From: a virus | Lineage: Duplodnaviria > Caudoviricetes | DNA: 64,000 nt | Virus record (IMG/VR): IMGVR_UViG_3300011962_000024 | Span: 18,466 to 82,465 of that record | Direction: 5' to 3' (one strand) | In this document: positions 1 through 64,000 of the stretch, piece by piece | Layout of the letters: every line of letters begins with the position of its first letter | Numbering within the stretch: the stretch's first letter is position 1 | Translations under genes and position numbers: made by a program | Notes under the pieces: generated by a model | Seen by the model: the letters and a program-made list of their open reading frames with translations, nothing else | Told to the model about the DNA's origin: nothing | The model's database searches: none

Positions 1-405
1 TTGAGGTGGACGTAATCCCCAGCCCGATTGACCCGACTCGCGCGTCTCAGCGACAAAACGCACCTTGCCATTCCAGCATGCAGAGATTTCACGCGAGTGA
101 GCCGTCGGACCTACCGCCGCTCGATGTTTATGGAACTCGTCAAGCAGCCGATGACGAGCCCAACTGAACTTGCCGTCACTCTCGAGTAGTACTCCGTCCA
201 CACCCTCCGGCAGCTGCACATCCTTGCGGGAGGTGACAATTACCCGCTCTTCATTATCGAAGCGTCTCAATGGCTGCTTGATCTTCGCCGACACGTTGAT
301 TGAGGTTTCGACGACGAGTGAGACCTGGAGCGCCGGACGGATCTGATGCCGAACAGCACCAATCGAATATCGCTCTTCAAAAATAAGTGCGGGTAGCGTG
401 AACAT
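1..405 (-). CDS. 5' part of a putative DEAD/DEAH-box (SF2) helicase, cut by window edge
   Basis: Hand translation from ATG at 405 (AAGGA upstream) is open for 135 codons to base 1 and ends ...WGLRPPQ, a Q-motif-like string. Not in the ORF track. Confidence 0.55.
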   Translation of the reverse strand, partial: MFTLPALIFEERYSIGAVRHQIRPALQVSLVVETSINVSAKIKQPLRRFDNEERVIVTSRKDVQLPEGVDGVLLESDGKFSWARHRLLDEFHKHRAAVGPTAHSREISACWNGKVRFVAETRESGQSGWGLRPPQ

Positions 406-463
406 ATACCGTCATCCTTGGTAGGTCAGATGCCCATCAACGCTTCGATGAGGCTATCGAAAC

Positions 464-712
464 TTAACCGAGATCTCGCTGCGCTATCCTGCCCCGGATC
501 CACTCTTGAACTTCGCTTTCAACCCAGCCAACACTCCGACCAACCAGGGGAACTGGTTTTGGGAATCCCCCCTCACCAGTGAGCTCTTTACGCCCAATAC
601 CAGGCGTTGCATGAGGTGCTAACTGACTCCAGCCGACTGCCGCCACTTCACGCTCGCGAAAGGCATCGTAAAGGCTTCCAGATTCGCCACGCACCATCCA
701 CATTCGACTCAT
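464..712 (-). pseudogene. Chimeric remnant: Mrr-like restriction protein N-terminus fused to AlpA C-terminus
   Basis: MWMVRGESGSLYDAFREREVAAVGW resembles Mrr-associated N-termini; FPKPVPLVGRSVGWVESEVQEWI is the AlpA C-terminal half. Confidence 0.65.
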
Positions 713-735
713 GTCTTCTCCTGCGGAATAAAAAA

Positions 736-2208
736 TCAGTCAACCACTTCTGATCTAGGCAGACTCAAAGATACCTCTCGAAAAGCAAGCAGTGCCGCTT
801 CGAGATGCTCAATGATCTCCTGCTGGAGAACATCCGGTGGCGGCAGATCTTCAAGGTTGTCCAGGCTGTCGTCCTTGAGCCAAAAGATGTCGAGACTGGC
901 CTTGTCGCGCGCCATTAGTTCTTCGTAGCTGAAGAACTTGAACCGATCAGTAGCCACTCGCTCGTGACGATTTTCCGGGTTGTAGCAGGTGATGAAATCC
1001 TGCAAATCGTCCAGCTTGAGCGGGCGCGTCTTCAGAGTGAAGTGCTTATTGGTGCGCAAATCGTAGAACCAGATGCCCTTGGTGTGTGTCTGCCCATCCT
1101 TGGGCTTGGCGTCGAAAAACACCACATTGGCCTTCACGCCCTGGGCGTAGAAGATGCCGGTGGGCAGGCGCAAAATTGTGTGTACATCGCAGTTCAGCAG
1201 AAGCTTGCGCCGAATTTTTTCGCCTGCCCCGCCTTCAAACAGAACGTTATCTGGCAACACCACTGCCGCTTTACCGTCCACCTTAAGCATGCTGACGATA
1301 TGTTGCAGAAAGTTGAGCTGCTTGTTCGACGTGGTTTCCCAGAAATCCTGCCGCTCGTAAGTCAGCGCTTCCTTATCTTCATCGCCCTCTTCATTGGTGA
1401 TGGTCATGCTGCTCTTCTTGCCGAAGGGCGGGTTGGCCAGCACGTAATCCACCTTGCGTTTGGGCTCGGAGATCAGGGCATCAGAACGCTCAACAGAAGG
1501 CTCCCCGTACAGTTCACCAATGTTGTGCAGGAACAGGTTCATCAAGCACATGCGGCGAGTGTTCGATACGATTTCATTGCCGTGGAAAGTCTGGTCACGC
1601 AGAAATTCTTTCTGGCGTTTGTCCAGCTTGGCACCCGGGCGCGTCAGCCAGTTGTACGCGCCCAGGAAAAAGCCGCCGGTGCCGCAGGCCGGGTCGGCAA
1701 TAGTTTTCATCGGTTCGGGCCGCACGCAGGCAACCATGGCATCAATCAGCACGCGTGGCGTGAAATACTGGCCAGCACCGCTCTTGGTGTCTTCGGCGTT
1801 CTTCTGCAACAGACCTTCGTACAGATCACCCTTGGTATCGGCATCCAGGCTGATCCAGCTTTCGGCATCAATTAATTGCACAAGGCGGGAGAGTTTTGCC
1901 GGGTCCTGAATTTTATTTTGTGCCTTGAAGAAGATGGCGCCTAGCATACCCGGCTCGTTGCCCAGCTTGTGCAGTGTGGCCAGGTAATGAGCCTCCAGCG
2001 GCTCGCCGACCTTGGAAGTCAGGCTCGCCCAGTCATAGCCCTTGGGGATGTGGGTGTCCCGGTTGTAAGGCTCCTGCGCATATTCATGCGCCAGCTTTAA
2101 AAACAGCAGGTAGGTGAGTTGTTCAAGGTAGTCTCCGTAGCCCACGCCGTCGTCGCGCAGGGTGTTACAGAAGTTCCAGACTTTCTGGACAAGGGTACTT
2201 GTGTTCAT
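736..2208 (-). CDS. hsdM: Type I RM N6-adenine methyltransferase subunit M
   Basis: Motif I DPACGTGGF, motif IV NPPF, typical N-terminus (VQKVWNFCNTLRDDGVGYGDYLEQLTYLLFLK). Confidence 0.95.
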   Translation of the reverse strand: MNTSTLVQKVWNFCNTLRDDGVGYGDYLEQLTYLLFLKLAHEYAQEPYNRDTHIPKGYDWASLTSKVGEPLEAHYLATLHKLGNEPGMLGAIFFKAQNKIQDPAKLSRLVQLIDAESWISLDADTKGDLYEGLLQKNAEDTKSGAGQYFTPRVLIDAMVACVRPEPMKTIADPACGTGGFFLGAYNWLTRPGAKLDKRQKEFLRDQTFHGNEIVSNTRRMCLMNLFLHNIGELYGEPSVERSDALISEPKRKVDYVLANPPFGKKSSMTITNEEGDEDKEALTYERQDFWETTSNKQLNFLQHIVSMLKVDGKAAVVLPDNVLFEGGAGEKIRRKLLLNCDVHTILRLPTGIFYAQGVKANVVFFDAKPKDGQTHTKGIWFYDLRTNKHFTLKTRPLKLDDLQDFITCYNPENRHERVATDRFKFFSYEELMARDKASLDIFWLKDDSLDNLEDLPPPDVLQQEIIEHLEAALLAFREVSLSLPRSEVVD

Positions 2209-2209
2209 C

Positions 2210-3022
2210 TCAGGCCTCTAAGAGCTCTTGTATCCACGGATGGGCTTCGCTTCGCTGCCCCCGCAGAAGAAAATGCATATCGCCGCTATAAGGTGAATCA
2301 CGGTCAATTGCGCGCCGCAGTCGCGCTGCTACCGCCTTGAAGTCGCCCACACGATTTGGATCGTGTGTGGCCAGATCAAACAAGCGTTTCCCTTCATCCA
2401 CGTCCGCCATCAACTGAACTGCCGCTGTGTGGCGTCGCTTGCATGTCGGCTCGTAGTGCAAGTGATAGATCTCGATGGACTCTTCAGCCCGCCGCCGGGA
2501 GGTAGGATCAGTACTGGTCGCGCACGGTTGACCGTTCTCTTGATGACAGCCGAGTAGGCGCCAGTCGGATATTTCACAAGGGTCGAGCAGCATTGGCTGC
2601 TCCGCCGCCACTGGCCCGGCCGCGTAAACACGCTGGGCTTCATTGACCAAAGGAAAACGATCCGCCTTGCCGCCCGCGGTGCCTCCCTCCTGATCTTTGC
2701 GCCGGCTGTTGCAGTAGGTACAGGCATAGCGAAAGTTACTTTCGTCAAAGGTCAGCCAACGGTAGCCAGCGTGCGGGTTGGCCGCATCGCTGACACAGTT
2801 CTTTGGCCGAAAGTGATCAACGGCGTTGTCCGACCGATCCACGTGTGTTTCGCAGTACCAGCATTTGTCATGTAAAAGGCTGGCTAGCCCATCTTTGAGT
2901 TCGCGCCAGACAACACCGTGGTCATTCGGGTCAGCGCCGTTTGCAACAGCCTGCGATGCCGTTTGTGCACGCTGGTTCCAGCCCGTAGGTTTGACCAGCT
3001 TTGAGCGGTCAACGTACCTCAT
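2210..3022 (-). CDS. HNH endonuclease, PtuB/retron-effector-like
   Basis: CWYCE...VDHFRPK...NFRYACTYCN zinc/HNH pattern; ATGA overlap with the upstream ATPase. Confidence 0.85.
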   Translation of the reverse strand: MRYVDRSKLVKPTGWNQRAQTASQAVANGADPNDHGVVWRELKDGLASLLHDKCWYCETHVDRSDNAVDHFRPKNCVSDAANPHAGYRWLTFDESNFRYACTYCNSRRKDQEGGTAGGKADRFPLVNEAQRVYAAGPVAAEQPMLLDPCEISDWRLLGCHQENGQPCATSTDPTSRRRAEESIEIYHLHYEPTCKRRHTAAVQLMADVDEGKRLFDLATHDPNRVGDFKAVAARLRRAIDRDSPYSGDMHFLLRGQRSEAHPWIQELLEA

Positions 3023-4767
3023 GGAGCATCCTCTTTAGAGGCCTCGGGCTTATCAGCCAATAGTTCGGCAATCAAACGCTTGGCCAATGCCTCTCGCTCA
3101 GCGCGCGGCATCTGCACCACTTTCTTCGCCAAGGCCACAGGCTGCTCGGTTTCAAACTGCTGAACAAGCAGCGCATTCCGCAAACGTAGGTAACGCGAAT
3201 ACTCGTCGTCCGGATGGAAAAAACGGAATCCAAGGCGGTCTAGCTGCGCGTTGATGCGATCCAGATCTTGCTGCTCTTGGTCTGCCAGGGTCTCCTTGGC
3301 AGCAAAAGCACGCTGAGCCTCCAACAGTTCTTGTGTTGGCAGATCAAGGGAAGACGCAATGCCAAACATGTCGCTGGTGACAATGGCTGCATAGCCCATT
3401 CCGCGCGGCGCCATTTCCGGATAACACGCCACAATCTGACGCTGTCCATCCTTCTTGGTCATCCGCAGAATCTGCACCTGTTCGCGATCCAGTTCTGCAA
3501 TGGCCAGCGGGTTATGAGTGGTGAGCAGGATATGGCTGGTTTCTTCCTGCTTTGTGCCGCTGGCGATGAACTGCTTCAAGTACGAAATGTAGTCAACACT
3601 CCACCTTGGATTCAAATGCGTGTCCGGCTCATCCAGCAAAAAAAGGCTTTCATCCTCGGCGGTAAAGCGCAGCAGGCCCAACACGGTCAGCAATTGCTGC
3701 TCACCCTCGCTCAGTTCTCGGAACGTAACGCTGCCATCGTTTTTCTTCAGGCGCACACGGATGCGCACCTCCTCGATCAACTCTGAAACGTAGGTGCTCT
3801 CCAAGTCTCGGAAAAATTGTGCCGGCTGCTGCTCCCCAACCAGGCGCCGAAGGGCCCCAATATCCTTGACGTACAAATACTGGAACTCTGTTGTCTCCTT
3901 GTTCCAAAGCGTAACTTGCTTGTCCCGCCTTACCCTGATAGGGGCTAAAGAAATGCTTTGCAGGCGATCGAGGAATGTCTGAACAACTCCTTTTGCCCCC
4001 CAAAACCTTTCGTCACCAGCGCCATCAACCTTCTTATTCCCGCGTCGCTTGCTCCAACCAGGCTGTTTCAAAACAAAGAGAACTGACTCGACCCCTTCGT
4101 CAGGATCAATGCCCATATTGTTCTCCAGAAGCTCTCGAACTTCTGGAGACTGCTTAATCATGAAGGCCAGCAACACGAATTGGCTGTGGACAGGCATTGC
4201 ATAGAACAGTCGCTTCAATCCGGGGTCTTCACCGTTGCGCAGCTTACTGTCGTAGTTCTCGAGGTAAGGCCGAAATACCTCGTGCATGCGCGGGCTCTCG
4301 CCCGAGTAGTAGCTAAACACGTAGCGTGGCAGGTACTCACTGTCCGCATTCAAGAAAGCCGTGAGTTTGATGGCATTGCCACGCAAGGCCGACAACGGCT
4401 GCTCGATGTCGATGATTGGGATCAGAATGCCTTCACCACGGGCTTGCGCATCCGTCGCAACGTGAATGGTGAAAGGCTCTTTCTCACGATCCGGATCGGC
4501 ATCAATGTGAATGTGCCGCAGATTCTCGCCCGCCCCCATGCGATAGGCCAGTTGGAAGGCGAAACCGGGAGTGCGCTTCTTGGCGATCAGGTCGCGGAAG
4601 ATAATGGCTAACGCTTCCAACACGTTGGACTTGCCGGTGCCGTTCCAGCCGATTACCACTGTCACCCAGTGATCCTGATCGAAGTCGATGGTGACGTTTT
4701 TCAGGTTCTTGAATTGGTGCGTTGGGCTGTCCTTGACGCTGCCAATGGTGAGTTTGTCCAAGCGCAT
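3019..4767 (-). CDS. ABC-type (AAA_21-like) ATPase, PtuA-like
   Basis: Walker A GWNGTGKS, signature LSEGE, Walker B LLDEPDTH, H-loop TTHNP, helical C-terminal tail. Confidence 0.88.
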   Translation of the reverse strand: MRLDKLTIGSVKDSPTHQFKNLKNVTIDFDQDHWVTVVIGWNGTGKSNVLEALAIIFRDLIAKKRTPGFAFQLAYRMGAGENLRHIHIDADPDREKEPFTIHVATDAQARGEGILIPIIDIEQPLSALRGNAIKLTAFLNADSEYLPRYVFSYYSGESPRMHEVFRPYLENYDSKLRNGEDPGLKRLFYAMPVHSQFVLLAFMIKQSPEVRELLENNMGIDPDEGVESVLFVLKQPGWSKRRGNKKVDGAGDERFWGAKGVVQTFLDRLQSISLAPIRVRRDKQVTLWNKETTEFQYLYVKDIGALRRLVGEQQPAQFFRDLESTYVSELIEEVRIRVRLKKNDGSVTFRELSEGEQQLLTVLGLLRFTAEDESLFLLDEPDTHLNPRWSVDYISYLKQFIASGTKQEETSHILLTTHNPLAIAELDREQVQILRMTKKDGQRQIVACYPEMAPRGMGYAAIVTSDMFGIASSLDLPTQELLEAQRAFAAKETLADQEQQDLDRINAQLDRLGFRFFHPDDEYSRYLRLRNALLVQQFETEQPVALAKKVVQMPRAEREALAKRLIAELLADKPEASKEDAP

Positions 4768-4769
4768 AC

Positions 4770-6596
4770 TCAGGCCGCCAACAGTTTCAACTTGTCATAC
4801 AGCTTGCGGCCCTGCGCATCGGTCACAGCCTCCACTGCAAGCCGGCCTGCCTTGTCGAGCTTGCGCAGCTCGGCATACAGCTCTTCAATACGTTCGGTCA
4901 GCGCACCGTCGGCTACACCACAGCGGCGGAAGGCTTCTTGCGCCGGTACCCAGCCGCCCGCCTCGGCAAGCACGTCGATCAATCGGCTCACCACGGTGGC
5001 GATCTCCTTTCCTTGTTTGGTTTTACGCGGTTTGGGCTGCTTGGCGCGTTCCGCCCTCTCGGCACGAATGCGCTCCAGCAGTGCACTGGCCGGGGCGTCG
5101 TTCGGGTCTTGAGGCACCAGTTGCCCAGCGAAGGCGGCGCGAAGAATGTTTTGGCGTTGGGCGGTGGATTGTTTGAGAGCAAGATCAATGGCTTTCAATT
5201 GCGCTGCCGCTTCGCTCTCTGCTTCACTCAACAGTTGAATAGCTGAGACTTGTTCGTCCATTGGTGGCACAGGGACCGCGAGATTAATAAATCTTCCAAG
5301 GCTAACCTTTTTCTGTGCAACACCTTGTGTCATTGGCCTGATCTGGCTCTTACCAATTTCAGAGTTAATAGCAGCCTTTAAGAACCCGGCAATCATCAAG
5401 TTTGGTTCACAACGAATCTTTATACAGTCGGCGGTAATTACAGCTGGCGGCTGATTTTCAGGATATACATCCGCGTCACCAGGTGGCTCACCCATTTTAG
5501 TTACCAAAACATCACCAGACTGGATGCGATGAGCATTCAATTCCTCGGCTTTTTCCGGCGTCACGTACTTTGTGTATTCGCCTCCGTAGTTACCACTTCG
5601 AATATTCCGCACAAATACAAGTGGGACGCCCGAGTCACGATAATCAGGAACCTTAAGATTACTGCCAAAGGGGCCAATGGCGAGGCTGTATCTTTCATCT
5701 GAGGAAATCTGCGCCACACTCGCCCACGCCCACCCTTCCGGCAGTTCGGGCAAATCGGTGGTGTCAGGCAGCACCGGCTCGGGGTATTTCTTCTGCCAGT
5801 CCTTGGGCGGTGTTTTGCCTTGCCCCTTGAACCGGGCGAGCTGCCTGGCCTCCCAGCGGACGCGGCGCTCGATAAGGATGCGCGCCAGCAGTTGAGCGCC
5901 GGTTTCGGATGGCGGGTTTTTGATCCGCCATTCGGCAGTAAGCGCTCCCTCCACGGCGGATTTCAGCAGCGATTGCCGGTATTGCTCCAGCTTATTCTGC
6001 GCGGCCTTTAGTTCTGCCACTCCGGCATCAAGGTCAGAAAGCAGCTCTTCGAGCTTGGCGACGATACGGGTTTGTTCCGTAGCGGGGGGGAGGAGGAATG
6101 GGATGGTTTTAGCCAGATTCTTTGAAGAAATGCTGGCTTGATTCACGTGGTTGGTACAACGATGCTTCATGTACCCTGCCATCCACAGAAAATGCAATTG
6201 CCGGGCGACAAAGACGGAGTTCACCCCATCCTCAGGGCGAATGCGGGTCATGTGATTAGAGAAGGCAAAGCCGCCTTCACGAGCAGAAACTACCGCAGTC
6301 TTGCCAACTAACTCGGCAGAGTTTGTATTGTTGAATAAGACGTCACCCTGGCGAAGTTCAATGCCATGGCTCTCGGCCACTGACTTGACAACTTTCAGAT
6401 CGATCTGACCATCACGGTCGACATTCATAGGTCGAAGGTGTGGTACTCCGGCACCAGCGGAGTTGTGTTTTCCGCTGGCAAAGCCAGGACTCACATCCGC
6501 TGATACTTCTTCCAGAGACACAAGACTCCAACTCAATGGCAGAGTGATATTGGCAAAGGGATAGCTCTGCATTGCGACGTCGCTAAACTCACTCAC
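4770..6596 (-). CDS. hsdS: Type I RM specificity subunit S with C-terminal extension
   Basis: Two TRD-plus-helix repeats (PPATEQTRIVAKLEEL; PPMDEQ), LPELPEGW spacer, QDPNDAPASALLERI, then ~80 extra residues. Confidence 0.92.
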   Translation of the reverse strand: MSEFSDVAMQSYPFANITLPLSWSLVSLEEVSADVSPGFASGKHNSAGAGVPHLRPMNVDRDGQIDLKVVKSVAESHGIELRQGDVLFNNTNSAELVGKTAVVSAREGGFAFSNHMTRIRPEDGVNSVFVARQLHFLWMAGYMKHRCTNHVNQASISSKNLAKTIPFLLPPATEQTRIVAKLEELLSDLDAGVAELKAAQNKLEQYRQSLLKSAVEGALTAEWRIKNPPSETGAQLLARILIERRVRWEARQLARFKGQGKTPPKDWQKKYPEPVLPDTTDLPELPEGWAWASVAQISSDERYSLAIGPFGSNLKVPDYRDSGVPLVFVRNIRSGNYGGEYTKYVTPEKAEELNAHRIQSGDVLVTKMGEPPGDADVYPENQPPAVITADCIKIRCEPNLMIAGFLKAAINSEIGKSQIRPMTQGVAQKKVSLGRFINLAVPVPPMDEQVSAIQLLSEAESEAAAQLKAIDLALKQSTAQRQNILRAAFAGQLVPQDPNDAPASALLERIRAERAERAKQPKPRKTKQGKEIATVVSRLIDVLAEAGGWVPAQEAFRRCGVADGALTERIEELYAELRKLDKAGRLAVEAVTDAQGRKLYDKLKLLAA

Positions 6597-9373
6597 GCCA
6601 CCAAGTCCTCATTCAATTCATTCATCAGCGTATCCAGTTCCTTGCCGAACAGGCCCCAGGCTTTCTGCAAACCACCGTTATCGGCCAGTTCGGCGTAATC
6701 AAAATCGTCGCGGCTAATGCTGCAACTGCTGGCAATATGCTCTTTCATCAGGCGCAGCCATTCAGTCTGCTCCGGTGTGAACGCGGTGCCGCGCAGGGCA
6801 TTGTGGCGGAAGATCCAAGCTTGGAAACGTTTGTCCACTTCGTCAGCAAAGGGCTTGAGTTCGCCATCCAACCCCAGCGCAAAGCGCACCAAAGACACCA
6901 GGTCAGTCAACTGCCGTTTGCGGTCTACGCCTTTCACGGCCGAGGTCTGCACCCGGGCATAGGCGCCCCAAAGTCGCTCGGTAGTGAGCATCAATGGCGG
7001 TTTGCTCAGGTGTGCGTGGAGGTCTTCCAGCATGTCAAAGGTAAGCGCACGGCGTTGGTAGGGCTGTTGGTAGAAAAAGCCCAGCGCGGCGATTTCATCC
7101 TTGTGCTGAGCGATGTAGTCGGCAAAGGTCTGAATCACCGCCTTGGCCTGCGTTTCGGCCTGCTCACTGAACCCGCTGAAGGTGACCTGATCGAGGTTGA
7201 TGTGGTCGATGAGCTGCTCGCGCTCGCGGCGGGCGCTTTCGATTTCGTCGCGCAGTTCCGGCTTGTCGAAGGGCGCGCAGGCAGCAGCAACGCGCTCAGC
7301 TCGGGCGGCTTCAATCTCTTCGAGCAGCAAGGTGTCCTCAGAGCGCGTGATGCCTTTGGCCTCGGCCGTGACTAGCGCAGCTTGCACGATAGCGTCCGGG
7401 TCCAGCGCAGCGATCAGACCTTTGCCGAGTTCACCTATTGAAATGCCACCGCTGACCTTCTCGATGCGCGCCTGTGCTTTGTCGTCCAGCTGCTTGGCCA
7501 GTCGCACAAGTCGGTTGGCGAGCGAGAGCACGGTGTCGTCGTCGCGACTACCCATGGCCACGCCTTGCAGCAGGTTCTTGAGAGCCATGCCGGGCTTTTT
7601 CTCCAGCGGGCGGCTTTCGGTCTTGAGGCTTTTTTCCACGCCCACGGCGTCGATTAGGACGAAGCGGGTCTTGGCACCATCAGCGCTGTTGTTGACACGC
7701 TTCAGGCTTTCGCCATCGAGGCTGCGCACACCACGCCCCTTCATCTGCTCGTAGTAACCCTTGCTGCGCACGTCACGTATAAATAGCAGCACTTCAAGCG
7801 GCTTCACGTCGGTGCCGGTGGCAATCATGTCCACGGTGACGGCAATGCGTGGGTTGTAGTCGTTGCGAAAGCTGCTGAGAATGCTGTCGGCGTCTTCCTC
7901 AGCACGGTAGGTGACCTTTTTGCAGAAAGCGTTGCCCTGGCCATAGACCTCGCGCACGATGTTGATAATGTCGTCAGCGTGACTGTCGGTTTTGGCGAAA
8001 ATCAAGGTCTTGGGTGTTTCTTTGCGCGCCGGGAAAATCTGCGTTTCCACCGCCGTTTTCATCGCCTGAATCACCTGGCGGATCTGGCTCACGTTGACCA
8101 CCGATTTATCCAGCTCCTTGCCGGTGTAGGTGGTGTCTTCTTCGGTTTCACCCCAACGTTTTTTGCGGGTGGCGCGGTCGCGATGGTCTACCCACTCTCT
8201 GGCCTTCAGCTCCGCGCCCTTCTGGGTGATCTCGGTTTCGATCTCAAACACGTCGTAGCCTACGTTGACACCATCCGCCACGGACTGCTCGTAGGTGTAC
8301 TCAGCAACGATGTTTTCGTTGAAGAAGCCGAAGGTGCGTTTGTCAGGTGTGGCGGTGAGGCCTATCAGGCTGGCATCGAAGTAATCGAGCACCTGCTTCC
8401 ACAGGTTATAGATGCTGCGGTGGCATTCATCGATGATGATGAAGTCGAAGGTTTCCACCGGTACGGCCGGGTTGTAGCGGACGAGCTTTTCCTGCTTGGC
8501 GGTTTGCTGTACTTCGTTGAGCGAAACATCCTCGGCAGTCTCATCAATCGGCTCACCACTCAGAATCGAGTACATGCGCTGGATGGTGCTGATGCACACC
8601 TGCGAATGCGGATCGATGTTGGGCGAAGCCAGCCGCTGCACGTTGTAAAGCTCGGTGAACTTGCGGCCATCATCTGGAGGCGTATAGGCCATGAATTCCT
8701 GATGCGCCTGCTTGCCGAGGTTGCGGGTGTCGACCAGGAACAGGATACGCTTGGCGCCACCGAACTTGAGTAGGCGATAGACCGAGGTGATGGCGGTGAA
8801 GGTTTTGCCCGCGCCGGTGGCCATGTGCACCAAGGCGCGAGGTTTGTTCAATGCCAGTGATTTTTCCAGCCCGGTAACGGCGCTGATCTGACAGTCGCGC
8901 AGATTTCTTTCTGGCAGCGCTGGCATTTGTTCGGCCAGACGGCGACGGAGGGTTTCAGGCTGCGCCAGCCAGGCGGCCAGCGTTTCCGGCTTGAAGAAGT
9001 GGAAAATTTCGCGCGAACGCGGCACCGGATCGGCGCCATCGGTAAAGCGGATGATCTTGCCGGTTGCTTCAAACAGGAAACGCAGCGGTGCATTGTCTTG
9101 GCGATGTTTGAGCGTGGCGTTGGCGTAGCGCTCCGTTTGGCTTTCTGTGACTGTGAGGTTTACCCCCGCGCCGTCTTTTTTAGCTTCAATTACCCCGACG
9201 GTGACCCTGTCAACAAAAAGCACGTAATCCGCAGGCCCAGAATCAGTCGGAAACTCTCGCACAGCCACGCCACGAGCCGCACCTAAATTAAGCTGCTTCA
9301 CGTCCTGGATGACCCAGCCAGCTTGTTGTAGCTTCTGGTCAATCTGCTGACGTGCTTCTGATTCTGGCGTCAT
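6593..9373 (-). CDS. hsdR: Type I RM restriction subunit R (EcoEI-R-C type C-terminus)
   Basis: PD-(D/E)xK motif PADYVLF...IEAKK, Walker A MATGAGKT, DECH box, GLTATP. Confidence 0.95.
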   Translation of the reverse strand: MTPESEARQQIDQKLQQAGWVIQDVKQLNLGAARGVAVREFPTDSGPADYVLFVDRVTVGVIEAKKDGAGVNLTVTESQTERYANATLKHRQDNAPLRFLFEATGKIIRFTDGADPVPRSREIFHFFKPETLAAWLAQPETLRRRLAEQMPALPERNLRDCQISAVTGLEKSLALNKPRALVHMATGAGKTFTAITSVYRLLKFGGAKRILFLVDTRNLGKQAHQEFMAYTPPDDGRKFTELYNVQRLASPNIDPHSQVCISTIQRMYSILSGEPIDETAEDVSLNEVQQTAKQEKLVRYNPAVPVETFDFIIIDECHRSIYNLWKQVLDYFDASLIGLTATPDKRTFGFFNENIVAEYTYEQSVADGVNVGYDVFEIETEITQKGAELKAREWVDHRDRATRKKRWGETEEDTTYTGKELDKSVVNVSQIRQVIQAMKTAVETQIFPARKETPKTLIFAKTDSHADDIINIVREVYGQGNAFCKKVTYRAEEDADSILSSFRNDYNPRIAVTVDMIATGTDVKPLEVLLFIRDVRSKGYYEQMKGRGVRSLDGESLKRVNNSADGAKTRFVLIDAVGVEKSLKTESRPLEKKPGMALKNLLQGVAMGSRDDDTVLSLANRLVRLAKQLDDKAQARIEKVSGGISIGELGKGLIAALDPDAIVQAALVTAEAKGITRSEDTLLLEEIEAARAERVAAACAPFDKPELRDEIESARREREQLIDHINLDQVTFSGFSEQAETQAKAVIQTFADYIAQHKDEIAALGFFYQQPYQRRALTFDMLEDLHAHLSKPPLMLTTERLWGAYARVQTSAVKGVDRKRQLTDLVSLVRFALGLDGELKPFADEVDKRFQAWIFRHNALRGTAFTPEQTEWLRLMKEHIASSCSISRDDFDYAELADNGGLQKAWGLFGKELDTLMNELNEDLVA

Positions 9374-9461
9374 GATGCTGATCCCTGCGATTTTGGCTCC
9401 GTTGAGCTAAAACTTTGGACTTGCTGCGACTCACATGACAGGAGTCTGAGCAAGCCAGTCT

Positions 9462-9483
9462 CAATTGGCAACCAATTGGCAAC
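9462..9483. repeat. Tandem 11-bp repeat CAATTGGCAAC x2, integrase arm-site-like
   Basis: Read directly at 9462-9472 and 9473-9483; role is inferred. Confidence 0.55.
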
Positions 9484-9526
9484 CAGAAAGCGACTTTTTA
9501 GGGGCCCCAGAAAAATCAGCGAGCAT

Positions 9527-9563
9527 AAAAAAATCCAGTCACCGCTAAGTGACTGGATTTTTT
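9527..9563. terminator. Bidirectional intrinsic terminator beyond the tRNA 3' end copy
   Basis: AAAAAAATCCAGTCAC-CGCTAA-GTGACTGGATTTTTT. Confidence 0.85.
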
Positions 9564-9570
9564 AGGGTTT

Positions 9571-9618
9571 TTTGGTCGGGACGGAGTGATTCGAACACTC
9601 GACCCCTTGCACCCCATG
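9571..9618 (-). repeat. att core, 48-bp copy of the tRNA-Pro 3' portion
   Basis: Identical to 63924-63971. Confidence 0.97.
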
Positions 9619-9636
9619 TTAGACGCTTAACGCACC

Positions 9637-9649
9637 TAACCCTTTGATA
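9637..9649 (-). promoter_or_regulatory. IHF consensus site in the att arm
   Basis: Minus strand TATCAAAGGGTTA matches WATCAANNNNTTR, 18 bp from the core. Confidence 0.65.
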
Positions 9650-9735
9650 TGAAAGAAAATCACCCACTATTCAGGCAGGCAAAATAAGCGCTTTTCTGTG
9701 GTTTTGCAAACGCTAGAATGCGGCCTCCAGCGGAG

Positions 9736-9745
9736 GTTTTGCGCA
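9736..9745 (+). repeat. Integrase arm-type site GTTTTGCGCA
   Basis: Same decamer recurs three times at 63838-63869. Confidence 0.65.
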
Positions 9746-9837
9746 CCCTTCTCGCCCGTTCTGGGCAAACCAATCCCCCTCAGCAACAAGACGACACCCG
9801 CCGCGGTCAACTCCTCATCGAGCAACGAGGCGCAATC

Positions 9838-10545
9838 ATGTGCGGACGAATCACACAATACAGCCAGGCGGTGGAATACCTGTTCGCCCTGGACCCTCAG
9901 CTGTCGCTGGTCGGCGGTTTCGACCCTTCTCCGATTGGCCGCTACAACGTGCCGCCGCAATCAAGGGTTCAGCTGCTGCACCAGGACGAGGACGGGCTTC
10001 GCATGGAGCCGGTCAAATGGGGATACGCCCCGTTCTGGGCGCAGGGGAAGAGACCGCCGGCGATCAACGCCAGGGTAGAGACGGCGGCCACCTCGAAGTT
10101 CTTCCGCGACATCTGGCAGACCGGCCGGGCAATCGTGCCGGCTAATGGCTGGTACGAATGGAAGAAGGACGAGGCCAGCCCGAAGATCAAGCAGCCATAC
10201 CTGATCAAGCGCCGCGGAGACGAGCCACTATTCATGGCAGCGCTCGGGCAGTTTCAGCGGGGCGGCGCGTTGGAGCCGAGAGATAGCGACGGGTTCGTCA
10301 TCATCACGGCTTCCAGCGACGTCGGGATGATCGACATCCACGACCGCAGGCCGGTGGTGCTGTCGGCTGAATGCGCGCTGCACTGGCTGGATCCGGAACT
10401 GTCGCCCGATGAGGCCGAAGAGATCGCCCTGGAACATAGCCTTGGTGTCGAAGAGTTCGAGTGGTATCCGGTTGATCGTGCCGTAGGCAACGTCCGCAAC
10501 GACGGCGCACACCTGATCAAGCGAATCAGCGATCCGGTGCTGTAG
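9838..10545 (+). CDS. SOS response-associated peptidase (SRAP/YedK/HMCES family)
   Basis: True start MCGR at 9838 gives the catalytic Cys2; WG, INAR(V)ET, HDRRP and VGNVRN motifs. Confidence 0.92.
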   Translation: MCGRITQYSQAVEYLFALDPQLSLVGGFDPSPIGRYNVPPQSRVQLLHQDEDGLRMEPVKWGYAPFWAQGKRPPAINARVETAATSKFFRDIWQTGRAIVPANGWYEWKKDEASPKIKQPYLIKRRGDEPLFMAALGQFQRGGALEPRDSDGFVIITASSDVGMIDIHDRRPVVLSAECALHWLDPELSPDEAEEIALEHSLGVEEFEWYPVDRAVGNVRNDGAHLIKRISDPVL

Positions 10546-10589
10546 CCGCTGATCTGCAAGCGCTGGATCGGATTTCATCCGCCCTGATA

Positions 10590-10605
10590 CTGTGCGCATA
10601 TACAG
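10590..10605. promoter_or_regulatory. LexA (SOS) box
   Basis: CTGTGCGCATATACAG = CTG-N10-CAG, 14 bp upstream of the ATG at 10620. Confidence 0.75.
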
Positions 10606-10619
10606 CTTCAGAGCAGATC

Positions 10620-11360
10620 ATGGGCCGCGACATTTCCCTAACTCACCGCACCAGCATGACCGTCGAGCGCTGGCATCGCATGCTGGACGACACCGCAGAG
10701 CGCCGCGACCTTCCCCGGCTCTACCGGGATAACCTTGTCGAGGCCGCCGACGACATGCTTCGAGCGGGAATCATCGACCCGCTGGAGCACTTCGACCTGC
10801 TAGAGCTCGCCAATGCCGCGTACTCGCACGAGATCGAAGAGCAGATTTACCTGTACCGGTACTTCCAGCATTCGGGGAATTACGACGTGGGCAGCGGCGA
10901 TCAGCGCATAGGTATTCTGCGCGGCGTTCGCTTCTACCTTGAAACGGACAAATTCCGCGAACCGGCCAGCTACCACGCACGGATCGAAGGCACCGACAAA
11001 GGGCTTGAGCTCATTACCAACTACGGCGGCCGATCGCTTGGTGTGATCGATGGGAAGCTGCTGGTGACGCCGAGCGGCGAGCGGCACGAGCTGTTCGAGA
11101 CCTCAAGAATGCAGGCTGGCGTAGACGCTCGGTCAATCAGTGACCCCGACCTGTACCGCACCGCGCTTGATGCTATTCAGCTCGCCAAGGAAGAAGGCGA
11201 TACAAAGCGGCATGTGGCGCTGATGATGCGGGCCAGCGTGTCGATCTTCATGCCCTGCCCCGCCTGCGATGACTCGTTCAGCATGCGAGAGGACTGCGGA
11301 GAATGTGAAGGCCAGGGGTTCGTGCGCGAGACGCCGGAGCGGTTCAGGTGGAGGAGTTAG
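10620..11360 (+). CDS. Hypothetical SOS-regulated protein with C-terminal CxxC-CxxC zinc finger
   Basis: 246-aa ORF; CPACDDSFSMREDCGECEGQG at the end. Confidence 0.75.
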   Translation: MGRDISLTHRTSMTVERWHRMLDDTAERRDLPRLYRDNLVEAADDMLRAGIIDPLEHFDLLELANAAYSHEIEEQIYLYRYFQHSGNYDVGSGDQRIGILRGVRFYLETDKFREPASYHARIEGTDKGLELITNYGGRSLGVIDGKLLVTPSGERHELFETSRMQAGVDARSISDPDLYRTALDAIQLAKEEGDTKRHVALMMRASVSIFMPCPACDDSFSMREDCGECEGQGFVRETPERFRWRS

Positions 11361-11581
11361 CGGCAGGCCTTATTTCCGGCCAGCAGCTCCTCCCGCGCCA
11401 CATTGACCGCGGGCGGCGCAGTGATGCAAACGACGATCTGTCCGGGCGTTCTGCTGTGGTAAAGCTCAAGCCAGATGCCCTCCTTTGTGAGCTGGCGATA
11501 CAGCTCGGCCGCATCCGCTTCGGTTTCTGGCGACAGGAATATCCGCTGGCCTGGCTTGCGATTGATGATGAGATTTCCCAT
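11357..11581 (-). CDS. CsrA/Rsm-family RNA-binding protein with RsmN/RsmF-type topology
   Basis: GNLIINRKPGQRIFLS, internal helix AAELYRQLTKEG, ITAPPAVNVAREEL with the conserved Arg; strong RBS AAGGAGG. Confidence 0.78.
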   Translation of the reverse strand: MGNLIINRKPGQRIFLSPETEADAAELYRQLTKEGIWLELYHSRTPGQIVVCITAPPAVNVAREELLAGNKACR

Positions 11582-11642
11582 ATATCCTCCTTGATTGGGT
11601 CACCTCACCATACAGGTGGAGGCGAAGGCGCGCTGTGACCTC

Positions 11643-12164
11643 CTACTCGCCTGCCCTCACCGCCCGGGCCCACTCCTGCAGATACGCCAGCTTCTCCCGG
11701 TCGCTGATCATTCCGCCTCGGATATTCCAAACAGCTGATCCAGCTGCTGCACTGAGTTCGACGCTGGTTGCATCGCCCAGGCCGCCGGCGCCGGTGGTGG
11801 CGGACACTGTGGCGTCGGCGCGGGCAACTCGGACTTCGATACGCAGCCGGCGGCGCTCATCGTCAGCAGCAGAATACTCGCGGCGCAGGCGGTCATTTTC
11901 AGCTTGTGCATGAGTCAGTTTCTCGGTTGAGGTTGTGTCGAGGATGCCCAGGCGCGCTTCCAGCACCAGGCGATCGGTCTGCTGCTTGAGGATCACCGCG
12001 GCGTTTGCTTGGGCGGTCAGGCGCAGCTGTTCCGACCATTCCGCTTTGGTGCTGGCGAGATCCTGCTGGACATCCATGACGCGGCACTGCTGCACCCCGC
12101 CGATCAGCAGCGCGGCCAGCAGCCACCACGCCGAGGACGGGACCAGCTTCAGCCAGGCGGTCAT
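11643..12164 (-). CDS. Rz-like inner-membrane spanin
   Basis: N-terminal TM helix plus coiled coil, follows the endolysin, contains a nested lipoprotein ORF. Confidence 0.85.
   Translation of the reverse strand: MTAWLKLVPSSAWWLLAALLIGGVQQCRVMDVQQDLASTKAEWSEQLRLTAQANAAVILKQQTDRLVLEARLGILDTTSTEKLTHAQAENDRLRREYSAADDERRRLRIEVRVARADATVSATTGAGGLGDATSVELSAAAGSAVWNIRGGMISDREKLAYLQEWARAVRAGE
11708..11911 (-). CDS. Rz1-like outer-membrane spanin (nested)
   Basis: Lipobox-like AAGC and Pro-rich CPPPPAPAAWAM, embedded in another frame of Rz; start may be 11896. Confidence 0.75.
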   Translation of the reverse strand: MHKLKMTACAASILLLTMSAAGCVSKSELPAPTPQCPPPPAPAAWAMQPASNSVQQLDQLFGISEAE

Positions 12165-12649
12165 GCCAGCACCCCGCCGGCCATGGAATAAGCGGCCAAC
12201 AGCTGGTCAACGTCATGCTCGTGCTGCCCATACCCGGCCCCTGGCAATGAAGCCCAGCGGCTGCGGCACTTGTGGATGGCCTGCTCGATGCGGCCTGCCT
12301 TGATGTCCTCAAGCGCTCGGCACTCGCGGATCAGCTGCAGCGCGATGAGGTCCTGATTGATCGGCGTGAACCCGCCCTTCAGGTTCAGCTGTGCGCGGTA
12401 ATGATCCCAGTAGCGCGACAGGATCTGGTATCGGCCCGCAGCGGTTGAGTGGATCTTCAGCTTGGGCAGCCAGACGGAGCGGCGCGGGTGGTCGAGGTAC
12501 GACTCAAACAGGCCGCCGCCGACCACTACGTCGTAGCCGTCATCCTTGGTCGGCTGGCGGTCGTTATCAGTGCCCTCGCTCCAGGCGATCAGGTCCAGAA
12601 AGGCGAGCGCGTTCGCGCCGCCCGCTTGGGCAGCTGAGATTCGAGGCAT
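12161..12649 (-). CDS. Endolysin, lambda-R-like lytic transglycosylase
   Basis: AFLDLIAWSEGT, STAAGRYQ, WASLPGAGYGQHE; start trimmed to MPRIS after a GGAG RBS. Confidence 0.93.
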   Translation of the reverse strand: MPRISAAQAGGANALAFLDLIAWSEGTDNDRQPTKDDGYDVVVGGGLFESYLDHPRRSVWLPKLKIHSTAAGRYQILSRYWDHYRAQLNLKGGFTPINQDLIALQLIRECRALEDIKAGRIEQAIHKCRSRWASLPGAGYGQHEHDVDQLLAAYSMAGGVLA

Positions 12650-12651
12650 GG

Positions 12652-13044
12652 TTAATCTCCAGACAAAGAAAACCCCGCACTTGGCGGGGTCTGGTTGTAT
12701 CGATGGGCGCCGCCTATTCGGACGCCGGCCCACATTGCGTATGCACGCCATCGAGCAATGCCCGACGAGCGCAGCGCGTTGAGGAACACCCGATCGGCAT
12801 CGGCGCGGGATAGCTGGCCAGTCGAATAGAGCCAGTCGTGCAGCGCCGCCGCCGCGTGTCCGTACTGCCCCAGCAGCGCGAATGTCATCGGCCAGCGCGG
12901 GACTGAGGCGAAGTCAGTCTCGAAGCCGGCTGGAACCTCGATCAGGCCGTGGTCAGGATCCAGATATGAAAAAGGCGCCAGGAGGCGCCATGTTTTGCGG
13001 TCGGGCTGCAGCTCAACCTGCAGTGGGTGCGGGAACCGGTCCAT
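12652..13044 (-). CDS. DUF1353-like phage protein
   Basis: VPAGFETDFASVPR...AAALHDWLY...ADRVF; start trimmed to MDRFP. Confidence 0.8.
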   Translation of the reverse strand: MDRFPHPLQVELQPDRKTWRLLAPFSYLDPDHGLIEVPAGFETDFASVPRWPMTFALLGQYGHAAAALHDWLYSTGQLSRADADRVFLNALRSSGIARWRAYAMWAGVRIGGAHRYNQTPPSAGFSLSGD

Positions 13045-13504
13045 CGGGCCAGCCCTCCTCCAGCATCGCTTCGGTGAAGGTGCCGTTGGTAAGAGCATCT
13101 ACCAGCTCTTCCTCACGGTCGAAGCAGGCTTGCACATAGCTATCTACCGCCTTTGCCGCAGAGATCAGCGTTTCGGAATCGAGAGTCACCCACGTGCCGT
13201 CTGCCAGCTTCCAGCGTCGACTGTGCTGAGGGTCGATGGTTGCCCGCAGCGCGGCGCCGTTCAGCAGCGTCTTGGTTCGATCGTCGGTCTCAATAAGCAT
13301 GCCCGCGATCTCGATACCGGCAACTTCAGCCTGCCAGCGGCGGGCAGCGACAATGGCGGCAACATCAAAGGGCGGCGGCGCCAGATATTGAGCCACTTCA
13401 TCCGGCGTCATCGGTACGAGCGCTGGATCGATGTAGGAATCCTGCGATCCATCAGACTCGTAAGCCAGCACTTGGCCGGTTTCGGGGTTTCGAAAGTATT
13501 TCAT
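13013..13504 (-). CDS. Tail-fibre-associated protein (DUF4376-like)
   Basis: Directly after the fibre; RWQAEVAGI...WKLADGTWVTL...VQACFDRE. Confidence 0.72.
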   Translation of the reverse strand: MKYFRNPETGQVLAYESDGSQDSYIDPALVPMTPDEVAQYLAPPPFDVAAIVAARRWQAEVAGIEIAGMLIETDDRTKTLLNGAALRATIDPQHSRRWKLADGTWVTLDSETLISAAKAVDSYVQACFDREEELVDALTNGTFTEAMLEEGWPDGPVPAPTAG

Positions 13505-15042
13505 CAGCGCAGCTCCGACCAGAGGCCGATCGTTTGGGATCCGGCAGTGATTGTGTAGGTGTAGGTCTGGCCGTCGGGAACGATAAAACTTGCGTACATA
13601 AAGTCACCGCCAGACAGTGCGAACAGCAAAGCGACATTCACGCCATTTACTTTGATCAGACCTGATCCTCCAGCGCCCTGCGTCGCCTTTATGGATACCT
13701 GAATGGGTCGCCCGGTTGAGTTCGTATAGGTGACTCCTGTTGCGCGACTGGCAGTGACATCCTGCCAAGCCTGGCCATATCCCAAGCCGGGAGACACGTC
13801 CGATATTTCAAGAACCGCCTTGGCTTGTTCCGCGTCCTGTGCAGAGAAAAGCGTTTGGATAAATTCGCTGACGTTACCTTCGTGAAAAAAGGGGAGCCAG
13901 TCACCCCATAAGCCCTCTGTCTTTGTCCTGAACGCCACCCCCTGCGTACTCAGCGTAGCCCCGAAGAAAACCTGTACCGCGAACCCGGATGACGCCCCTA
14001 TTTGCCGCAGGTAGCCAAATGCGCGCCAACCGTTTGTCCAGGCTGATGAGTAATACATGCCGTTCTTGTCTAGCGTGTCCGCATCTGTAGGCCCCAGCAG
14101 AACGGATGGGCCGCCTAGACCGAATGCTCCCACGGACATCAAGGCGCCGGGTGTAGAGTCAGTCTGCGAGATTTGAACGTCTGCATTCGCAGCGCTGCCC
14201 AACTGAACATTGCCGCTCTCATCCGGATCAACACCATTCACAGACGAAACCGTTCCGCCTCCCTGAGGACGAATGTTGGTCGCCTCGGCAGCGGTAGCGA
14301 CGAACCCTAAGGGGCCAACATACATGCCGGTCGCCGGTTTGTTCGATTCGCCGCCAGTCCAGTCGGTTACTTGCATCACGATCCGTTCGCCGTCTGGCAC
14401 GACCGCAATGACCGGAGTCCACCCCGCCCCAATAGCGGCTACTGCTGCGGCGCTGGCGGCGGCAGCTTGGGCGCTGTCGTCTGCACTCTCGGCGGCTGCT
14501 TGAGCGGTATCACGTGCCGCAATGGCCTCAGGCGTCACGTCACCTGTATCGCCCTTCTCGCCAGCAGGGCCTCGCGCTATCGGAGCGCCGGCCGACCAGT
14601 CCCCCGATGCCGAAGACAGCTTCAGGTAAAGCCGCTCGGTGTCGGAAGCGTAATACGTGAATCCGGCGTTGGCTGAGTCGTACTGATCACGACCGTTGAG
14701 CGTGCCGGTCGCGTCGATCTTTAGTGTCGGGCCAAAGGTTCCAAGCTCGGACAGTATGGTGCCGAACTCATCGACCACTTTGCGCAAACGATCGGCTGAC
14801 TCCTTCACGTACCCCTGCAAGGGGGCCAGCGCATAGGCTCCACCGCTACCCGACTCGCCTTGGTAGGGTGGCGATATGCTAAGCACCGTGGCGCTGGCGA
14901 TGTTGGTTACCTCGTACCATCGACCATCCGGGCCGCGAAAGGCATCGCCAACCCTTGCGTTTGCACTGAACGCCGTACCGGTGCCGGTGACCGTGTCGCT
15001 ATTGGCCGTGACGGCGACTGTTCCTTGGTTGTACCAGGGCAT
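13504..15042 (-). CDS. Tail fibre protein
   Basis: Pseudomonas-phage fibre N-terminus (WYNQGTVAV...GDAFRGPDG), short G-x-y stretch, C-terminal GYGQAWQDVT...YTNSTGRPI. Confidence 0.88.
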   Translation of the reverse strand: MPWYNQGTVAVTANSDTVTGTGTAFSANARVGDAFRGPDGRWYEVTNIASATVLSISPPYQGESGSGGAYALAPLQGYVKESADRLRKVVDEFGTILSELGTFGPTLKIDATGTLNGRDQYDSANAGFTYYASDTERLYLKLSSASGDWSAGAPIARGPAGEKGDTGDVTPEAIAARDTAQAAAESADDSAQAAAASAAAVAAIGAGWTPVIAVVPDGERIVMQVTDWTGGESNKPATGMYVGPLGFVATAAEATNIRPQGGGTVSSVNGVDPDESGNVQLGSAANADVQISQTDSTPGALMSVGAFGLGGPSVLLGPTDADTLDKNGMYYSSAWTNGWRAFGYLRQIGASSGFAVQVFFGATLSTQGVAFRTKTEGLWGDWLPFFHEGNVSEFIQTLFSAQDAEQAKAVLEISDVSPGLGYGQAWQDVTASRATGVTYTNSTGRPIQVSIKATQGAGGSGLIKVNGVNVALLFALSGGDFMYASFIVPDGQTYTYTITAGSQTIGLWSELR

Positions 15043-15043
15043 G

Positions 15044-15083
15044 CTTTTCTCCAGGCGTAAAAAAGCCCGCTCGGGGCGGGCTC
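15044..15083 (-). terminator. Hairpin-T-tract-RBS module, first copy
   Basis: 27 bp identical to 24896-24922; same right arm GGGCGGGCTC. Confidence 0.7.
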
Positions 15084-15112
15084 TGCTTATGTTCTTCGCG
15101 CTACGTCAGGCT

Positions 15113-15922
15113 TCATCCAAACGGTAACGGGAGCGTGGATGCGTCGATGTAACTCGCGCTTGGCAGTCTCGCGGTGGGTATATCGAAGAATCCGTATTCC
15201 ACGATGTGCGGAGGAGTGAAGAATGGGTCTATCAGGCAGCCCGCTTCCGTTGCCATCGCGAACACTAGGCTTCCCCCTGCGCCGTAAGCGCCTTCCTTCG
15301 CTGATATCCGCTGCGTTCCATGCTGCGTGGCGTGGAACATTGCCCTTGACCACTGATTACTGACAGCGCAATCACCTGTCGCAGGGAATGAGATCGTGTC
15401 CATGACCGATCTGCCCCAGCCGTAGTCTCCTAGCACGGTTGTAGTTGCCCCGATATATCCTCTGCCGACTCCCCTAAACGTGTCAGGAAGTGGCGCGACT
15501 GCTGAGCCGTTGATATCCATGAAGGGCATGCCAGTGTCTAGGGTGCACACTCCGACGTCGTCCCAAAGCCGCATCTTCGCAGGACCTGGCCCCCTGTCTC
15601 GCATCAAATCGAACACGTAATACTTAACCGATGACGATGCATGCGCATACCAGTAGGTAAAGGAATTACCGGTCCTGACGATCTGTTGCAGGACGGCTCT
15701 GCCGGCGACGAAAACAATTGGCGCTTCCGCCGTGACAGTAAACCCGTAGATGCTGTCGAAAATCCCCGTCGGGTAGTACGTGTTATTGCTGATAAATTGG
15801 CGCCGCTTTTGCTCTGCAGAAGTTAGATACGTCATATATCCAGACTTGATCAGTCCGAACGTCACATAGTCTGAGTCGACGAGGTTCTTTCCGGTCTCGT
15901 CCCACGTCCTGAAAAAACCCAT
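15113..15922 (-). CDS. Hypothetical tail-tip accessory protein
   Basis: 269-aa ORF coupled to the upstream gene, between J and the fibre. Confidence 0.7.
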   Translation of the reverse strand: MGFFRTWDETGKNLVDSDYVTFGLIKSGYMTYLTSAEQKRRQFISNNTYYPTGIFDSIYGFTVTAEAPIVFVAGRAVLQQIVRTGNSFTYWYAHASSSVKYYVFDLMRDRGPGPAKMRLWDDVGVCTLDTGMPFMDINGSAVAPLPDTFRGVGRGYIGATTTVLGDYGWGRSVMDTISFPATGDCAVSNQWSRAMFHATQHGTQRISAKEGAYGAGGSLVFAMATEAGCLIDPFFTPPHIVEYGFFDIPTARLPSASYIDASTLPLPFG

Positions 15923-16227
15923 CAGTACACCCCGTAGTGGACTTCATAGTTGCCCCCAGTCCAGCCTCCGGTCCCGGCAAATATCCAACTGAATACTCCG
16001 TTGCCGTCGTACACCACGACCGGGCGACTGCCGAGAAATGTTCCGCCAGGATTCGGTACCGGGACGATCACGAAAAACACGGTGCCGGGCAGGTCGATTG
16101 TCACCGTGAGGCTGCCGCTGCTCTGTGGCGGAATAGCGAACTTGCCGAGCACCTTGCTCACGCTTCCCGTCTCTCGCAGCAGCAGCCTGCCCTCCTCGTC
16201 GTAGGACCGGTAGATCACTCCCATCAT
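15922..16227 (-). CDS. Hypothetical tail-tip accessory protein
   Basis: 101-aa beta-rich ORF coupled to J. Confidence 0.7.
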   Translation of the reverse strand: MMGVIYRSYDEEGRLLLRETGSVSKVLGKFAIPPQSSGSLTVTIDLPGTVFFVIVPVPNPGGTFLGSRPVVVYDGNGVFSWIFAGTGGWTGGNYEVHYGVY

Positions 16228-19200
16228 CAGCCCCCGATGCCGAATTCAAGGCCCTTGACCCCATTGGGGTGATAAGCCGTGATCACCTTGTTGTTGATGG
16301 TGATCCTCCCCTCGCCTGGCAGCGATCCATTCACCTCGAACTCATTGGTCACGAAGTTGATTCGAATCCCCTGCTGCCCCTTGACGTAATCCGGTGACCG
16401 CAGCTCCCCGGTCACAATCAGGTTCACGATATCGGCCTGGTTGAACACGGCCGAGTTCGCGAATATCTGCCCGCCCTGAACCACGAACGGAGTGATCAGT
16501 TCGCCGCTCGACTCATCCAGGATGGCGAAACGCTGGGCGAAGGCGAGAATCTGCGCCTCCTGCTCCTCGCCTTCCACGCCGATCGCAAGGCCAGCCATGA
16601 CGGTGCGGCCGTCGACTGTTGTCTGCGTCTTGATGGTAGTGAGCGCGGAGGCCTTGCCTTCAAAATCAACGAGCGCCTGCGAGGTCTGTTGAACGGCGGC
16701 CGAGGTGTCGCCGACCGTGGCATCGAGCTGGTTGATCTGCTCGGCCATGGCCATGTTCTCGGTCGCCACCGTCCGGGCTACCTGGGTGATGCGCGCTGCC
16801 GAGTCCCACCCCTTCAATGCATCCGCCAGCTCGCCTTCGCCGTCATCGTCCCGGTAAGCCGCCTGCAGAACGGCCAAGCTCGAGGCGGTGGCCGTCACGA
16901 TCCCATCGAGCACGCTGATGCCAGCCGTGTTCTCCGCGACCTGAACAGCAAGACCGTTGGCGGTTTCGACTACCTGGCCGACGTCCATCCAGAGGTTGTC
17001 GTTCGGCGGCGCGTTGCTGCCGTCCGGTGCTGCTGGGACGTCAACCAGGGCCTGGTACAGCCGGCGGCCATTGGGTCCGCCGCGAACCGCATCGCCCTGT
17101 GCGTAGGCTTGGTCGGGGTCATAGGCCAGCGCATCAACGGCCTGCGATACGGCCTCTTGGATGCGCTCGTTGACCGAGCCCGGGCCGTCGCCGTCGATCA
17201 GATCGATTCGCTCGAGCAGGTCCTGGCCGAGCTCGGACTCGGTGATCTGGCCGGTGATGTAATCGAGGATCGCAGACGCATCGGCGCTGCTCTGCCCCAT
17301 CACCCAGTCAGACCATGGGCCGATGTTGCCGGTACGGTCCACCAGCCGAGCCCGGAACCAGAACGTCACGCCGGCAGCAAGACCGGTCATGGTATGGGTG
17401 TTGGCTGGGTAGGCGTAGTCGCCCAGGTGCAACGCGTCCTCCTCGCTCTGCGCCGAACCATACTGGATCTCGGTGCGGAGCGTGTCCTCTGCGCCGGCCG
17501 GAAAGCCCCACTCCAGCCGGATGCCGAATATCTCGGGCACTGCGTTCAGGAATGCCACAGCCGGCGGCGTGCCGGACTTGCCGGCCAGCTCGATCGCCTC
17601 GCTGTAGCCCCAAGGACTGCTCACATCCAGGCTGTTCAGCGCGCGAACGCGAATTTGGTAGGTGCCGGCGTAGATGCCGACCACGTCCAGCTCGGTCCCG
17701 CCACTGCGGCCAGCATAGACCCAGGCCGCATCGCCCCGGCGCCACTCCACGTCGTAGCGCGTTGCGCCGGGCGCGACATCCCACATGACCGTCATCGTCG
17801 TGACAGCCATGGTCTGCTCCAGCATCCAGTCGCTGATCGCGCGGATGTTTTCGGGCGCGGCCTGAACACTCGAGGGGATGGACGTGACCGGGCGCTGGCT
17901 GATGATCGCACCGGTATCGACCGCTGCGTGCTTCCCCTCGACGTACTTGCTTGCGGTGATCGAATATTCCAGCGGACCAGACTCGCCAATGCTGACGATC
18001 CGGTAGCGTTGCGCGGCCAGGTTGGGCGTTTCCCAGGCCCATACGCTTTGCGCCACGGGGGCAGCGTCGAAAGATGGAGAGACGGTGATTTCGGCGCCAT
18101 CCACCAGCAGCACTTCGCGTGTCTGGGCAATGCCGTCCGGCATGATGCAGGTCAGTTCGTCGCCGGCCTGAACGCCTTCCACCTTGTCTGCGACGATGAC
18201 GCTAGCCGTTGCGGACCGCGCGCGACCGCCGATACGGCGACCAGCCCGGGCATTGTCCGCCACGCGAATGATCTGTCCAGGGCGGGCGCGGATTCCGTCA
18301 AGGCCAACTGCAAATGTAACCGTCTCGGTTTCCAGCAGATTGGTCAGCAGCGCCCAGCGCCCGGCGCGCTGAGCCTGCCCCTGCGAGGTACAGCCAAGAG
18401 CAGAGATCTCTACCGTCTGCACACCAAAGCGCGCCACAGCATCATCGTCCTGCACGTACTCGATCTTCGCCCGGTACATGTCCGCCGGATCGTTCCAGCT
18501 GACAAGCGCGGCGCTGTAACGGGTCGAGCGCTTGCTGCCCTTATAGGAAAACTTGCCCTCTTTGACGTTGGCGTTGGTGTAGGTGTAAACCGGGTCGGCC
18601 GGCATGTCGGCGGAGACGATCGCCTGGCCGGCGCCCCAATACGTGATGCCGCGAAAGATAGCCGCAATGTCCTGCAGCGCTTTGTAGGCGTCAGCGCGCT
18701 TCTGCAGGTAGAGGTTGCAAGTGAAGCGAGGCTCCTGGCCGCCCATGCCGTCTCCGACCATCTGGTCGCAGTATTGCGCGATCTGGTACAGCCCCCACTT
18801 GTCCACCTGGCCCGCGTCGATGCGGTCGCCAAGCCCATACCGCGGGTGCAGCAGCAGGTCGTAGTAGACCCATGCCGGATTGTTGCTGTACGCGAGCTGG
18901 AACGTGCCGTCCCAGATGCCGGAGTAGGTGCGAGTCTCGGGCTCGTAGTTGCTCGGCACACGGATGATTCGCCCGCGCGCATGGTAACCCCGGCGCGGAA
19001 CTGCGCCGCCGAACGACTCGGCGTCGAACGAAACGCCGATGACGGCCGAGTTCGGATAGCGGAACTTGGCGTCGATGATTTCGGTGATCGACTTGATGTT
19101 CACTGTGTCGGCGATGGCCGAGGATGTGCTGTTCGCGGTCAATCGGCGAACGCGAATACGCCAGCCGCCGGAACCTTCCGGCAGGTCGATACGCACCGAT

Positions 19201-19706
19201 CGTTCGTAGCCGCCCGTGGTTTTCCCATCGAAAGCGCCGCGAAGTACCTCTTGGTATGCACCAACGCCGACGGCTAAATCAATCGCGTACTCGACACGGT
19301 AGCCGGTCGTGTCGCCGTTGCTGGTGTTCTGCCTAGCCAGGCGCGGCACGGAGAAATTTACGCGCACAGCAGACAGATCGGCGTTCGTGACCGAGCGAAC
19401 CCAGGGCGAAGCGGCCTGCAGCTCCACGCCGATGTTGATCTCGTTCTCGACCTGCGGGAAGCCAGCCAGATAGGCCTGATCCTGGCTGCCGGTACGCTGC
19501 TCCCAGGTAAAACCGGCAAAACCAGACGTTCCGGGCGTCTCGTCGAGGTAGATCGATGCCGCGCCGTTGACCAGCCCATAGATTTCGCCTTCAGAAATCA
19601 GGTCGATCAGGCGCGCATAGGCGGTGCTGACCAGGCTGTCGGGCGACTCTTTCGGTGTGCGCGGCTTGTCGCTGCCTCCCTTGGCGCCCTTGATCATTAC
19701 TGTCAT
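16227..19706 (-). CDS. Host-specificity/tail-tip protein J
   Basis: GAKGGS...ESPDSL N-terminus, YSNNPAWVYYDLL, EPRFTCN, FN3-like region. Confidence 0.93.
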   Translation of the reverse strand: MTVMIKGAKGGSDKPRTPKESPDSLVSTAYARLIDLISEGEIYGLVNGAASIYLDETPGTSGFAGFTWEQRTGSQDQAYLAGFPQVENEINIGVELQAASPWVRSVTNADLSAVRVNFSVPRLARQNTSNGDTTGYRVEYAIDLAVGVGAYQEVLRGAFDGKTTGGYERSVRIDLPEGSGGWRIRVRRLTANSTSSAIADTVNIKSITEIIDAKFRYPNSAVIGVSFDAESFGGAVPRRGYHARGRIIRVPSNYEPETRTYSGIWDGTFQLAYSNNPAWVYYDLLLHPRYGLGDRIDAGQVDKWGLYQIAQYCDQMVGDGMGGQEPRFTCNLYLQKRADAYKALQDIAAIFRGITYWGAGQAIVSADMPADPVYTYTNANVKEGKFSYKGSKRSTRYSAALVSWNDPADMYRAKIEYVQDDDAVARFGVQTVEISALGCTSQGQAQRAGRWALLTNLLETETVTFAVGLDGIRARPGQIIRVADNARAGRRIGGRARSATASVIVADKVEGVQAGDELTCIMPDGIAQTREVLLVDGAEITVSPSFDAAPVAQSVWAWETPNLAAQRYRIVSIGESGPLEYSITASKYVEGKHAAVDTGAIISQRPVTSIPSSVQAAPENIRAISDWMLEQTMAVTTMTVMWDVAPGATRYDVEWRRGDAAWVYAGRSGGTELDVVGIYAGTYQIRVRALNSLDVSSPWGYSEAIELAGKSGTPPAVAFLNAVPEIFGIRLEWGFPAGAEDTLRTEIQYGSAQSEEDALHLGDYAYPANTHTMTGLAAGVTFWFRARLVDRTGNIGPWSDWVMGQSSADASAILDYITGQITESELGQDLLERIDLIDGDGPGSVNERIQEAVSQAVDALAYDPDQAYAQGDAVRGGPNGRRLYQALVDVPAAPDGSNAPPNDNLWMDVGQVVETANGLAVQVAENTAGISVLDGIVTATASSLAVLQAAYRDDDGEGELADALKGWDSAARITQVARTVATENMAMAEQINQLDATVGDTSAAVQQTSQALVDFEGKASALTTIKTQTTVDGRTVMAGLAIGVEGEEQEAQILAFAQRFAILDESSGELITPFVVQGGQIFANSAVFNQADIVNLIVTGELRSPDYVKGQQGIRINFVTNEFEVNGSLPGEGRITINNKVITAYHPNGVKGLEFGIGG

Positions 19707-20269
19707 GCCCTGTCCTCTACATAAACACCGCCCGAAATCACCGCAGAGCCGACGATCAGTTCGCCGTACAGCAGCGGGACCGGGTTGCCTTGAGCCTGGG
19801 TATTCACTGCGCCGTTGAATGCATAGCTGGAGCGATTGTTGGCTGAATCAGCCGACTCGGCGGCGCTCGGCTGGGGAGAGAGCATCATCACGGCGCCGCC
19901 GACGGCCATTGCCGCGCCAGCCATCATCATTGCTGGGCCCCAGGTTGATCCGCCCGTAAAGAAGCCGGCAACGATCAGCACGATGCCAACGACAACCTGG
20001 AATATTCCGCCCTGCTTGGCCCCAGCTGGCACCGGAGCAATCCGAATGTCGTCGCGCCCCGCCGGGTTCTTCAGCGACTCCGCATTGATATTTTCCCGCC
20101 CGTAGAACACGGCATACCCGCCGGGCGCGTTTGTCATGTGGCTCTCGAAGCCGGGAAGCATCACGGACAAGGCGCGCACCGCCTCCGCGGCATTGGCCAC
20201 CGCCAAGCGATGGACCCGGCCAAACTTAGCCCCCAGCTTTCCGTACAGCCTGATCGTCTTGAGTTTCAT
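19703..20269 (-). CDS. Tail assembly protein I
   Basis: IRLYGKLGAKFGRVH, GNPVPLLYGELIVGSAVIS. Confidence 0.92.
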   Translation of the reverse strand: MKLKTIRLYGKLGAKFGRVHRLAVANAAEAVRALSVMLPGFESHMTNAPGGYAVFYGRENINAESLKNPAGRDDIRIAPVPAGAKQGGIFQVVVGIVLIVAGFFTGGSTWGPAMMMAGAAMAVGGAVMMLSPQPSAAESADSANNRSSYAFNGAVNTQAQGNPVPLLYGELIVGSAVISGGVYVEDRA

Positions 20270-20987
20270 GGCGCCAAATGCTCACTGTCTTTTCCAGCCA
20301 ATAGCCGCCGTACGGGTCGCGCCTGGAGTCGCGTCCGTAGAGGTGATGGAGGATTGATTGCGGAGCCGGGTAGTGTTCCGGCTCGGAGACCAGAACGCCC
20401 GATTCGAGATAGATGCCGGCGTGATTCGGGACCGGCGCGCGGATCTGCATCAGCACAACATCGCCGTGCTGCAGGCCTGACACTTGCCGGAATCCCGCCG
20501 CCGGAAGCAGCTCCCGGTAGTAATCCTTGCCCTGATCCCACCAGCCGTCCTCGCGCTCGTAGCGGCCGAGGTCGACGCCCAGTTCACGCCGGTAGAAGTC
20601 CAGCACGATCGAAAGGCAGTCATGCACGCCGTGCACGAATTCCCGGCCGATCAGTGGCGCCTGCCAACCTTCAGGCTTGAGCCAGACGTGTCGGCCGGCC
20701 TTGCCCTGCTCCACCGGTATGATTGCCCAGGGCACGCCCGATTCCTCGCACGCCACACGGTCTGCAACGCTGGGCTGCGCCGGATAGTCGGGGTGGCTGT
20801 GCACCACGGCCTGCACTTCGCCCTCGCGTATGGCGGCCTTGTAGTCAGCGGGGTCGATGACGAAGTGCTCGTCTGGCGTCGAAGCGATGTTGCGGCACGG
20901 CCGGTACTGGCCATCCACAATGAGTCCGCAACTTTCGACTGGGTAGCTGGATTCCGCGTGCCGCCTCGCTGCTGCTGGTAGTCGCAT
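20226..20987 (-). CDS. Tail assembly protein K (JAB + NlpC/P60)
   Basis: ESCGL, VVHSHPD, DCLSIVLDFY, NHAGIY; start trimmed to MRLPA. Confidence 0.9.
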   Translation of the reverse strand: MRLPAAARRHAESSYPVESCGLIVDGQYRPCRNIASTPDEHFVIDPADYKAAIREGEVQAVVHSHPDYPAQPSVADRVACEESGVPWAIIPVEQGKAGRHVWLKPEGWQAPLIGREFVHGVHDCLSIVLDFYRRELGVDLGRYEREDGWWDQGKDYYRELLPAAGFRQVSGLQHGDVVLMQIRAPVPNHAGIYLESGVLVSEPEHYPAPQSILHHLYGRDSRRDPYGGYWLEKTVSIWRHETQDDQAVRKAGG

Positions 20988-21041
20988 GATCTGCACCCAC
21001 AAAAAAGCCCGCGCGTGGCGGGCTGAAGGATTGATGCTGCG

Positions 21042-21704
21042 TCAGCGCGTGAGGGCTGCAGCGGGGAATCCGCCAAAGTTCAGAACGCCATTGGCGCCGA
21101 ATCGCAGCTTGCAGCTCTGCAGCCGCTTGCCGCATTTATCACGCGCCGCGTCGGTCGTGATGATGTCGTATTCGTCCGCCACCGGCGGGCCGGTGTAGCC
21201 GCATTCCGCGCTCCGGTAACGCCACGGGCAATAGTTGGCAATGATCTGCCGGCGAGGCAGCTGCACACCTTGGAAGTCCATGGCGCTTGCGAGCTCAAAC
21301 TCCACCGCTTCGGACGTTTCGCCAACCTTCTGCTCGATGAACCAGATTTCAGGCGGGAACTCCTCGTCCGGGTCAGCATCGGGCATACCGTCAAGGTATT
21401 TCGCCAGCGTCCGGCGCCTGGTCAGCTTGGCGCCAACCATGTCGTCGAACTCGAGACATAGCGCGGTGATGAACCCGCCCACGTTGCCCATCTTCAGGCT
21501 CGGCGACGGGTTGCGGCTGCCGCTCATCTCGAAGCCGCTGGCCTCCAGTGGCCACGGGTCGTACTGCACGCCTTGCCATGTGATCGACCCTGCGTCGTGG
21601 CTGTGAAAGTGGTACGTCTCCGCGCCGATCGCCTCGGCATCAAGGCTGTACAGCGTCACGATTTGCCCGGGCTCCAAACGCTGTACGTCTGTCGATAGCG
21701 TCAT
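21042..21704 (-). CDS. Minor tail protein L
   Basis: LPRRQIIANYCPWRYRSAECGY...CGKRLQSCKLRFG Cys cluster. Confidence 0.93.
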   Translation of the reverse strand: MTLSTDVQRLEPGQIVTLYSLDAEAIGAETYHFHSHDAGSITWQGVQYDPWPLEASGFEMSGSRNPSPSLKMGNVGGFITALCLEFDDMVGAKLTRRRTLAKYLDGMPDADPDEEFPPEIWFIEQKVGETSEAVEFELASAMDFQGVQLPRRQIIANYCPWRYRSAECGYTGPPVADEYDIITTDAARDKCGKRLQSCKLRFGANGVLNFGGFPAAALTR

Positions 21705-22051
21705 GGGGCGTGTACCTCTTCAAACGTCGCAGTCAGCTGAAAATTGCCGGCACCCTTGGCTGCCAGCGTGTACCCGGAGCGGCACTTGAACAGCTTCGTC
21801 GCCCCGAACGGAGTAACCCACTCGAACGCCTTGTAGCCGCCCTGCCGATCCAAGAACTCAGCCATCGCCTTGACCGGCATCCCGCTGCCCGTTTCCCAAT
21901 GGCCCATGGCCGAGATACGCCACGTTTCGGTGCGGGTATTGATGCCGTCGCCGGCCTCTTGCGTGTACCCGTCGCCCATATCGGTGCGCAGCGTCCGCTG
22001 GCTCACGTCGATCGAGGCAGAGTTGTCGATGGGGAAATCGAAGACTTCCAT
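21701..22051 (-). CDS. Minor tail protein M
   Basis: MGDGYTQ...GINT, FLDRQGGYKAFEW; start trimmed to MEVFDF. Confidence 0.88.
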   Translation of the reverse strand: MEVFDFPIDNSASIDVSQRTLRTDMGDGYTQEAGDGINTRTETWRISAMGHWETGSGMPVKAMAEFLDRQGGYKAFEWVTPFGATKLFKCRSGYTLAAKGAGNFQLTATFEEVHAP

Positions 22052-24525
22052 CAGCGGCCGCCTCCATACATGCTCCATAGCAGCCCGCCAGGGCGTGATT
22101 CTTTCTCAATCATCGACAGGAATGTCGCCCTCATTGCGCCAGCAGCCATCTCTCCCTGAGCCCGAGATTCCTCGAGCGACATTCCTGCCTGAGATTCAAC
22201 AACGACCTGAGCGGTAAAGTTGATCTGAGGTTTTCCGCTGCCCCCCTTGCCACTGCCCTTCCCGCTCTTCGTGTGATCGATGATCGTCTCATTCGGGTGA
22301 ACCATCGCCATGAAGCCACCCTTGCCATCCAGGCCGCCGACTCGCGGGCCGTAGCCGGTATGGCCGCCGCCTTCAAATGACATGGCCGCGCTCGTCACCT
22401 GCGCAACTAGGTTCGCCCCCGCCGCCGCAACAGCAGCGATGTTTGCGAACTTTTGCCACGGAGTCAGTGCGGTCGGGTCGGCCAGCGCCTGGGTAAGCGC
22501 GGTGCTCAAGTTGAGACTTGCTTGGGCAATCGAAAACGCCTTGCTGGCAGCAAACATAACCCGGTACGCCGCACTCTGATCACGGCCGGCGGACTGCAGG
22601 ACGGACGCCATATCTGCAAAGCCCTGAGATGCAGCTGTCAGGGCCACTTGCTGGCTTGCGGCATCTATTTGAGCCATCCGGTCCCGGTGCTGCTGGTGGA
22701 TGTTCTCTACGCGGGCGGCATATTCCTGTTCAAAGCCTTCCAGCGTATTTAGGTAGGCCTTCTGCTTTTCAAGCTCCGTGTCTCGCCAATGCTCCTGAGC
22801 TTCGGCCTGCTCTTGCAGCTTTGCCAGCTCTCCAAAAGCACCGCCAAACATCGCATCAGCCCCGGTTACGGTCGGCGCTTGTGTCACGCCCTCGACGGTA
22901 CCCGGCGCATTATCAGCATTCATCTGGATTTCACGGATGGCTTTCAGCGTCCGCAGGCGCTCCGCCGCCTCGACATTGCCCTGACGCTCGTATTCCGCAA
23001 TCTTCTCGGCGTACTCCAGTTCGAACTGTGCGTCGTTGGCGGCCCGAAGCTGGCCTGACTCGCGCAGGATGTCGATGCGGATCTTTTCTTGCTCGGTCAG
23101 CTCGCGCTTGGCGTCCAGTTCACGGGCGAGGCCGATCAAGTACTCGGCTTGCTGCCCGACGATGCCCTTCAGTGAGCCCTGCTCAATCTCGAAACGCAGG
23201 CTGGAGAATTCGCTTGTCTGCCCGTAGAGCGCGAGTTGACGGGCCAGAGACTTCTCCATCGACTGATAGGAGTTCGTCAGCTTTTTCGCTTCAGCGTCAG
23301 CTGCCTTTGTGTCCGCTGCGATTGCAGACACCAGCTTTCTCGTTTCGGAAACCGCCTTCGGCGGCTCGGCTGGCGCCGGCAGGTTGGCGGCAGGCCGATT
23401 CATGGCGTCATTCAACGCAGCCTGGATCTTTGCAATTTCGGCGTCCAGCTCCTGCTCGTTGTAGTAGGAGACCATGCCGTCACGGCCGAAGAAGACCAGC
23501 TTATCGAGGGCGCCCCCCTCCTTCATCTTCTGCAGCCGAACCAGCTCATCATTCAGCCGCACAACGTCGTCGGCCGCGATGCCATTCATCATGGCCGCCA
23601 TCTCGTCAGCGCCCCAGCGAACAATGCCAACAGTCTCTCGCATGGCTGACGCGATGCCGCTAAATGCAGTAACCACGCCTGCCGCTAGCTGCTGTGCCGC
23701 TTCTACTGTCGCCGGGTCGGCCAATATGTCCGCCAGCTCACCAAGCGAATCCACCAACACACCGCTAGCGCCAGAGGTCTCATTGACCTTCCCTACAAAT
23801 ACGCCGAATTGGGTTTGAAGGTTGACCAGGGCGTCCTGCACAGACGTTTCCATCGCGTCCGCGAGCGCCTTGTTCTCATCGCGGCTGCGGCGAAGGCCTT
23901 CGTTAAGCGCCTCTACTGATAGCTTGCCGGTAGCGCCGAGCTTGCGGATCTCTTCGGTGGTTCGCCCGGTTGCAGCGGCAATGCCGTTCACGATCGATGG
24001 AGTTGCAGCCAGGATCGACGCGAAGCCGTCGGCGTCAATCTTTCCCTTCATCAGCGCCTTGGAGTATGCGTCCATGGCAGTGGTGGCCTGATCCGCGCGC
24101 GCGGCATCACGCACCAGCGCGTAGGAGAAGGAGTCCGTGATATCCAGAACTTCGGACGTTGCGTATCCGAGATCGCGAAGCGTGTCAGCCGTGGACAGGT
24201 ATACTTCTTGCGCTTCGCTGAGGGCTCGATAGGTGCCGTTGGCCGTTTCCAGCAGCCGCGCCTGCACCATCTCGTATTCTTCAGTGCTGCTTGTGGCGTT
24301 CCGTATACGGGAGGCCATTTGGCCGTATTCATCGGAAGCCCGGATAACAGCGCGGACGCTCAAAAAAGCCGCCAGTGGCGCCGCTACGGACCGCACGACG
24401 CTACCCAAGCTCCCGATGCTGCGCTCGGTGCTCTTCGATGCCTTCTCAAGCTTGCCGAGGTCCGTTCCCGCCTTGGCGGCCTGCGTGCTGTCGACAGCGA
24501 CGACCAGCTTTGCGTACTCAGTCAT
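22051..24525 (-). CDS. Tail tape measure protein
   Basis: 824 aa, Ala/Gln-rich helical, GGHTGYG...GGFMAMVHPNE near the C-terminus, position before M. Confidence 0.93.
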   Translation of the reverse strand: MTEYAKLVVAVDSTQAAKAGTDLGKLEKASKSTERSIGSLGSVVRSVAAPLAAFLSVRAVIRASDEYGQMASRIRNATSSTEEYEMVQARLLETANGTYRALSEAQEVYLSTADTLRDLGYATSEVLDITDSFSYALVRDAARADQATTAMDAYSKALMKGKIDADGFASILAATPSIVNGIAAATGRTTEEIRKLGATGKLSVEALNEGLRRSRDENKALADAMETSVQDALVNLQTQFGVFVGKVNETSGASGVLVDSLGELADILADPATVEAAQQLAAGVVTAFSGIASAMRETVGIVRWGADEMAAMMNGIAADDVVRLNDELVRLQKMKEGGALDKLVFFGRDGMVSYYNEQELDAEIAKIQAALNDAMNRPAANLPAPAEPPKAVSETRKLVSAIAADTKAADAEAKKLTNSYQSMEKSLARQLALYGQTSEFSSLRFEIEQGSLKGIVGQQAEYLIGLARELDAKRELTEQEKIRIDILRESGQLRAANDAQFELEYAEKIAEYERQGNVEAAERLRTLKAIREIQMNADNAPGTVEGVTQAPTVTGADAMFGGAFGELAKLQEQAEAQEHWRDTELEKQKAYLNTLEGFEQEYAARVENIHQQHRDRMAQIDAASQQVALTAASQGFADMASVLQSAGRDQSAAYRVMFAASKAFSIAQASLNLSTALTQALADPTALTPWQKFANIAAVAAAGANLVAQVTSAAMSFEGGGHTGYGPRVGGLDGKGGFMAMVHPNETIIDHTKSGKGSGKGGSGKPQINFTAQVVVESQAGMSLEESRAQGEMAAGAMRATFLSMIEKESRPGGLLWSMYGGGR

Positions 24526-24895
24526 TGGTCACTCCAAAGTGCAAAGCGTGGTTTTCGGATATGCGCTCGATCTGTCTGCGCAGGCGCGGGTTCGAAGTGA
24601 GCAGCTGTGTAATTTCGGACGGCTTCTTCATCGGCAGTGACCAGTCGGCCACCAGCGCAGATGCCAGCGTCGAGCGGCGCAGCCGAATCAGCCGTTTGCG
24701 CTCAGCCGGCTCTGCGGCGTCAAACAATGCTCGGTAATGGTCGGCCCGCTCCGCAATGGCCGCTGCTACAGCGACGAATTCCAGGCTCAGCACTGAGCGC
24801 ACTCGCACCCACTCACGGTTGCCTGAAAGATCGACGAGTTCAACGCGCACACCCCGGCTTGCCTTGGTTCGTGTATAGAAGTCTTGGGGGCGCAT
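24518..24895 (-). CDS. Second, diverged copy of the tail assembly chaperone
   Basis: Aligns by eye with 26878-27267 (P.DF.TR.KA..G.R..L, EW...R.V.S.EF, A.LV..WS). Confidence 0.75.
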   Translation of the reverse strand: MRPQDFYTRTKASRGVRVELVDLSGNREWVRVRSVLSLEFVAVAAAIAERADHYRALFDAAEPAERKRLIRLRRSTLASALVADWSLPMKKPSEITQLLTSNPRLRRQIERISENHALHFGVTND

Positions 24896-24935
24896 CTTTT
24901 CTCCAGGCGTAAAAAAGCCCGCGCTGGGCGGGCTC
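24896..24935 (-). terminator. Hairpin-T-tract-RBS module, second copy
   Basis: CTTTTCTCCAGGCGTAAAAAAGCCCGC identical to 15044-15070. Confidence 0.7.
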
Positions 24936-24952
24936 GAGAATTGCGTAAGTTG

Positions 24953-25321
24953 TTATGGGGCGAACTTGACCAGTTTCGTCACGGCCTTGGCCGTACATTC
25001 AAGCGCCAGTGTTTTGCCGTCCGAGAATGTCACCTCGCAGACGTTCCGCGTACTGGAGTAGAAGGAGCCGGCAATCGCTACCACAATGCCAATCACTGCG
25101 CCCGCTACGCCAAGAAACATGGTACCGAGAGCGCCCAGCAGTACAGCTCCTGCAACGGCGCCCATGATTCCGAACTTGCGCTCTTTCTCCGTGCGGCTCA
25201 CTACGCCTGATACCTGCTCAGGCGAATAACTAGCCTTCTGCGCCGCCTCGACAATGAGCCTTGGCCCGGCGATGTAAGCACTGCCTTTTAGCCCAAACGA
25301 TCCGCCGATCACCTTCATCAC
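24953..25321 (-). CDS. Hypothetical membrane protein (moron)
   Basis: Hydrophobic hairpin FGIMGAVAGAVLLGALGTMFLGVAGAVIGIVVAIAG. Confidence 0.75.
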   Translation of the reverse strand: MMKVIGGSFGLKGSAYIAGPRLIVEAAQKASYSPEQVSGVVSRTEKERKFGIMGAVAGAVLLGALGTMFLGVAGAVIGIVVAIAGSFYSSTRNVCEVTFSDGKTLALECTAKAVTKLVKFAP

Positions 25322-25350
25322 GACCCCACTCAGCTACGTCGATGGATGGA

Positions 25351-25992
25351 CTATTTCAGCGCTGCGGCTACCTGCCTGGCGCCAAGCAGCTCCTCAAGCT
25401 TTCGCTTGAATGCTTGAGGTACCGCCGCTTTGGCGTGGCCAGGCGGATTGAAAGCGCTGCCTCCCAGATTTTCGCGGCCTGAAATCTCGCTTTCGGCAAT
25501 GATTTCTCCCGTCGAGTCGCATACGTACGCTTTCACGTCGTAAATCAGCGCTGTGTTGTTGAAGGTGTCAGACTTCCATTCGTTAAGCTGCAGCAACAGC
25601 AACTTCTCTGCACCCGAGCGCCTAAGTTCAGCAATCGCCCTTTCTCGATTCAGAGAAGGCGCAATGGATATCGGGACTGCCTTCGCGCCGCCTTGCACTA
25701 GGGACCGAACCACTGATTCGGTGAAGTCAGTCGATAGAGGTTTTCCGCTTTGCGTAGTCACGTCAAACGGGTTGCCGAAGCCCCCGCGCTGCAAGCCTAC
25801 AAAATCCGGGGTTTTGGCTCCCGAGAGCACATAAGGCCTCCGATCCTGAGCTGCCACGGCAACCATGGACGCAGCTTCGACATCAAACAAAACCATTGCA
25901 TCGTGATAGCTGTGCTTGTTGCCAACCGCGCAACCTGACAGTAGAACGACCGCAGCCAGGCTCAGCAAACAACCCTTCAATACTCGCGACAT
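25351..25992 (-). CDS. Lipoprotein (moron)
   Basis: Signal peptide with lipobox LSGC; RBS GAGGGAGG. Confidence 0.82.
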   Translation of the reverse strand: MSRVLKGCLLSLAAVVLLSGCAVGNKHSYHDAMVLFDVEAASMVAVAAQDRRPYVLSGAKTPDFVGLQRGGFGNPFDVTTQSGKPLSTDFTESVVRSLVQGGAKAVPISIAPSLNRERAIAELRRSGAEKLLLLQLNEWKSDTFNNTALIYDVKAYVCDSTGEIIAESEISGRENLGGSAFNPPGHAKAAVPQAFKRKLEELLGARQVAAALK

Positions 25993-26182
25993 TATGCCCC
26001 CTCCCTCGATAAAGGACGGAATGTAGCAGAACGCCTTGTCCCTGCCACTGTGCGGCCATCCAGCCTGGCCAGATCAACAGCTACCTGCCGCTGGAAAGGC
26101 GTAGTAGCGTTGTGACTCCACCAACCGGCCCCGGCCAATGCGTGAGACCCATGGACGGGGCGAGATGACCTAGGAGGTCAAG

Positions 26183-26416
26183 ATGTCTGAGCAGAAAGAA
26201 AACATAACGCCATTCCAGGTAGGGGTTATGGCGGCCATACAGGTAATTGGTACGTCCCTGGCAGTGCTCGACCCTACAAAGCGAGAGGCGGTCAACGATG
26301 CCATTGTTCGCCTGCTGGATTCTATCCCTGAAGACAAGAGCCTGGCGGACGGGTCTTCCCAGGGTCACCTTGCCCTGAAAGCGCTTCAGAAAGGGCTTCG
26401 CCTAGATCTGAAGTAG
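26183..26416 (+). CDS. Hypothetical helical protein, antisense to the late operon
   Basis: RBS AGGAGG, 77 aa. Confidence 0.7.
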   Translation: MSEQKENITPFQVGVMAAIQVIGTSLAVLDPTKREAVNDAIVRLLDSIPEDKSLADGSSQGHLALKALQKGLRLDLK

Positions 26417-26498
26417 CAATAACCGCCTCAAAATCGTCCAGCAGCTTACCTGCCGATTGCTGGGCGATTTGCCGCCCGACGTTCGGATGCTCGTTCAT
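26322..26498 (-). CDS. Small hypothetical protein (58 aa)
   Basis: Hand translation MNEHPNVGRQIAQQSAGKLLDDFEAVIATSDLGE...; RBS AGGAGTGAGG; below the track length cutoff. Confidence 0.45.
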   Translation of the reverse strand: MNEHPNVGRQIAQQSAGKLLDDFEAVIATSDLGEALSEALSGQGDPGKTRPPGSCLQG

Positions 26499-26551
26499 GC
26501 CTCACTCCTGCGGCCCTGCCGCTCAGTTTTGTGAATCTCGGTGTCGTAGAA

Positions 26552-26917
26552 TCATGCGCATCCGTTCGCAACCCGATCCTCAACGGTTGCAAGCCGGCGC
26601 ATCAGCGTGATCTCGTGTGGCCTTAGCTGCCTGCCGTACAGATCAGCCCACGCCTTCAGTTCGGCCAATGACGTGACCGGGCGAGCGCTGCAATACCACT
26701 CCCACACATAGGCCAGTTCCGGCGGACACGGCGGACCGTCCAGGCGGCTCGGCCGTTTGCCTGTCTTCTCCGCGATGGCTTCCAGCTGCGCGCGGACGGT
26801 GATGCGCTTGTCCGGGCCTTTCTTTGGCCTGGGCCCGGCAGGCTTCAGTAGGCCCAGTTGATGCTCGGCGTGCGCGATCAGTCCTTCGGCGAGCCCGTCG
26901 AGCGTTTCCCAAAAAAA
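26552..26917 (-). CDS. gpT-like -1 frameshift extension of the tail chaperone
   Basis: Slippery T TTT TTT at 26917-26911; -1 frame open to TGA at 26552 (WETLDGL...LAYVWEWY...WADLYGRQLRPHEITLM). Confidence 0.85.
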   Translation of the reverse strand, partial: FFWETLDGLAEGLIAHAEHQLGLLKPAGPRPKKGPDKRITVRAQLEAIAEKTGKRPSRLDGPPCPPELAYVWEWYCSARPVTSLAELKAWADLYGRQLRPHEITLMRRLATVEDRVANGCA

Positions 26918-27267
26918 CGGCGGCGGTCACTCGCGAACCGGTCCACCTCGGCGGCGATGTAGGGCGATTCGCGCAGGAACTCCAGCAATGTGTCCTCGCT
27001 GAAATCCTCGAACGACCAGCCGATGACCAGCGCCGCGTTCAGCTGCAACCGGGCCTGCTCGGTCTTGGCGGTCTTCTCGGCCTCATCCTTGATCGATGCG
27101 ACGCCCAGCAACTCACGCCGGAACTCGTCCAGCGCCGTGCGGAACTCGTCCGAATCAACGCCCCGTATCAGCAGCCACTCATCCGTTGCGGTGCCATCAG
27201 GCAGGGAGAGCTGCATGCGCTCCCCCTCGTTCGCCTTGGCTCGGGTGAAAAAGTCACTCGGCTTCAT
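26878..27267 (-). CDS. Tail assembly chaperone (gpG-like)
   Basis: Follows the major tail gene, ends over a slippery T7 run. Confidence 0.88.
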   Translation of the reverse strand: MKPSDFFTRAKANEGERMQLSLPDGTATDEWLLIRGVDSDEFRTALDEFRRELLGVASIKDEAEKTAKTEQARLQLNAALVIGWSFEDFSEDTLLEFLRESPYIAAEVDRFASDRRRFFGKRSTGSPKD

Positions 27268-27276
27268 GCAAACCCC

Positions 27277-28185
27277 TTACGCCGAAATGCGGGTGATGGT
27301 GATCTCGGTGTCGACGGCCTGGTCGTTGAACGCCCGGAAGTCATAGGACTGGATGATCGGGTCGTCGCCGCTGCCTTCTTCGCTGGATGTGGTCAGCTTG
27401 GCCCGGGTCATGCTGACCTGGTAGCTGTTCTCGCCGTCGGTGAGCGTGATGACCAGCGGCGTCTTCGTCTCGCCGAGGTATTTGGCCTTCAGTCGGTCAT
27501 CCTCGATGTAGGCTGACAGACTGCCGGAGACGTTGATGCGACCCAGCTTGATGTCGTAAGCGTCGCGCGAAAACAGGCGATAGATCGCCTCCATGCCGTT
27601 GTCGAGCGACAGGTTCAGCGCGGTCGCGTGGTTGAGACCGGTGCCACCTTCGGTCAGCGAGCCTTCGAAGGTCGTCATCATCACAGTTTCGGTCGGATCG
27701 GCGATCGACTCCTCTACCGCGTCGAAGACATAGGCCTCTTCTTTGGTGCCAATGATCGAGAACGTGACGCCGATCTTGCCCTGTAGCGGGCAGTCGATGG
27801 CAACCGTGCCAACCTCGCAGCCGCGATAGATCAGCCAGCGGCCGATGTCCTCGTTGTGCTTGAGGATGGCGAACTTGCGGCGGATCGAGCCGGTCTTGAG
27901 AACGTTGTCGGTCCAGGTGCCGTGGAAAGCCGCCTCGAGCAGCATGTCGAAGGTCCCAAAAGTCAGTTCCGCTTCCAGGTCTCCGGTCACGCTGGAAACG
28001 CCACTGCGGGACTCGGCCATATGGCGGCCCGGCAGCATCTCGTCCGACTCCAGCTCCTCGACGGATTGGCTCAGGCCGTTGGTAATCAGTCGAAGTGGAA
28101 TCCACGCGACGGCTGGGTCCAGCGTGCCGCCGACGCCCTCGAGCTTGATGTAGGTGTTCTGATTGACGCCTTGTGCATAGGGCAT
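27277..28185 (-). CDS. Major tail tube protein
   Basis: 302 aa after the terminator gene; GDLEAELTFG, GRINVSGSLSAY. Confidence 0.88.
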   Translation of the reverse strand: MPYAQGVNQNTYIKLEGVGGTLDPAVAWIPLRLITNGLSQSVEELESDEMLPGRHMAESRSGVSSVTGDLEAELTFGTFDMLLEAAFHGTWTDNVLKTGSIRRKFAILKHNEDIGRWLIYRGCEVGTVAIDCPLQGKIGVTFSIIGTKEEAYVFDAVEESIADPTETVMMTTFEGSLTEGGTGLNHATALNLSLDNGMEAIYRLFSRDAYDIKLGRINVSGSLSAYIEDDRLKAKYLGETKTPLVITLTDGENSYQVSMTRAKLTTSSEEGSGDDPIIQSYDFRAFNDQAVDTEITITRISA

Positions 28186-28246
28186 TTGCTATCTCCAGAA
28201 ATGCAAAAGCCCGCTCAAGGCGGGCCGCAGTGTTCGTGGTTGTGGG

Positions 28247-28669
28247 TTATGCAGGGAAGGTCCAGGCGGTGCAGTAGACGCTGATGCTGACAGACTGCCA
28301 GACGTCCTCCTGGCGAATCTGCGAGCGCTCGGCGCGCCGTATCAGTACGCCCTGACCTTGGTAGTCGAGGCGCTTGCCAGACTTGAAGAACGTCAGCGCC
28401 TTGTCAGCATCGGCCAGAATCGGGCCGGTTCCGGTCCCTTTCGGGTGGAACAGGTCAACCTGCAGGATGCCTGCCCATTCCTGCGGTGCATCCGCGCCCA
28501 TGGCAGCCGGACCTCTCCCGCTGGGCAGTCCGGTGAGGCGCGCCCAGCTCTGGCCGGTGACCGGGTCGAACTTGACTCCTTCGAACGCCGTGCGCTCCTG
28601 CGGCATGACGCCCGAGGCGAGATAGGCCGATACCAGGGCGGCGTTGATTTTGGTTTCGGACATGGTCAA
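28247..28669 (-). CDS. Tail terminator-like protein (DUF4128-like)
   Basis: GILQVDLFHPKGTG; position. Confidence 0.78.
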   Translation of the reverse strand: MTMSETKINAALVSAYLASGVMPQERTAFEGVKFDPVTGQSWARLTGLPSGRGPAAMGADAPQEWAGILQVDLFHPKGTGTGPILADADKALTFFKSGKRLDYQGQGVLIRRAERSQIRQEDVWQSVSISVYCTAWTFPA

Positions 28670-29061
28670 ACCCTGTTCTTGCGGGCCGCGGCCTCGACCA
28701 TCTTCTGCACGCGGTCCATGTTGCGCTTGACCATGCCCTCAGGCGCTTGAGTTGAACTGCCTTCTTCGAGAGTCATGATGTAGGGCAGGTTGTTCGACAG
28801 ATAGGTCACCTGCCCTGCCCCCTCCGGTGTCTTCGCCTCGACCTCGGCAATAGCCTCGCCGCCGCTCTTGTCCAGGCGCTCCGTCTCGCCTGCAACAGGG
28901 GAGCCCGGGGCCGTTTGCCAGTTCCCACGCGCCCGCCCTGTATCTACTGGCGTGGCCTTGATCACACCGCTGAATAGCTCTAGCGTCGCCACGCGCGTGA
29001 TCTTGTTGTGCGCCTCGGTCGTCTTCGTTGTGAAACGGCGGATGTCGTTGGAGAATCCCAT
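28666..29061 (-). CDS. HK97 gp10-like neck protein
   Basis: TPVDTGRARGNWQ, NNLPY...LEEG.S.QAPEGMV; start trimmed to MGFSN. Confidence 0.82.
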   Translation of the reverse strand: MGFSNDIRRFTTKTTEAHNKITRVATLELFSGVIKATPVDTGRARGNWQTAPGSPVAGETERLDKSGGEAIAEVEAKTPEGAGQVTYLSNNLPYIMTLEEGSSTQAPEGMVKRNMDRVQKMVEAAARKNRV

Positions 29062-29477
29062 TAGCGCCTCACTTGCAGCTCGTAGGCCAGCACATCGCCG
29101 GTTGGATTGATGGTTTGGATGCTGATGATCTTCCAGGTCTGCCCAGATGCAGTGACAGTGGTTTCGGGCGACGGCGGCCATTCCAGAGGCTGCAGGATCT
29201 CCGCGTCATCGACACGCTGTAGCATCGGCAGGAACAGCTTCTTGTCGTCTCGAAGGATCTGCGTGCCGTCGGCGTATTGCTGGCCGGATGACTGCAGGTT
29301 GTAGTTGTCGAGGATGGCCCGGGCCTGCTGGGTCTTGGTTTCACCCGGCGTGGCTACCCCAGTTACAGGGTCATAGCCGCCAGCGGTAACGATTTGCAGC
29401 GTAACTAGCTCGCCGATCTCAGCCACCACCGCGGCCGCCTCAGCCATGCCGTCGAGGATTTCAGCGCGAAGGCTCAT
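29061..29477 (-). CDS. Head closure/head-tail joining protein
   Basis: GYDPVTG, position in the neck module. Confidence 0.72.
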   Translation of the reverse strand: MSLRAEILDGMAEAAAVVAEIGELVTLQIVTAGGYDPVTGVATPGETKTQQARAILDNYNLQSSGQQYADGTQILRDDKKLFLPMLQRVDDAEILQPLEWPPSPETTVTASGQTWKIISIQTINPTGDVLAYELQVRR

Positions 29478-29478
29478 G

Positions 29479-29853
29479 TCAGACCCTTTTGAGCATCATG
29501 ATGCCGGACCGACGGGTCCAGGGCGCCAGCAGCGCCAGGGCGAACGACTCGCCGGCAGTGGTCTGCTTGGAACCCTTGGCGAAGGTCTTGGCCGTGGTGA
29601 CCGGGCCGGCGGTTACGCTGGTGCTGACCACCTCCCGATCTTCTGCAGCGAAGATTCGCCCCGCTGCAGCCTCCTTTGCGATCTGCGCCCCGGCCAGCTT
29701 TATCTCGCTGGGCACCGGCTCGGGCACAGGTCGCGTTATCTTGGCCGTCAACCAGGCGTTGGCCATCGTGACGGCAAGGACTGCATCACCGGTACCGGCC
29801 CAGCCAGGACCAAGCAGGGCATCAACATCGGCAACGGTGATGAAGTCGGTCAT
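29479..29853 (-). CDS. Head-tail adaptor protein
   Basis: FITVADVDALLG, EIKLAGAQIAKEAAAG; position. Confidence 0.72.
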   Translation of the reverse strand: MTDFITVADVDALLGPGWAGTGDAVLAVTMANAWLTAKITRPVPEPVPSEIKLAGAQIAKEAAAGRIFAAEDREVVSTSVTAGPVTTAKTFAKGSKQTTAGESFALALLAPWTRRSGIMMLKRV

Positions 29854-29856
29854 TGA

Positions 29857-30204
29857 TCAGTCCTCGGTGGTTTCCGGATCGGCCGCGCCGCCGGCGTTCG
29901 GCTCAGTTGCCGGGATCAGCTTCTGCAGGTCGGCCTTCTTCGCGCTGGCGTCGAATTCGATGCCCTGCTTGGTGAGCCATTCCTTCAGATCGGGCACGCC
30001 CATCTTGTGCGGATCGGTTTCGCCGCTGGACTCTGGCTTGGCCTTGCCGCCGACCTTGATTCCCGCTGCCTCGTAGGCCTCGGCCACGCCGGGAAACTTC
30101 CCGTCGACGACCACCTCCTTTGCGCTGCTGATGACGCCGAGGAAGGCGGTGCGGTAGCAAACATCGCGGTCCTTGCCGGGCTTATCGGTGTAAATGACTT
30201 TCAT
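29857..30204 (-). CDS. Small capsid-adjacent protein with HeH/LEM-like motif
   Basis: MGVPDLKEWLTKQGIEFDASAKKADLQKL; start trimmed to MKVIY. Confidence 0.7.
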   Translation of the reverse strand: MKVIYTDKPGKDRDVCYRTAFLGVISSAKEVVVDGKFPGVAEAYEAAGIKVGGKAKPESSGETDPHKMGVPDLKEWLTKQGIEFDASAKKADLQKLIPATEPNAGGAADPETTED

Positions 30205-30251
30205 GATTGTCTCCGCTGAGGAATGGGCGCCGGTGAAGGCGCCCTGGCTGG

Positions 30252-31232
30252 TTAGCCGCCGGCGGCGGTTCCGCTGATGACAGCTGCGAACGGCACCTGC
30301 TTGCGGTCGAATACCCGCTGCCAGTTGGCCGCGTTGGCGTACTGCGCAGCGGTCGGCGATGCGTTCTGCGCGGTGGCGCCCTTCCAGCTGAAGCCCGCCG
30401 GCTGCAGGATGTAGGTCTTGCGCTCCCACAGCACCTCGGCGCCGCCGCCATTACCACCGGACGGCTTGCGTTCCAGTTCCACCGGGTTGGTCGGCGAGCC
30501 CTCGCCATAGCCGAACGCGCCGGAGCCGAAGAACACCGACAGGTACTGGCCCTCGGCGTACACCATGCCGTCATCCATGAACACCGGCTTGCCCAAGTAG
30601 GTGGCGAGGATGATGCGGCCATCGCTGTCGCGGATGTACTCGATCATGTCGGCCTTGACCATCTGGTTCATGACGACCGAGTGCACACCGATCGCGCTGA
30701 ACTGGTCGGCCGCGTCACCGGCGGTGAACGCAGCGTCCTGAAACGCGGTGGCCGCAATGGATGCGCCGGCGTCGATCACCATGTCGCCGCCATTGTTGGC
30801 GATGTTGGACGCGATGATGCCGCGCGCTGCGCCCAGCAGGTAGCGCTGCCACTGACGGGTCCAGTAGGTGCCGAAGCGGTTGCGGATGTGCTGCATCGGC
30901 TCGGTGTTGGCCAGCTCAGCGGTGAGGTCAGCGACGCCGTAGCCCTTGTTCAGGTACAGGACGCGGGCATTCATGCTCGCCTGGCTGGCTTTGCCGACTT
31001 CGCCCAGGTCGTCCGGGTCATCGTTGGAGATGTTCGGCGCCTCGTCGGCGTCCAGGTCCTGCCAGTAGGCGATTTCGGCGGTGCCCTGGCTGCCGCTGGC
31101 GATGCCATCCAGCACCGGCGAACGGGTGACGATGCCGGAGTCGTAGACGGCGGTTTTTTCCGGGCTGTTTACCGGATCCAGTGTTGCGTAGTACTCGCCG
31201 ACGAAGATGTCGGTCAGTTGAGTGGTGGCCAT
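30252..31232 (-). CDS. Major capsid protein
   Basis: 326 aa after the scaffold; MATTQLTDIF, IGVHSVVMNQM, TYLGKPVFMDD. Confidence 0.88.
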   Translation of the reverse strand: MATTQLTDIFVGEYYATLDPVNSPEKTAVYDSGIVTRSPVLDGIASGSQGTAEIAYWQDLDADEAPNISNDDPDDLGEVGKASQASMNARVLYLNKGYGVADLTAELANTEPMQHIRNRFGTYWTRQWQRYLLGAARGIIASNIANNGGDMVIDAGASIAATAFQDAAFTAGDAADQFSAIGVHSVVMNQMVKADMIEYIRDSDGRIILATYLGKPVFMDDGMVYAEGQYLSVFFGSGAFGYGEGSPTNPVELERKPSGGNGGGAEVLWERKTYILQPAGFSWKGATAQNASPTAAQYANAANWQRVFDRKQVPFAAVISGTAAGG

Positions 31233-31235
31233 GAG

Positions 31236-32006
31236 TTATTGCCCTCGGGTTGCCATGAGTTTTTTGAATTCCTCGGGCTTCTCTCGGGCCAAGCGCGCAC
31301 GCTCGACTTCGTTGAGATCGCCCCATTTTTTGGCAGCCTTGCCACCGTTGTCGCCGGTAGGTCCGGCACCCTGAGCCCTTGGCCAGAGGTGTGATGCGGT
31401 TTCCCGCAGCGATTCCGCCCATTCGAGCGGACTGAGCGGGGTCTTGCCGTCTTTGCCGTAGATGACCTGGCCATCTGCGTCGACAGCTACTGCCTCGCCG
31501 TTTTCGTTGAGTGTGAAGGTGCCCTTGGCGCGCAGGATGATGTCCTCGGATGCCTCGGGCAGCGCGCCGGCTTTGAGCGCGGCGCCGCGGATGGAATCAG
31601 CCAGCACCTTGTCGCTGAAGCGCTTGGCGAAGGACTCGGCCTTGTCGGCCCGCTCCTTCTCGGCCTGCAGCTGCCTGTCCAGATCGGCGCGCAGGCGCTC
31701 GGTGCGCTTGCTGATCACCTCGTCGAGCTTGCCCTCGGCCAGCAGGCGGGTTTCCTCGTCCTGGCTGGCCTTCTGGAGCAGCGACTTGACCGCGCCAATG
31801 TCCAGGCCTTCGAACTGGCCCTTGAACTGGTCCAGATCGGTTTTCAGGGTCTTGTTGGCACCCAGCAGCTCTTGGTTCTTGCTCTTGAGGCCAGCGACCT
31901 CGGTGTCCAGGTACTGCTGCACCTTCCCGCCCAGCGCCTCCTTGAGGGCTTTGGCTTGGGTTTCATCGAGCTGCAGGCCGAGTTCGGCAGGGTCAAAGTC
32001 AAACAT
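31236..32006 (-). CDS. Capsid scaffolding protein
   Basis: GLKSKNQELL coiled coil, HLWPRAQGAG. Confidence 0.82.
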   Translation of the reverse strand: MFDFDPAELGLQLDETQAKALKEALGGKVQQYLDTEVAGLKSKNQELLGANKTLKTDLDQFKGQFEGLDIGAVKSLLQKASQDEETRLLAEGKLDEVISKRTERLRADLDRQLQAEKERADKAESFAKRFSDKVLADSIRGAALKAGALPEASEDIILRAKGTFTLNENGEAVAVDADGQVIYGKDGKTPLSPLEWAESLRETASHLWPRAQGAGPTGDNGGKAAKKWGDLNEVERARLAREKPEEFKKLMATRGQ

Positions 32007-32067
32007 TGGTGGTTCCCCTCGGGATTGGAGCGGCCTGGCCGCGCTGTGGCCGGATGGCCAGAAATGA

Positions 32068-32128
32068 AAAAGCCCCGACCGAAGTCAGGGCTCTAGAAAT
32101 GGAAAACCCGGCGCTGGGCCGGGTCTTT
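32068..32128 (-). terminator. Two tandem hairpin-T tracts upstream of the scaffold gene
   Basis: CCCGGCCCAGCGCCGGGTTTT and GCCCTGACTTCGGTCGGGGCTTTTT on the minus strand. Confidence 0.65.
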
Positions 32129-32130
32129 GG

Positions 32131-32331
32131 TTATCTGGTTTTGATGATCAGCGGAATGGGATTGCCCATCACCTGGATGAATGCCTCATCCTCGTGCAGT
32201 TCTGGCTCGCAAACAGGGCCTCCAAGTGGCTTCCCGGCCAGATCGCGCGCCTGGGTCTTATACGCAACAGGCCTGCGGATTACGTCGCCGCCAGGCATAC
32301 GCACAAGCATGGTTTCTTCGCCTTCACTCAT
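32131..32331 (-). CDS. Hypothetical protein
   Basis: 66 aa, coupled to the upstream ORF. Confidence 0.55.
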   Translation of the reverse strand: MSEGEETMLVRMPGGDVIRRPVAYKTQARDLAGKPLGGPVCEPELHEDEAFIQVMGNPIPLIIKTR

Positions 32332-32576
32332 GCCATCACCACTCTTTCACCCCTCATGAAGCAATGCCCACACAGATACTGCTTCGTCCCGCCCTGCGGC
32401 TTGCCATTCTTGTAGATCATGCCGACCTTCGTCTCGATGATCTCCCCGCCGCCGCACCGGTGACAGCGGAACGGATGCGCGGCGGCAGGATTGGCCTTGC
32501 GCGCCTGCTTGAGCTTGGCGGTGTTCGTCTGCTCCTGGGAGCCTTCGATCACATGGAATGGGTGCTTGGTAGTCAT
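32328..32576 (-). CDS. Small zinc-finger protein
   Basis: CHRC...CGHC. Confidence 0.68.
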   Translation of the reverse strand: MTTKHPFHVIEGSQEQTNTAKLKQARKANPAAAHPFRCHRCGGGEIIETKVGMIYKNGKPQGGTKQYLCGHCFMRGERVVMA

Positions 32577-32583
32577 GACGCCA

Positions 32584-33669
32584 TCATAGCCCCGCTTTCT
32601 CGAAAGCGTCAGCGTCTCGCCTCCTCAATTCGTCGAGCGTGTAGACCTTGCCGCGCGAATCGGTGAAGCGGTCCACCGTCAGCCCACCGTTGCGGAACAG
32701 CTTGCCGCGCTCCGCTCCAAGCACCTCGTCCTGGAACGCCGCCGGCTTGCTCTTCAGCCATTGGCCATAGCTGATGTCAGCCGCCAGCTGGCCGTCCATG
32801 CTCGCCTGCGTGCCCGGGTCGATCTCGGACTTACTTAGGCCAAGCGCTTCCCAGGCCGAGGCCAGCACCGGAACCGACGTGCTTCTGCAGCCCCAATGCC
32901 GCGGCGGCTGAGGCCCGGTACCGATCTTGAACTTCTTACCCGAGAGCGATGCGCAGGTGAGCGTGGTTCGCCCGTCCAGAGTGGCCAGAAACTGCCATTC
33001 TTGGATCAGGTCCGCGTTCGCCTCGAATGTGGCCTGGCGCGCGTAGTTGGCCGTGTGGTTCACCGCCGTACGCACCAGAGCCTCGGCGCCGCGCCGGTCG
33101 ATCGCCAGCAGGCCGTCGGCGTACTTAAGCGCCCTGGTGCCGCGTAGCCGGCGAACCATTTGACCGATCGTTTCGCCCTCGACGAAGCCCATCCGGATTG
33201 CATCGCGGATTCGCTCAGCTCGCGCCGCCTCGATGTCCTTCAGCGCCTCCCGTAGCAGCTTGCCCTGGAATGGCCTGGCCATTGCCGCGGCGTGTACCTG
33301 CGAAGCGGACACCGCACTGACAGTCAGTTGCTCAGCAACCGCCGCCGGCAGAACCGCCTGGATGGCCCGGTGCTGATAGCTCGCCTCATACCCGGCCAGT
33401 TCCAGCAGGGCCTGGTCCAGCTCTTCGCCGGCCGCGCGGTACGCCTGGGCATTGAGCTGCTGGACCTGCACCAGCATCTGGTCCAGCCGCTGCACAGTAA
33501 ACGACTCGGGCGGCAGGCGCTCCAGCGCTTCGGTCAGCCTGGCGAACAGGTCATTGTCCACTCGGTTGAGCAGCGCTATGAAGCGCCGCACCACCCCGCC
33601 GCCGTACCGTTGCAGGTATATCTGGTGGCCGATGGCGAGGTCGGCCAGCTTTTCGTTGGCCGTTGGCAT
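32584..33669 (-). CDS. Minor head protein (SPP1 gp7/MuF family)
   Basis: AEALVRTAVNH, ATLDGRTTLTC, PPRHWGCRS; no C-terminal toxin extension. Confidence 0.9.
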   Translation of the reverse strand: MPTANEKLADLAIGHQIYLQRYGGGVVRRFIALLNRVDNDLFARLTEALERLPPESFTVQRLDQMLVQVQQLNAQAYRAAGEELDQALLELAGYEASYQHRAIQAVLPAAVAEQLTVSAVSASQVHAAAMARPFQGKLLREALKDIEAARAERIRDAIRMGFVEGETIGQMVRRLRGTRALKYADGLLAIDRRGAEALVRTAVNHTANYARQATFEANADLIQEWQFLATLDGRTTLTCASLSGKKFKIGTGPQPPRHWGCRSTSVPVLASAWEALGLSKSEIDPGTQASMDGQLAADISYGQWLKSKPAAFQDEVLGAERGKLFRNGGLTVDRFTDSRGKVYTLDELRRRDADAFEKAGL

Positions 33670-35040
33670 TTACATCCCCCCAAGGTCCGGGCCCTGCTCC
33701 TGAATCAGCCCTAGCTCGGTCTGCCAATCGCGCTCGGGCAGCTTTCCGGTCGTGAGGTAGAGCCAGAACGAGTCATGGCTGACGATGCCGGCCTGCGCCG
33801 CAGTCAGCAGCTGGGCGGCGAGCTGAGGATCAACGCCCACCGACGTAAAGTCCGGCTTGACGGTGAATGACACTTCTTTTTCATCGAAGCCAAGCCAGTC
33901 GGCGATGTAGCGCAGGCCCTGCTCGAGCCCTTCGGCCGCGGTGATAACCATACTGTGCAGCGTGGCGTGCTGGTCGTTCTGCCGGGCCTTGCGTGCCTCT
34001 CCCGACTCGGTGCCGCCGATATCCATGACCTTGGCACCGGCCTCGAGCGCTGCATTGCGCTGATCATCCATCGCCTGGCGGACGGCCTCGATGCCGGCGC
34101 CCTGAAATTCCAGATAGCCGCATGAACCATTCGGGCCAAGATCCCAGGCAGCGGACGGGCCGGTGACCGAAAGGTCAACGTTTTCATCCAGCCCTGAGAC
34201 CCACGGCTGCGGGTGGCTGGTTTGGTGCAACGCGGTGAAATAGTCAGCGCTCAGCTGGTAGGACTTGAGTGCTGCCCGCGCCATGCTCAGCAGTGGCACT
34301 TCATCCACGTCCGGGCCGTTGTCGGTCGAGCCGCAATAGACGACCGGGATGTACTCAAGCCCCTTGACCAGGCGCTGATCTGCGCCGGTGGTGCCCAGCG
34401 CCGTCTCGCCGTCCACTACCTCGCCCGCATCGTTCCAGACCGAGCTGTAGCAGACCCCGTCGCGCATCGCGAAGACGCGGTACACCGGCTCGCATTCATG
34501 GCTGAACTCGTCGTTGCCCGCCTTCTCCCGAAACTCGCGGAACACAGCGAGCACCAAGTCCTGGCGGCCGCTCTGGCTGGCTGTTTTCCAGTTGATCGCG
34601 TTGACTGCGGCATAGGTCGAGAAGTACGGCAGGCCGTTGTCGTCGATGTTGGCCACCAGCGGGATGCGGCCATGCGAAATGATCTGCCGCACCAGGCGGA
34701 AAAACAGCTGCTTGAGGCCGAAGCCGTCAGCGGTGGCGTTGTCCAGCAGCCCTTTCATGCCCGCCGGCAGCTCGATTTCGGGCTGCAGACGCGTTACCAG
34801 GCCCATCATCGAGCGCAGGCTATCGCGCACCCAGTGTTCGTACTGAGCCCGGTCCCGGTAGTTGTCGTACAGATAGCGGTTGCCGGCGGCGTCCTGCTTC
34901 TCGGCTTCGACCATGCCGCTCGGCTTGGGCAGGTTGGCGGTGTTGGCCTTGACGGCCTCCTCGCCTTCCAGCGCGGCGTCCATTAGCTGCCACTCGGGCA
35001 GGTGCCGGTCGTAGTCGGGGTTGGTGGATTGAACCGGCAT
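33670..35040 (-). CDS. Portal protein (DUF4055-like)
   Basis: Between terL and MuF; VPLLSMARAALKSYQLSADY; start trimmed to MPVQS. Confidence 0.88.
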   Translation of the reverse strand: MPVQSTNPDYDRHLPEWQLMDAALEGEEAVKANTANLPKPSGMVEAEKQDAAGNRYLYDNYRDRAQYEHWVRDSLRSMMGLVTRLQPEIELPAGMKGLLDNATADGFGLKQLFFRLVRQIISHGRIPLVANIDDNGLPYFSTYAAVNAINWKTASQSGRQDLVLAVFREFREKAGNDEFSHECEPVYRVFAMRDGVCYSSVWNDAGEVVDGETALGTTGADQRLVKGLEYIPVVYCGSTDNGPDVDEVPLLSMARAALKSYQLSADYFTALHQTSHPQPWVSGLDENVDLSVTGPSAAWDLGPNGSCGYLEFQGAGIEAVRQAMDDQRNAALEAGAKVMDIGGTESGEARKARQNDQHATLHSMVITAAEGLEQGLRYIADWLGFDEKEVSFTVKPDFTSVGVDPQLAAQLLTAAQAGIVSHDSFWLYLTTGKLPERDWQTELGLIQEQGPDLGGM

Positions 35041-36341
35041 TATGAGAGTCCTCGGATACGGCGGGTGCCGGCAGTGCGTTTGATGATCGGGAATTCTTTG
35101 TGGATGAAGTAGCCGCCCGCATCCGGCCGGTGGTCGTTGCCCTGGCTCTTGTCCGGCTCCCCATTCGAGCCCCACACCTGCTGCTCTAGGTCGTCGGCAT
35201 AGGTCGGGCAGCGGTCGGCGTTCACGCGATACCGCCGCTCACCTGCTGCGTTGCAGAACATGGCGTTCATGGAGTTGATGCGATCCTTCACAGGCGGGTT
35301 TGCCGACGGCGCCGACACGATGAAACCTGCTTGCTTCAGCAGCGCGATGTCGGTCTCGCTGGCGTTCACCGACTTCCTGGAATCACCAGAGGCGTCCGGG
35401 TAAACCCTGATTTCGCGGGTCTTGCTGTACTCTCCATCGGCATACAGCCAAAACCGCTCCTTGAGCTGGCGAATCATGTCGGGGGTGTCGTACGCGTCGA
35501 TCACCTCATCCACCGCGTGGGGCATACCCAGGCGTTTGACGTGGACGATTGCTGCCATGTGCCCGACGTTGAAGTCCATCCCCACGAATATTGGCTCACC
35601 AGGCTCCACCACCTCACTGCTACCGTTGAGCTTGCGGTCGTAGGCTGTGTAGATCGACCCGGACGTCAAATTCACGAACTGGCCGTTCAGATAGGCCATG
35701 ATCAGCTGTTCGGGGTATGAATCCATCAGGGACGGGATGTAGTCGTCTGGCAGATTCAACTCATTGTCGAAGGTGCTCGCCTGGACCAGGCCGTACATCC
35801 CATTGAGCGCTGGCTTCTCGCGCAGCTGCTTCACAAACTGCTGATGTACGAACTTGAAGCCCTCTGGCGTCGTGGTGACGTCTACGCCGTTTTTGAGGCC
35901 GTCCACCTTGTACCGCATCCGGGCGATGATCTTGCGCCAGGCCTGCTGAGCTTTCGCTGCCGGCAGAACATCCAGCTCATCGACAAGGGCATGCCCGATC
36001 TTGAAGCCAACAATGGTCTGCGGCTTCTCCATGGAGCGGCAGATGGTTGTGCTGCGATATTGACCGCCGCTGTAGAACTCGACCTCCTTATCGCTTTCCT
36101 TGGTCTTGACCCGAAGGCCCCAGTCGAAAGCCACCTCTTCAATGGTCGGGAAGAAGATGTCGCGGATCTGCGGATAGGTCGGCGCAAAGTAGCCGGAATT
36201 GATGCGAGGCCATTCCCACACGTGCTTGCAGATTCCAGCGCACCCTACCCAGGTCTTGCCGCTGCCGAAGCCAGCGACGAACCCGCGGAATTTGTGTTGC
36301 ATCTGGAGGAAGCGCGCCTGCGGGACGTTAAGCGTCGGCAT
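35040..36341 (-). CDS. terL: Terminase large subunit
   Basis: Walker A AGFGSGKT, Walker B ALVDE, nuclease GMDFNV, DHRPDAGGY. Confidence 0.93.
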   Translation of the reverse strand: MPTLNVPQARFLQMQHKFRGFVAGFGSGKTWVGCAGICKHVWEWPRINSGYFAPTYPQIRDIFFPTIEEVAFDWGLRVKTKESDKEVEFYSGGQYRSTTICRSMEKPQTIVGFKIGHALVDELDVLPAAKAQQAWRKIIARMRYKVDGLKNGVDVTTTPEGFKFVHQQFVKQLREKPALNGMYGLVQASTFDNELNLPDDYIPSLMDSYPEQLIMAYLNGQFVNLTSGSIYTAYDRKLNGSSEVVEPGEPIFVGMDFNVGHMAAIVHVKRLGMPHAVDEVIDAYDTPDMIRQLKERFWLYADGEYSKTREIRVYPDASGDSRKSVNASETDIALLKQAGFIVSAPSANPPVKDRINSMNAMFCNAAGERRYRVNADRCPTYADDLEQQVWGSNGEPDKSQGNDHRPDAGGYFIHKEFPIIKRTAGTRRIRGLS

Positions 36342-36807
36342 CAGACTTTCTCGCATCCACAACGGTCACGGTCACGCTCGAAGGCGCAACATCGCCAGGC
36401 CCCGCCTCAACCTTAGGCTGGCGATTCACATAGACGTCCCCGCACTCCTTCGCCGCCTGCTCCAGCAGCTGAGCCGTCAGCGCCATGTTCTTCATGTTCT
36501 CGGCCTTCTCGGCCATTCGCCCCAGAGCTCGCAGTCGGTATGCGCGATTGGCGATCGGAATCTCGGCAGTTTCTTCGCGGAAGCGCTTGCGGGTGTCATG
36601 GAAGAGGTCGGCCCACTTCTTGGCCAGCCTCTGCCCGGCGTACTTGCTAGGGTCGTGCGACTCGACCTGCTGCCGCGTAATCGTGATGCCGAACTCGGTC
36701 TTGACCGCTTCAGCTACCTGCGATGGCGTGTCGAAACAGGCCAGCGCCTGAACGATGTACGCTTTGACCTCGCTTCGAAGCACTGCCATAGAGATGCCAT
36801 CCGTCAA
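36328..36807 (-). CDS. terS: Terminase small subunit (DUF2280-like)
   Basis: IVQALACFDTPSQVAEAVKTEFG, IPIANRAYRL. Confidence 0.85.
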   Translation of the reverse strand: MTDGISMAVLRSEVKAYIVQALACFDTPSQVAEAVKTEFGITITRQQVESHDPSKYAGQRLAKKWADLFHDTRKRFREETAEIPIANRAYRLRALGRMAEKAENMKNMALTAQLLEQAAKECGDVYVNRQPKVEAGPGDVAPSSVTVTVVDARKSDADA

Positions 36808-36821
36808 ATCCTGTCACTGAA

Positions 36822-37451
36822 TCAGGCCGACTTGAGCAGACAGGTTCCGCAGGCCCTCGAAATGTTGATCCTTGCCACCTCGGGCGGCTGGTTTGCTGCG
36901 TCGATCAGCTCTTGCACGCCTTGGCTTGCCCCATACCGGCGAACCACGCCGACAAATTCCTCGACGTCATGGCCGCGCACCTCCAGCTTCGGGAGGCCTT
37001 CTTGGGTGAACTTGGGTGCGCCGAAGGCATCCTTCGCCTGGGCTATGTGATACAGCTCGTGTTCGACAAGAGCGCAGAATTCCGCGTCGCTGCATTGCGA
37101 GCAGTAGTCCGCCGCCAGGGTGATGAGGTACGCCGGCACTCGCCCGAACCAGTTCATCATCTGCTGCTCTTGCCGGGCCTTCTGCCATCCACCGGCGCGG
37201 AACATGACCTGCTCGGCCTGGCCTATGACTACGCGCCCCTTCTTGGCAAAGGAAGCCGATGCCCATAGGACGCCAATGTCGGCGTCGATCAGATGCGCAT
37301 GGTCAGGGTTATGGATGCTGCCGGTGTCGGCGAGTATCTGATCGCTGATCCACCCCCACACCTCGGGCGCTGGACGCAGGATGATTCCGAACTCGCCCAC
37401 CTCAACCAGATCAGCGTGTGGCATGGGCCGGATGGTCATGTGCCACCTCAA
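36822..37451 (-). CDS. Putative phage metallopeptidase
   Basis: LVEHELYH and HDVEEFVGVVRRYG. Confidence 0.8.
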   Translation of the reverse strand: MRWHMTIRPMPHADLVEVGEFGIILRPAPEVWGWISDQILADTGSIHNPDHAHLIDADIGVLWASASFAKKGRVVIGQAEQVMFRAGGWQKARQEQQMMNWFGRVPAYLITLAADYCSQCSDAEFCALVEHELYHIAQAKDAFGAPKFTQEGLPKLEVRGHDVEEFVGVVRRYGASQGVQELIDAANQPPEVARINISRACGTCLLKSA

Positions 37452-37526
37452 ATGTCAACGTAACCCTTGAAACGCAGGCAACAAAAAAGCCCGCTTGGAT
37501 AGCGGGCCAATCAGCAAAGAGACGGT

Positions 37527-37973
37527 TTACCCTTTTGCTATCGAGTACGAAATCGAGCGCAGTATTTCATATACAGATTCATCGCTAGACGGCCCGAAGG
37601 CAAATTCGTTCTCGGTGTCACTTCCTGCGAAAACGCCCTTCTCATTAACAGTCAGAGCCCAAACTGGATGCCACTCTGTCTGGTCGAGCCGGTTGCAAAC
37701 AGCTTTTTCGATATGCACGATCGCTTGATGGCCGGTATCGCCGATCGATAACTCCGTTCTCCCTCGCCCGTTTCCATACGGCGTTTGGATCGAATAGAAC
37801 CCATCGGGTTGCGCTTCAATATGCAAGCCAAGCAACTCGGGAATGAAATCTACCGAGGCAAAAGTAACGACCTGCTTCATTATTATTTCAGCGCGGCGCT
37901 TCAACTTTCCTGTCGCGCTGACAGCTTCGACGACTTGTTCCAGCCTCTCTTGCCGGATCCTTGTGAATGACAT
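37527..37973 (-). CDS. Hypothetical protein (AT-richer moron)
   Basis: Likely start MSFTR after a GGAG RBS; followed by its own terminator near 37484-37510. Confidence 0.65.
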   Translation of the reverse strand: MSFTRIRQERLEQVVEAVSATGKLKRRAEIIMKQVVTFASVDFIPELLGLHIEAQPDGFYSIQTPYGNGRGRTELSIGDTGHQAIVHIEKAVCNRLDQTEWHPVWALTVNEKGVFAGSDTENEFAFGPSSDESVYEILRSISYSIAKG

Positions 37974-38052
37974 ATTGGCTCTCCGTTGGCAGAAGGACGC
38001 AGTATGCGTCCCGACGCGGAGCCACCACAACGCCGCCACTTCTTTTTCCGCG

Positions 38053-38262
38053 TCACAAGCGCACCCGATCTACACCGGGACTACTCTTAAGTAGCTGCCG
38101 CAAGCGTGCAGCTAAACCCGCTTTCAAAGGGAGACTCCCTCCATCCACTCCAAGCAAGCCGCGCTTGATATCGGCCCAGATCACGCGCTGGATCTCGTTG
38201 CCGTTGACGAATACGCGCCGCACACCGCGACCATCGTTCCAGTGATGGAAGTGCTCGATCAT
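38053..38262 (-). CDS. Small hypothetical protein, possibly truncated
   Basis: RBS GGAGGAGG, ATGA overlap with the holin. Confidence 0.45.
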   Translation of the reverse strand: MIEHFHHWNDGRGVRRVFVNGNEIQRVIWADIKRGLLGVDGGSLPLKAGLAARLRQLLKSSPGVDRVRL

Positions 38263-38567
38263 CCCCTCCTCCGCTCTCGCCCGTCCCACCCATAGGGATG
38301 GCGCAGCACCTTGGAGAGATTGCCCCCGCAGCGCATCAACGAGGCCGTGAGCACGGCCAGCAGCAGGACCATGGGCCAGGCCTTGATCGGGACCACAAGC
38401 TCGCCGGCGAGGATGTAGATCACCGTCGCGCCACAGCAGGCCATGATCAGGGCGGCCATGATCGAGACGTCGCGGCGGAACTGGGAGCTGCCTCGGCGGT
38501 AGGTGAACATCCGGACGAACATCAGCAGGCTCAGGGCGAGGGTTGCGTAGGTCAGGGACTTATCCAT
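38259..38567 (-). CDS. Holin-family membrane protein (3 TM)
   Basis: Three hydrophobic segments, basic C-terminus RCGGNLSKVLR. Confidence 0.78.
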   Translation of the reverse strand: MDKSLTYATLALSLLMFVRMFTYRRGSSQFRRDVSIMAALIMACCGATVIYILAGELVVPIKAWPMVLLLAVLTASLMRCGGNLSKVLRHPYGWDGRERRRG

Positions 38568-38919
38568 CGATACCACCGTTCGGCGACGAGGATTGGCGCC
38601 GCCTCTTGAGTGCTGCCAGGGATACGGTCACCACCATCAGGGATGCGCCGAAGGCAGCAGAGGCCGGCAGCGCGAAGGGGTTGATCCCCCATAGCTCGAT
38701 CCCGGTGATCGCGGGAGCCAGCAGATAGCCCATGACGAACGAAATCAGGAAATAGGCCAGCCTCTCGGGCAGGTGCAGTTCCTTGGCGCTGATGAAGTAG
38801 ATCAACGACCCGCATAGCGATCCAACAGCTGCAGCGCTGTCCACGCCAGCCAGTAGGCCTGCTATACCCGCGCCCGCCATTCCGGCAGCTAGCACGCCGG
38901 TTGATGTTGGCTCGGCCAT
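38560..38919 (-). CDS. Putative holin
   Basis: MAEPTSTG start with 3-4 TM segments; first late gene after the tRNA. Confidence 0.75.
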   Translation of the reverse strand: MAEPTSTGVLAAGMAGAGIAGLLAGVDSAAAVGSLCGSLIYFISAKELHLPERLAYFLISFVMGYLLAPAITGIELWGINPFALPASAAFGASLMVVTVSLAALKRRRQSSSPNGGIDG

Positions 38920-39060
38920 TCGGGGGACTCCAGGAATAAAACGCCCGGGGAGGTCGGGCAAAATAATCAGGCTCCTCGATGTGCGTCAGTCCGCTCGGAG
39001 CTGGGAAGAAGACACGGGAGCCAGAAACGACAAAGCCCAGCGCTTGGCCGGGCCCAAAAA

Positions 39061-39136
39061 TGGATGCGAGGGCCGGATTCGAACCGGCGACCTTCGGGAT
39101 ATGAGCCCGACGAGCTGACCACTGCTCCACCACGCA
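39061..39136 (-). tRNA. Phage-encoded tRNA-Met(CAU), initiator-like
   Basis: 76-nt cloverleaf, encoded CCA, three G-C pairs in the anticodon stem, A11-U24, T-loop TTCGAAT. Confidence 0.92.
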
Positions 39137-39142
39137 TAAACG

Positions 39143-39244
39143 AAAAACCCCGACACGATGGCCGGGGTTCTTTTGGGTCACTCCTACACGTGCGCAGGAA
39201 TGACAGGATGGGGAAATATTCGGCATTCCGGCAACGGAAGTCAA
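39143..39244 (-). promoter_or_regulatory. Late promoter (pR'-like) with downstream terminator (tR'-like)
   Basis: TTGACT overlapping the upstream stop codon, 18-nt spacer, AATATT; hairpin-T tract at 39143-39169. Confidence 0.55.
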
Positions 39245-39801
39245 GCTGCTTCGCTTTGAAGCACTCCTTCTGCTCGCAATATCTGCTCGGCCTCCTTCAG
39301 CGCCTCGCCAACCATGTCTTCCAGGGTCTTGACTATCAGGCTCCGCCAGTGCCTCCGAGTCCGCTCTGGGCTGGCCGTCTCGTCCCAGTTGTTCATGTCG
39401 TACCAACCGGCGGGCAGGACGATCAGGTCGCGCGTTGAGCGCTTGCCATCCACACCCTTGAGCGGCGGGATTGCCCAGGTCGTCACCGCCCGATCTACAA
39501 ACAGTCTCGGGGCGTGGCTTGCGATGAGCGGCACCAGCGCATGGATAGCCTCAACCTTGCGCAGCTTATGAGTGCTAAACCTGGCAACCAGTGCATTCCA
39601 GTGCCGCGGTATCAGTTGGCTATGCAGCCGAGCGAACACCCAGCAATCCGCATTCATGCGGTCCTCTGGCGAAACACTCATCCCAGCGGGCCTCCCCTCC
39701 CCCGCCGCGTACATGCGCTGCCAGGCTTGCTTGGCCGTGTTGTCGATACATTCCGCCGCTAGGGCGGATACCACTGCAGCCAGTGTGCTTGGATAGATCA
39801 T
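39241..39801 (-). CDS. Putative late-gene regulator (Q-position protein)
   Basis: Last early gene before the late promoter/terminator; function inferred from synteny. Confidence 0.6.
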   Translation of the reverse strand: MIYPSTLAAVVSALAAECIDNTAKQAWQRMYAAGEGRPAGMSVSPEDRMNADCWVFARLHSQLIPRHWNALVARFSTHKLRKVEAIHALVPLIASHAPRLFVDRAVTTWAIPPLKGVDGKRSTRDLIVLPAGWYDMNNWDETASPERTRRHWRSLIVKTLEDMVGEALKEAEQILRAEGVLQSEAA

Positions 39802-40385
39802 GCGGCCTTCCCCTTCAGGCTTCTGGTCATTGCACGGAACGAGGCCTTCATCGCCTTCAGCTCCTCGATGGTGTAGCGCTGGGGCTCGTGGGGCCCCTCA
39901 AGCCACTCAACCTGATCGGCGCCGATGCGCTCCACCAGGTTGATGCGGTAATTCACGATGTCGCCGGACTTGTGGTTATTGCAGGGGGCACACTGCTTAT
40001 GGACGTTTAGCGGGTTAAAGCGCAGTTCTGGATTGGCCCCGACTGTCCGGTAGTGCCCCGCGTGGTACTGGCCCTGGTGATGCCGGCCGCAGCTGATGCA
40101 CGGCAGGTCGCGATCCCGTTCGCGGATCCACTCGTTGAAAGCCGCCTGGGTCTCGCGCAGGTGATCGCCCTTGGTCTTGATGCGTTCCCGCGCAGCGCGG
40201 CGGGCTGCCCTCTCCTGCTGTTCCTGGCGGCGCGACTCCCTCGCTTTCTGCGTCTGGGTCAGCGCGATAGCACAGCCGACGCTGCAGGCAGTCTGCAGTG
40301 GCCGAGCGGGCACGAACTCAGCTCGGCAGGCGGTGTTGCGGCATTTCTTGGGCCGTACGGCCCTGGTGAGCTTGGTTTGCTTCAT
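39798..40385 (-). CDS. ninG: NinG/Rap recombination endonuclease
   Basis: CISCG, AGHYRTVG, NVHKQCAPCNNHKSG; start trimmed to MKQTK. Confidence 0.9.
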   Translation of the reverse strand: MKQTKLTRAVRPKKCRNTACRAEFVPARPLQTACSVGCAIALTQTQKARESRRQEQQERAARRAARERIKTKGDHLRETQAAFNEWIRERDRDLPCISCGRHHQGQYHAGHYRTVGANPELRFNPLNVHKQCAPCNNHKSGDIVNYRINLVERIGADQVEWLEGPHEPQRYTIEELKAMKASFRAMTRSLKGKAA

Positions 40386-40885
40386 GCAATAGCCCTCCGC
40401 AAGACCGGGACCACATGACCAAGCCCTGCCCTTTCCAGCGCAGCGACATTTGCTAGCCCGTAGGCAACCAGGCAGATCGGTGCGCCGGAGTTGAATGCCG
40501 CCCGGCTGCCATCGATGCGGTGAAAGTGTGGGCGGCCCTGAAGAAACAGCACGGCGTCGGCTGCGCCCCAGACCGTCTCGAAGAACATGGCTGTCTCGGT
40601 GCGGGCCGGGATCAACGCGATTCCGTTGCCATGCGCGGCGAGCTTGCGCATCCACTTGATTGCCTCGCGGCCGAATGGCGGGTTCATCCATACGCGGCCA
40701 TGCCACTCTCGAGCTAGGCCGTCATCTTCCTTGCAGAAGTGAGCGGCGGCGGTCGGCCAGGGGCGGCGCGATTCATGCGGCGAACATGGGTCTAGGTCAA
40801 ACGAGCCAAGCGCGGCCAGTATCTCCGGCGGCGTCAGCCATTCATCAGTGCCCATGACGGGCGATTGGTGTCCTGACATGCTCAT
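40382..40885 (-). CDS. Phage N6-adenine DNA methyltransferase (Dam-like)
   Basis: DEWLTP, FDLDPC, WMNPPF, LIPART. Confidence 0.88.
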   Translation of the reverse strand: MSMSGHQSPVMGTDEWLTPPEILAALGSFDLDPCSPHESRRPWPTAAAHFCKEDDGLAREWHGRVWMNPPFGREAIKWMRKLAAHGNGIALIPARTETAMFFETVWGAADAVLFLQGRPHFHRIDGSRAAFNSGAPICLVAYGLANVAALERAGLGHVVPVLRRAIA

Positions 40886-41106
40886 GCCGCCACCTCCCCG
40901 AACAGCTCGAGCTGAACTTCGCCGCGCTCGAGGTATGTCTGAGCGCGACGGTGCGCCATGTTCTTCCGGAAGGCCGCGAGCTCAAGCCGCCGATCAGCCG
41001 GGCCGGCACCTAGATAGCGGGCAAACGCCAGGTTCATACGCGCTCGCTCGGTCCAGAAGTTCCGGTTTGCTACCGGGCAGACCGTGATTTCTTCGAGGGT
41101 CGTCAT
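40882..41106 (-). CDS. Hypothetical protein
   Basis: ATGA overlaps on both sides. Confidence 0.6.
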   Translation of the reverse strand: MTTLEEITVCPVANRNFWTERARMNLAFARYLGAGPADRRLELAAFRKNMAHRRAQTYLERGEVQLELFGEVAA

Positions 41107-41375
41107 GCCTCCACCTCGCGGGATTTCTGGCGCTCTGGCTGGAAGTCGCCGCGCAGGGGCATGAGGTTCCTTTCATGCTCAATAGTCGAATCCTCACCAA
41201 CGGCAACGTGCCAGCCAGGTCTCCCGCTCGAAGGGCGGAATACATATGAACGCTTTCCGTCGATCGAGGTGACGATATCGCCAGGCATCACGAACCTAAT
41301 CAGCTCTACCGCCCTTCCCATGAAATGCCCCGACAGAGCCAGCGCCAGATCGCCCGGCTTGAATTGGTTATTCAT
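41103..41375 (-). CDS. Hypothetical protein
   Basis: FKPGDLAL...LMPLRGDFQPE; ATGA overlaps. Confidence 0.65.
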   Translation of the reverse strand: MNNQFKPGDLALALSGHFMGRAVELIRFVMPGDIVTSIDGKRSYVFRPSSGRPGWHVAVGEDSTIEHERNLMPLRGDFQPERQKSREVEA

Positions 41376-41959
41376 GCAAAGCCCCCCATCACTTCTGCCG
41401 CCGCCATCGCATCGGCCTCGGTCTCAAAATGCGCCGACAGCACCAGCCGCCAGCAGGCGTTGAACACGTCCCGGTAAAGCGGCTCGAACGCCGTGTCGTC
41501 CATGGCGGCCCAGCTGATGGACTTGGCCTCCTTGCGGATACCGTCCGGGGTCTGCACCAGGTGGAAATGCCCTGCTTCGATGGTCACCCAGTCGCGGAAG
41601 GCCTCGCGGCTCTTGTCCACTGCGGGAAATCGGTCGGCGCGGTCGGCCTCGAGCTTTTCCAGGTACGCCTGCACTGCGGCGCCCAGTTGCCCTGGCTTGC
41701 CGTTCAGGTCTTCGAAGTACTTGGCCAGGCCACGAATGCCGCGCAGCTCCTGCCGGGGAATGAGCCCGCCCTTCGGCTCCCAGTACTCCCAGGCCAGATC
41801 GAGCATGGCGAAGAACTTGCCGTGGAATTTTGCGTTCCGCATGCGGGTGAATTTGCCGTGCACGACCTGGCCGGCCTTCCACTTCTGGACGGTCTCGCGG
41901 TCGGCTTCCGTGGCCGGGACCAGGCCCTGGGCGGTGCGGATGAGTGCGAGGTCAGCCAT
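41372..41959 (-). CDS. DUF1367-family protein
   Basis: RNAKFHGKFFAML, AKSISWAAMDDTAFEPLY. Confidence 0.82.
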   Translation of the reverse strand: MADLALIRTAQGLVPATEADRETVQKWKAGQVVHGKFTRMRNAKFHGKFFAMLDLAWEYWEPKGGLIPRQELRGIRGLAKYFEDLNGKPGQLGAAVQAYLEKLEADRADRFPAVDKSREAFRDWVTIEAGHFHLVQTPDGIRKEAKSISWAAMDDTAFEPLYRDVFNACWRLVLSAHFETEADAMAAAEVMGGFA

Positions 41960-42056
41960 TTCGCCCTCCCCGCTTCACCCGCACCAGAAACTCCAGGGTC
42001 GCGCACGCGGCGATGGCGATCAGGAAGGAGAGTGTTGGGATTAGGAATGCGGTCAT
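41952..42056 (-). CDS. Small membrane peptide (34 aa)
   Basis: Hand translation MTAFLIPTLSFLIAIAACATLEFLVRVKRGGRNG; GGAGG RBS; overlaps both neighbours. Confidence 0.45.
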   Translation of the reverse strand: MTAFLIPTLSFLIAIAACATLEFLVRVKRGGRNG

Positions 42057-42829
42057 GCCTTCACCTCCAGCGCAGCCAGCGCGTCCAGTTGTTCTTGGCG
42101 ACGCTTTTCGAAACGCTCCTGACGCTCACGGAGATCAGCGACGCGCTTGGCTTCCTTCGCCGCTTGCGACTCAGCTACCGACGCCTTCACGAGCTGCAAC
42201 TTGGCGCGCACGTCTTGGCTCGGCATCGCAACGCGCCCAGTGATCAGGCCAGCAATGGCAGCACCGTCCTGGGTGATCGGCTCGTGCGTCAGTTGCTCGC
42301 GGTATTCCTGAACGACCGGCGCGGGAAGACGGCCAAGGCGCCCGGCCTCCTCCACTGCCATCAGGCGGCGCTGGGGGTCGAATCCGGGAGACAGCGACCA
42401 CTTGACCGGCCTGCCTTCGCGGCGGGCGGTGTCAATCAGGCGCTGGTAGGCGGACAGAAACGACATGCGGGCACCGACCTTGTCGCCGGCGTCGAGAATC
42501 GCGCGAGCTGCACCAAGGGCCAGCTGGATTTCGTCAGTCAGCACAACGCTGTCGAACTCATCCGATGCTGCCAGGGCGAGCGACCAGGCTTCGTTGGGCT
42601 CAGGACGGCCATCAGCAGCCTGAACACGCTGAAGGATTGCCGCCAGGGTCAGCTTGCCGGTCAGCTCCTTCCGGCATGCGCGCAGAGCGGCAGCAATATC
42701 CTCCATGCCGTACTCGGCGAGGTCTTCAGCCATAAGCTCGGCCGCATTGGCGCTGATCGCATGACCCAGGGTTTCAGCGGTCGCGCACAGGGCGGCGGCC
42801 AGTTCAGCTTGTTGGTCACAGGAAAGCAT
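42053..42829 (-). CDS. Replication protein, P-position (helicase-loader-like)
   Basis: Follows the O-like gene; GRPEPNEAWSLAL. Confidence 0.65.
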   Translation of the reverse strand: MLSCDQQAELAAALCATAETLGHAISANAAELMAEDLAEYGMEDIAAALRACRKELTGKLTLAAILQRVQAADGRPEPNEAWSLALAASDEFDSVVLTDEIQLALGAARAILDAGDKVGARMSFLSAYQRLIDTARREGRPVKWSLSPGFDPQRRLMAVEEAGRLGRLPAPVVQEYREQLTHEPITQDGAAIAGLITGRVAMPSQDVRAKLQLVKASVAESQAAKEAKRVADLRERQERFEKRRQEQLDALAALEVKA

Positions 42830-43730
42830 TGCGCTTACCTCCCTTCTGGCGGATGCGCTCAGCGGCTTCCTGTGCGGCGTTGATGTTGGCCTGGGTCTGC
42901 TCGATCTGGCGGGCAGTGGCCCCGTTGATCTGGCGTCCCGTCTGCCATTGGGTGTGGAACGCCTCGGCCTTGGCGAGCAGGTCGTTCAGGTTGTGGCAGC
43001 CGTTGATCAGGCGTGCGTCGTTGACGGTCAGGTAGAACGCGGCCACCTGTGGCGCAGCGTCTGCCCCTAGGCGGTCGATCAGCTGGCCGACCTGCCCCCC
43101 GGCTTTGGCATTCCAGACAGGCCAGGTGCCGTAGCGCTTGCGGTAGGCGAAGGCGTAGTTGGCCCAGGTACGGAAGGTTTTGCAGGTCTGGTCTTTGGGG
43201 CCCGGCATGTCTGCTGGGATTTCAACGCGTGGCCTCACCGGCTCGAACGGAACGACCTGACCCGTGGCGACCGAGGCGTCAGCCTGGGGCGGCAATGGTT
43301 CATTGACCGGTTCATTGACCGGTTCATTGACCGGTTCAAGAGAGTGACTGGTTCTGGGTGCAGCTCCTGCACTACCCCCTGGTGCAGGAGATTCACTAGG
43401 GGGTGCAGCTCCTGCACTACCCTGGTGAACATGCTGCACTACCCCTGGTGCAGGAGATTCACCACCAAGGGTCAGGAAATACACGTTCGACGAGTTCCCC
43501 TTAGGGCCTCCCTTCCTGATTTCCTTGCGGAGCAGGCCGGACTCGCAGAGCGCGGCAATGTGGTTCATCACCGACCGCTTGCTGATCTCACATTGATCGG
43601 CGATATGCTGGTACGAGGGCCAGCACTCGCCCTGATCGCTGGCGTTGTCGGCCAGCTTGATCAGCACCAGCTTGCGCAGTGGATTGCCGACGCGAATCTT
43701 CATCGCGGCGACCATAAGTCCCATGCTCAC
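42816..43730 (-). CDS. Replication initiator (O-like, N-terminal HTH)
   Basis: KLVLIKLADNASDQGECWPSYQHIADQCEIS; internal iteron-like repeats. Confidence 0.88.
   Translation of the reverse strand: MSMGLMVAAMKIRVGNPLRKLVLIKLADNASDQGECWPSYQHIADQCEISKRSVMNHIAALCESGLLRKEIRKGGPKGNSSNVYFLTLGGESPAPGVVQHVHQGSAGAAPPSESPAPGGSAGAAPRTSHSLEPVNEPVNEPVNEPLPPQADASVATGQVVPFEPVRPRVEIPADMPGPKDQTCKTFRTWANYAFAYRKRYGTWPVWNAKAGGQVGQLIDRLGADAAPQVAAFYLTVNDARLINGCHNLNDLLAKAEAFHTQWQTGRQINGATARQIEQTQANINAAQEAAERIRQKGGKRNAFL
43297..43462. repeat. Putative replication origin iterons inside the O-like gene
   Basis: GGTTCATTGACC x3 (43297-43332), plus GGTGCAGCTCCTGCACTACCC x2 and CCTGGTGCAGGAGATTCAC x2. Confidence 0.72.
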
Positions 43731-44530
43731 GCGGCACCCCCGGCGACAATCCTCACCAATTCGGCAAAACGCTCGACATACCAGTGAGGCTGCGTTTCGC
43801 GAGGAGAATGAGGGCTGGTGAGGTTTTTGCCATAGCGCTGCCCTTTCTCGGTGACAGCCCAGAAATGGACGGTTTCGCGCTTGGCGTTCACGCGGGACAT
43901 CTGCTTGATGATCCCGGCGTCGCGCAGCTTCCAGTTAAATGGCGCAGCTGCGCACTTTATGCCGTGCAGCTTCAGCAGTTCGGTCAGCGGCTTAGTGGGC
44001 ATGGAACCGCCGCCGTCACCAGCATCTGGCGCCGCATCTATCGCATAGGCAGGCAGAAAGCTTGGCTCCAGACCATTGTTCTCGGCGATCTTGGCCAGCA
44101 TCAGAATCTGGCTGGACGGTGCCGGCTTCAGCAGGCGAGTGAAGCACTCCATGATGGCGATCTCGCCGATCACCTTCGTTCCATTCGACGTCACGGCGAC
44201 GCGTGACGCTTCCTGCTGCTCAAGTTCGCGCCAGCGGCGGATCACCTTCATCCGCAGTGCGGCACTGTATCCGGTCAGCAGGCAGTCGGTATGCTCGCGG
44301 TCCAACAGGTACTCGGTCTGGCGGCGCCCGCGACCATCCAGGTAGATATGCTCAAAACTGAGCACATTGGCTTTCAGGTCGGCAAGCATCGTCAGCACGT
44401 CGCGCTTCACGTTGGTGTGGCGCTTCCCGGTGAGCTTGGCGATCTCGCGAGAGGACATAGTCCGAGTCACGGAATCGTCCGGCGTGAAGCCACGAGACGC
44501 AGGGTTGATCGTAGTGTTCAGGTTTTGCAT
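43727..44530 (-). CDS. Rha-family regulator with antirepressor-like C-terminal domain
   Basis: TMSSREIAKLTGKRHTNVKRDV, C-terminal FWAVTEKGQRYGKN; start trimmed to MQNLN. Confidence 0.82.
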   Translation of the reverse strand: MQNLNTTINPASRGFTPDDSVTRTMSSREIAKLTGKRHTNVKRDVLTMLADLKANVLSFEHIYLDGRGRRQTEYLLDREHTDCLLTGYSAALRMKVIRRWRELEQQEASRVAVTSNGTKVIGEIAIMECFTRLLKPAPSSQILMLAKIAENNGLEPSFLPAYAIDAAPDAGDGGGSMPTKPLTELLKLHGIKCAAAPFNWKLRDAGIIKQMSRVNAKRETVHFWAVTEKGQRYGKNLTSPHSPRETQPHWYVERFAELVRIVAGGAA

Positions 44531-44728
44531 ACTGAGAACCTCAGGCTTTTGCAAAGAATCAGCCCGCCCGCCAGCGGGCTTTTTCATGTCTGTAATTCCG
44601 GTACTGGATAGCCGTACAGCTAAACCAGACCAATACCGCCGCTTCGCTTGCCTGCCTAAGATGGAATCCATGGAAACCACTGACAGGGACGTTGCTATGC
44701 AAAGACGATCACCCCAACACCCTGCCGC

Positions 44729-44932
44729 TCATGCCGCCCGGCTCTTCGGCTGCTGGGAAGGGAACGGGCGCAGCTCTTCGGCGGTGTGCGTGCCGTCGGC
44801 ATGCTCAATGACATAAATCTCGCGGCCGACACGAAGCGCTTTGTTCAGCGCGCCCTGCGTGAGACCGAGGGTCTTGGCAGCCTCGGTCTGGCCTTTGGCC
44901 TCAGCGAATTCTTTAAGAGGAATGCGGCGCAT
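44729..44932 (-). CDS. cro: Cro-like repressor
   Basis: GQTEAAKTLGLTQGALNKAL...FPS, divergent from cI. Confidence 0.9.
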   Translation of the reverse strand: MRRIPLKEFAEAKGQTEAAKTLGLTQGALNKALRVGREIYVIEHADGTHTAEELRPFPSQQPKSRAA

Positions 44933-44966
44933 TGCTCTGCTCTCCTAGTTTGTTCTGCTTCAGAAT

Positions 44967-45026
44967 ATCTCTTTAGGAGATACGGAACAACTCCTATGGA
45001 GATAGGCAGATATTTCCGCCGGGAAT
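44967..45026. promoter_or_regulatory. Three 15-bp operators (OR)
   Basis: ATCTCTTTAGGAGAT, AACTCCTATGGAGAT, ATTTCCGCCGGGAAT; consensus ATCTCC-N3-GGAGAT. Confidence 0.82.
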
Positions 45027-45037
45027 AGAATCCGAAA

Positions 45038-45958
45038 ATGAAAAAAGACCGACGCCCTTTGCAGGAGTGGGAGAAGCAGGAGTGCGCCTCGCTGAAGGCG
45101 GAGTTCTTGGCTTACAACCTATCCCCGCCCAATGGAAAAAAGCTCACTCAGGAAGAGGCTGCGCACGCTCTTGGAATGAGCCAGGGGACTTTCAGCAGTC
45201 ACCTGAACGGCTATCGAGCCCTCAATAAAGAAATGGCTGCGACCCTCGCAAAGATGCTCGGTATCCCTGTCTCGCGGTTCAGCAAAAGGCTGGCAGAAGA
45301 GATTCAGGCCATGTCCGAGGCGGCCGGAATCAACGAGGCTTCGGCTGGCGCGGCCCGAGACGCAGAAAGCGGCTCAGCATCTTCTGCCGAACTGGTGCTC
45401 GAGATGCTTGCCAAGGCAGGCAAGCTCACACCCGAAGGTCGCCAGGCCATTCTCTCGGCAGTCGATGAGGCGTCTGATTCCCCTCCTCCCAGTAACGTCA
45501 TCACGCACGACTTCTCCGGCCTGCGCGTGCGCCCGGAAGAAATCCTGATTCCTCAGTACGACGTCCGCGGCGCGATGGGCCACGGCCAGGTGCCGGCCGA
45601 CTACAACGAAGCCATCCGCAACCTAGTCATTCGCGAGGATGTGTTGCGCGAAAAGGGCGTGACCTACACCTCCCCCGAGGCGCTGGCGATGATCACCGGC
45701 TGGGGCCAGAGCATGGAAGGCACGATCAACGACAAAGACCCGGTCATCGTCGACCGCGGCGTCAACGAGTTCATCGGCGAAGGCGTCTACGTGCTGACCT
45801 GGCATGACCTGCTTTACATCAAGCGCGTCCAGCAGAAGGACGCAGAGCACTTCTGGCTGATATCGGACAACCCCAAGAACAAGGACCTCGAAGCGCGGAT
45901 CGACGACGTGACGATCCATGCAAAGGTGCTGTTGGTCTGGAATGCGAGGAAGGTTTGA
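45038..45958 (+). CDS. cI: CI-like repressor (HTH + S24 autopeptidase)
   Basis: TQEEAAHALGMSQGTFSSHLNG; GAMG cleavage region, GQSMEG Ser, YIKR Lys. Confidence 0.93.
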   Translation: MKKDRRPLQEWEKQECASLKAEFLAYNLSPPNGKKLTQEEAAHALGMSQGTFSSHLNGYRALNKEMAATLAKMLGIPVSRFSKRLAEEIQAMSEAAGINEASAGAARDAESGSASSAELVLEMLAKAGKLTPEGRQAILSAVDEASDSPPPSNVITHDFSGLRVRPEEILIPQYDVRGAMGHGQVPADYNEAIRNLVIREDVLREKGVTYTSPEALAMITGWGQSMEGTINDKDPVIVDRGVNEFIGEGVYVLTWHDLLYIKRVQQKDAEHFWLISDNPKNKDLEARIDDVTIHAKVLLVWNARKV

Positions 45959-46146
45959 CAAGGCTCGGAGGGAGCGTCGAGGAGAAGTATCTTCCTCCGA
46001 CTGCAGCGAATTCGGATGAGCGACCGCCCTGTTATGCTGGGCCTATAGCATGAGCCGTTGAGCAACTGCTTGAACAAAAAGGAATTTTTTGGGGGTGAGA
46101 TGAGAGCTCTATCACTTTCGGCCTGCAGGAGCATGTGCTGGGCGGA

Positions 46147-46180
46147 TTGCGCGCCAAGGTGCAACTACTTTATAGTTGCA
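46147..46180 (+). promoter_or_regulatory. Promoter with overlapping palindromic operator for the TA-chaperone operon
   Basis: TTGCGC-18-TATAGT; TGCAACTA-N5-TAGTTGCA covers the -10. Confidence 0.62.
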
Positions 46181-46205
46181 ACCTTCGCGCTTTGCAGAGG
46201 TCCCA

Positions 46206-46460
46206 ATGAGCAAGCTTGATAAGCTCATCGCGAGATTCCTCTGCGAGCCTCCGCCAAAAGATTTCAGCTGGGATGAACTCGTGAAGGTCATGAGGTCGTA
46301 CGGCTACAGGGAGCTTGAAGGCAAAGGATCTCGAAAAAAATTTGTGAACAGTGTCAATCACAAGATTTTGCTGCATAAACGACACCCTGATAGCACATTA
46401 CTTGACTATCAGATCGAGGACGTAAAACACGGACTCAGACAGGAAGGGCACATTAAATGA
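46206..46460 (+). CDS. hicA: HicA-family toxin
   Basis: FSWDELVKVM..GY...GKGSRKKF...LLHKRHP; start trimmed to MSKLD. Confidence 0.88.
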   Translation: MSKLDKLIARFLCEPPPKDFSWDELVKVMRSYGYRELEGKGSRKKFVNSVNHKILLHKRHPDSTLLDYQIEDVKHGLRQEGHIK

Positions 46461-46897
46461 GCAAACAGATTCTTGAGCATAAAGGATTTCAGGGATCGGT
46501 GGAGTTCTCTTTGGAGAACAACATCCTTTTTGGAAGGATACTTCATATAAACGACGTCGTGAGTTATGACGCCGATACGGTTAGCGAAATTTATGAAGCA
46601 TTCAAAGAAGCTGTAGATGACTATATAGAAACATGCGCAGAACTTGGCGTTGAACCTGACAAGCCATATTCAGGAACGTTCAATATAAGAATTGGAAGAA
46701 AACTCCATAGAGATATTGCGCAACAGGCCACCCGCGAAGATAAGAGCATTAATGACTTCGTCAAAGACGCAATAGAATGCCATTTGCACGGACGGCACCA
46801 GCATATTCATCATCACTACCCCGCGCCGGCAGGCTATGAAGCAGATTATTTCATACCGGAGAACGTCAACCGCGTTCCTCTGAGGCTTGTACAATGA
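46457..46897 (+). CDS. hicB: HicB-family antitoxin with C-terminal extension
   Basis: HKGFQGSVEFS...FKEAVDDY, RHH-like YSGTFNIRI, then a ~36-aa tail. Confidence 0.9.
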   Translation: MSKQILEHKGFQGSVEFSLENNILFGRILHINDVVSYDADTVSEIYEAFKEAVDDYIETCAELGVEPDKPYSGTFNIRIGRKLHRDIAQQATREDKSINDFVKDAIECHLHGRHQHIHHHYPAPAGYEADYFIPENVNRVPLRLVQ

Positions 46898-47349
46898 ATC
46901 TTTTCGACCTGCGCCTTATAAGCATTAGGACAATAGAATTAAAAGGACAAGCATTTAACATATCTGCCGAGGATAACGCGGGTTACGCAGGTAGGTTTCA
47001 GGCGGATATATTAGATGACATATCCGGCATTTCGGTGGGTGATACGCTCACAGCTCAATTATCTTTCTTTGCGCGCGATGAAGATGAAGCCGACCCATTT
47101 TTCTCCATTACTGTTTCTGGAGTGTTAGAGATTGTAGGAGAGGCAGCAGTTCCAGAAATCACCGGGGTGCACGGCTCCTTCCAAGTAGCAACTTTCTTGT
47201 TTCCTTATTTAAGAAATACTGCCAAACCGCTACTAGAACAGCTTGGCGCCACCGATGTTGATTTCCCTCTGCACCTCCCGCCGCCCCCGAATGTGGCGCC
47301 TGAAAAGAGCAAAAGACGCAAAACCAAACAAGTGACGCCGCGAACCTAA
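46894..47349 (+). CDS. SecB-like chaperone
   Basis: Acidic 151 aa; ATFLFPYLRNTAKPLLEQLG resembles the SecB ILFPYARE helix; ATGA overlap with hicB. Confidence 0.72.
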   Translation: MNLFDLRLISIRTIELKGQAFNISAEDNAGYAGRFQADILDDISGISVGDTLTAQLSFFARDEDEADPFFSITVSGVLEIVGEAAVPEITGVHGSFQVATFLFPYLRNTAKPLLEQLGATDVDFPLHLPPPPNVAPEKSKRRKTKQVTPRT

Positions 47350-47377
47350 ACGGTTTACTAATGCGCAAGGAAGCGCC

Positions 47378-47887
47378 ATGTACCGCATCACTCTCGCCCT
47401 TCTTCTGCTGTCCTCCCCTGCCCTCGCTGCCAATCTCGAATGCCGCGTCATCGGCGTGGCCGACGGCGACACCCTCACCTGCCTGACCGCCGACAAGAAG
47501 CAGGAGCGCATCCGCCTGCGCGGCATCGATGCACCGGAACGCAAGCAGCCATTCGGAGAGCGATCACGGCAGAGCCTGTCCGACCTGGCGCACGGCAAGC
47601 AGGTGACCATCCACTGGACCAAGCGGGACCGCTGGAAGCGCATCATCGGCGCCGTGTGGGTTGAGCCTACCGATTGCCCTGGCTGCGGTCATACGCTCGA
47701 CGCCGGCCGCGCGCAGCTCGCCTCGGGCATGGCCTGGTGGTTTCAGCGCTACGCCAGCGACCAGCCCCGAGAAGAACGGAACGCCTACGAATTCGAGCAC
47801 ACCGAGGCGCGTGCCCGATCTGTTGGGCTTTGGCCAGATCCCCAACCGGTGCCGCCTTGGGATTGGCGCAGCGGCAAGCGGCCGTAA
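47378..47887 (+). CDS. Exported thermonuclease (SNase family)
   Basis: Signal peptide; VADGDT, RIRLRGIDAPE, DRWKRIIG, GMAW, GLW...PPWDWR. Confidence 0.9.
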   Translation: MYRITLALLLLSSPALAANLECRVIGVADGDTLTCLTADKKQERIRLRGIDAPERKQPFGERSRQSLSDLAHGKQVTIHWTKRDRWKRIIGAVWVEPTDCPGCGHTLDAGRAQLASGMAWWFQRYASDQPREERNAYEFEHTEARARSVGLWPDPQPVPPWDWRSGKRP

Positions 47888-48048
47888 GCCAAGGCGCACA
47901 CGCGGCGGCGAAAATTAGCCATGTTCGCCACAACCGTGTTGACTCATTATGCGTACGCAATGACGCAGGACGCGCACCGGGCCTGGATGGCTGATGGACC
48001 ACCGCGTGGATCGCGGAGCTAGGAGCAACGTTCAGGATGCAGGTTAAT

Positions 48049-48075
48049 AAAAGCCCCGCTTCGGCGGGGCTTTTT
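48049..48075. terminator. Bidirectional intrinsic terminator
   Basis: AAAAGCCCCGC-TTCG-GCGGGGCTTTTT. Confidence 0.88.
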
Positions 48076-48112
48076 GCATCTGATGCAACGTGTGTTGTGC
48101 GGGCCTTACCGG

Positions 48113-48358
48113 CTACTGCGTCTTTATCTGGCCTTCCAATGCACGAAAGTCCTGCCTGAGCCCGGTCGCCAAGGCTGTTATTGCTTGAGAGGATGTCAGC
48201 TGTTCGGAGGAAATACCGGTAACCGTCAAGGTCGGCCAGCGATTGCCCGGGGCTGTTATCTCAACGGTCAATGAGCTATCCGGGTTGAAAGTGCAGCGGC
48301 ACGACAGCGGTAACAAACCTGATTCAATGATATGCCGCAGTTCGAGAGGCGAAACCAT
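48113..48358 (-). CDS. DUF1652-like protein
   Basis: SPLELRHIIESGLLPLSCRCT. Confidence 0.72.
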   Translation of the reverse strand: MVSPLELRHIIESGLLPLSCRCTFNPDSSLTVEITAPGNRWPTLTVTGISSEQLTSSQAITALATGLRQDFRALEGQIKTQ

Positions 48359-48502
48359 GGGGCACCCCCTATGCGTCGGTTGGTGGATTTTTCAGTCTAG
48401 GCCTGAGGAAATGCATTGCAAGACGAGCCGGCGCCTAGCTAGCTACCGGCTGCGCATGGTCCACGTCTCCACTCGCCTGGATGGTGCCCTGGTGCCTGCG
48501 CC

Positions 48503-48814
48503 TTAGAACGGCGCCGCTGCCTCTTCCAGCGGTTCCACCTCCCGGTCCTCAACCACCACGTCCTCTTCGACCCGGCGCTCCCATTCCAGCGTGACGGTGC
48601 CGTCGTCGTTGAACACCATGTTCAGTCCGTCCGTCTCGGCCAGCATCTCCATCACCGAATCCCACGCCTCCTGCGGATCATCGTCGAGACGATGAATCGT
48701 CACCCTCCTCCCCAGCTGCGCAATAGGCGAGTTGATCATCGCTGACACCCGCAGACCTAGCCGCTCCGCCGGGCTCGGCTTCCGAGCCTCCTGCACTCCC
48801 TTCTGCTTCGCCAT
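48503..48814 (-). CDS. DUF1654-like protein
   Basis: AERLGLRVSAMINSPIAQLGRRVTIHRL; start trimmed to MAKQK. Confidence 0.78.
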   Translation of the reverse strand: MAKQKGVQEARKPSPAERLGLRVSAMINSPIAQLGRRVTIHRLDDDPQEAWDSVMEMLAETDGLNMVFNDDGTVTLEWERRVEEDVVVEDREVEPLEEAAAPF

Positions 48815-48828
48815 CTGAACCTCCGAAC

Positions 48829-48848
48829 TACTGGACGTACATACAGTA
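48829..48848. promoter_or_regulatory. LexA (SOS) box
   Basis: TACTGGACGTACATACAGTA, 14 bp upstream of the DUF1654-like start. Confidence 0.82.
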
Positions 48849-48884
48849 TTCGCACCGGCAATAAAGCTCAACCAGAAAAAAGGT

Positions 48885-48947
48885 ATCTCCTTTGGAGACA
48901 AAAATATCTCCATTGGAGTTGACACGAATATTTCCTTGGGAGATAGT
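48885..48947 (+). promoter_or_regulatory. Three operators (OL) and the pL-like early promoter
   Basis: ATCTCCTTTGGAGAC, ATCTCCATTGGAGTT, ATTTCCTTGGGAGAT; TTGACA-17-GATAGT. Confidence 0.85.
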
Positions 48948-49279
48948 TCACCCATCGAAGCGCAACACAGCGCACCGACAGGCCGAAGGGCCTCGGGTAA
49001 CCCCCGGAAGTTCTTTCACAACTCAAGATCAGCGCGGCGGGGTCCCGGCAACGGTACAGCGCGCTCTACAAATTCCCCGCTCCATGCCAGCTCTGGAACT
49101 GGCCGTGGCTCCACATGCAGCCACGCGAAACCATGCAAGCCAGCCGGGAAGATGCCAGACGCTGACCCGGCCAGAGAGACGACTCCGGCGATGAGCATGG
49201 TGGAGAGGAAAGCATCACTGAAGCGCCTGCCAGCGCGGGCGCTTTGGGATGACAACCGAAGCCCAGGAGGGCAAAAGAA

Positions 49280-49564
49280 ATGAGCAAGCGCGACGTACTG
49301 GTAGCACTGACAGCAGCACTCACCGAGCAGCAACCGAAGTTCAAGGTTGGTGACGTAGTCACCTGGAAGGAAGGATTGCGCAACAAGCGCTTGGATGGCG
49401 ACATGGTGGTCACCGAGGTGCTGGATAGCCCAGTACTTGACCCCGTCGAGCAGGCCGGCAGCCCATATTTTCGCGAGCCGCTGAGCATCAAAGTCGCGTA
49501 TCTCGATGGTGATGGCGACCTCATCGAAGCGCATGTGGATGGACGCCGCTTCCGCCTCGCCTGA
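49280..49564 (+). CDS. Hypothetical protein (SH3-like beta fold suspected)
   Basis: FKVGDVVTWK; RBS AGGAGG. Confidence 0.68.
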   Translation: MSKRDVLVALTAALTEQQPKFKVGDVVTWKEGLRNKRLDGDMVVTEVLDSPVLDPVEQAGSPYFREPLSIKVAYLDGDGDLIEAHVDGRRFRLA

Positions 49565-49626
49565 TTCCTCATGCACCTTGGCAACAGGGTGCATTGGGAA
49601 AACAACCGAACCGAAGGACCCCCTAC

Positions 49627-50007
49627 ATGGACACGATCCAGATAGAAGGATGGCAAGGACGCCTTGGCCAGGGCCTCGCCCCTCGCCAGCTGATGGCAGT
49701 CCTCTACGCGGCAAAGGACCTGCGGGCGAAAGAGATCGCCAAGCAGATGAACTGCAGCCCCTCGACGATCAACAAGCAGCTGGAATCGGCTCGGTACAAC
49801 CTGAGCGACCACCCGAATTACATCCGCACGGTGCGCGGGCTGTGCCTTGAGGCCATGCGGCGCGGAATCATCGCCCCGCTGGTGCTGGCCCTGCTGGTTG
49901 GCGGCGGCCAGGTGCAGCAGATGCGCCCGGTTCGCCGGCCAGATGCGCCGCGGGTGCAGACGGTTGTGCGGATTCAGCGGTTGGAAGAGGCGCAGTTGGC
50001 GGCATAG
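49627..50007 (+). CDS. LuxR-type HTH phage regulator
   Basis: LAPRQL...KEIAKQMNCSPSTINKQLESARYNL; start trimmed to MDTIQ. Confidence 0.75.
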   Translation: MDTIQIEGWQGRLGQGLAPRQLMAVLYAAKDLRAKEIAKQMNCSPSTINKQLESARYNLSDHPNYIRTVRGLCLEAMRRGIIAPLVLALLVGGGQVQQMRPVRRPDAPRVQTVVRIQRLEEAQLAA

Positions 50008-50033
50008 CGAATCAACAGACGAGGAAGACGGAA

Positions 50034-50339
50034 ATGGCAATCCAAGCAGCGCAGGTAGAGCGGGACGAGATCGGCCAATGGGCGCACCCGGATTTCCCAG
50101 AGTGGGATGAAGGTACGACACGGGACGAGATCAAGGCGTGGTTCACGTCCAATGGCCTCGAATACAAGATCAATGAGATGGAGCACGAGGTCGACACCGA
50201 CACCGATCCGTTCTTCGAGCAAGGCTGCGGCAGCTTCCTGCACTGGCAGCCAGAGAGGCCAGAGGGTGACGGCTGGTTCGTCCTGTCCATGCATGACAGC
50301 GAGCACGGGCCGGTCTGCATCTGGTCACGTAGCGCCTAA
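50034..50339 (+). CDS. Hypothetical acidic protein
   Basis: RDEIGQWAHPDF...WFVLSMHDSEHGPVCIW. Confidence 0.7.
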   Translation: MAIQAAQVERDEIGQWAHPDFPEWDEGTTRDEIKAWFTSNGLEYKINEMEHEVDTDTDPFFEQGCGSFLHWQPERPEGDGWFVLSMHDSEHGPVCIWSRSA

Positions 50340-50410
50340 CCCCTCCCCGCCCATTCGCAGGAGTGGGCAGCGGGACATAACCAACACCCATCAGCACATA
50401 GGAGGCTGAG

Positions 50411-50671
50411 ATGAGCAAACACACGATCGTGCTCAGGTTTGAAGACTGCGAGGAGCCAGCCTACCACGCAGGGATGGAGGTGCTTGGCGGATCGGTGGAG
50501 GCGGTTCAGTTCAGTGATGCGCTGGACGAGCTGCAGGCCATTGAAGAGCAGCGCGATGAGCTGCTGGAGGCGCTGGAAGCCATGATCGAAGAGTCCGACC
50601 CGATGAAGCTCAACTGCGGTGAGCCTTGGTGTCGAGCTCGCGCCGCCATCACCAAAGCCCGAGGCGAATGA
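50411..50671 (+). CDS. Hypothetical protein
   Basis: RBS AGGAGG; ends ARAAITKARGE. Confidence 0.7.
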   Translation: MSKHTIVLRFEDCEEPAYHAGMEVLGGSVEAVQFSDALDELQAIEEQRDELLEALEAMIEESDPMKLNCGEPWCRARAAITKARGE

Positions 50672-50822
50672 TATACCCCGCGCACGCCGGGCCTTCGGGA
50701 TAGCGCGCCAGGGATAAGCCGGTAGTGCCCTGATTGCGAAAAACACCGGCAGCCATCTACGGGTTTCCACACCTGAAGCGTTACCCAGCCTGGGGGATGG
50801 CCGACTGGCTCACGTTACGAGC

Positions 50823-50984
50823 CTGCATCGGGAAGTGATCTGGCGCGGACCGCAGACTTGATGAGCGGCCGGCGTGAACGGATAGCTTCCATGTAGCGCC
50901 GGTCGGTGCTGGGCTTGATCAACCCGGCGAGAAGACCAGCATGATTTCCCTGTTCGACTCAGGGCAGATCGCTTCCCGATGCAG
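50823..50984 (+). ncRNA. Candidate structured RNA with a tRNA-like T-arm
   Basis: 20-bp closing helix, three internal arms, CCCTG-TTCGACT-CAGGG adjoining the 3' strand. Confidence 0.55.
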
Positions 50985-51146
50985 TGTTGCGCAGGCTTCT
51001 GCGCGGTGTACTAGGTACAACTGGCCAGTGGCAGCAATGCCCTGAAATGAGCCGCCGGATGGCTCCAGTTCCAAGCCGGCAGCCGGATAGCACCGGCCAC
51101 TGCATCCCCTTCCCCAGCCCAGCCGGGCACCCGCGAGGAAAACCCC

Positions 51147-51347
51147 ATGAGACTCACATTCAACGGCTTCGAGCTTCGGCTCGATCCGGTGGTTGATGAC
51201 GGCCAGCTTTTCTTCGGAGTCGAGCAGGTCATCCCTGATGCGCCGTTCGATGCTCGGGAGCTTGGCGAATGGCTGATCAAGAACGCCGGCGCAATCGAGA
51301 TTGCCGCCCGCAGGCAGTACGACGAAGAGACAAGGAGAGCGGCATGA
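51147..51347 (+). CDS. Hypothetical protein
   Basis: 66 aa, ATGA overlap with the next gene. Confidence 0.6.
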   Translation: MRLTFNGFELRLDPVVDDGQLFFGVEQVIPDAPFDARELGEWLIKNAGAIEIAARRQYDEETRRAA

Positions 51348-51643
51348 ATCAAGACATTCAGCGGGCACTGCTGGAGCTGTTCAGCGCGTGCCTGGAAGTG
51401 ACGGGCGCCGGCCGGTACCACGCGCACATGGACTACTCGGCGCACGTCAACTGCGTGACCGTCTACGTGCTGCCGGCGGACACCGATTACCAAGACACCA
51501 GCGCCCGCACATACCTGCTCGACGAAGATGTTTACGTCAGTCGCCACCTGGGCGGAACGGATAAGCAGATCGTGGCGAACCTGGAAGCCCTGGCCGGCCG
51601 GGTCGGCGAGTTCCTTTTGCCGGCACAGGAGGATGCGGCATGA
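51344..51643 (+). CDS. Hypothetical protein
   Basis: Start trimmed to MNQDI after AGGAG. Confidence 0.65.
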   Translation: MNQDIQRALLELFSACLEVTGAGRYHAHMDYSAHVNCVTVYVLPADTDYQDTSARTYLLDEDVYVSRHLGGTDKQIVANLEALAGRVGEFLLPAQEDAA

Positions 51644-51951
51644 GCAAGGAAGCGATGCGTTACCGGCTGGAGCACAACACGCCAGCCCGCGAAGTGCAGC
51701 CTGGACGCGATATCAACATCCTGCGCGGGACGGTCATGGTTACCGAGGCGGATCACGGCAGGGTGATAGACGCCCTTCTCGCTGAGCGGGATGCGCTGAA
51801 GAAGGATGCCGAGCGGCTGGATCGATTGGACCTCGAACGCGAAGCCTATGGCTTCGAAGGTATCCATGAGGGTAACCGCTGGATGATAGATGGTCCGTAC
51901 AACACTGTGCGCGATGCCATCGACGCCGCCCTGCAAGGAGAGCAGCCATGA
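51640..51951 (+). CDS. Hypothetical protein
   Basis: Coupled overlaps; ends VRDAIDAALQGEQP. Confidence 0.65.
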   Translation: MSKEAMRYRLEHNTPAREVQPGRDINILRGTVMVTEADHGRVIDALLAERDALKKDAERLDRLDLEREAYGFEGIHEGNRWMIDGPYNTVRDAIDAALQGEQP

Positions 51952-52142
51952 CCACAACCCCACTCGTTAAATCGCTCATCGATGAGCAACTCGAAGAAGT
52001 CATCACCCGCTTTCAGGCCTGCAACGTCGGGAACATGTGGCACATCCATGACCGGGTCACCGGCAAGACGGCGGGGTTTTGCGTCAGTCATCGGGCGGCG
52101 CTGATCAGGGCTCAACAACTGGAGGTGATGCATGGGCGTTGA
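51948..52142 (+). CDS. Hypothetical protein
   Basis: PLVKSLIDEQLEE; coupled overlaps. Confidence 0.6.
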   Translation: MTTTPLVKSLIDEQLEEVITRFQACNVGNMWHIHDRVTGKTAGFCVSHRAALIRAQQLEVMHGR

Positions 52143-52710
52143 GGTTGATTGGAGCAAGGCGCCGGAGGGGGCGACGCATTACGCGCCAAAGCGCGAGGAA
52201 AGCTGCTTCTACCGCGCAGTGTTCTGGCGCGTGAAAGCGGGTCGCGGAGTGGAAGCTTGGTCTATCAATGATGATGGAAGCCTTCAGCACTACGACAGGC
52301 CGGCATGGATTGGTTCCGATATCAACAGGCTGATCCCGCGCCCGACCGCATGGACTGGCGGAGGCCTGCCGCCAGTTGGGACGGTTTGCGAGGTGCTGAA
52401 CAGCGCGCTAGACCGCCCGGAGTGGGAGCGCTGTACGATCCTGTTCATGGGTAAGTTCAAGGCGGTTTACGAAAGCGAGTCATGCCATGAGCGTGTCGCG
52501 GACGTATCGGAGGACTGGATGATCAGCTTCCGCCCCCTCCGCACCCCCGAACAGATCGCTGCCGAGGAGCGCCTTCACGAAGTGCGCAATGCCTGCACGT
52601 CCATTGCGGATACGCTGGACGGCCTTCGCGGCAAGACCAAGATCGAGCGAGCGGCACTGAGCGTTGTTGAGGCGATGATCGCTGTCGGCTACCGAAAGGT
52701 GACGCCATGA
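52132..52710 (+). CDS. Hypothetical phage protein
   Basis: DWSKAPEGATHY, GLPPVGTVCE, FRPLRTPEQIAAEER. Confidence 0.72.
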   Translation: MGVEVDWSKAPEGATHYAPKREESCFYRAVFWRVKAGRGVEAWSINDDGSLQHYDRPAWIGSDINRLIPRPTAWTGGGLPPVGTVCEVLNSALDRPEWERCTILFMGKFKAVYESESCHERVADVSEDWMISFRPLRTPEQIAAEERLHEVRNACTSIADTLDGLRGKTKIERAALSVVEAMIAVGYRKVTP

Positions 52711-52832
52711 ACCACCCCGAAAACCGCCACTCCTTCGCCGCCGCCTGGCTCGCGATGTTCGCATTCGGCGCTCTGGCTCTGTTCGGCCTCGCTATCGCTG
52801 CAATGTGGATGGTTGAACGCCTGTTCGCCTGA
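52707..52832 (+). CDS. Small membrane peptide (41 aa)
   Basis: Hand translation with a single TM helix; ATGA overlap. Confidence 0.45.
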   Translation: MNHPENRHSFAAAWLAMFAFGALALFGLAIAAMWMVERLFA

Positions 52833-52887
52833 TCCGCCCTTTCCTTTCAATTCAAACCGCTGCGCTTGGCGCGGCAAGGGATTCTCT

Positions 52888-53958
52888 ATGTCCACGGAAA
52901 GCCAACTGATCGCCCTGGAAGATATCAGCGCGGACAAAGCGCCGGCCATCTACGGCCACAACAAGCTGGCGGCATACGTCGCACTGGCTCGGGAACAGGC
53001 CGCGAATGAAGTGCCCGACCTGACCACGCGCAAGGGTCGCGAGCGCATCGCCTCGCTGGCCGCCCAGGTCAGCCGCAGCAAGACCGCCGTCGAGAAGCCG
53101 GGCCGCGACTACCTTCGCCGCATCAAGGAGATGCCCAAGGCCATTGAGGCAGAGCTGCGCGAGTTCGTGCAGGAGATGGACAAGCTGCGCGATGAGGTGC
53201 GGGCGCCGCTGAACGAGTGGGAGGCAGCTGAAGAGCGGCGCAAGGCCAAGCATGAGCACGGCATCGAGCGCATGAAGGCGCTTGCCGCGTTTTTGGACCA
53301 AGCAGATAGCGCCACGATCAGCTCGCAGATGGCCGAGCTTGAAGAGATCGTCATTGACGATGGCTGGGAGGAATTTGAAGCAGAGGCGCACCGGGTCAAG
53401 GCAGCATCGCTCACAGCCTTACAGCTGGCCCTGACCAAGCGTCAGCAGTACGAAGCCGAGCAAGCCGAACTTGAGCGCCTCCGCGCCGAAGCCGCCCAGC
53501 GCGAGCAGAAGGAGCGCGAGGAGCGCATTGCCCGTGAAGCCGCTGAGCAGGCCCGCCTTGAGGCTGAGCAGCGGGCCAAGGCAGAGCGTGACGCCGCAGC
53601 CAAGCGCGAAGCAGACGCCAAGGCCGCTGCCGAGCAGCGTGAGCTTCAGCTGAAGCTGGAAGCCGAGCAGTCAGCCCGTCGTGAGCTGGAAGCCCAGCAG
53701 CGCGCCGAGCAGGCCGAACGCGAAGCCGAAGCCCGCGCTGAGCGCGCAGCGGCAGCCGAACGCCAGCGCCAGGCCGACGAGCAAGCGCGCATCGAGGCGG
53801 AAGCCAAGGCCCGCGAGAAGGACAAGGCGCACAAGAAGCAGATCAACAACGAAGCCCTGGCGGCATTCATCGCCGGCGGCATGCCCGAGGAATGTGCGAA
53901 GCAGGCGATCACCCTGATTGCCCAGCGCAAGATCCCGCACATCAGCATCAGCTACTGA
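52888..53958 (+). CDS. Coiled-coil phage recombination-module protein
   Basis: VPDLTTRKGRERIASLA, long E/A/R/Q coiled coil; start trimmed to MSTES. Confidence 0.75.
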   Translation: MSTESQLIALEDISADKAPAIYGHNKLAAYVALAREQAANEVPDLTTRKGRERIASLAAQVSRSKTAVEKPGRDYLRRIKEMPKAIEAELREFVQEMDKLRDEVRAPLNEWEAAEERRKAKHEHGIERMKALAAFLDQADSATISSQMAELEEIVIDDGWEEFEAEAHRVKAASLTALQLALTKRQQYEAEQAELERLRAEAAQREQKEREERIAREAAEQARLEAEQRAKAERDAAAKREADAKAAAEQRELQLKLEAEQSARRELEAQQRAEQAEREAEARAERAAAAERQRQADEQARIEAEAKAREKDKAHKKQINNEALAAFIAGGMPEECAKQAITLIAQRKIPHISISY

Positions 53959-53965
53959 GGTTTAC

Positions 53966-54727
53966 ATGAACGAGCTCGCTCAACGCCAAGAGTCGCATCA
54001 GGTTGTCAATGTCAGCGAGTCGGCAACCATCCTTCAGGTTATCCAGCGCGCTGCGGCTGACCCGCAGTGCGACATCGAGAAGATGGAGCGCCTGATGGCC
54101 ATGCATGAACGCATGCAAGCCAAGAATGCCGAGCAGTCATTCAACTCAGCAATGGCGCAGATGCAGTGCGAAATACCTACCGTATTCGAGGGCGCCGTCA
54201 ATCTGCACACGGGGAACTCATACGCCACCCTGGATGACATCACTCGAACCCTAAAGCCGATTATGCAGCGCTTCGGGTTCGCCCTGACTTTCAAGGTAGA
54301 AAACGCCGAGAAAGCCATCAGCGTGACGGGCATTCTCATGCACCGCGACGGACACCGCGAGCAGACGACCATGACGCTGCCCGCTGATGTCGGCAAAGGT
54401 CGCAATGAGGTTCAGGCGGTCGGTTCTTCCACTACCTATGGGAAACGCTACGTGATGTGCGCCCTGCTCAACATCACTACCGGGGAGACGCGTGACGACG
54501 ACGCACAATCAGCGGACGGATCTGACACGGACGACATGCGCGCCCAGGTGGTGCAGGACATTCTGGAGCGAGTTGGCCAGGCGAAGAGCAAGGACGAGCT
54601 TGGCTCCATATGGAAAGCCGCGGTTGGCGTGCTGCGCGCGTCAGGCGACTCCGAAGGCTACGAGACGGTCAAGGCGGCTGCCGCCGAGAAAGGGAAAAAA
54701 CTGGAGGCGTCCAATGCGGATCATTAA
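53966..54727 (+). CDS. erf: ERF-family single-strand annealing protein
   Basis: YATLDDI, QAVGSSTTYGKRY...DDDA; start trimmed to MNELA. Confidence 0.88.
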   Translation: MNELAQRQESHQVVNVSESATILQVIQRAAADPQCDIEKMERLMAMHERMQAKNAEQSFNSAMAQMQCEIPTVFEGAVNLHTGNSYATLDDITRTLKPIMQRFGFALTFKVENAEKAISVTGILMHRDGHREQTTMTLPADVGKGRNEVQAVGSSTTYGKRYVMCALLNITTGETRDDDAQSADGSDTDDMRAQVVQDILERVGQAKSKDELGSIWKAAVGVLRASGDSEGYETVKAAAAEKGKKLEASNADH

Positions 54728-55358
54728 CTGCGACCAGGGAAGTCCAGAGTGGCATCAGGCTCGGTCAGGCTGCATCACCGCCAGCATGTTCGGCGATGCG
54801 CGTGCAAAGCTGAAATCTGGCGCAAACAAGGGGCAACCTACTTCGGCTGCCCTGGACTACGCTTTCAAGCTGGCGATCGAGCGGATCAGTGGAGTGCCAC
54901 TGGATAACGGCTTCGAGACTTGGCAAATGCGCCGCGGTCATGAACTTGAGCCACAGGCTCGCATGGAGCACGAAATCCAAACCGGGCTGATCGTTCAGCG
55001 CGCCGGCTTTGTCACTACCGATGACGGAGTGTTCGGCGCCAGCGCCGACGGCCTGATCGGCGAAGACGGAGTCAGCGAGTACAAGTGCTTCCTAGCACCC
55101 GAAAAACTGCGCGCCTTCCACATCGACAACGACGCCAGCGGGATCATGGATCAGGTGCAGGGCGTGCTCTGGATTACAGGCCGCAAGTTCGCTCACATCG
55201 GTATGTACTGCCCCGCCCTGGAACCCGTAGGCAAACAGCTCTGGCTTCAGGAGTTCAAGCGCGACGATGACTACATTGAGCAGCTGGAGGCAGATCTCTG
55301 GCAGTTCAAGCTGCTGGTCGATGAGTATGAGGCCAAGCTGCGGAGCAAGGCCGCGTGA
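54714..55358 (+). CDS. YqaJ/lambda-exonuclease family nuclease
   Basis: QGSPEWHQARSGCITAS, RGHELEP, GASADGL, EYKC, QVQG; start trimmed to MRIIN. Confidence 0.9.
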   Translation: MRIINCDQGSPEWHQARSGCITASMFGDARAKLKSGANKGQPTSAALDYAFKLAIERISGVPLDNGFETWQMRRGHELEPQARMEHEIQTGLIVQRAGFVTTDDGVFGASADGLIGEDGVSEYKCFLAPEKLRAFHIDNDASGIMDQVQGVLWITGRKFAHIGMYCPALEPVGKQLWLQEFKRDDDYIEQLEADLWQFKLLVDEYEAKLRSKAA

Positions 55359-55576
55359 GAGACTTTCCCGAACAAACCTGCACCAAGTGCAACGAATCCT
55401 GGCCCGCTGACACCGAGTTCTTCTTCGCCGACAAAGGCAAGGCGCTCGGGATCAGTCACACCTGCAAGGCCTGCTTCGAAGAACTCCCGAGCGTGAAAGC
55501 CAAGCGTGCGCGATGCCGGCGCCTGCCGCTCCGCTCGCCCTGGGAAAGCCTGTTCGAGCAGCGCCAGACCGCATAA
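55355..55576 (+). CDS. Small zinc-finger protein
   Basis: CTKC...CKAC. Confidence 0.68.
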   Translation: MRDFPEQTCTKCNESWPADTEFFFADKGKALGISHTCKACFEELPSVKAKRARCRRLPLRSPWESLFEQRQTA

Positions 55577-55590
55577 CCCGGTGAATCCCC

Positions 55591-55944
55591 ATGATCGATC
55601 ATTCTGCAATATCGCAGGGCGATGCTCTGCGCGCTGAAATTGCCGCGAAGACTGCGGCTTATGAGGCCGTAGTCGGCCCCGTCGAAACGCTGCCGATCCT
55701 CAACCACGACAAGCGCATCCCTTTCCAGATCACCTGCCCCGAGAAGAAGCGGGCCTTGAGCGAGAACCAGGTGAAGACCCGGTCTCGCGGCAAGGTCAAC
55801 GAGGCCCGCCAGCAGATACGCGCGAGAAACCGCGAGCGAGTGATGGCCCTGGCTGGATGCAGGCTGACGCCAAAGGCCATCGCCGAGCGGACCGGGCTTT
55901 CGGTGACGACGGTGCGTTCGATCTTGAAGGAGGCGGCGCCATGA
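55591..55944 (+). CDS. Hypothetical protein with C-terminal HTH
   Basis: TPKAIAERTGLSVTTVRSIL. Confidence 0.68.
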   Translation: MIDHSAISQGDALRAEIAAKTAAYEAVVGPVETLPILNHDKRIPFQITCPEKKRALSENQVKTRSRGKVNEARQQIRARNRERVMALAGCRLTPKAIAERTGLSVTTVRSILKEAAP

Positions 55945-56384
55945 TTCCTCGAGCCCGGCGCGACCGCGTAAGCCGCGCCATCCTTCGCCAGTTCCGCGTT
56001 GCCGTCATCAACATCGACCCCGAAGGCCAGCAATGCCTGATCGACTGGAAGACCGCGAAGAACATCCCGCCGAGCCAGAAGATCGCCGAGGCCGTCTGCG
56101 ATATATCCCATCGCTGGGTGATCTACTTCGGCGCGGTCTGCCTGGATGACCAGGGCAACCGCTACATCAAGGCCGCCGAGATCGAGCCGCAGGGGATTTA
56201 CAAGTCCGACAGCCTGGCCGGCGTAATCGAGGAGCACTACCGGGCGCTGGTGAAGGACTGCAATCCGAGCCACATCATCGGCAGTGGCTGGATTGCGAAC
56301 CCTGGCGGCGTGTCGCTGGATGAGGCGCAGGCCTACAGGATCTTCGAGGCCTGCGGCGCTTGGCTCGTGAGCAAAGCTGCGTGA
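55941..56384 (+). CDS. Hypothetical phage protein
   Basis: Start trimmed to MIPRA after GGAGG. Confidence 0.68.
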   Translation: MIPRARRDRVSRAILRQFRVAVINIDPEGQQCLIDWKTAKNIPPSQKIAEAVCDISHRWVIYFGAVCLDDQGNRYIKAAEIEPQGIYKSDSLAGVIEEHYRALVKDCNPSHIIGSGWIANPGGVSLDEAQAYRIFEACGAWLVSKAA

Positions 56385-56385
56385 C

Positions 56386-56607
56386 TTAAATCGTGTCCAC
56401 TCCTATGTGCCCACCATCCTCAAAGCGTGCCTTAAAGTTCTCTTTGTTACAGCCGGTCATGCGATGACAGTGCGGGCACTGCTGCTGGTTTCCGAAAAGC
56501 ATGCTGCCCTCGAAAGACTGACGATTCCCCAGCCAGATAGCCGAATCAAACCAGGCTCTGCAGTCTTGATGTAGGCACCTAATTTTAATCTCCGTTGTTT
56601 TAGACAT
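56386..56607 (-). CDS. Small zinc-ribbon protein (antisense moron)
   Basis: CLHQDC...CPHC; RBS AGGAG; AT-richer. Confidence 0.65.
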   Translation of the reverse strand: MSKTTEIKIRCLHQDCRAWFDSAIWLGNRQSFEGSMLFGNQQQCPHCHRMTGCNKENFKARFEDGGHIGVDTI

Positions 56608-56692
56608 TCCTCAGCTCCTTTTGCCGGCCCTATGCCGGACCTCGACCCTACCCCGCCAACTATCAAAACGCCACTAGGCGAAAGGATTTGCT

Positions 56693-58420
56693 ATGTCCGT
56701 AATTCAGCGACCCCGCGCCTTGGACTTCCGCACTCAGTACGGCCTGCTGCTCACAGAGCAGGACGAGGAGATCAACGTGGACTTGTTCGCCGGTGGCGGC
56801 GGCGCCAGCACCGGCTTGGAAATGGGCCTCGGCCGCCCGGTACACATCGCCATCAACCACAACCCGGCGGCGATCAGCATGCACCAGGCGAACCATCCGG
56901 GCGCCCTGCACCTGCAGACAGACGTCTGGGCAGTTGATCCGGTCGAAACATTGGCTGGCCGGCGCATCGGCTGGTTCCATGCCTCGCCGGACTGCACCCA
57001 TCACAGCCAGGCGGCCGGCGGCCAACCCCGCAAGAAGGAAATCCGCGATCTGTCGTGGGTGGTCATCAAGTGGGCCGGAATCGGCAAGCCGCGCATCATC
57101 AGCTTGGAGAACGTGAAGCAAATCCGGTCATGGGGCCCGCTGATCGCCAAGCGCTGCAAGCATACCGGCCGAGTGATGAAGCTGGACGGCACAGTAGCGA
57201 GCCCGGGCGAGCGCGTGCCGCGGAACGAGCAGTTCCTGGTGCCGAACCCGAAGCGCAAGGGTGCCACTTGGCGCCGCTTCCTGCAGCAGCTTGAATCGCT
57301 GGGCTATGCCGTCGAGCATCAAGTGCTGCGAGCCTGCGACTACGGTGCACCGACGAGCCGTGAACGCCTATTTCTGGTCGCTCGCCGGGATGGGCAGCCC
57401 ATCGTGTGGCCAGAGCCTACCCATGCCGCCAAGCCAGCCAAGGGTCAGAAGCCCTACCGTACCGCCGCGGAGTGCATTGATTGGAGCGTGCCGAGCAAGA
57501 GCATCTTCGGGCGCGACAAGCCCCTGGCGGATGCGACCATGCGGCGGATCGCCAAGGGCGTCCAGCGTGAGGTCATTCAGAAGGCGAAGCCCTTCATCGT
57601 GCCGATCGCCAATTGGTCGCGTGATGCGATTCACCCGACCGATCAGCCATTGAACACTGTCACGGCCTGGCCGAAGGGTGGATCGTTTGCGGTCGTCGCA
57701 CCGCAACTGGTCAAGTTTCGCTTCGATGAAGGTGGGCTGCCGCTGGATCAGCCCTTGCCTACCATCACATCCGGCGGTAACTACAAGCGCCCCGCTGGAG
57801 CCGCGCATGCGATGGGCGTCGCCACGGCGTTCCTCGCTCAGGCCAACGGGGGATTCAACACGACGCACTCCAAAGCGCTGGACGAGCCAATGACCACTGT
57901 CACCAATACTGGAAGCCAACAGCAGCTGGTCACGGCCAACCTGGTGACGCTTCGGAAAAACTGCGTTGGCCGTGGAATGGACGAGCCGGTACCAACCCTC
58001 ACCGCCGGCGCTGAGCATCACGCTCTGGTGGAATGCACACTCTCGCCCGAGGTGAAGGATGGAGCGCTACGCTGCGCCGCCTTCCTGATGAAGTACCACG
58101 GCATCGGAGAGAACGTGATCGGTATGGACGAGCCGATCAGCACCATCACAACCAAGGATCGCCTGGCCCTGGTTACCGTGTGGATCGGCGGCGACCCGTA
58201 CGTGATCGTCGATATCTGCCTGCGGATGCTGCAGCCGCACGAGCTGTACGCCGCGCAGGGCTTCCCGCCGAACTACATCATCACTCACGGTCACGACGGC
58301 CGCCGATTCACCAAGTCCGAGCAGGTGCACATGTGCGGCAACAGCGTCAGCCCGCCGCCCATGGCTGCGATCACTCGAGCGAACGATCCTTGGCGAGAAA
58401 AGGCAGCCATTGCTGCCTGA
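56693..58420 (+). CDS. C5-cytosine DNA methyltransferase
   Basis: DLFAGGGG, SPDC catalytic motif, ENV, RERLFLVA, GNSVSPP. Confidence 0.92.
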   Translation: MSVIQRPRALDFRTQYGLLLTEQDEEINVDLFAGGGGASTGLEMGLGRPVHIAINHNPAAISMHQANHPGALHLQTDVWAVDPVETLAGRRIGWFHASPDCTHHSQAAGGQPRKKEIRDLSWVVIKWAGIGKPRIISLENVKQIRSWGPLIAKRCKHTGRVMKLDGTVASPGERVPRNEQFLVPNPKRKGATWRRFLQQLESLGYAVEHQVLRACDYGAPTSRERLFLVARRDGQPIVWPEPTHAAKPAKGQKPYRTAAECIDWSVPSKSIFGRDKPLADATMRRIAKGVQREVIQKAKPFIVPIANWSRDAIHPTDQPLNTVTAWPKGGSFAVVAPQLVKFRFDEGGLPLDQPLPTITSGGNYKRPAGAAHAMGVATAFLAQANGGFNTTHSKALDEPMTTVTNTGSQQQLVTANLVTLRKNCVGRGMDEPVPTLTAGAEHHALVECTLSPEVKDGALRCAAFLMKYHGIGENVIGMDEPISTITTKDRLALVTVWIGGDPYVIVDICLRMLQPHELYAAQGFPPNYIITHGHDGRRFTKSEQVHMCGNSVSPPPMAAITRANDPWREKAAIAA

Positions 58421-58430
58421 CTCCTCACCC

Positions 58431-58637
58431 TCAATACGGGCGCTTGCCTAGCACCTCATCCCGAAGGTGGCGGAAGTCGTCTGCATCTCGATGCAGCTGC
58501 TCCACCACATTCAGAAGACGCTGCTTCAGTAGGTCGTCACCCTCAATGTGATCGAGCGCGCGCATCACCGCAATGGCGGCTGATTCGTTGTGCTCAGCAG
58601 CTGATGCGAGTTTTCTGCTGAGGTTTTGGCGCGACAT
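58431..58637 (-). CDS. Hypothetical helical protein (antisense moron)
   Basis: 68 aa, GAGG RBS. Confidence 0.62.
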   Translation of the reverse strand: MSRQNLSRKLASAAEHNESAAIAVMRALDHIEGDDLLKQRLLNVVEQLHRDADDFRHLRDEVLGKRPY

Positions 58638-58646
58638 CGTTGCGCC

Positions 58647-58814
58647 TCACGTGGCCGGCCTCTTCGACCCACCCGGCGCTGCGTTGCCTCTACCGCTACC
58701 TGAAGGATTGCCCGAGGTGCTGGAGCAGTTTCCCCTTGGGCCTGGATGACTCGACTGGGGCTTTCCGCCGCCCTGGCTGCTGCTCTGACCACCCTTTCCG
58801 CTGCCTTTTGCCAT
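58647..58814 (-). CDS. Gly/Ser/Lys-rich small protein (55 aa)
   Basis: Hand translation MAKGSGKGGQSSSQGGGKPQSSHPGPKGNCSSTSGNPSGSGRGNAAPGGSKRPAT; RBS GAGGTG. Confidence 0.55.
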   Translation of the reverse strand: MAKGSGKGGQSSSQGGGKPQSSHPGPRGNCSSTSGNPSGSGRGNAAPGGSKRPAT

Positions 58815-58960
58815 GACCGTCACCTCGCCTGTGAATGCTCAGTTGAGAGTAGCTGACAGAGCGGGAACTGGTGAGCCGCCTATACCTGCCGGCGCCAGCC
58901 GGCCATAGCGTTCGGCAGTAATCCCTACCCCAACCTATTCGGCATCGACGAGGTATCACC

Positions 58961-59059
58961 GTGCCCAGCAATCCACCTGTGTTCTGCCGCACCACCGGCC
59001 AACTGATCGGCGCATGCGTGTGCCTGCGCTGCCAGCCACCCAAGGAGCAAGACAAGTGA
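58961..59059 (+). CDS. Tiny Cys-rich peptide (32 aa)
   Basis: GAGGT RBS, GTG start, FCRTTGQLIGACVCLRC. Confidence 0.5.
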   Translation: MPSNPPVFCRTTGQLIGACVCLRCQPPKEQDK

Positions 59060-59268
59060 TCAACAACCTGAAAAGCCTGTGCGTACTCGCGCTACTGCTG
59101 CTCTTCGTCGCTTATGCCTGCGTGGCTCTGTATGGCCAGATCGCAGGCGACACGACCGGCGCCTTCTATAGCGAGGAAATAGACGCCACCTGCGTCACCC
59201 AGCGCAAAGGCGGTGCTCTTGCCATGAGCTGCATGCCGGGCGATCGATTCGAGGAGAACCAGCAATGA
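59056..59268 (+). CDS. Small membrane-anchored protein
   Basis: N-terminal TM helix; GTGA overlap. Confidence 0.6.
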   Translation: MINNLKSLCVLALLLLFVAYACVALYGQIAGDTTGAFYSEEIDATCVTQRKGGALAMSCMPGDRFEENQQ

Positions 59269-60269
59269 ACAAGCCAATCCACCCAGCGGTAGCTGAGCAT
59301 GTATTGCAGGAGAACCACGCTCTAAGGGAGGTCGCTCGCGAGGCCTTAGCCGTTATTGAACGTCTGCGCCCAGCTGGCAATGGAATGGGAACGATCGTTA
59401 GGCTCAAAGCCGCCCTATCCCAGCAGGCCGAGCCGGTAGAGCCAGCCCCGACGCAGGATGAGCGGAAATTGCCGGAACCCTACGGGTGGGTAGCTGTGGG
59501 CGGGTTTTTTACAGATCGAGAGAAGGCGATTCAGGCAGCAGAAAAGACGCCATGCATTGAAGTTTATTCGCGCCCGCAACTGCTCGCAGCAGCCCGCCCC
59601 GCGCAGACCGAGCAGCAGCCTGACCCAGTCCTCTGCGACTTCTATGGCGCGAAAGACTACCCTGGCCTAGTTGGCGAGCTAGTGGCCCATGTGAAGCAGT
59701 TGCAGGAAGCGGCAAAGCGGAACGTAAAGCCATGGGAGGACACCTTTCCACCGACTTTACTACCGGCCTACATAAAACGGATCGAGGAAGGAACCGCCCC
59801 TGTCGTGCAGGCCAAGCCAGTTCCGGCGCAGGATACGCGGGAGGCAGAAGTGCATACAGCGATCCGTAACCTACGCTGCATAGCGAAAACGGTGCTTTCT
59901 AGCGAGGCGCGATCAAGCATGAGGGCGGACCTCGAAAGCGCCATCCGTCTACTAATCGCCCGCCCCGCGCAGACCGGGCAGCAGCCATGCCCGGTATGTG
60001 ATGGGGTTGGAGAGCTGAACCAATTTGGCGCCGGCAACGAGTATCGATGCGAGTCGTGTGACGGTAACAGAATGGTTCGAATGGCTGCCGCCCCCATCGT
60101 GCAGACCGCCCAGCTGCCGGAGCAGACCGGGCTGGTGGAGGCTGCGAATCGGGTTGTTACATGGCTCGATTGGTCGGGTGGGCTGCCCGTGGTTGGAGGC
60201 CAATCTCTTACCCGCGACATACAGAAGCTTCGCGCCGCCCTGGCCGCTCAAGGAGACCGCGATGAGTGA
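59265..60269 (+). CDS. Mosaic multi-module hypothetical protein
   Basis: Modules separated by PAQTxQQP/PAQD linkers; includes CPVC...CESC. Confidence 0.68.
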   Translation: MNKPIHPAVAEHVLQENHALREVAREALAVIERLRPAGNGMGTIVRLKAALSQQAEPVEPAPTQDERKLPEPYGWVAVGGFFTDREKAIQAAEKTPCIEVYSRPQLLAAARPAQTEQQPDPVLCDFYGAKDYPGLVGELVAHVKQLQEAAKRNVKPWEDTFPPTLLPAYIKRIEEGTAPVVQAKPVPAQDTREAEVHTAIRNLRCIAKTVLSSEARSSMRADLESAIRLLIARPAQTGQQPCPVCDGVGELNQFGAGNEYRCESCDGNRMVRMAAAPIVQTAQLPEQTGLVEAANRVVTWLDWSGGLPVVGGQSLTRDIQKLRAALAAQGDRDE

Positions 60270-60900
60270 ATTCCAAGATTGGTGCAATAAGCCAGAGGTG
60301 GTGCTTACAGGAAATGGATGGGGCGTGCGGATCAGCGGCTGTGACGTGTTCGACCCGATCAATCAGCGCGGAGTAAAAAGCTTTCGCGCATTCGACGTAG
60401 TGAAGGGATTGCCGACGAAGGAAGAGGCCTCTTCCTTCTTGGCGAACTGGCTAAAGGAACAGCTTCCCGACTATGACGTCCTGGCTGCTGAGAATGAGCG
60501 GCTGCGGCAGGAGCTGGCGGACCCACATCGCCTGGCGCGCCACTCGAAGCGACTAGTTGAGGAACTGCGAGCCCGCGTGGCCGAGCTTGAGCGGGATGCG
60601 GCGCGGTGGAAGCGGGACAGCGAGCTGCTGAGCGCCATCGAAGGTGAGTGCTGGGACGTGAGATTCCTCAGCACACCGAACGCCGACGCAGGCGATAGCA
60701 GTATCAGCATCGAAATAGTCGGCCACTTCATGGCGGCCCCGTGCGAGCGCGTCGTGGGCGAGAACTACAACGAGAATCTTCGCGCCGCACTGGAGCAGGC
60801 GATGACCGCCGAAGACTACCCACCAGCACGGCCTGAATACGATGAGCGCGGCCGCCCTGTCGCCGCCCTGGCCCAGTCTGCGAAGGAGACCCAGCAATGA
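60262..60900 (+). CDS. Mosaic hypothetical protein
   Basis: Start MSEFQ after AGGAG; ELERDAARW linker. Confidence 0.62.
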   Translation: MSEFQDWCNKPEVVLTGNGWGVRISGCDVFDPINQRGVKSFRAFDVVKGLPTKEEASSFLANWLKEQLPDYDVLAAENERLRQELADPHRLARHSKRLVEELRARVAELERDAARWKRDSELLSAIEGECWDVRFLSTPNADAGDSSISIEIVGHFMAAPCERVVGENYNENLRAALEQAMTAEDYPPARPEYDERGRPVAALAQSAKETQQ

Positions 60901-61490
60901 GACAGGTATTGGTTGATCGGGAGTTGCTGCTACAGCTGTTCCGTTGCTGGGATGCCGGCCTTGAGGTGGACAACGAGCTGGAAGAGCTGCGCATTGCAGC
61001 GGCCCAGCCCGCAGAGGCGGAAGGGGCGATCCAGTGCCCCGCGTCGCAACCCGCCGAGTGCTATGCCGCAGGAACGCAGGTCGTCCATGCCAGTCTGGTG
61101 CATGGCATCGTTCGCAAGGCCGACGAGCTGCAGGCCGCCCTCTCCGCCGTGACTGCCGAGCGGGATGCGCGCGACTGGGAGATGAAGGCGCAGGGGGTCG
61201 AGAGTGTGATTAACCTCGTTGTCAGCAAGCACGATCAGGAGGTGTTGCGACGGTATGCCGACGACAAGCGAGCTGAGGGTAGGCGAGTAGCACCCGGCCC
61301 AGTAGACCTGGCCGCCGACGACAGACAATTGCGCCACGACTTCGAATCACGCTGGCCGGTGCCGAAGGGCGTGACATGGGGCGCCGGCATCGGCGATTAC
61401 TGCGTTTCCGAATTCGCGTCAGGCATTGCCCTTTCCTACCCCGATATGTGGATGGCCTACAAGGCGGGCGCCGCGAGGGCAGAAGTATGA
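60897..61490 (+). CDS. Mosaic hypothetical protein
   Basis: VLVDRELL, ALSAVTAERD, FESRWPVPKGV. Confidence 0.62.
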   Translation: MRQVLVDRELLLQLFRCWDAGLEVDNELEELRIAAAQPAEAEGAIQCPASQPAECYAAGTQVVHASLVHGIVRKADELQAALSAVTAERDARDWEMKAQGVESVINLVVSKHDQEVLRRYADDKRAEGRRVAPGPVDLAADDRQLRHDFESRWPVPKGVTWGAGIGDYCVSEFASGIALSYPDMWMAYKAGAARAEV

Positions 61491-61849
61491 ACTACGTACC
61501 GGAGTGTCTACGCAACCTTCCGCCGCAGAAGAGCAAGCCTGCAGAGTCAAAGCGCCGAAAGGTAGCTCGGGACTTGGCAGATATGACAATCATTGAGTGC
61601 ATCCAGCGACTCAAAGCCGCCCGCCGCAGCAAGCCAGCAGAATGGGAGCGGGGCTACAACAGCGCAATTACCACACTGGAGCTATTCGCCGCTGAGGTTA
61701 AGTCCAAGCAATGGGCTGGCACAGAAGGCGCAGCAGTTGTAAGCCAGAAGTTTACAACTGAGGCTACTTCGCACTGCACATGCGGCCCGGGGGATGGATG
61801 CACGAACTGCCCTGGTATCCGCGCCGCCCTGGCTGCGAAGGAGGCGTGA
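61487..61849 (+). CDS. Hypothetical protein
   Basis: Start MNYVP overlapping the upstream stop; CTCGPGDGCTNC near the end. Confidence 0.58.
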   Translation: MNYVPECLRNLPPQKSKPAESKRRKVARDLADMTIIECIQRLKAARRSKPAEWERGYNSAITTLELFAAEVKSKQWAGTEGAAVVSQKFTTEATSHCTCGPGDGCTNCPGIRAALAAKEA

Positions 61850-61850
61850 T

Positions 61851-62009
61851 ATGCGACGCACCCATTCAGCTCTAGCCCTCGCACTAAGCTCTGCCGTTGC
61901 CTGCAGCTGGCGTGTGCCTGAGCTGATCAAGCGCACCGACGACCCATACGCCAGATCGCCGCGCAGCAAGGGCGAGAAAGCGCGCAACAAGCGGCACCGC
62001 CGCCACTGA
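61851..62009 (+). CDS. Small basic protein
   Basis: MRRTHS...SKGEKARNKRHRRH; GGAGG RBS. Confidence 0.5.
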   Translation: MRRTHSALALALSSAVACSWRVPELIKRTDDPYARSPRSKGEKARNKRHRRH

Positions 62010-62093
62010 CACCCTGACCCCAAGTCAGGCACTCACCCCTAACCCCACCCAAACACACAGCCTGCCGGCGCGAGTCGGTGGGGAGGAGAAGTC

Positions 62094-62474
62094 ATGCCTG
62101 AAATCAAGTGTGCACACGGCCACGCTACGCACGTTGGCACCGACGAATGGATCGGATTGCTGACCCTTGACCAGATGCGTTATGCCCGTGACCAGATGGC
62201 AGAAAAAATCACAAAGGCAGAGGAACAGCCGAAGCGAATCGTTTGGCGCGTATGCGTTGGAGTCTGGGTCGATGGCAACTACCGCGAGGAAGACTTCGAG
62301 ATGGCCGCCGATCATCTCCTCAGGATCTTCAAGGAGCGATTCACCAAGGAGGCGCAGGACTTCATTGCCGAACCATGCGGTACGTTTCAGTTCGCACGCG
62401 AGATTCCCCACATAGCCCCGGAACGCGTCACTCAGCTCGAATACGAAACCGAGTGGTTTCCGCCTTCCGCCTAA
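62094..62474 (+). CDS. Hypothetical protein
   Basis: RBS GAGGAG; 126 aa. Confidence 0.68.
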   Translation: MPEIKCAHGHATHVGTDEWIGLLTLDQMRYARDQMAEKITKAEEQPKRIVWRVCVGVWVDGNYREEDFEMAADHLLRIFKERFTKEAQDFIAEPCGTFQFAREIPHIAPERVTQLEYETEWFPPSA

Positions 62475-62513
62475 CCCCACCCTTTCCCCACCCGATATGC
62501 GGGAGGAGTAACT

Positions 62514-62726
62514 ATGCAAAAGGAACTGATCAAGATCAGTGAGTTCCAGCGCCGACGCTGGGGCGAGAACGGGACGCCGATGTGCCCGCAGGCCATCCGG
62601 ATGCAGCTGCGCAACGGTCAGCTGCCGGGCGAGCAGATCGGCAAGCTCTGGTATGTCGACTGGACAGCATTCAGCAAAGCAGGATCGAATGATCTGGTAT
62701 CGATGGTGCTCAAAGGAGCTGCGTGA
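62514..62726 (+). CDS. xis: Excisionase
   Basis: LIKISEFQRRRWG...LPGEQIGKLWYVDW, coupled to the integrase. Confidence 0.85.
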   Translation: MQKELIKISEFQRRRWGENGTPMCPQAIRMQLRNGQLPGEQIGKLWYVDWTAFSKAGSNDLVSMVLKGAA

Positions 62727-63838
62727 TGTCGCCAAGGCCGCGAAGCAAAAGCAACAAGGGGTTGCCGCAGAATCTCTACATGGATGCGCGTCGCGGCACT
62801 TACCGCTATCGGCGCCCCACGGATGGGAAGTGGTTCCAGTTCGGACCTGATCGCGTGAAGGCGATCGACGCGGCCAAGCAGCTGAACCTGACATTCATGC
62901 AGGGCAGCGATCTGGTCGCAAAAGTGAGCGGCGCCGAGGTGGACCTGTTCGCCAGTTTCCTCGACTACTACGAGCGCGACGTGCTGCCGCCGCGCGAGTT
63001 GGCGAAAGGGACGCTCGATCTATACGCCGTCCGGTTCCGCCAGTTCCGCAAGGCTTTTGACGGCAAGGCGGTCGACCAGATCACCACGCGCATGGTCGCC
63101 GAGCTGCTGGACAGCCTGACGCCGCGTTCGGCCAATCAGGCCCGGGCGCTACTGGTAGACGTGTTCAAGCACGCGATTGCCAAAGGGCTTTGCCCGGATA
63201 ACCCGGCAGAGAATACGCTGCTGAAGATCGAGAAGAAGCAGCGTCGGCGGCACACCGTCGAGGGGCTGAAGGCCATCCGGGCCAAGGCGCCGACCTGGCT
63301 GCAGAATGCGATCGACCTTGCCCTGATCACCGCCCAGCGCCGCACGGATATCCTCTCCATGCGATTCGACGATGTGCGAGACGGGTATCTGTACGTGGTC
63401 CAGCAGAAAACAGCCAAGGCCAGCGACGCGGCGTGGATCCGCTTTGCCGTGACGCCTCAGCTGCACGCCGTGATCAGCCGGTGCCGGGATAACGTGCCCT
63501 CCCCGTTCCTGGTTCACCGCCGGCCGGAGCGAAAGCGGCAGAAACAGGCCGAGCAGAAACAGCACTGGACGAAGGTTGAGGAGCGATACCTGACGCGAGC
63601 ATTCAAGGATGCCCGGGACGAAGCCGGCTGCTATGCCGACTGGAAGGAGGAGGAGCAGCCAGGGTTCCATGAGATACGCGCCCTATCGCTCCACCTCTAC
63701 AAGAAGGCAGGCAAGGACGGTCAGAAGATCGCCGGCCATGCCAGCGAGGAGATGACGAAGAACTATCAGCGCGACCACGCTGAAGTGGTCTGGTCAGAAG
63801 CGATTCCTGACCTCGATATCGCGGAAATCGCCGGATAG
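62723..63838 (+). CDS. int: Tyrosine integrase (lambda-type)
   Basis: N-terminal arm-binding domain; catalytic R (QRRTD), K (QQKT), HEIR, GH and Y (TKNY) all present. Confidence 0.95.
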   Translation: MMSPRPRSKSNKGLPQNLYMDARRGTYRYRRPTDGKWFQFGPDRVKAIDAAKQLNLTFMQGSDLVAKVSGAEVDLFASFLDYYERDVLPPRELAKGTLDLYAVRFRQFRKAFDGKAVDQITTRMVAELLDSLTPRSANQARALLVDVFKHAIAKGLCPDNPAENTLLKIEKKQRRRHTVEGLKAIRAKAPTWLQNAIDLALITAQRRTDILSMRFDDVRDGYLYVVQQKTAKASDAAWIRFAVTPQLHAVISRCRDNVPSPFLVHRRPERKRQKQAEQKQHWTKVEERYLTRAFKDARDEAGCYADWKEEEQPGFHEIRALSLHLYKKAGKDGQKIAGHASEEMTKNYQRDHAEVVWSEAIPDLDIAEIAG

Positions 63839-63869
63839 TTTTGCGCGCATTTTGCGCCAGTTTTGCGCA
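63838..63869 (+). repeat. Three arm-type sites (G/A)TTTTGCGC at 11-bp period
   Basis: 63838, 63849, 63860; matches 9736. Confidence 0.72.
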
Positions 63870-63925
63870 AGGCCAGAAACGAAAACGGGACCAGAGCCGT
63901 AAGCTACTGATCCCGTTAAGTTATT

Positions 63926-64000
63926 TGGTCGGGACGGAGTGATTCGAACACTCGACCCCTTGCACCCCATGCAAGTGCGCTACCAGGCTGCGCTACGCCC
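63926..64000 (-). tRNA. tRNA-Pro(GGG), integration target; 5'-most ~2 nt lie outside the window
   Basis: Anticodon arm CTTGC-ATGGGGT-GCAAG, T-arm GAGTG-TTCGAAT-CACTC, encoded CCA. Confidence 0.95.

What the first reader, a model, noticed from the sequence alone, without database searches (positions are those of the whole stretch)
2210..4767. PtuAB-like ATPase + HNH pair embedded and translationally coupled inside a Type I RM operon
Seen: order hsdR-hsdS-ATPase-HNH-hsdM with overlaps or gaps of at most 2 nt at every junction, intact catalytic motifs, and no reverse transcriptase nearby. Known: ABC-ATPase/HNH pairs are the effectors of Septu and Ec78-type retrons; PrrC (in the EcoprrI locus) and PARIS respond to phage anti-restriction proteins. 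Inference: a guard system in which the RM complex replaces the retron as sensor/inhibitor and the nuclease causes abortive infection, possibly via tRNA cleavage, when RM is blocked.
Basis: partly seen in the sequence, partly recalled or inferred. Interest (0 to 1): 0.82.

Follow-up and report, generated by a model that had tools for sequence, protein, structure and literature searches.

The report
Septu nuclease pair wired to HsdS
A genuine Septu anti-phage ATPase/nuclease pair sits inside a type I restriction operon, and in every relative examined it follows a specificity gene (hsdS) with an extra small domain, or is fused to hsdS outright, so the two defence systems probably work as one unit.

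Summary
Observation confirmed. On the minus strand the order is hsdR-hsdS-ptuA-ptuB-hsdM, with junctions of -4, +2, -4 and +1 nt. The motifs are intact, and there is no reverse transcriptase in the 82-kb record.

The pair is a true Septu PtuA/PtuB:
- Both match PADLOC PtuA/PtuB models over their full length.
- The best PDB fold matches of the PtuB model are all PtuB chains.

It belongs to a special branch of Septu:
- All 50 assessable related loci, from five phyla and two type I families, have ptuA directly after hsdS.
- That HsdS always ends in a ~76-aa acidic winged-helix tail. The tail was found only at HsdS C-termini, and only next to ptuA wherever I checked the context.
- At least 217 protein clusters of a sister clade are natural HsdS::PtuA fusions.
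- HsdR is missing or decayed in about 20 of 46 loci, while hsdM, hsdS, ptuA and ptuB stay intact.

The conserved unit is therefore methyltransferase core plus PtuAB, not the whole restriction enzyme.

The trigger (anti-restriction proteins) and the target (tRNA) remain untested. A rival reading has the same complex act as an HsdR-independent restriction nuclease.

Embedding in type I operons is known in general, and related operons carry other cargo in this slot. The scan has met this cassette before on other DNA (28 notes).

The parts
6593..9373 (-). hsdR, type I restriction subunit (926 aa; EcoEI/type IB-like C-terminal domain)
   Evidence: Pfam ResIII, Helicase_C, EcoEI_R_C and HSDR_N; PADLOC REase_I. 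Intact here, but missing or decayed in many related loci.
5001..6596 (-). hsdS core: two target-recognition domains, the conserved helices and a basic linker
   Evidence: Pfam Methylase_S, 2 stretches; PADLOC Specificity_I at 336 bits. The recognition domains are replaced between near-identical loci: identity to L001/L002 breaks at 5195-5719 and 6074-6590.
4773..5000 (-). C-terminal winged-helix tail of HsdS (76 aa), preceded by a basic linker
   Evidence: AlphaFold2 model with pLDDT 82 and topology H-E-H-H-E-E. Foldseek matches are all winged-helix domains, none at E<=0.001. Conserved in 48 loci at 66% mean column identity. Net acidic, with helix 3 acidic in all 48. Only 113 clusters among 1.84 billion representatives, 112 of them with the match at or within a few residues of the C-terminus (one, P0218, is a false positive).
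3019..4767 (-). ptuA, Septu ABC/SMC-type ATPase (582 aa)
   Evidence: PADLOC PDLC00302 at 1111.6 bits, full length. ABC motifs invariant. Weak PDB sequence matches to retron PtuA, AriA and E. coli Septu PtuA.
2210..3022 (-). ptuB, Septu HNH nuclease (270 aa)
   Evidence: PADLOC PDLC00330 at 359 bits plus about 35 other PtuB models. AlphaFold2 pLDDT 93.6. The top 11 PDB fold matches are all PtuB chains of retrons Ec78/Ec83/I-A and E. coli Septu 8eea. The CxxC...DH...N...CxxCN residues are invariant.
736..2208 (-). hsdM, type I N6-adenine methyltransferase (490 aa)
   Evidence: Pfam N6_Mtase at 225 bits and HsdM_N; PADLOC MTase_I at 655 bits; NPPF at 259 and DPACGTG at 172.
464..712 (-). alpA-like small regulator just downstream of hsdM, at the edge of the block shared with relatives
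   Evidence: Pfam Phage_AlpA, E 4e-10. DNA homology with L001, L002 and L040 runs from about 577 to 9618.
9528..9563 (.). 15-bp-stem hairpin with T/A runs on both sides, between the tRNA remnant and the hsdR leader
   Evidence: Terminator-like site; sequence read.
9573..9604 (-). 32-nt copy of the 3' end of tRNA-Pro(GGG): the prophage attachment repeat that marks the outer edge of the R-M/Septu island
   Evidence: Exact second copy at 63926-63957 inside tRNA-Pro; 0 expected by chance.

Best explanation
The two genes are a real Septu pair: PtuA is an ABC/SMC-type ATPase and PtuB is an HNH nuclease. They belong to a branch that does not stand alone but is built onto the type I methyltransferase core. 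HsdS in this branch ends in a basic linker plus a small acidic winged-helix domain. I infer that this tail docks PtuA, so that HsdM2-HsdS carries PtuA-PtuB as a second effector beside HsdR, or without HsdR. The DNA-recognition complex would then play the part that reverse transcriptase and msDNA play in Septu-type retrons: it holds and gates the ATP-controlled nuclease. My preferred trigger is inferred only from precedent. Occupation or blockage of the HsdM-HsdS DNA groove by phage anti-restriction proteins (DNA mimics such as Ocr or ArdA) switches PtuAB on, giving an abortive-infection-type cleavage of tRNA or DNA, as with PrrC and Ronin. Shown here: the identity of the parts, the invariant hsdS-ptuA linkage, the HsdS tail that goes with it, the fusion proteins, and the dispensability of HsdR. 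Inferred: binding, gating, trigger and target. I put physical and functional coupling at about 0.75, and the whole statement including the guard trigger at about 0.4.
For: Identity: PADLOC PtuA and PtuB models match over their full length, and the PtuB model matches only PtuB chains in the PDB. Linkage: in 52 loci with PtuA at 59-98% identity, from Pseudomonadota, Bacteroidota, Myxococcota, Planctomycetota and Acidobacteriota, all 50 assessable loci have hsdS ending -11 to +10 nt from the ptuA start. This holds in two layouts with different HsdM families: R-S-A-B-M and (R-)M-S-A-B. The tail: conserved in all 48 readable HsdS ends and winged-helix by AlphaFold2. Its acidic helix 3 fits protein docking better than DNA binding. 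In 1.84 billion representative proteins it occurs in only 113 clusters, in 112 of them at or within a few residues of the C-terminus. Seven matches were followed to their contigs: six lie at the end of an hsdS (three on contigs cut at the 5' end) with an ABC-ATPase or ptuA gene next, also the most divergent ones; the seventh (P0218) is a repeat-protein false positive. In 400 sampled gammaproteobacterial species, the tail and this PtuA occur in the same 3 genomes. The same HsdM family occurs in 31 genomes, 29 if two unpublished ones are left out. So the tail goes with PtuAB, not with the R-M family. Fusions: at least 217 clusters of 1040-1210-aa HsdS::PtuA proteins, each followed by ptuB and flanked by hsdM in the two loci inspected. 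HsdR is optional: it is full-length in 24 of 32 assessable loci of layout 1 and present in 2 of 14 of layout 2. Three HsdR-less genomes hold no EcoEI_R_C-type HsdR anywhere. Plasmid relatives are M-S-A-B without R. Precedents for the guard reading: PrrC occupies the same hsdS-hsdM slot in an HsdR-HsdS-PrrC-HsdM locus (PMC11555353). Ronin is HsdMS plus a toxin, fired by Ocr/ArdA (bioRxiv 10.1101/2023.04.06.535777). PARIS AriA, an Ocr sensor, is among the closest solved ATPases. Retron I-A complexes sequester PtuAB (abstracts).
Against: The slot upstream of hsdM in this R-M family is a general cargo site: SoFic, AbiEii, DarG, AbiD, a CBASS cyclase and others were found in 20 of 21 related loci. 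Embedding alone therefore proves nothing. A covalent HsdS::PtuA fusion is awkward for a model in which the nuclease fires by release. In HsdR-less loci the HsdS recognition domains keep turning over (21-46% identity where HsdM is 50-83% and PtuA 57-85%) and HsdM keeps NPPF. A pure decoy for DNA mimics would not need either. The target (tRNA or DNA) is unknown, and published Septu systems differ on it (PMC11555353, PMC13096335).
Confidence: 0.4

Rival explanations
1. The physical complex is the same, but the logic differs: PtuAB is an HsdR-independent restriction effector. HsdM2-HsdS reads methylation at its target sites. When it meets unmodified foreign DNA, it licenses the tethered or fused ABC ATPase/HNH nuclease to cut or nick that DNA. 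Where HsdR is also present, as in this window, the operon has two nuclease arms on one recognition core.
For: HsdR is absent or decayed in about 20 of 46 loci while S, A, B and M stay intact. No cognate HsdR exists anywhere in three such genomes. The recognition domains keep diversifying in HsdR-less loci and NPPF is kept in every HsdM, as expected if self/non-self marking still matters. HsdS::PtuA single polypeptides resemble recognition-plus-motor fusions. E. coli Septu PtuAB is reported to act on DNA (cited in PMC11555353).
Against: No HNH/ABC-ATPase restriction arm of a type I methyltransferase has been shown. Other Septu and retron PtuAB cleave tRNA-Tyr and act by abortive infection (PMC11555353, PMC13096335). 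Turnover of recognition domains could be a neutral by-product of recombination among hsdS genes. Ronin's HsdM also has an intact NPPF motif, yet the motif is not needed for its function.
Confidence: 0.3
2. PtuAB here is an autonomous Septu system that merely rides in a recombination hot spot of type I operons. It shares transcription with the R-M genes but not mechanism. The HsdS tail has some other role, for example in R-M regulation or in keeping the cassette together.
For: Defence systems embedded in type I R-M, BREX, DISARM and Hma are a described phenomenon, and most embedded systems also work alone (bioRxiv 10.1101/2024.01.29.577857; DarTG2 in PMC12255303). In 20 of 21 related R-M loci the gene just upstream of hsdM is some other cargo. 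PADLOC files the two proteins under ordinary Septu.
Against: It does not explain four things. No member of this PtuA branch was found away from hsdS (50 of 50). The tail is found only with ptuA and is conserved across phyla and across two R-M families. The genes are fused in a sister clade. The S-A-B-M set survives loss of hsdR.
Confidence: 0.2
3. PtuAB acts as an addiction or stabilising module. It punishes loss or imbalance of the methyltransferase (post-segregational killing) and so keeps the mobile island in the genome, with no direct role against phage.
For: The cassette is mobile: it lies on a tRNA-Pro-linked island here, on plasmids and next to integrases. A nuclease gated by the HsdMS complex would fire if the complex decayed.
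Against: Septu and its relatives are experimentally anti-phage (PMC13096335; PMC8565338). Type I systems already have their own control of restriction. Nothing here points to this reading specifically.
Confidence: 0.05

Closest known systems
Septu type I (stand-alone PtuA/PtuB; Doron et al. 2018; E. coli Septu structures 8EE4/8EEA; Septu Ec-B88, PMC13096335)
   Same: The two proteins, gene order and start/stop overlap are the same, as are the ABC-ATPase motifs, the HNH residues and the PtuB fold.
   Different: This branch is only distantly related in sequence to the solved PtuA proteins (E 1e-5 to 1e-11). No solved PtuB is found by sequence. It was never found alone: it always follows, or is fused to, an HsdS with a dedicated tail.
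Septu type II = type I-A retrons (Ec78/Eco7, Ec83): RT-msDNA plus PtuAB
   Same: A PtuAB effector is joined to a third, nucleic-acid-recognising partner encoded just upstream. In retrons that partner holds PtuAB in check.
   Different: There is no reverse transcriptase or ncRNA here. The upstream partner is HsdS/HsdM. In some relatives the partner is covalently fused to PtuA, which retrons do not show.
PrrC in the EcoprrI-type locus (HsdR-HsdS-PrrC-HsdM)
   Same: An ABC-type ATPase nuclease sits in the same slot between hsdS and hsdM and is almost always embedded in type I R-M. It is the model for a guard fired by anti-restriction.
   Different: PrrC is one protein with its own anticodon-nuclease domain. 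Here there are two proteins, with an HNH nuclease, plus an extra HsdS domain. HsdR is often absent in relatives.
Ronin (HsdS + HsdM without HsdR, plus the 61-aa toxin RonA; bioRxiv 10.1101/2023.04.06.535777)
   Same: A type I methyltransferase core is coupled to a toxic effector and can exist without HsdR. [quoted passage not shown]
   Different: The effector is a small membrane protein, not an ATPase/HNH pair. This window keeps an intact HsdR. No dedicated HsdS docking domain is described for Ronin.
PARIS (AriA ABC ATPase + AriB TOPRIM nuclease)
   Same: It pairs a related ABC ATPase (PADLOC AriA E 4e-23; PDB AriA E 8e-7) with a nuclease. It senses the anti-restriction protein Ocr and cleaves tRNA.
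   Different: PARIS is stand-alone, has a TOPRIM rather than an HNH nuclease, and has no link to hsd genes.

Membership tests
Septu (PtuA/PtuB) | PtuA: ABC/SMC-type ATPase matching PtuA profiles over its full length, with Walker A, signature, Walker B and H-loop | tested here: met
   PDLC00302 at 1111.6 bits over residues 1-578, and PDLC00293 at 667 bits. The motifs are invariant in 48 orthologues.
Septu (PtuA/PtuB) | PtuB: HNH nuclease with the PtuB fold, encoded directly after ptuA | tested here: met
   PDLC00330 at 359 bits plus many other PtuB models. The top 11 PDB fold matches are PtuB chains. The two genes overlap by 4 nt, ATGA.
Septu (PtuA/PtuB) | A two-gene system that is sufficient on its own for phage defence | not testable with these tools
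   Comparative data argue against autonomy: the pair is always next to, or fused with, a tail-bearing HsdS. Defence itself needs an experiment.
Type I restriction-modification (EcoEI/type IB-like) | HsdR (SF2 helicase plus nuclease), HsdS with two recognition domains, and HsdM with an N6-adenine methyltransferase domain, all in one operon | tested here: met
   Pfam and PADLOC matches for all three; NPPF and the AdoMet motif in HsdM; all genes in one tightly joined block.
Type I-A retron / Septu type II | Reverse transcriptase and msr/msd ncRNA next to ptuAB | tested here: not met
   No RVT_1 match in the 82-kb record; no Rfam family in 1-12000; the neighbours are hsd genes.
PrrC-type R-M guard | A single PrrC protein (ABC ATPase fused to an anticodon-nuclease domain) between type I genes | tested here: not met
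   The position matches (between hsdS and hsdM). The proteins are PtuA plus a separate HNH PtuB, and no PrrC model is among the 25 best PADLOC matches shown (of 136).
PrrC-type R-M guard | Latent nuclease bound to the R-M enzyme and activated when a phage protein inhibits it | not testable with these tools
   This needs pull-downs and challenge with Ocr, ArdA or Stp.
Ronin | hsdS + hsdM without hsdR, plus the small toxin RonA | tested here: not met
   hsdR is intact here and the effector is PtuAB. About 20 of 46 related loci do lack hsdR, so the layout recurs but the effector differs.
PARIS | AriA ATPase with an AriB TOPRIM nuclease | tested here: not met
   AriA models score far below PtuA models (81 against 1111 bits). 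The partner is an HNH protein, not TOPRIM.

The most novel reading that the evidence does not exclude
HsdM-HsdS(winged helix)-PtuA-PtuB is a distinct class of restriction enzyme. In it, an ABC/SMC-type ATPase and an HNH nuclease replace (or, as in this window, double) HsdR as the motor-nuclease arm of a type I methyltransferase. The arm is recruited through a dedicated HsdS domain or by direct HsdS::PtuA fusion. This would make 'Septu' in this branch a methylation-sensing DNA restriction module rather than an abortive-infection system.
Probability: 0.3. Interest if true: 0.85.

Novelty: new variant of a known kind. Interest (0 to 1): 0.68.

Why it matters
Septu is one of the most widespread anti-phage systems, but what switches stand-alone Septu on is still unclear. 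Type I-A retrons showed that PtuAB can be placed under the control of a nucleic-acid-sensing partner. This branch looks like a second, independent case of that, with the type I methyltransferase core as partner. It comes with natural handles for experiments: a 76-aa docking-like domain to delete, natural HsdS::PtuA fusions, and natural versions with and without HsdR.

Two outcomes are possible, and either would be useful:
- If the complex is a guard, it joins PrrC, Ronin and PARIS as a way bacteria punish anti-restriction, with a different and very common effector.
- If it is an HsdR-independent restriction arm, it is a new kind of restriction enzyme.

Annotation pipelines currently report these loci as two unrelated systems (R-M type I plus Septu). 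They also count the HsdR-less forms as orphan methyltransferases, which probably misdescribes them.

Tried and rejected
I used the genome of locus L001 as the centre instead.
- The control with another PtuA model (PDLC00294) in 300 genomes only hit the same loci again. It gave no baseline for other Septu clades.
- There was no near-identical DNA in E. coli genomes and no PtuA relative in phage records.
- The tail profile did not find the linker of the HsdS::PtuA fusions at E<=0.001. Profile-profile comparison gave only E 8e-4 and probability 24% at the equivalent position. Homology of that linker to the tail is therefore suggestive, not shown.
- Foldseek of the tail gave no match at E<=0.001, only generic winged-helix domains.
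- The apparently free-standing 70-76-aa tail proteins are hsdS genes cut at the 5' end on 1-kb contigs, each followed by ptuA. I rejected them as a stand-alone form.
- P0218 (1338 aa) is a false positive in a repeat protein.
- The direct HsdR-versus-PtuA comparison showed no real similarity.
- The ABC-ATPase classification paper (PMC7544218) is not held, so I cannot exclude that it mentions this association.
- Searches for PtuA+HsdS and for Septu+type I restriction+embedded found no paper describing this cassette.
Full report
**1. What is in the window.**

Five genes lie head to tail on the minus strand:

| Gene | Coordinates | Length |
|---|---|---|
| hsdR | 6593-9373 | 926 aa |
| hsdS | 4770-6596 | 608 aa |
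| ATPase (ptuA) | 3019-4767 | 582 aa |
| HNH gene (ptuB) | 2210-3022 | 270 aa |
| hsdM | 736-2208 | 490 aa |

- The junctions, read from the sequence, are a GTGA overlap, TGA-2 nt-ATG, an ATGA overlap, and TGA-1 nt-ATG.
- Pfam and PADLOC confirm the three hsd genes. HsdR has the EcoEI-type C-terminal domain.
- The consensus scan shows nothing that clearly divides the block: one promoter-like site (inside hsdS) and 16 terminator-like sites, no more than the shuffles give.
- There is no reverse transcriptase in the whole 82-kb record and no Rfam family in 1-12000.

**2. What the pair is.**

- The ATPase matches PADLOC PtuA model PDLC00302 from end to end (1111.6 bits). The HNH protein matches PtuB model PDLC00330 (359 bits) and dozens of other PtuB models.
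- ABC motifs and HNH/zinc-finger residues are invariant in 48 orthologues.
- By sequence, the solved PtuA proteins are only distant relatives (E 1e-5 to 1e-11, C-terminal half only). No solved PtuB is found by sequence.
- An AlphaFold2 model of PtuB (pLDDT 93.6) has as its top 11 PDB matches only PtuB chains, from retrons Ec78, Ec83 and I-A and from E. coli Septu.
- So this is a true member of the Septu family, but from a divergent branch.

**3. The branch is tied to hsdS.**

- A scan of one genome per species returned 52 loci with PtuA at 59-98% identity. They come from Pseudomonadota, Bacteroidota, Myxococcota, Planctomycetota and Acidobacteriota.
- Of the 52, one is a lone PtuA fragment and one contig starts inside ptuA. 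In all 50 others an hsdS reading frame ends -11 to +10 nt from the ptuA start. The gap is exactly 2 nt in 31 of the 47 loci where the whole frame could be read.
- The ptuA/ptuB overlap of 4 nt is kept in 39 of 50.
- There are two layouts. One is hsdR-hsdS-ptuA-ptuB-hsdM, as here, with HsdM at 61-99% identity. The other is (hsdR-)hsdM-hsdS-ptuA-ptuB, with a different HsdM family at about 38% identity.
- The linkage is therefore to hsdS, not to one R-M lineage.
- More distant PtuA relatives on plasmids (36-44% identity) show the same order: hsdM-hsdS-ATPase-next gene in two of the three inspected, and hsdS-ATPase with hsdM downstream in the third. Two of the three HsdS proteins carry a recognisable tail.

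**4. HsdS carries a dedicated domain.**

- After the usual C-terminal helix of HsdS comes a basic linker and a 76-aa segment (window 4773-5000). It is conserved in all 48 readable loci at 66% mean column identity, even where the recognition domains are unrelated.
- AlphaFold2 gives a winged helix with topology H-E-H-H-E-E (pLDDT 82).
- Foldseek returns only winged-helix domains, none at E<=0.001.
- The domain is net acidic, and its third helix is acidic in all 48 copies, while the linker is basic. That fits a protein-docking role better than DNA binding.
- A full HMMER scan of 1.84 billion representative proteins finds the domain in only 113 clusters, in 112 of them at or within a few residues of the C-terminus.
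  - The short "stand-alone" hits are hsdS genes cut by contig ends, each followed by ptuA.
  - The most divergent full-length hits are again followed by an ABC ATPase; where the contig runs on, a gene of about 270-290 aa and hsdM come next.
- In 400 gammaproteobacterial species, the tail (E<1e-10) and this PtuA occur in exactly the same three genomes.
- The same HsdM family occurs in 31 of those genomes. Two of the 31, G301 and G044, are unpublished. Leaving them out, 29 genomes carry the family, and no other claim rests on them.
- So the tail goes with PtuAB, not with the R-M family.

**5. Fusion proteins.**

- Searching for longer relatives of PtuA found at least 217 clusters of 1040-1210-aa proteins. 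Each has HsdS (Methylase_S; PADLOC Specificity_I) at the N-terminus and a full PtuA-type ATPase from about residue 570. They occur in cyanobacteria, Sphingomonas, Brevundimonas, Acidobacteriota and others.
- In the two loci inspected, the fused gene is followed, with a start/stop overlap of 1 or 4 nt, by a PtuB-type gene (PDLC00330 at 242-258 bits). hsdM flanks it on either side, mirroring the two layouts of the unfused branch, and no hsdR is near.
- The linker of the fusions resembles helices 1-3 of the tail only weakly (hhalign E 8e-4, probability 24%).
- A gene fusion of this kind is classical evidence that the two products act together.

**6. HsdR is optional.**

| Layout | Loci with enough flank | HsdR status |
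|---|---|---|
| 1 (R-S-A-B-M) | 32 | 24 with a full-length hsdR just upstream (two with an apparent frameshift); 8 with none or only remnants |
| 2 ((R-)M-S-A-B) | 14 | 2 with hsdR; 12 with none within about 10 kb, and their large neighbouring genes are unrelated |

- Three genomes with HsdR-less loci hold no EcoEI_R_C-type HsdR anywhere. They do hold other type I HsdR genes, in the two assemblies with complete chromosomes more than 1 Mb away, in the third on other contigs.
- Every HsdM keeps NPPF.
- In HsdR-less loci the recognition part of HsdS diverges far faster than the rest. For L014 against L016, the HsdS core is 40% identical, against HsdM 83%, tail 92% and PtuA 83%.
- The conserved unit is hsdM + hsdS-with-tail + ptuA + ptuB.

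**7. Context and the cargo-slot rival.**

- DNA homology with near-identical loci runs only from about 577 to 9618.
- Just beyond it lies a 32-nt copy of the 3' end of tRNA-Pro(GGG). Its exact twin is at 63926-63957, inside the tRNA gene. The roughly 54-kb stretch between them carries lambdoid tail and lysis genes.
- The R-M/Septu island is therefore outside the prophage, on a tRNA-Pro-linked island with an alpA-like gene. It is not phage-borne, although the record is filed as a virus.
- In 21 related R-M loci without ptuAB, the gene just upstream of hsdM is hsdS in only one. In the others it is other cargo: SoFic/Fic, AbiEii, DarG, AbiD, a CBASS cyclase, AAA_13, GIY-YIG and PADLOC candidates.
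- Embedding in type I R-M is a described phenomenon (bioRxiv 10.1101/2024.01.29.577857; PMC12255303). Embedding by itself is therefore ordinary. The tail, the fusions, the invariance and the survival without hsdR are what set this cargo apart.

**8. Mechanism.**

- Shown: the parts, their linkage, and the co-inheritance of the tail.
- Inferred: HsdM2-HsdS carries PtuA-PtuB through the tail, and the state of the recognition complex gates the nuclease.
- For the trigger I prefer the guard model: DNA-mimic anti-restriction proteins occupy HsdMS. The precedents are:
  - PrrC, which sits in the same slot (PMC11555353; PMC12707154);
  - Ronin, which is HsdMS plus a toxin fired by ArdA/Ocr (bioRxiv 10.1101/2023.04.06.535777);
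  - PARIS, whose ATPase is a relative;
  - retron I-A, where a partner sequesters PtuAB.
- The main rival keeps the complex but makes PtuAB an HsdR-independent restriction arm licensed by unmethylated target sites. Continued turnover of the recognition domains, retained NPPF and covalent fusions fit this at least as well.
- My odds:

| Reading | Probability |
|---|---|
| Any physical/functional coupling | about 0.75 |
| - guard trigger | 0.4 |
| - restriction arm | 0.3 |
| Autonomous cargo | 0.2 |
| Addiction module | 0.05 |

- The target (tRNA-Tyr, as in Eco7 and Septu Ec-B88, or DNA, as reported for E. coli Septu) cannot be told from sequence.

**9. Novelty.**

- PADLOC would report this locus as "Septu" plus "R-M type I".
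- The papers I could search describe embedding in general, PrrC, Ronin and retron-Septu. None describes an HsdS docking domain, HsdS::PtuA fusions or an HsdR-less HsdMS-PtuAB cassette. One relevant classification paper is not held.
- The scan itself has met this cassette repeatedly on other DNA: 28 notes in at least 27 genomes. Earlier follow-ups reached the same reading. I reached and tested it independently before reading them.
- I rate it a new variant of a known kind (Septu with a new obligatory partner, parallel to Septu type II), of fairly high interest because it is directly testable.

Noticed in passing
window 9573-9604 and 63926-63957 (tRNA-Pro 63926-64002, minus strand): Exact 32-nt direct repeats of the 3' end of tRNA-Pro(GGG) bracket a roughly 54-kb lambdoid prophage with tail-tip J, Rz lysis and SRAP genes. 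The R-M/Septu island lies just outside this prophage, so the 'virus record' includes host island DNA.
   Followed up: partly
window 6593-9373 (HsdR residues 2-133): The HsdR N-terminus matches PADLOC PtuA model PDLC00302 (profile positions 16-160) at E 1.4e-17, yet BLASTP shows no similarity between HsdR and the window's own PtuA. The likeliest reason is foreign sequence in that profile, but this is unexplained.
   Followed up: partly
loci L013, L017, L019, L022, L024, L025, L027, L034-L036, L038-L040, L052: A second PtuB variant (about 30% identical to the window's) travels with a PtuA whose similarity stops at residue 530. The HsdS tail, HsdR and HsdM in these loci stay 80-98% identical to the window's. 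The PtuA C-terminus and PtuB seem to be exchanged as a module.
   Followed up: partly
loci L012, L026, L036, L039: Extra DNA (about 1.1 to 4.8 kb) lies between ptuB and hsdM, so further cargo can be inserted behind the Septu pair. In L039, about 1.9 kb also separates hsdR from hsdS.
   Followed up: no
loci L062-L087 (related R-M operons without ptuAB): In this R-M family the gene directly upstream of hsdM is nearly always another defence gene: SoFic/Fic, AbiEii, DarG, AbiD, a CBASS cyclase, AAA_13, GIY-YIG or PADLOC candidates PDC-S04/S06/S18.
   Followed up: partly
model of window 4773-5027 (HsdS tail): Among the generic winged-helix matches is the C-terminal winged helix of the cohesin kleisin Scc1 (6qpq_D, TM 0.63-0.65, E 0.026). 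That domain binds the head of an SMC-type ABC ATPase. This is a possible analogy for how the tail could bind PtuA, but the support is weak.
   Followed up: no
loci L004, L006, L011 (remnants); L036, L046 (split matches): hsdR is decaying in several otherwise intact loci. Only 6-28% of HsdR is left in three loci, and two others show apparent frameshifts.
   Followed up: partly
window 9718-10545 (plus strand): An SOS-response-associated peptidase (SRAP) gene lies at the prophage end next to the attachment repeat.
   Followed up: no
locus L094: In another genome the same R-S-A-B-M cassette lies between an Mrr-type restriction gene and an integrase next to smpB. This is a different integration site, showing that the cassette moves between islands.
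   Followed up: no

Follow-up and report, generated by a model that had tools for sequence, protein, structure and literature searches.

What is encoded by the short AT-rich cassette that lies beside the repressor gene in the phage DNA analyzed here, and what might it do for the phage or its host? The question concerns three overlapping genes within a stretch of 64,000 nucleotides, referred to below as the window. The initial annotation had read them as a toxin-antitoxin-chaperone (TAC) system composed of HicA, HicB, and a SecB-like protein and acting against incoming phages. We examined this reading gene by gene and compared the locus with its relatives and with characterized TACs.

A low-GC cassette downstream of a CI-like repressor gene

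The carrier is a temperate phage of the Pseudomonas/Stutzerimonas type. Its CI-like repressor gene (positions 45038 to 45958, plus strand) codes for an HTH domain and an S24 peptidase, with matches to PF00717 (E = 1.1e-18), PF01381 (E = 1.1e-6), and PHROG 4, "transcriptional repressor" (E = 1.5e-37). Directly downstream and on the same strand are hicA (46206 to 46460; 84 residues), hicB (46457 to 46897; 146 residues), and a third gene, gene 3 (46894 to 47349; 151 residues). Both junctions are ATGA overlaps, and the GC content is 0.41 to 0.49 over positions 46150 to 47350 versus 0.58 to 0.67 on either flank. Thus, the initial description of three AT-rich genes with ATGA overlaps located beside a repressor is accurate. 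Among 13 related loci, 9 have a CI-like repressor homologue upstream of the cassette, and the toxin-antitoxin-chaperone order is kept in all those retrieved. The cassette is a 1.2-kb, horizontally mobile unit occupying a moron slot downstream of the repressor gene. A search of sequencing runs returned one DNA run containing 6% of the sampled words, and no RNA run was listed as a carrier.

A promoter-like site can be read upstream of hicA at positions 46147 to 46176 (plus strand), with TTGCGC (46147 to 46152) separated by an 18-nucleotide spacer from TATAGT (46171 to 46176). A consensus promoter scanner made no call at this site, so that the label "promoter" rests on the reading of the hexamers and on their conservation. 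TTGC and TATAGT recur in 12 of 12 related loci, the flanks of which differ. An operator-like palindrome, TGCAACTA-N5-TAGTTGCA (46160 to 46180), with 8-nucleotide arms that are 100% complementary, spans the TATAGT hexamer, as had been claimed for a palindrome overlapping the -10 element, and is likewise conserved in 12 of 12 related loci. Its core, TGCAACT-N7-AGTTGCA, is located at -46 from the hicA start codon in 11 of the 12 loci examined; in the remaining one (L086), it is reduced to a 6-nucleotide core at -42. This fixed distance from the hicA ATG, inside DNA that is otherwise unalignable, indicates that the palindrome is more than a chance occurrence. It is the presumed binding site of HicB, an RHH protein.

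A HicA with an atypical active site and a HicB with a conserved tail

The product of hicA matches PF07927 (E = 5.7e-8; 33.2 bits for a gathering cutoff of 27) and PHROG 8887, "toxin" (E = 4.8e-27). A single-sequence search of the PDB with HicA returned no match, and the profile of its subfamily aligned with the HicA structures from Burkholderia pseudomallei and Streptococcus pneumoniae. The catalytic His of the G-S-H motif is H24 in BpsHicA, H28 in YpHicA3 from Yersinia pestis, and H36 in StpHicA; H24 and H36 are needed for toxicity (PMC11594946). The window protein contains G41-S42-R43 where canonical HicA proteins have this motif, R43 falling on the GS(H) of 6g26, 4c26, and 5yrz in the profile alignment, at the position of H24 of the B. 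pseudomallei toxin and of H36 of the S. pneumoniae toxin. Because Arg43 replaces the catalytic His, the RNase activity and the toxicity of the window HicA are not to be assumed. The substitution could mean that HicA is catalytically dead and that the cassette combines a HicB-based transcription regulator with a free SecB-like holdase. We consider this improbable, since Arg is the majority state at position 43 of the 84-residue HicA subfamily (56%, versus 24% for His), in which S42, H60, and P61 are near-invariant, and since the tight coupling of toxin, antitoxin, and chaperone genes is kept. In addition, the dN of HicA is very low (0.03 to 0.05 in close pairs), indicating strong purifying selection. 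The replacement of His by Arg leaves a small enzymological question concerning the way in which the 84-residue subfamily works.

The product of hicB matches PF05534 (E = 6.2e-20; 71.3 bits for a cutoff of 21) and PHROG 9151, "HicB-like antitoxin" (E = 1.1e-44). It comprises an N-terminal HicB domain, an RHH domain at approximately residues 74 to 111, and a tail. The AF2 model displays four strands and a helix followed by the two RHH helices, and the six best Foldseek matches were all to B. pseudomallei HicB, with a best E value of only 0.01. Neither the single sequence nor a HicB profile had a match in the PDB. The tail of about 36 residues that had been noted beyond the RHH domain proved to be a genuine feature of this subgroup. 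It consists of residues 111 to 146 (positions 46787 to 46894, plus strand), is absent from canonical HicB proteins of 107 to 125 residues, and extends past PHROG 9151 (119 positions), which stops at residue 119. Among 101 HicB homologues, the distribution of lengths was bimodal, with 0 to 16 or 36 to 86 residues past the end of the RHH domain. The tail is conserved over 26 subgroup members, with blocks GRHxExHHHY, YExxF, and LRxVQ, and is rich in aromatic and His residues, the four aromatics being Y121, Y127, Y131, and F132. The AF2 model assigns it a pLDDT of 45 to 55 and no regular structure past residue 118. This conserved extension is specific to the lineage and predicted to be disordered, and it resembles the chaperone-dependence tail (ChAD) of TAC antitoxins.

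A divergent SecB-like protein linked to long-tailed HicBs

Single-sequence searches of Pfam, NCBIfam, PHROGs, and the PDB with the gene 3 product gave nothing meaningful: the protein itself had no Pfam match at E ≤ 0.1, the SecB model PF02556 included. A tblastn search of GenBank phages and PLSDB plasmids returned no match. Profiles and folds were for this reason needed to assign the protein, and four routes pointed to SecB. First, PF02556 weakly matched 4 of 16 members of the gene 3 family, with a best E value of 0.0021. Second, the top match of the family profile against the PDB was Haemophilus influenzae SecB (E = 0.077), and the FLFPYLR helix, initially noted as SecB-like, aligned with LFPYAR of this protein. 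Third, the AF2 model (pLDDT of 85.6), comprising four strands and a long helix, was compared with known structures as proposed in the initial annotation: the top 19 Foldseek matches were all SecB or SecB-TA proteins, in support of the fold, and VIA-align gave Z scores of 9.3 and 8.7, the best unrelated structure reaching 5.1. Fourth, SecB was found in 23 of the 30 nearest ESM Atlas clusters, with a structure TM score of ~0.6; the remaining 7 had no family in common, and one of them was automatically named SecB. Together, these models and alignments indicate that gene 3 encodes a SecB-fold protein, albeit a very divergent one. PADLOC returned a single defense model touching gene 3, PD-T4-9_C, at a marginal E value of 0.037, and no match for HicA or HicB.

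Housekeeping SecB of Escherichia coli and H. influenzae (1QYN, 1FX3, and 1OZB) shares with the gene 3 product the four-stranded sheet, the long helix, and the LFPY.R helix start. Identity is 16 to 23%, and gene 3 is part of a toxin-antitoxin operon rather than of a secB-gpsA context. The two proteins also differ by their C-terminal tails. The acidic tail of SecB binds the zinc finger of SecA in E. coli and H. influenzae (PDB 1OZB), whereas the segment following residue 132 of the gene 3 product is Pro rich and basic (KRRKTK).

The genomic neighborhood links the tail of HicB to gene 3. All 16 loci with a window-type HicB tail carry a member of the gene 3 family that overlaps hicB by 4 nucleotides and, conversely, in every locus retrieved by starting from the chaperone, its gene immediately follows those for HicA and a long-tailed HicB. 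The gene 3 clade is small: 18 representative clusters out of 1.84 billion pass E ≤ 0.001; locus scans detected one relative in metagenomes and none in genome contigs. Iterative searches with jackhmmer extended from gene 3 to 63 of 104 unique ORFs located downstream of HicB genes, and all 63 follow long-tailed HicBs, none being found after the 9 short-tailed ones. By this sequence criterion, gene 3 appears to belong to a larger clade that is mostly invisible to Pfam and is found only after long-tailed HicBs. Long tail and chaperone gene thus strictly co-occur in the loci retrieved. Since most of these chaperones escape the Pfam SecB model, annotation pipelines and defense finders show only a two-gene HicAB module and a "hypothetical protein."

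The linkage to hicAB might also be incidental, the gene 3 holdase serving a client other than HicB through nuclease export or the folding of the virion proteins of the phage itself. A gene for a secreted-type SNase homologue with a signal peptide does start 28 nucleotides past gene 3 in the window, with no terminator between them. In two related loci (L001 and L003), however, gene 3 is followed by an intrinsic terminator and unrelated genes. This arrangement, the constant overlap with hicB, the restriction of the family to long-tailed HicBs in the loci retrieved, and the basic tail, unlike that of export SecB, led us to reject a role in export of the neighboring nuclease and make any non-HicB client very improbable.

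In the same operon pairs, the dN of the chaperone exceeded those of HicA and HicB by a factor of 4 to 19 (the L091/L092 hicB pair was left out of this comparison), with changes concentrated in the β-sheet half of the protein. Saturation of dS in these pairs makes dN/dS not estimable, so that the fast evolution of the chaperone is not assignable to positive selection as opposed to relaxed constraint or recombination. Tail and chaperone distances covaried beyond the HicB core, albeit weakly (partial Mantel r = 0.35, p ~0.001, n = 14).

Comparison with known TACs and possible role in superinfection defense

Three canonical toxin-antitoxin families have been described with SecB-like chaperones, HicAB among them (Sala et al. 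2013, PMC3581621). In Mmet-TAC from Methylomonas methanica MC09, HicAB is toxic unless the cognate chaperone is coexpressed, and the system is a functional toxin-antitoxin module (Bordes et al. 2016, PMC5105189). Mmet-TAC, as described, resembles the window cassette in combining in one operon HicA, an RHH-type HicB with a C-terminal ChAD, and a SecB-like gene; the window cassette differs in being phage borne downstream of cI and in having a chaperone that falls short of the Pfam SecB model. The structural part of the initial reading stands, namely, a HicAB-based TAC with a SecB fold, a conserved disordered tail, and co-occurrence of tail and chaperone. The novelty that it implied was overstated, since the HicAB-TAC class had been described and its Methylomonas member is functional. 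In the literature searched, we found no report of an anti-phage phenotype for a HicAB-TAC.

A parallel for the genomic location is HigBAC from E. coli NT1F31, a proven anti-phage system that also occupies the slot downstream of cI and is triggered when gpV of phage lambda competes with the ChAD (Mets et al., preprint 10.1101/2024.02.24.581848). Both systems have a toxin of an RNase family, an antitoxin with a disordered ChAD bearing aromatic residues, and a SecB-like chaperone. They differ by the toxin-antitoxin pair, HigBA (RelE fold) versus HicAB, and by the length of the ChAD, 96 residues in HigA versus 36 in the window HicB. CmdTAC (PD-T4-9) is a further anti-phage TAC with a SecB-like chaperone (Vassallo 2022; PMC11618068), to which the window cassette is linked by the marginal PADLOC match of gene 3; its toxin, CmdT, is an mRNA ADP-ribosyltransferase rather than a HicA-family protein.

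Coliphages mEp234, HK106, and mEp506 (JQ182732, JQ086369, and EF120460) carry cI, an 84-residue HicA, a 152-residue long-tailed HicB, an abutting ORF of 141 residues, and PL/N. The third ORF, annotated as "hypothetical" and located between cI and PL in mEp234 and HK106, was tied to the gene 3 family by jackhmmer and by hhalign (P = 1.4e-4). It belongs to another chaperone clade, with the motif WFFEN...LPWS in contrast to LFPYLR...DFP..LPP in the window family, and lacks the basic tail. The profile of this enterobacterial clade had no match among PDB sequences, and its putative homology to SecB, drawn from sequence comparison, is less well supported than that of gene 3. The enterobacterial phage loci likely form a sister clade in an equivalent slot.

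The presence of HicA and a long-tailed HicB upstream of the gene 3 family in every locus retrieved, together with the restriction of the clade to long-tailed HicBs, identifies the locus as a HicAB-type TAC. By analogy with the characterized systems, it is very probably a true chaperone-addicted TAC. We consider it probable that this repressor-adjacent TAC has defense of the lysogen against superinfection as its most likely role; taken separately, an anti-phage function is slightly more likely than not. The mechanism can be sketched from HigBAC of Mycobacterium tuberculosis and E. coli and from the Methylomonas HicAB-TAC. HicB dimers would act at the palindrome as repressors of the operon and would keep HicA inactive. 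Because of its tail, HicB would be prone to aggregation and proteolysis unless held by a tetramer of the SecB-like protein. A newly made structural protein of an infecting phage could compete with the HicB tail for the chaperone, and diversion of the chaperone would lead to the loss of HicB, to the action of HicA on RNA, and to growth arrest.

The same addiction could instead serve prophage maintenance or a stress response, prophage loss or proteotoxic stress lowering the amount of chaperone or HicB and thereby causing HicA-mediated arrest without any sensing of phages. We regard this alternative as unlikely, although it deserves consideration, since the earliest descriptions of TACs presented them as modules responsive to stress (PMC3581621 and PMC5105189) and HicAB acts as an addiction module of IncI2 plasmids (PMC11878559). 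The two-gene HicAB2 module of a Pseudomonas putida prophage cuts both ways: it afforded no protection against the phages tested, which also counts against a defense role, but no role in prophage stability was found either (PMC12894663). Against maintenance, the slot holds exclusion systems (rexAB and HigBAC) in other temperate phages, and addiction alone does not predict that the chaperone is the fastest-evolving part of the operon.

Superinfection defense by the window cassette can be extended, tentatively, to a broader set of proposals that we doubt will all hold together. Long-tailed HicBs and Pfam-invisible SecB-like proteins may form widespread, mostly prophage-borne anti-phage sensors, including those of mEp234 and HK106. 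The fast-evolving β-sheet face of the chaperone may act as the receptor for phage proteins. The tail begins with a His-alternating segment (IHHHY, IHFHF, or VHYHF), which may be a common strand-type docking motif. RNA may be cleaved by the HicA subfamily with a noncanonical active site in which Arg takes the place of His.

At present, TACs provide the clearest example of an immune system in which a chaperone does the sensing. To our knowledge, defense against phages has been demonstrated only for TACs built on HigBA or CmdTA. The present locus and the ~60 related loci place HicAB-based TACs in the repressor-adjacent slot of temperate phages of Pseudomonas-like hosts. The probable sister clade in mEp234 and HK106 makes a test in E. 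coli K-12 immediately feasible.

Organization and borders of the hicA-hicB-gene 3 cassette

The gene for a CI-like repressor (HTH plus S24 peptidase; 45038-45958) is followed by three ORFs on one strand: hicA (ORF1, 84 aa; 46206-46460), hicB (ORF2, 146 aa; 46457-46897) and gene 3 (SecB-fold, 151 aa; 46894-47349), with an ATGA overlap at both the hicA/hicB and the hicB/gene 3 junctions. GC content is 0.41 to 0.49 in the cassette versus 0.58 to 0.67 on either flank, and the dip matches the cassette exactly. Upstream of hicA, a TTGCGC hexamer (46147-46152) lies 18 nt before TATAGT (46171-46176), which is spanned by a perfect 8-nt inverted repeat, TGCAACTA-N5-TAGTTGCA (46160-46180). The analysis therefore confirmed the three ORFs, overlaps, low GC content and palindrome over the second hexamer that the initial annotation had described. 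A generic promoter scanner run on the window did not call the TTGCGC/TATAGT site. Among 12 related loci, the core of the palindrome, TGCAACT-N7-AGTTGCA centered on TATAGT, was found at -46 from the hicA ATG, the exception being locus L086 (6-nt core only, at -42); a TTGC element was present 17 to 18 nt upstream in the 12 loci, the neighboring DNA of which is unalignable. This conservation renders the promoter-like site credible. Together, palindrome and hexamers look like an autoregulated toxin-antitoxin (TA) promoter with an RHH operator, to which HicB would bind.

Similarity to two related loci, L001 and L003, does not extend past the gene 3 stop codon, so that the mobile unit (~1.2 kb) comprises the promoter/operator and the three genes. 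In L001 and L003, gene 3 is followed by a terminator (GC hairpin plus T-run), which the window lacks. There, a staphylococcal-nuclease homologue with a signal-peptide-like N-terminus (47378-47887, + strand; PF00565, E = 3.7e-15) starts 28 nt past the last stop of the cassette, its place in L001 and L003 being taken by the intrinsic terminator and unrelated genes. Since the window cassette has no terminator of its own, the nuclease gene may be read through from the cassette. At the other border, an inverted repeat directly 3' of the repressor stop (45965-46000; 10-nt arms TCGGAGGGAG / CTTCCTCCGA, 16-nt loop, no T-run) may insulate the cassette from cI transcription.

Gene 3 and the C-terminal tail of HicB

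Gene 3 matched no entry of Pfam, NCBIfam or PHROGs, and its family is tiny, with two proteins, including the window's own, in a word-indexed search of 5.8 billion proteins and 18 clusters at E ≤ 0.001 when 1.84 billion representatives were searched exhaustively with a profile. Weak Pfam SecB matches were obtained for 4 of 16 family members (best E = 0.0021). The top PDB match of the family profile was Haemophilus influenzae SecB (collinear over 108 positions, E = 0.077), the family motif LFPYlR sitting on LFPYaR. The AF2 model (pLDDT 85.6, pTM 0.76) has the topology b1-b2-b3-b4, short helix, long helix. All 19 Foldseek matches at E ≤ 1e-3 were SecB or the Mycobacterium tuberculosis toxin-antitoxin-chaperone (TAC) protein Rv1957, which ranked first. 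A Foldseek-independent aligner gave Z scores of 9.3 for Rv1957, 8.7 for Escherichia coli SecB and 7.9 for a SecB-like DUF, the next unrelated structure scoring 5.1. Of the 30 feature clusters nearest to it in the ESM Atlas, 23 carry SecB (structure TM ~0.6); the remaining 7 had no common family, and one of these was auto-named SecB. Four lines of evidence thus agree on SecB, upholding the fold proposed by the initial annotation, for which it had suggested the Foldseek comparison: gene 3 is predicted, from sequence and model, to encode a SecB-fold protein. The C-terminal tail of this protein, unlike that of export SecB, is basic and rich in Pro.

ORF2 matched Pfam HicB (E = 6.2e-20) and PHROG 9151 "HicB-like antitoxin" (E = 1.1e-44, covering residues 4-119 of 146). 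Its AF2 model consists of an N-terminal domain of four strands and a helix (residues 5-63), RHH helices (81-93 and 98-111) and a C-terminal stretch of pLDDT 45-55, with a short helical turn (114-117) and no regular structure thereafter. In the PDB, the model is closest to B. pseudomallei HicB chains, at E = 0.01 only. Alignment of 101 homologues to the window protein revealed a bimodal length distribution, canonical HicBs (107-125 aa) having 0-16 residues past the RHH domain and a second group having 36-86 additional residues. The window subgroup (26 sequences) keeps the tail blocks GRHxExHHHY, YExxF and LRxVQ, with G112, R113, H114, H118 and H119 invariant, and the window tail contains four aromatics (Y121, Y127, Y131 and F132). 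The tails of other clades differ from it in sequence, nearly all starting with an alternating hydrophobic-His run (e.g., IHFHF, VHYHF, LHLHIH or IHNHIHYH). The tail previously noted beyond the RHH domain is borne out by these comparisons as a real, lineage-specific extension. In characterized TACs, the chaperone-dependence tail (ChAD) is a disordered C-terminal extension whose aromatics dock into the chaperone (preprint 10.1101/2024.02.24.581848), a description that the window tail fits at the level of sequence.

The order repressor, HicA, HicB, gene 3 recurred in a Stutzerimonas-type contig (gene 3 copy 67% identical) and in two IMG/VR contigs. We gathered and parsed 153 loci with HicB, drawn from both genomes and viral contigs. 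The window tail class was accompanied by a gene 3 family member in 16/16 loci, with a 4-nt overlap with hicB, and tails of at least 30 residues by an abutting same-strand ORF in 119 of 123. A jackhmmer search from gene 3, lenient in its inclusion because the database was tiny, reached 63 of 104 unique ORFs downstream of hicB, all behind long-tailed HicBs, and none of the 9 ORFs behind short-tailed HicBs. Only 3 of 51 more distant ORFs reached Pfam SecB at E ≤ 0.01, leaving the group largely invisible to standard annotation. HicA and HicB were likewise upstream in loci found chaperone-first (genus survey and metagenome scan). The gene 3 family is rare: of 401 genomes searched in the genus to which the L004 genome (a Pseudomonas record) belongs, 2 carry it. 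Profile-profile comparison with an enterobacterial clade (P = 1.4e-4, probability 52%, 113 collinear columns) was suggestive of a relationship but not conclusive.

A second set of long-tailed HicBs (L009, L025, L026, L032, L033, L043, L045-L047, L058, L060, L062, L137, L144, L148, L149 and L151) is followed by ORFs of ~87-120 aa, which were neither reached by the SecB-like profile nor matched by Pfam SecB. The only Pfam families among these downstream ORFs (set A7) were HipA, deaminases and DUF6941, fitting its longer ORFs. The ~87-120 aa ORFs may encode a different partner protein, or their start or frame calls may be wrong.

HicA and divergence of the three components

ORF1 exceeded the gathering score of Pfam HicA_toxin (E = 5.7e-8) and also matched PHROG 8887 "toxin" (E = 4.8e-27). 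In a subfamily profile alignment, G41-S42-R43 (S42-R43 codons at 46330-46335) falls on the G-S-H motif of solved HicA structures, whose His is needed for toxicity or RNase activity in HicA of B. pseudomallei, Y. pestis and S. pneumoniae (PMC11594946). At this position, the 84-aa subfamily (HicA ORFs of loci L001-L156) most often has Arg (56%, versus 24% for His), and S42 and H60 are invariant. Since its low dN indicates strong constraint, we do not read HicA as decayed despite Arg43, its RNase chemistry being putative.

Between the window and L001, HicA is 89%, HicB 92% and gene 3 67% identical; the corresponding dN values are 0.052, 0.042 and 0.209, those of another close pair are 0.028, 0.093 and 0.538, and saturation of dS precludes assignment to a selection class. 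Change in gene 3 is mostly in the sheet half (62% identity, residues 1-93, versus 85% in the helix half, 94-132). Distances in the tail track those in the chaperone beyond what the HicB core accounts for (partial Mantel 0.35, p ~0.001, n = 14); given the relatedness of the sequences, this is weak evidence. Rapid evolution of the chaperone would fit a sensor, but would also fit relaxed constraint or module shuffling.

Position in phages and relation to known TACs

The window is part of an 82-kb viral record, in which a Cro-like gene (44729-44932, - strand) faces the CI-like gene, with the cassette 3' of cI. Adjoining the Cro-like gene is an anti-repressor (Ant)-like gene (43727-44680, - strand; PHROG 63, E = 7.6e-23), homologues of which border the cassette region in the related loci L004, L086, L090, L092 and L093. 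In 9 of 13 related loci, the position directly 5' of the cassette is taken by a homologue of the window or L001 repressor. The isolated lambdoid coliphage mEp234 has the order cro, PR/PRM, cI, hicA (84 aa), long-tailed hicB (152 aa), an abutting 141-aa "hypothetical protein," PL, N (trio at 2248-3378 of JQ182732, locus L160), which places the trio in the rexAB slot. In the isolated lambdoid phages HK106 and mEp506, the interval from cI to PL likewise contains hicA, long-tailed hicB and, abutting it, a 141-aa "hypothetical protein"; hicAB is annotated there too, and these phages match the window HicB as well as mEp234 does. With jackhmmer, the third gene of mEp234 joined the window family, to which hhalign linked the enterobacterial clade of that gene (P = 1.4e-4). 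The mEp234-type trio has the appearance of a TAC, so far unannotated, in a laboratory-tractable phage. HigBAC occupies the corresponding slot downstream of cI (preprint 10.1101/2024.02.24.581848), as does a RexAB-type system in prophage P1 of P. putida, and this sharing of a slot with known exclusion systems, a positional analogy, is the main argument for a role in defense.

SecB-like chaperones have been described with HigBA, MqsRA and HicAB pairs, every HicB example being of the RHH type (PMC3581621). The HicAB-TAC of Methylomonas methanica, whose TA pair requires the chaperone, is among "four functional TAC systems," and ChADs are transferable (PMC5105189). Anatomy, fold and co-occurrence make it highly probable that the cassette is a TAC. 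Anti-phage TACs have been proven for HigBAC (preprint 10.1101/2024.02.24.581848) and CmdTAC. A survey of HicA contexts proposed a defense role with no mention of SecB or a chaperone (PMC10865869), nor does a review of HicAB mention either (PMC11594946), and our literature search turned up no report of an anti-phage phenotype for a HicAB-TAC. In P. putida, a prophage HicAB of two genes works as a TA but offered no defense against the phages tested. Position and precedent tip the balance slightly toward an anti-phage function, in which an incoming phage protein would titrate the chaperone. The cassette is a strongly divergent member of the HicAB-TACs, a kind already known, and belongs to a host group and a chaperone clade not studied so far, for which coliphages mEp234 and HK106 probably provide an experimentally convenient sister.
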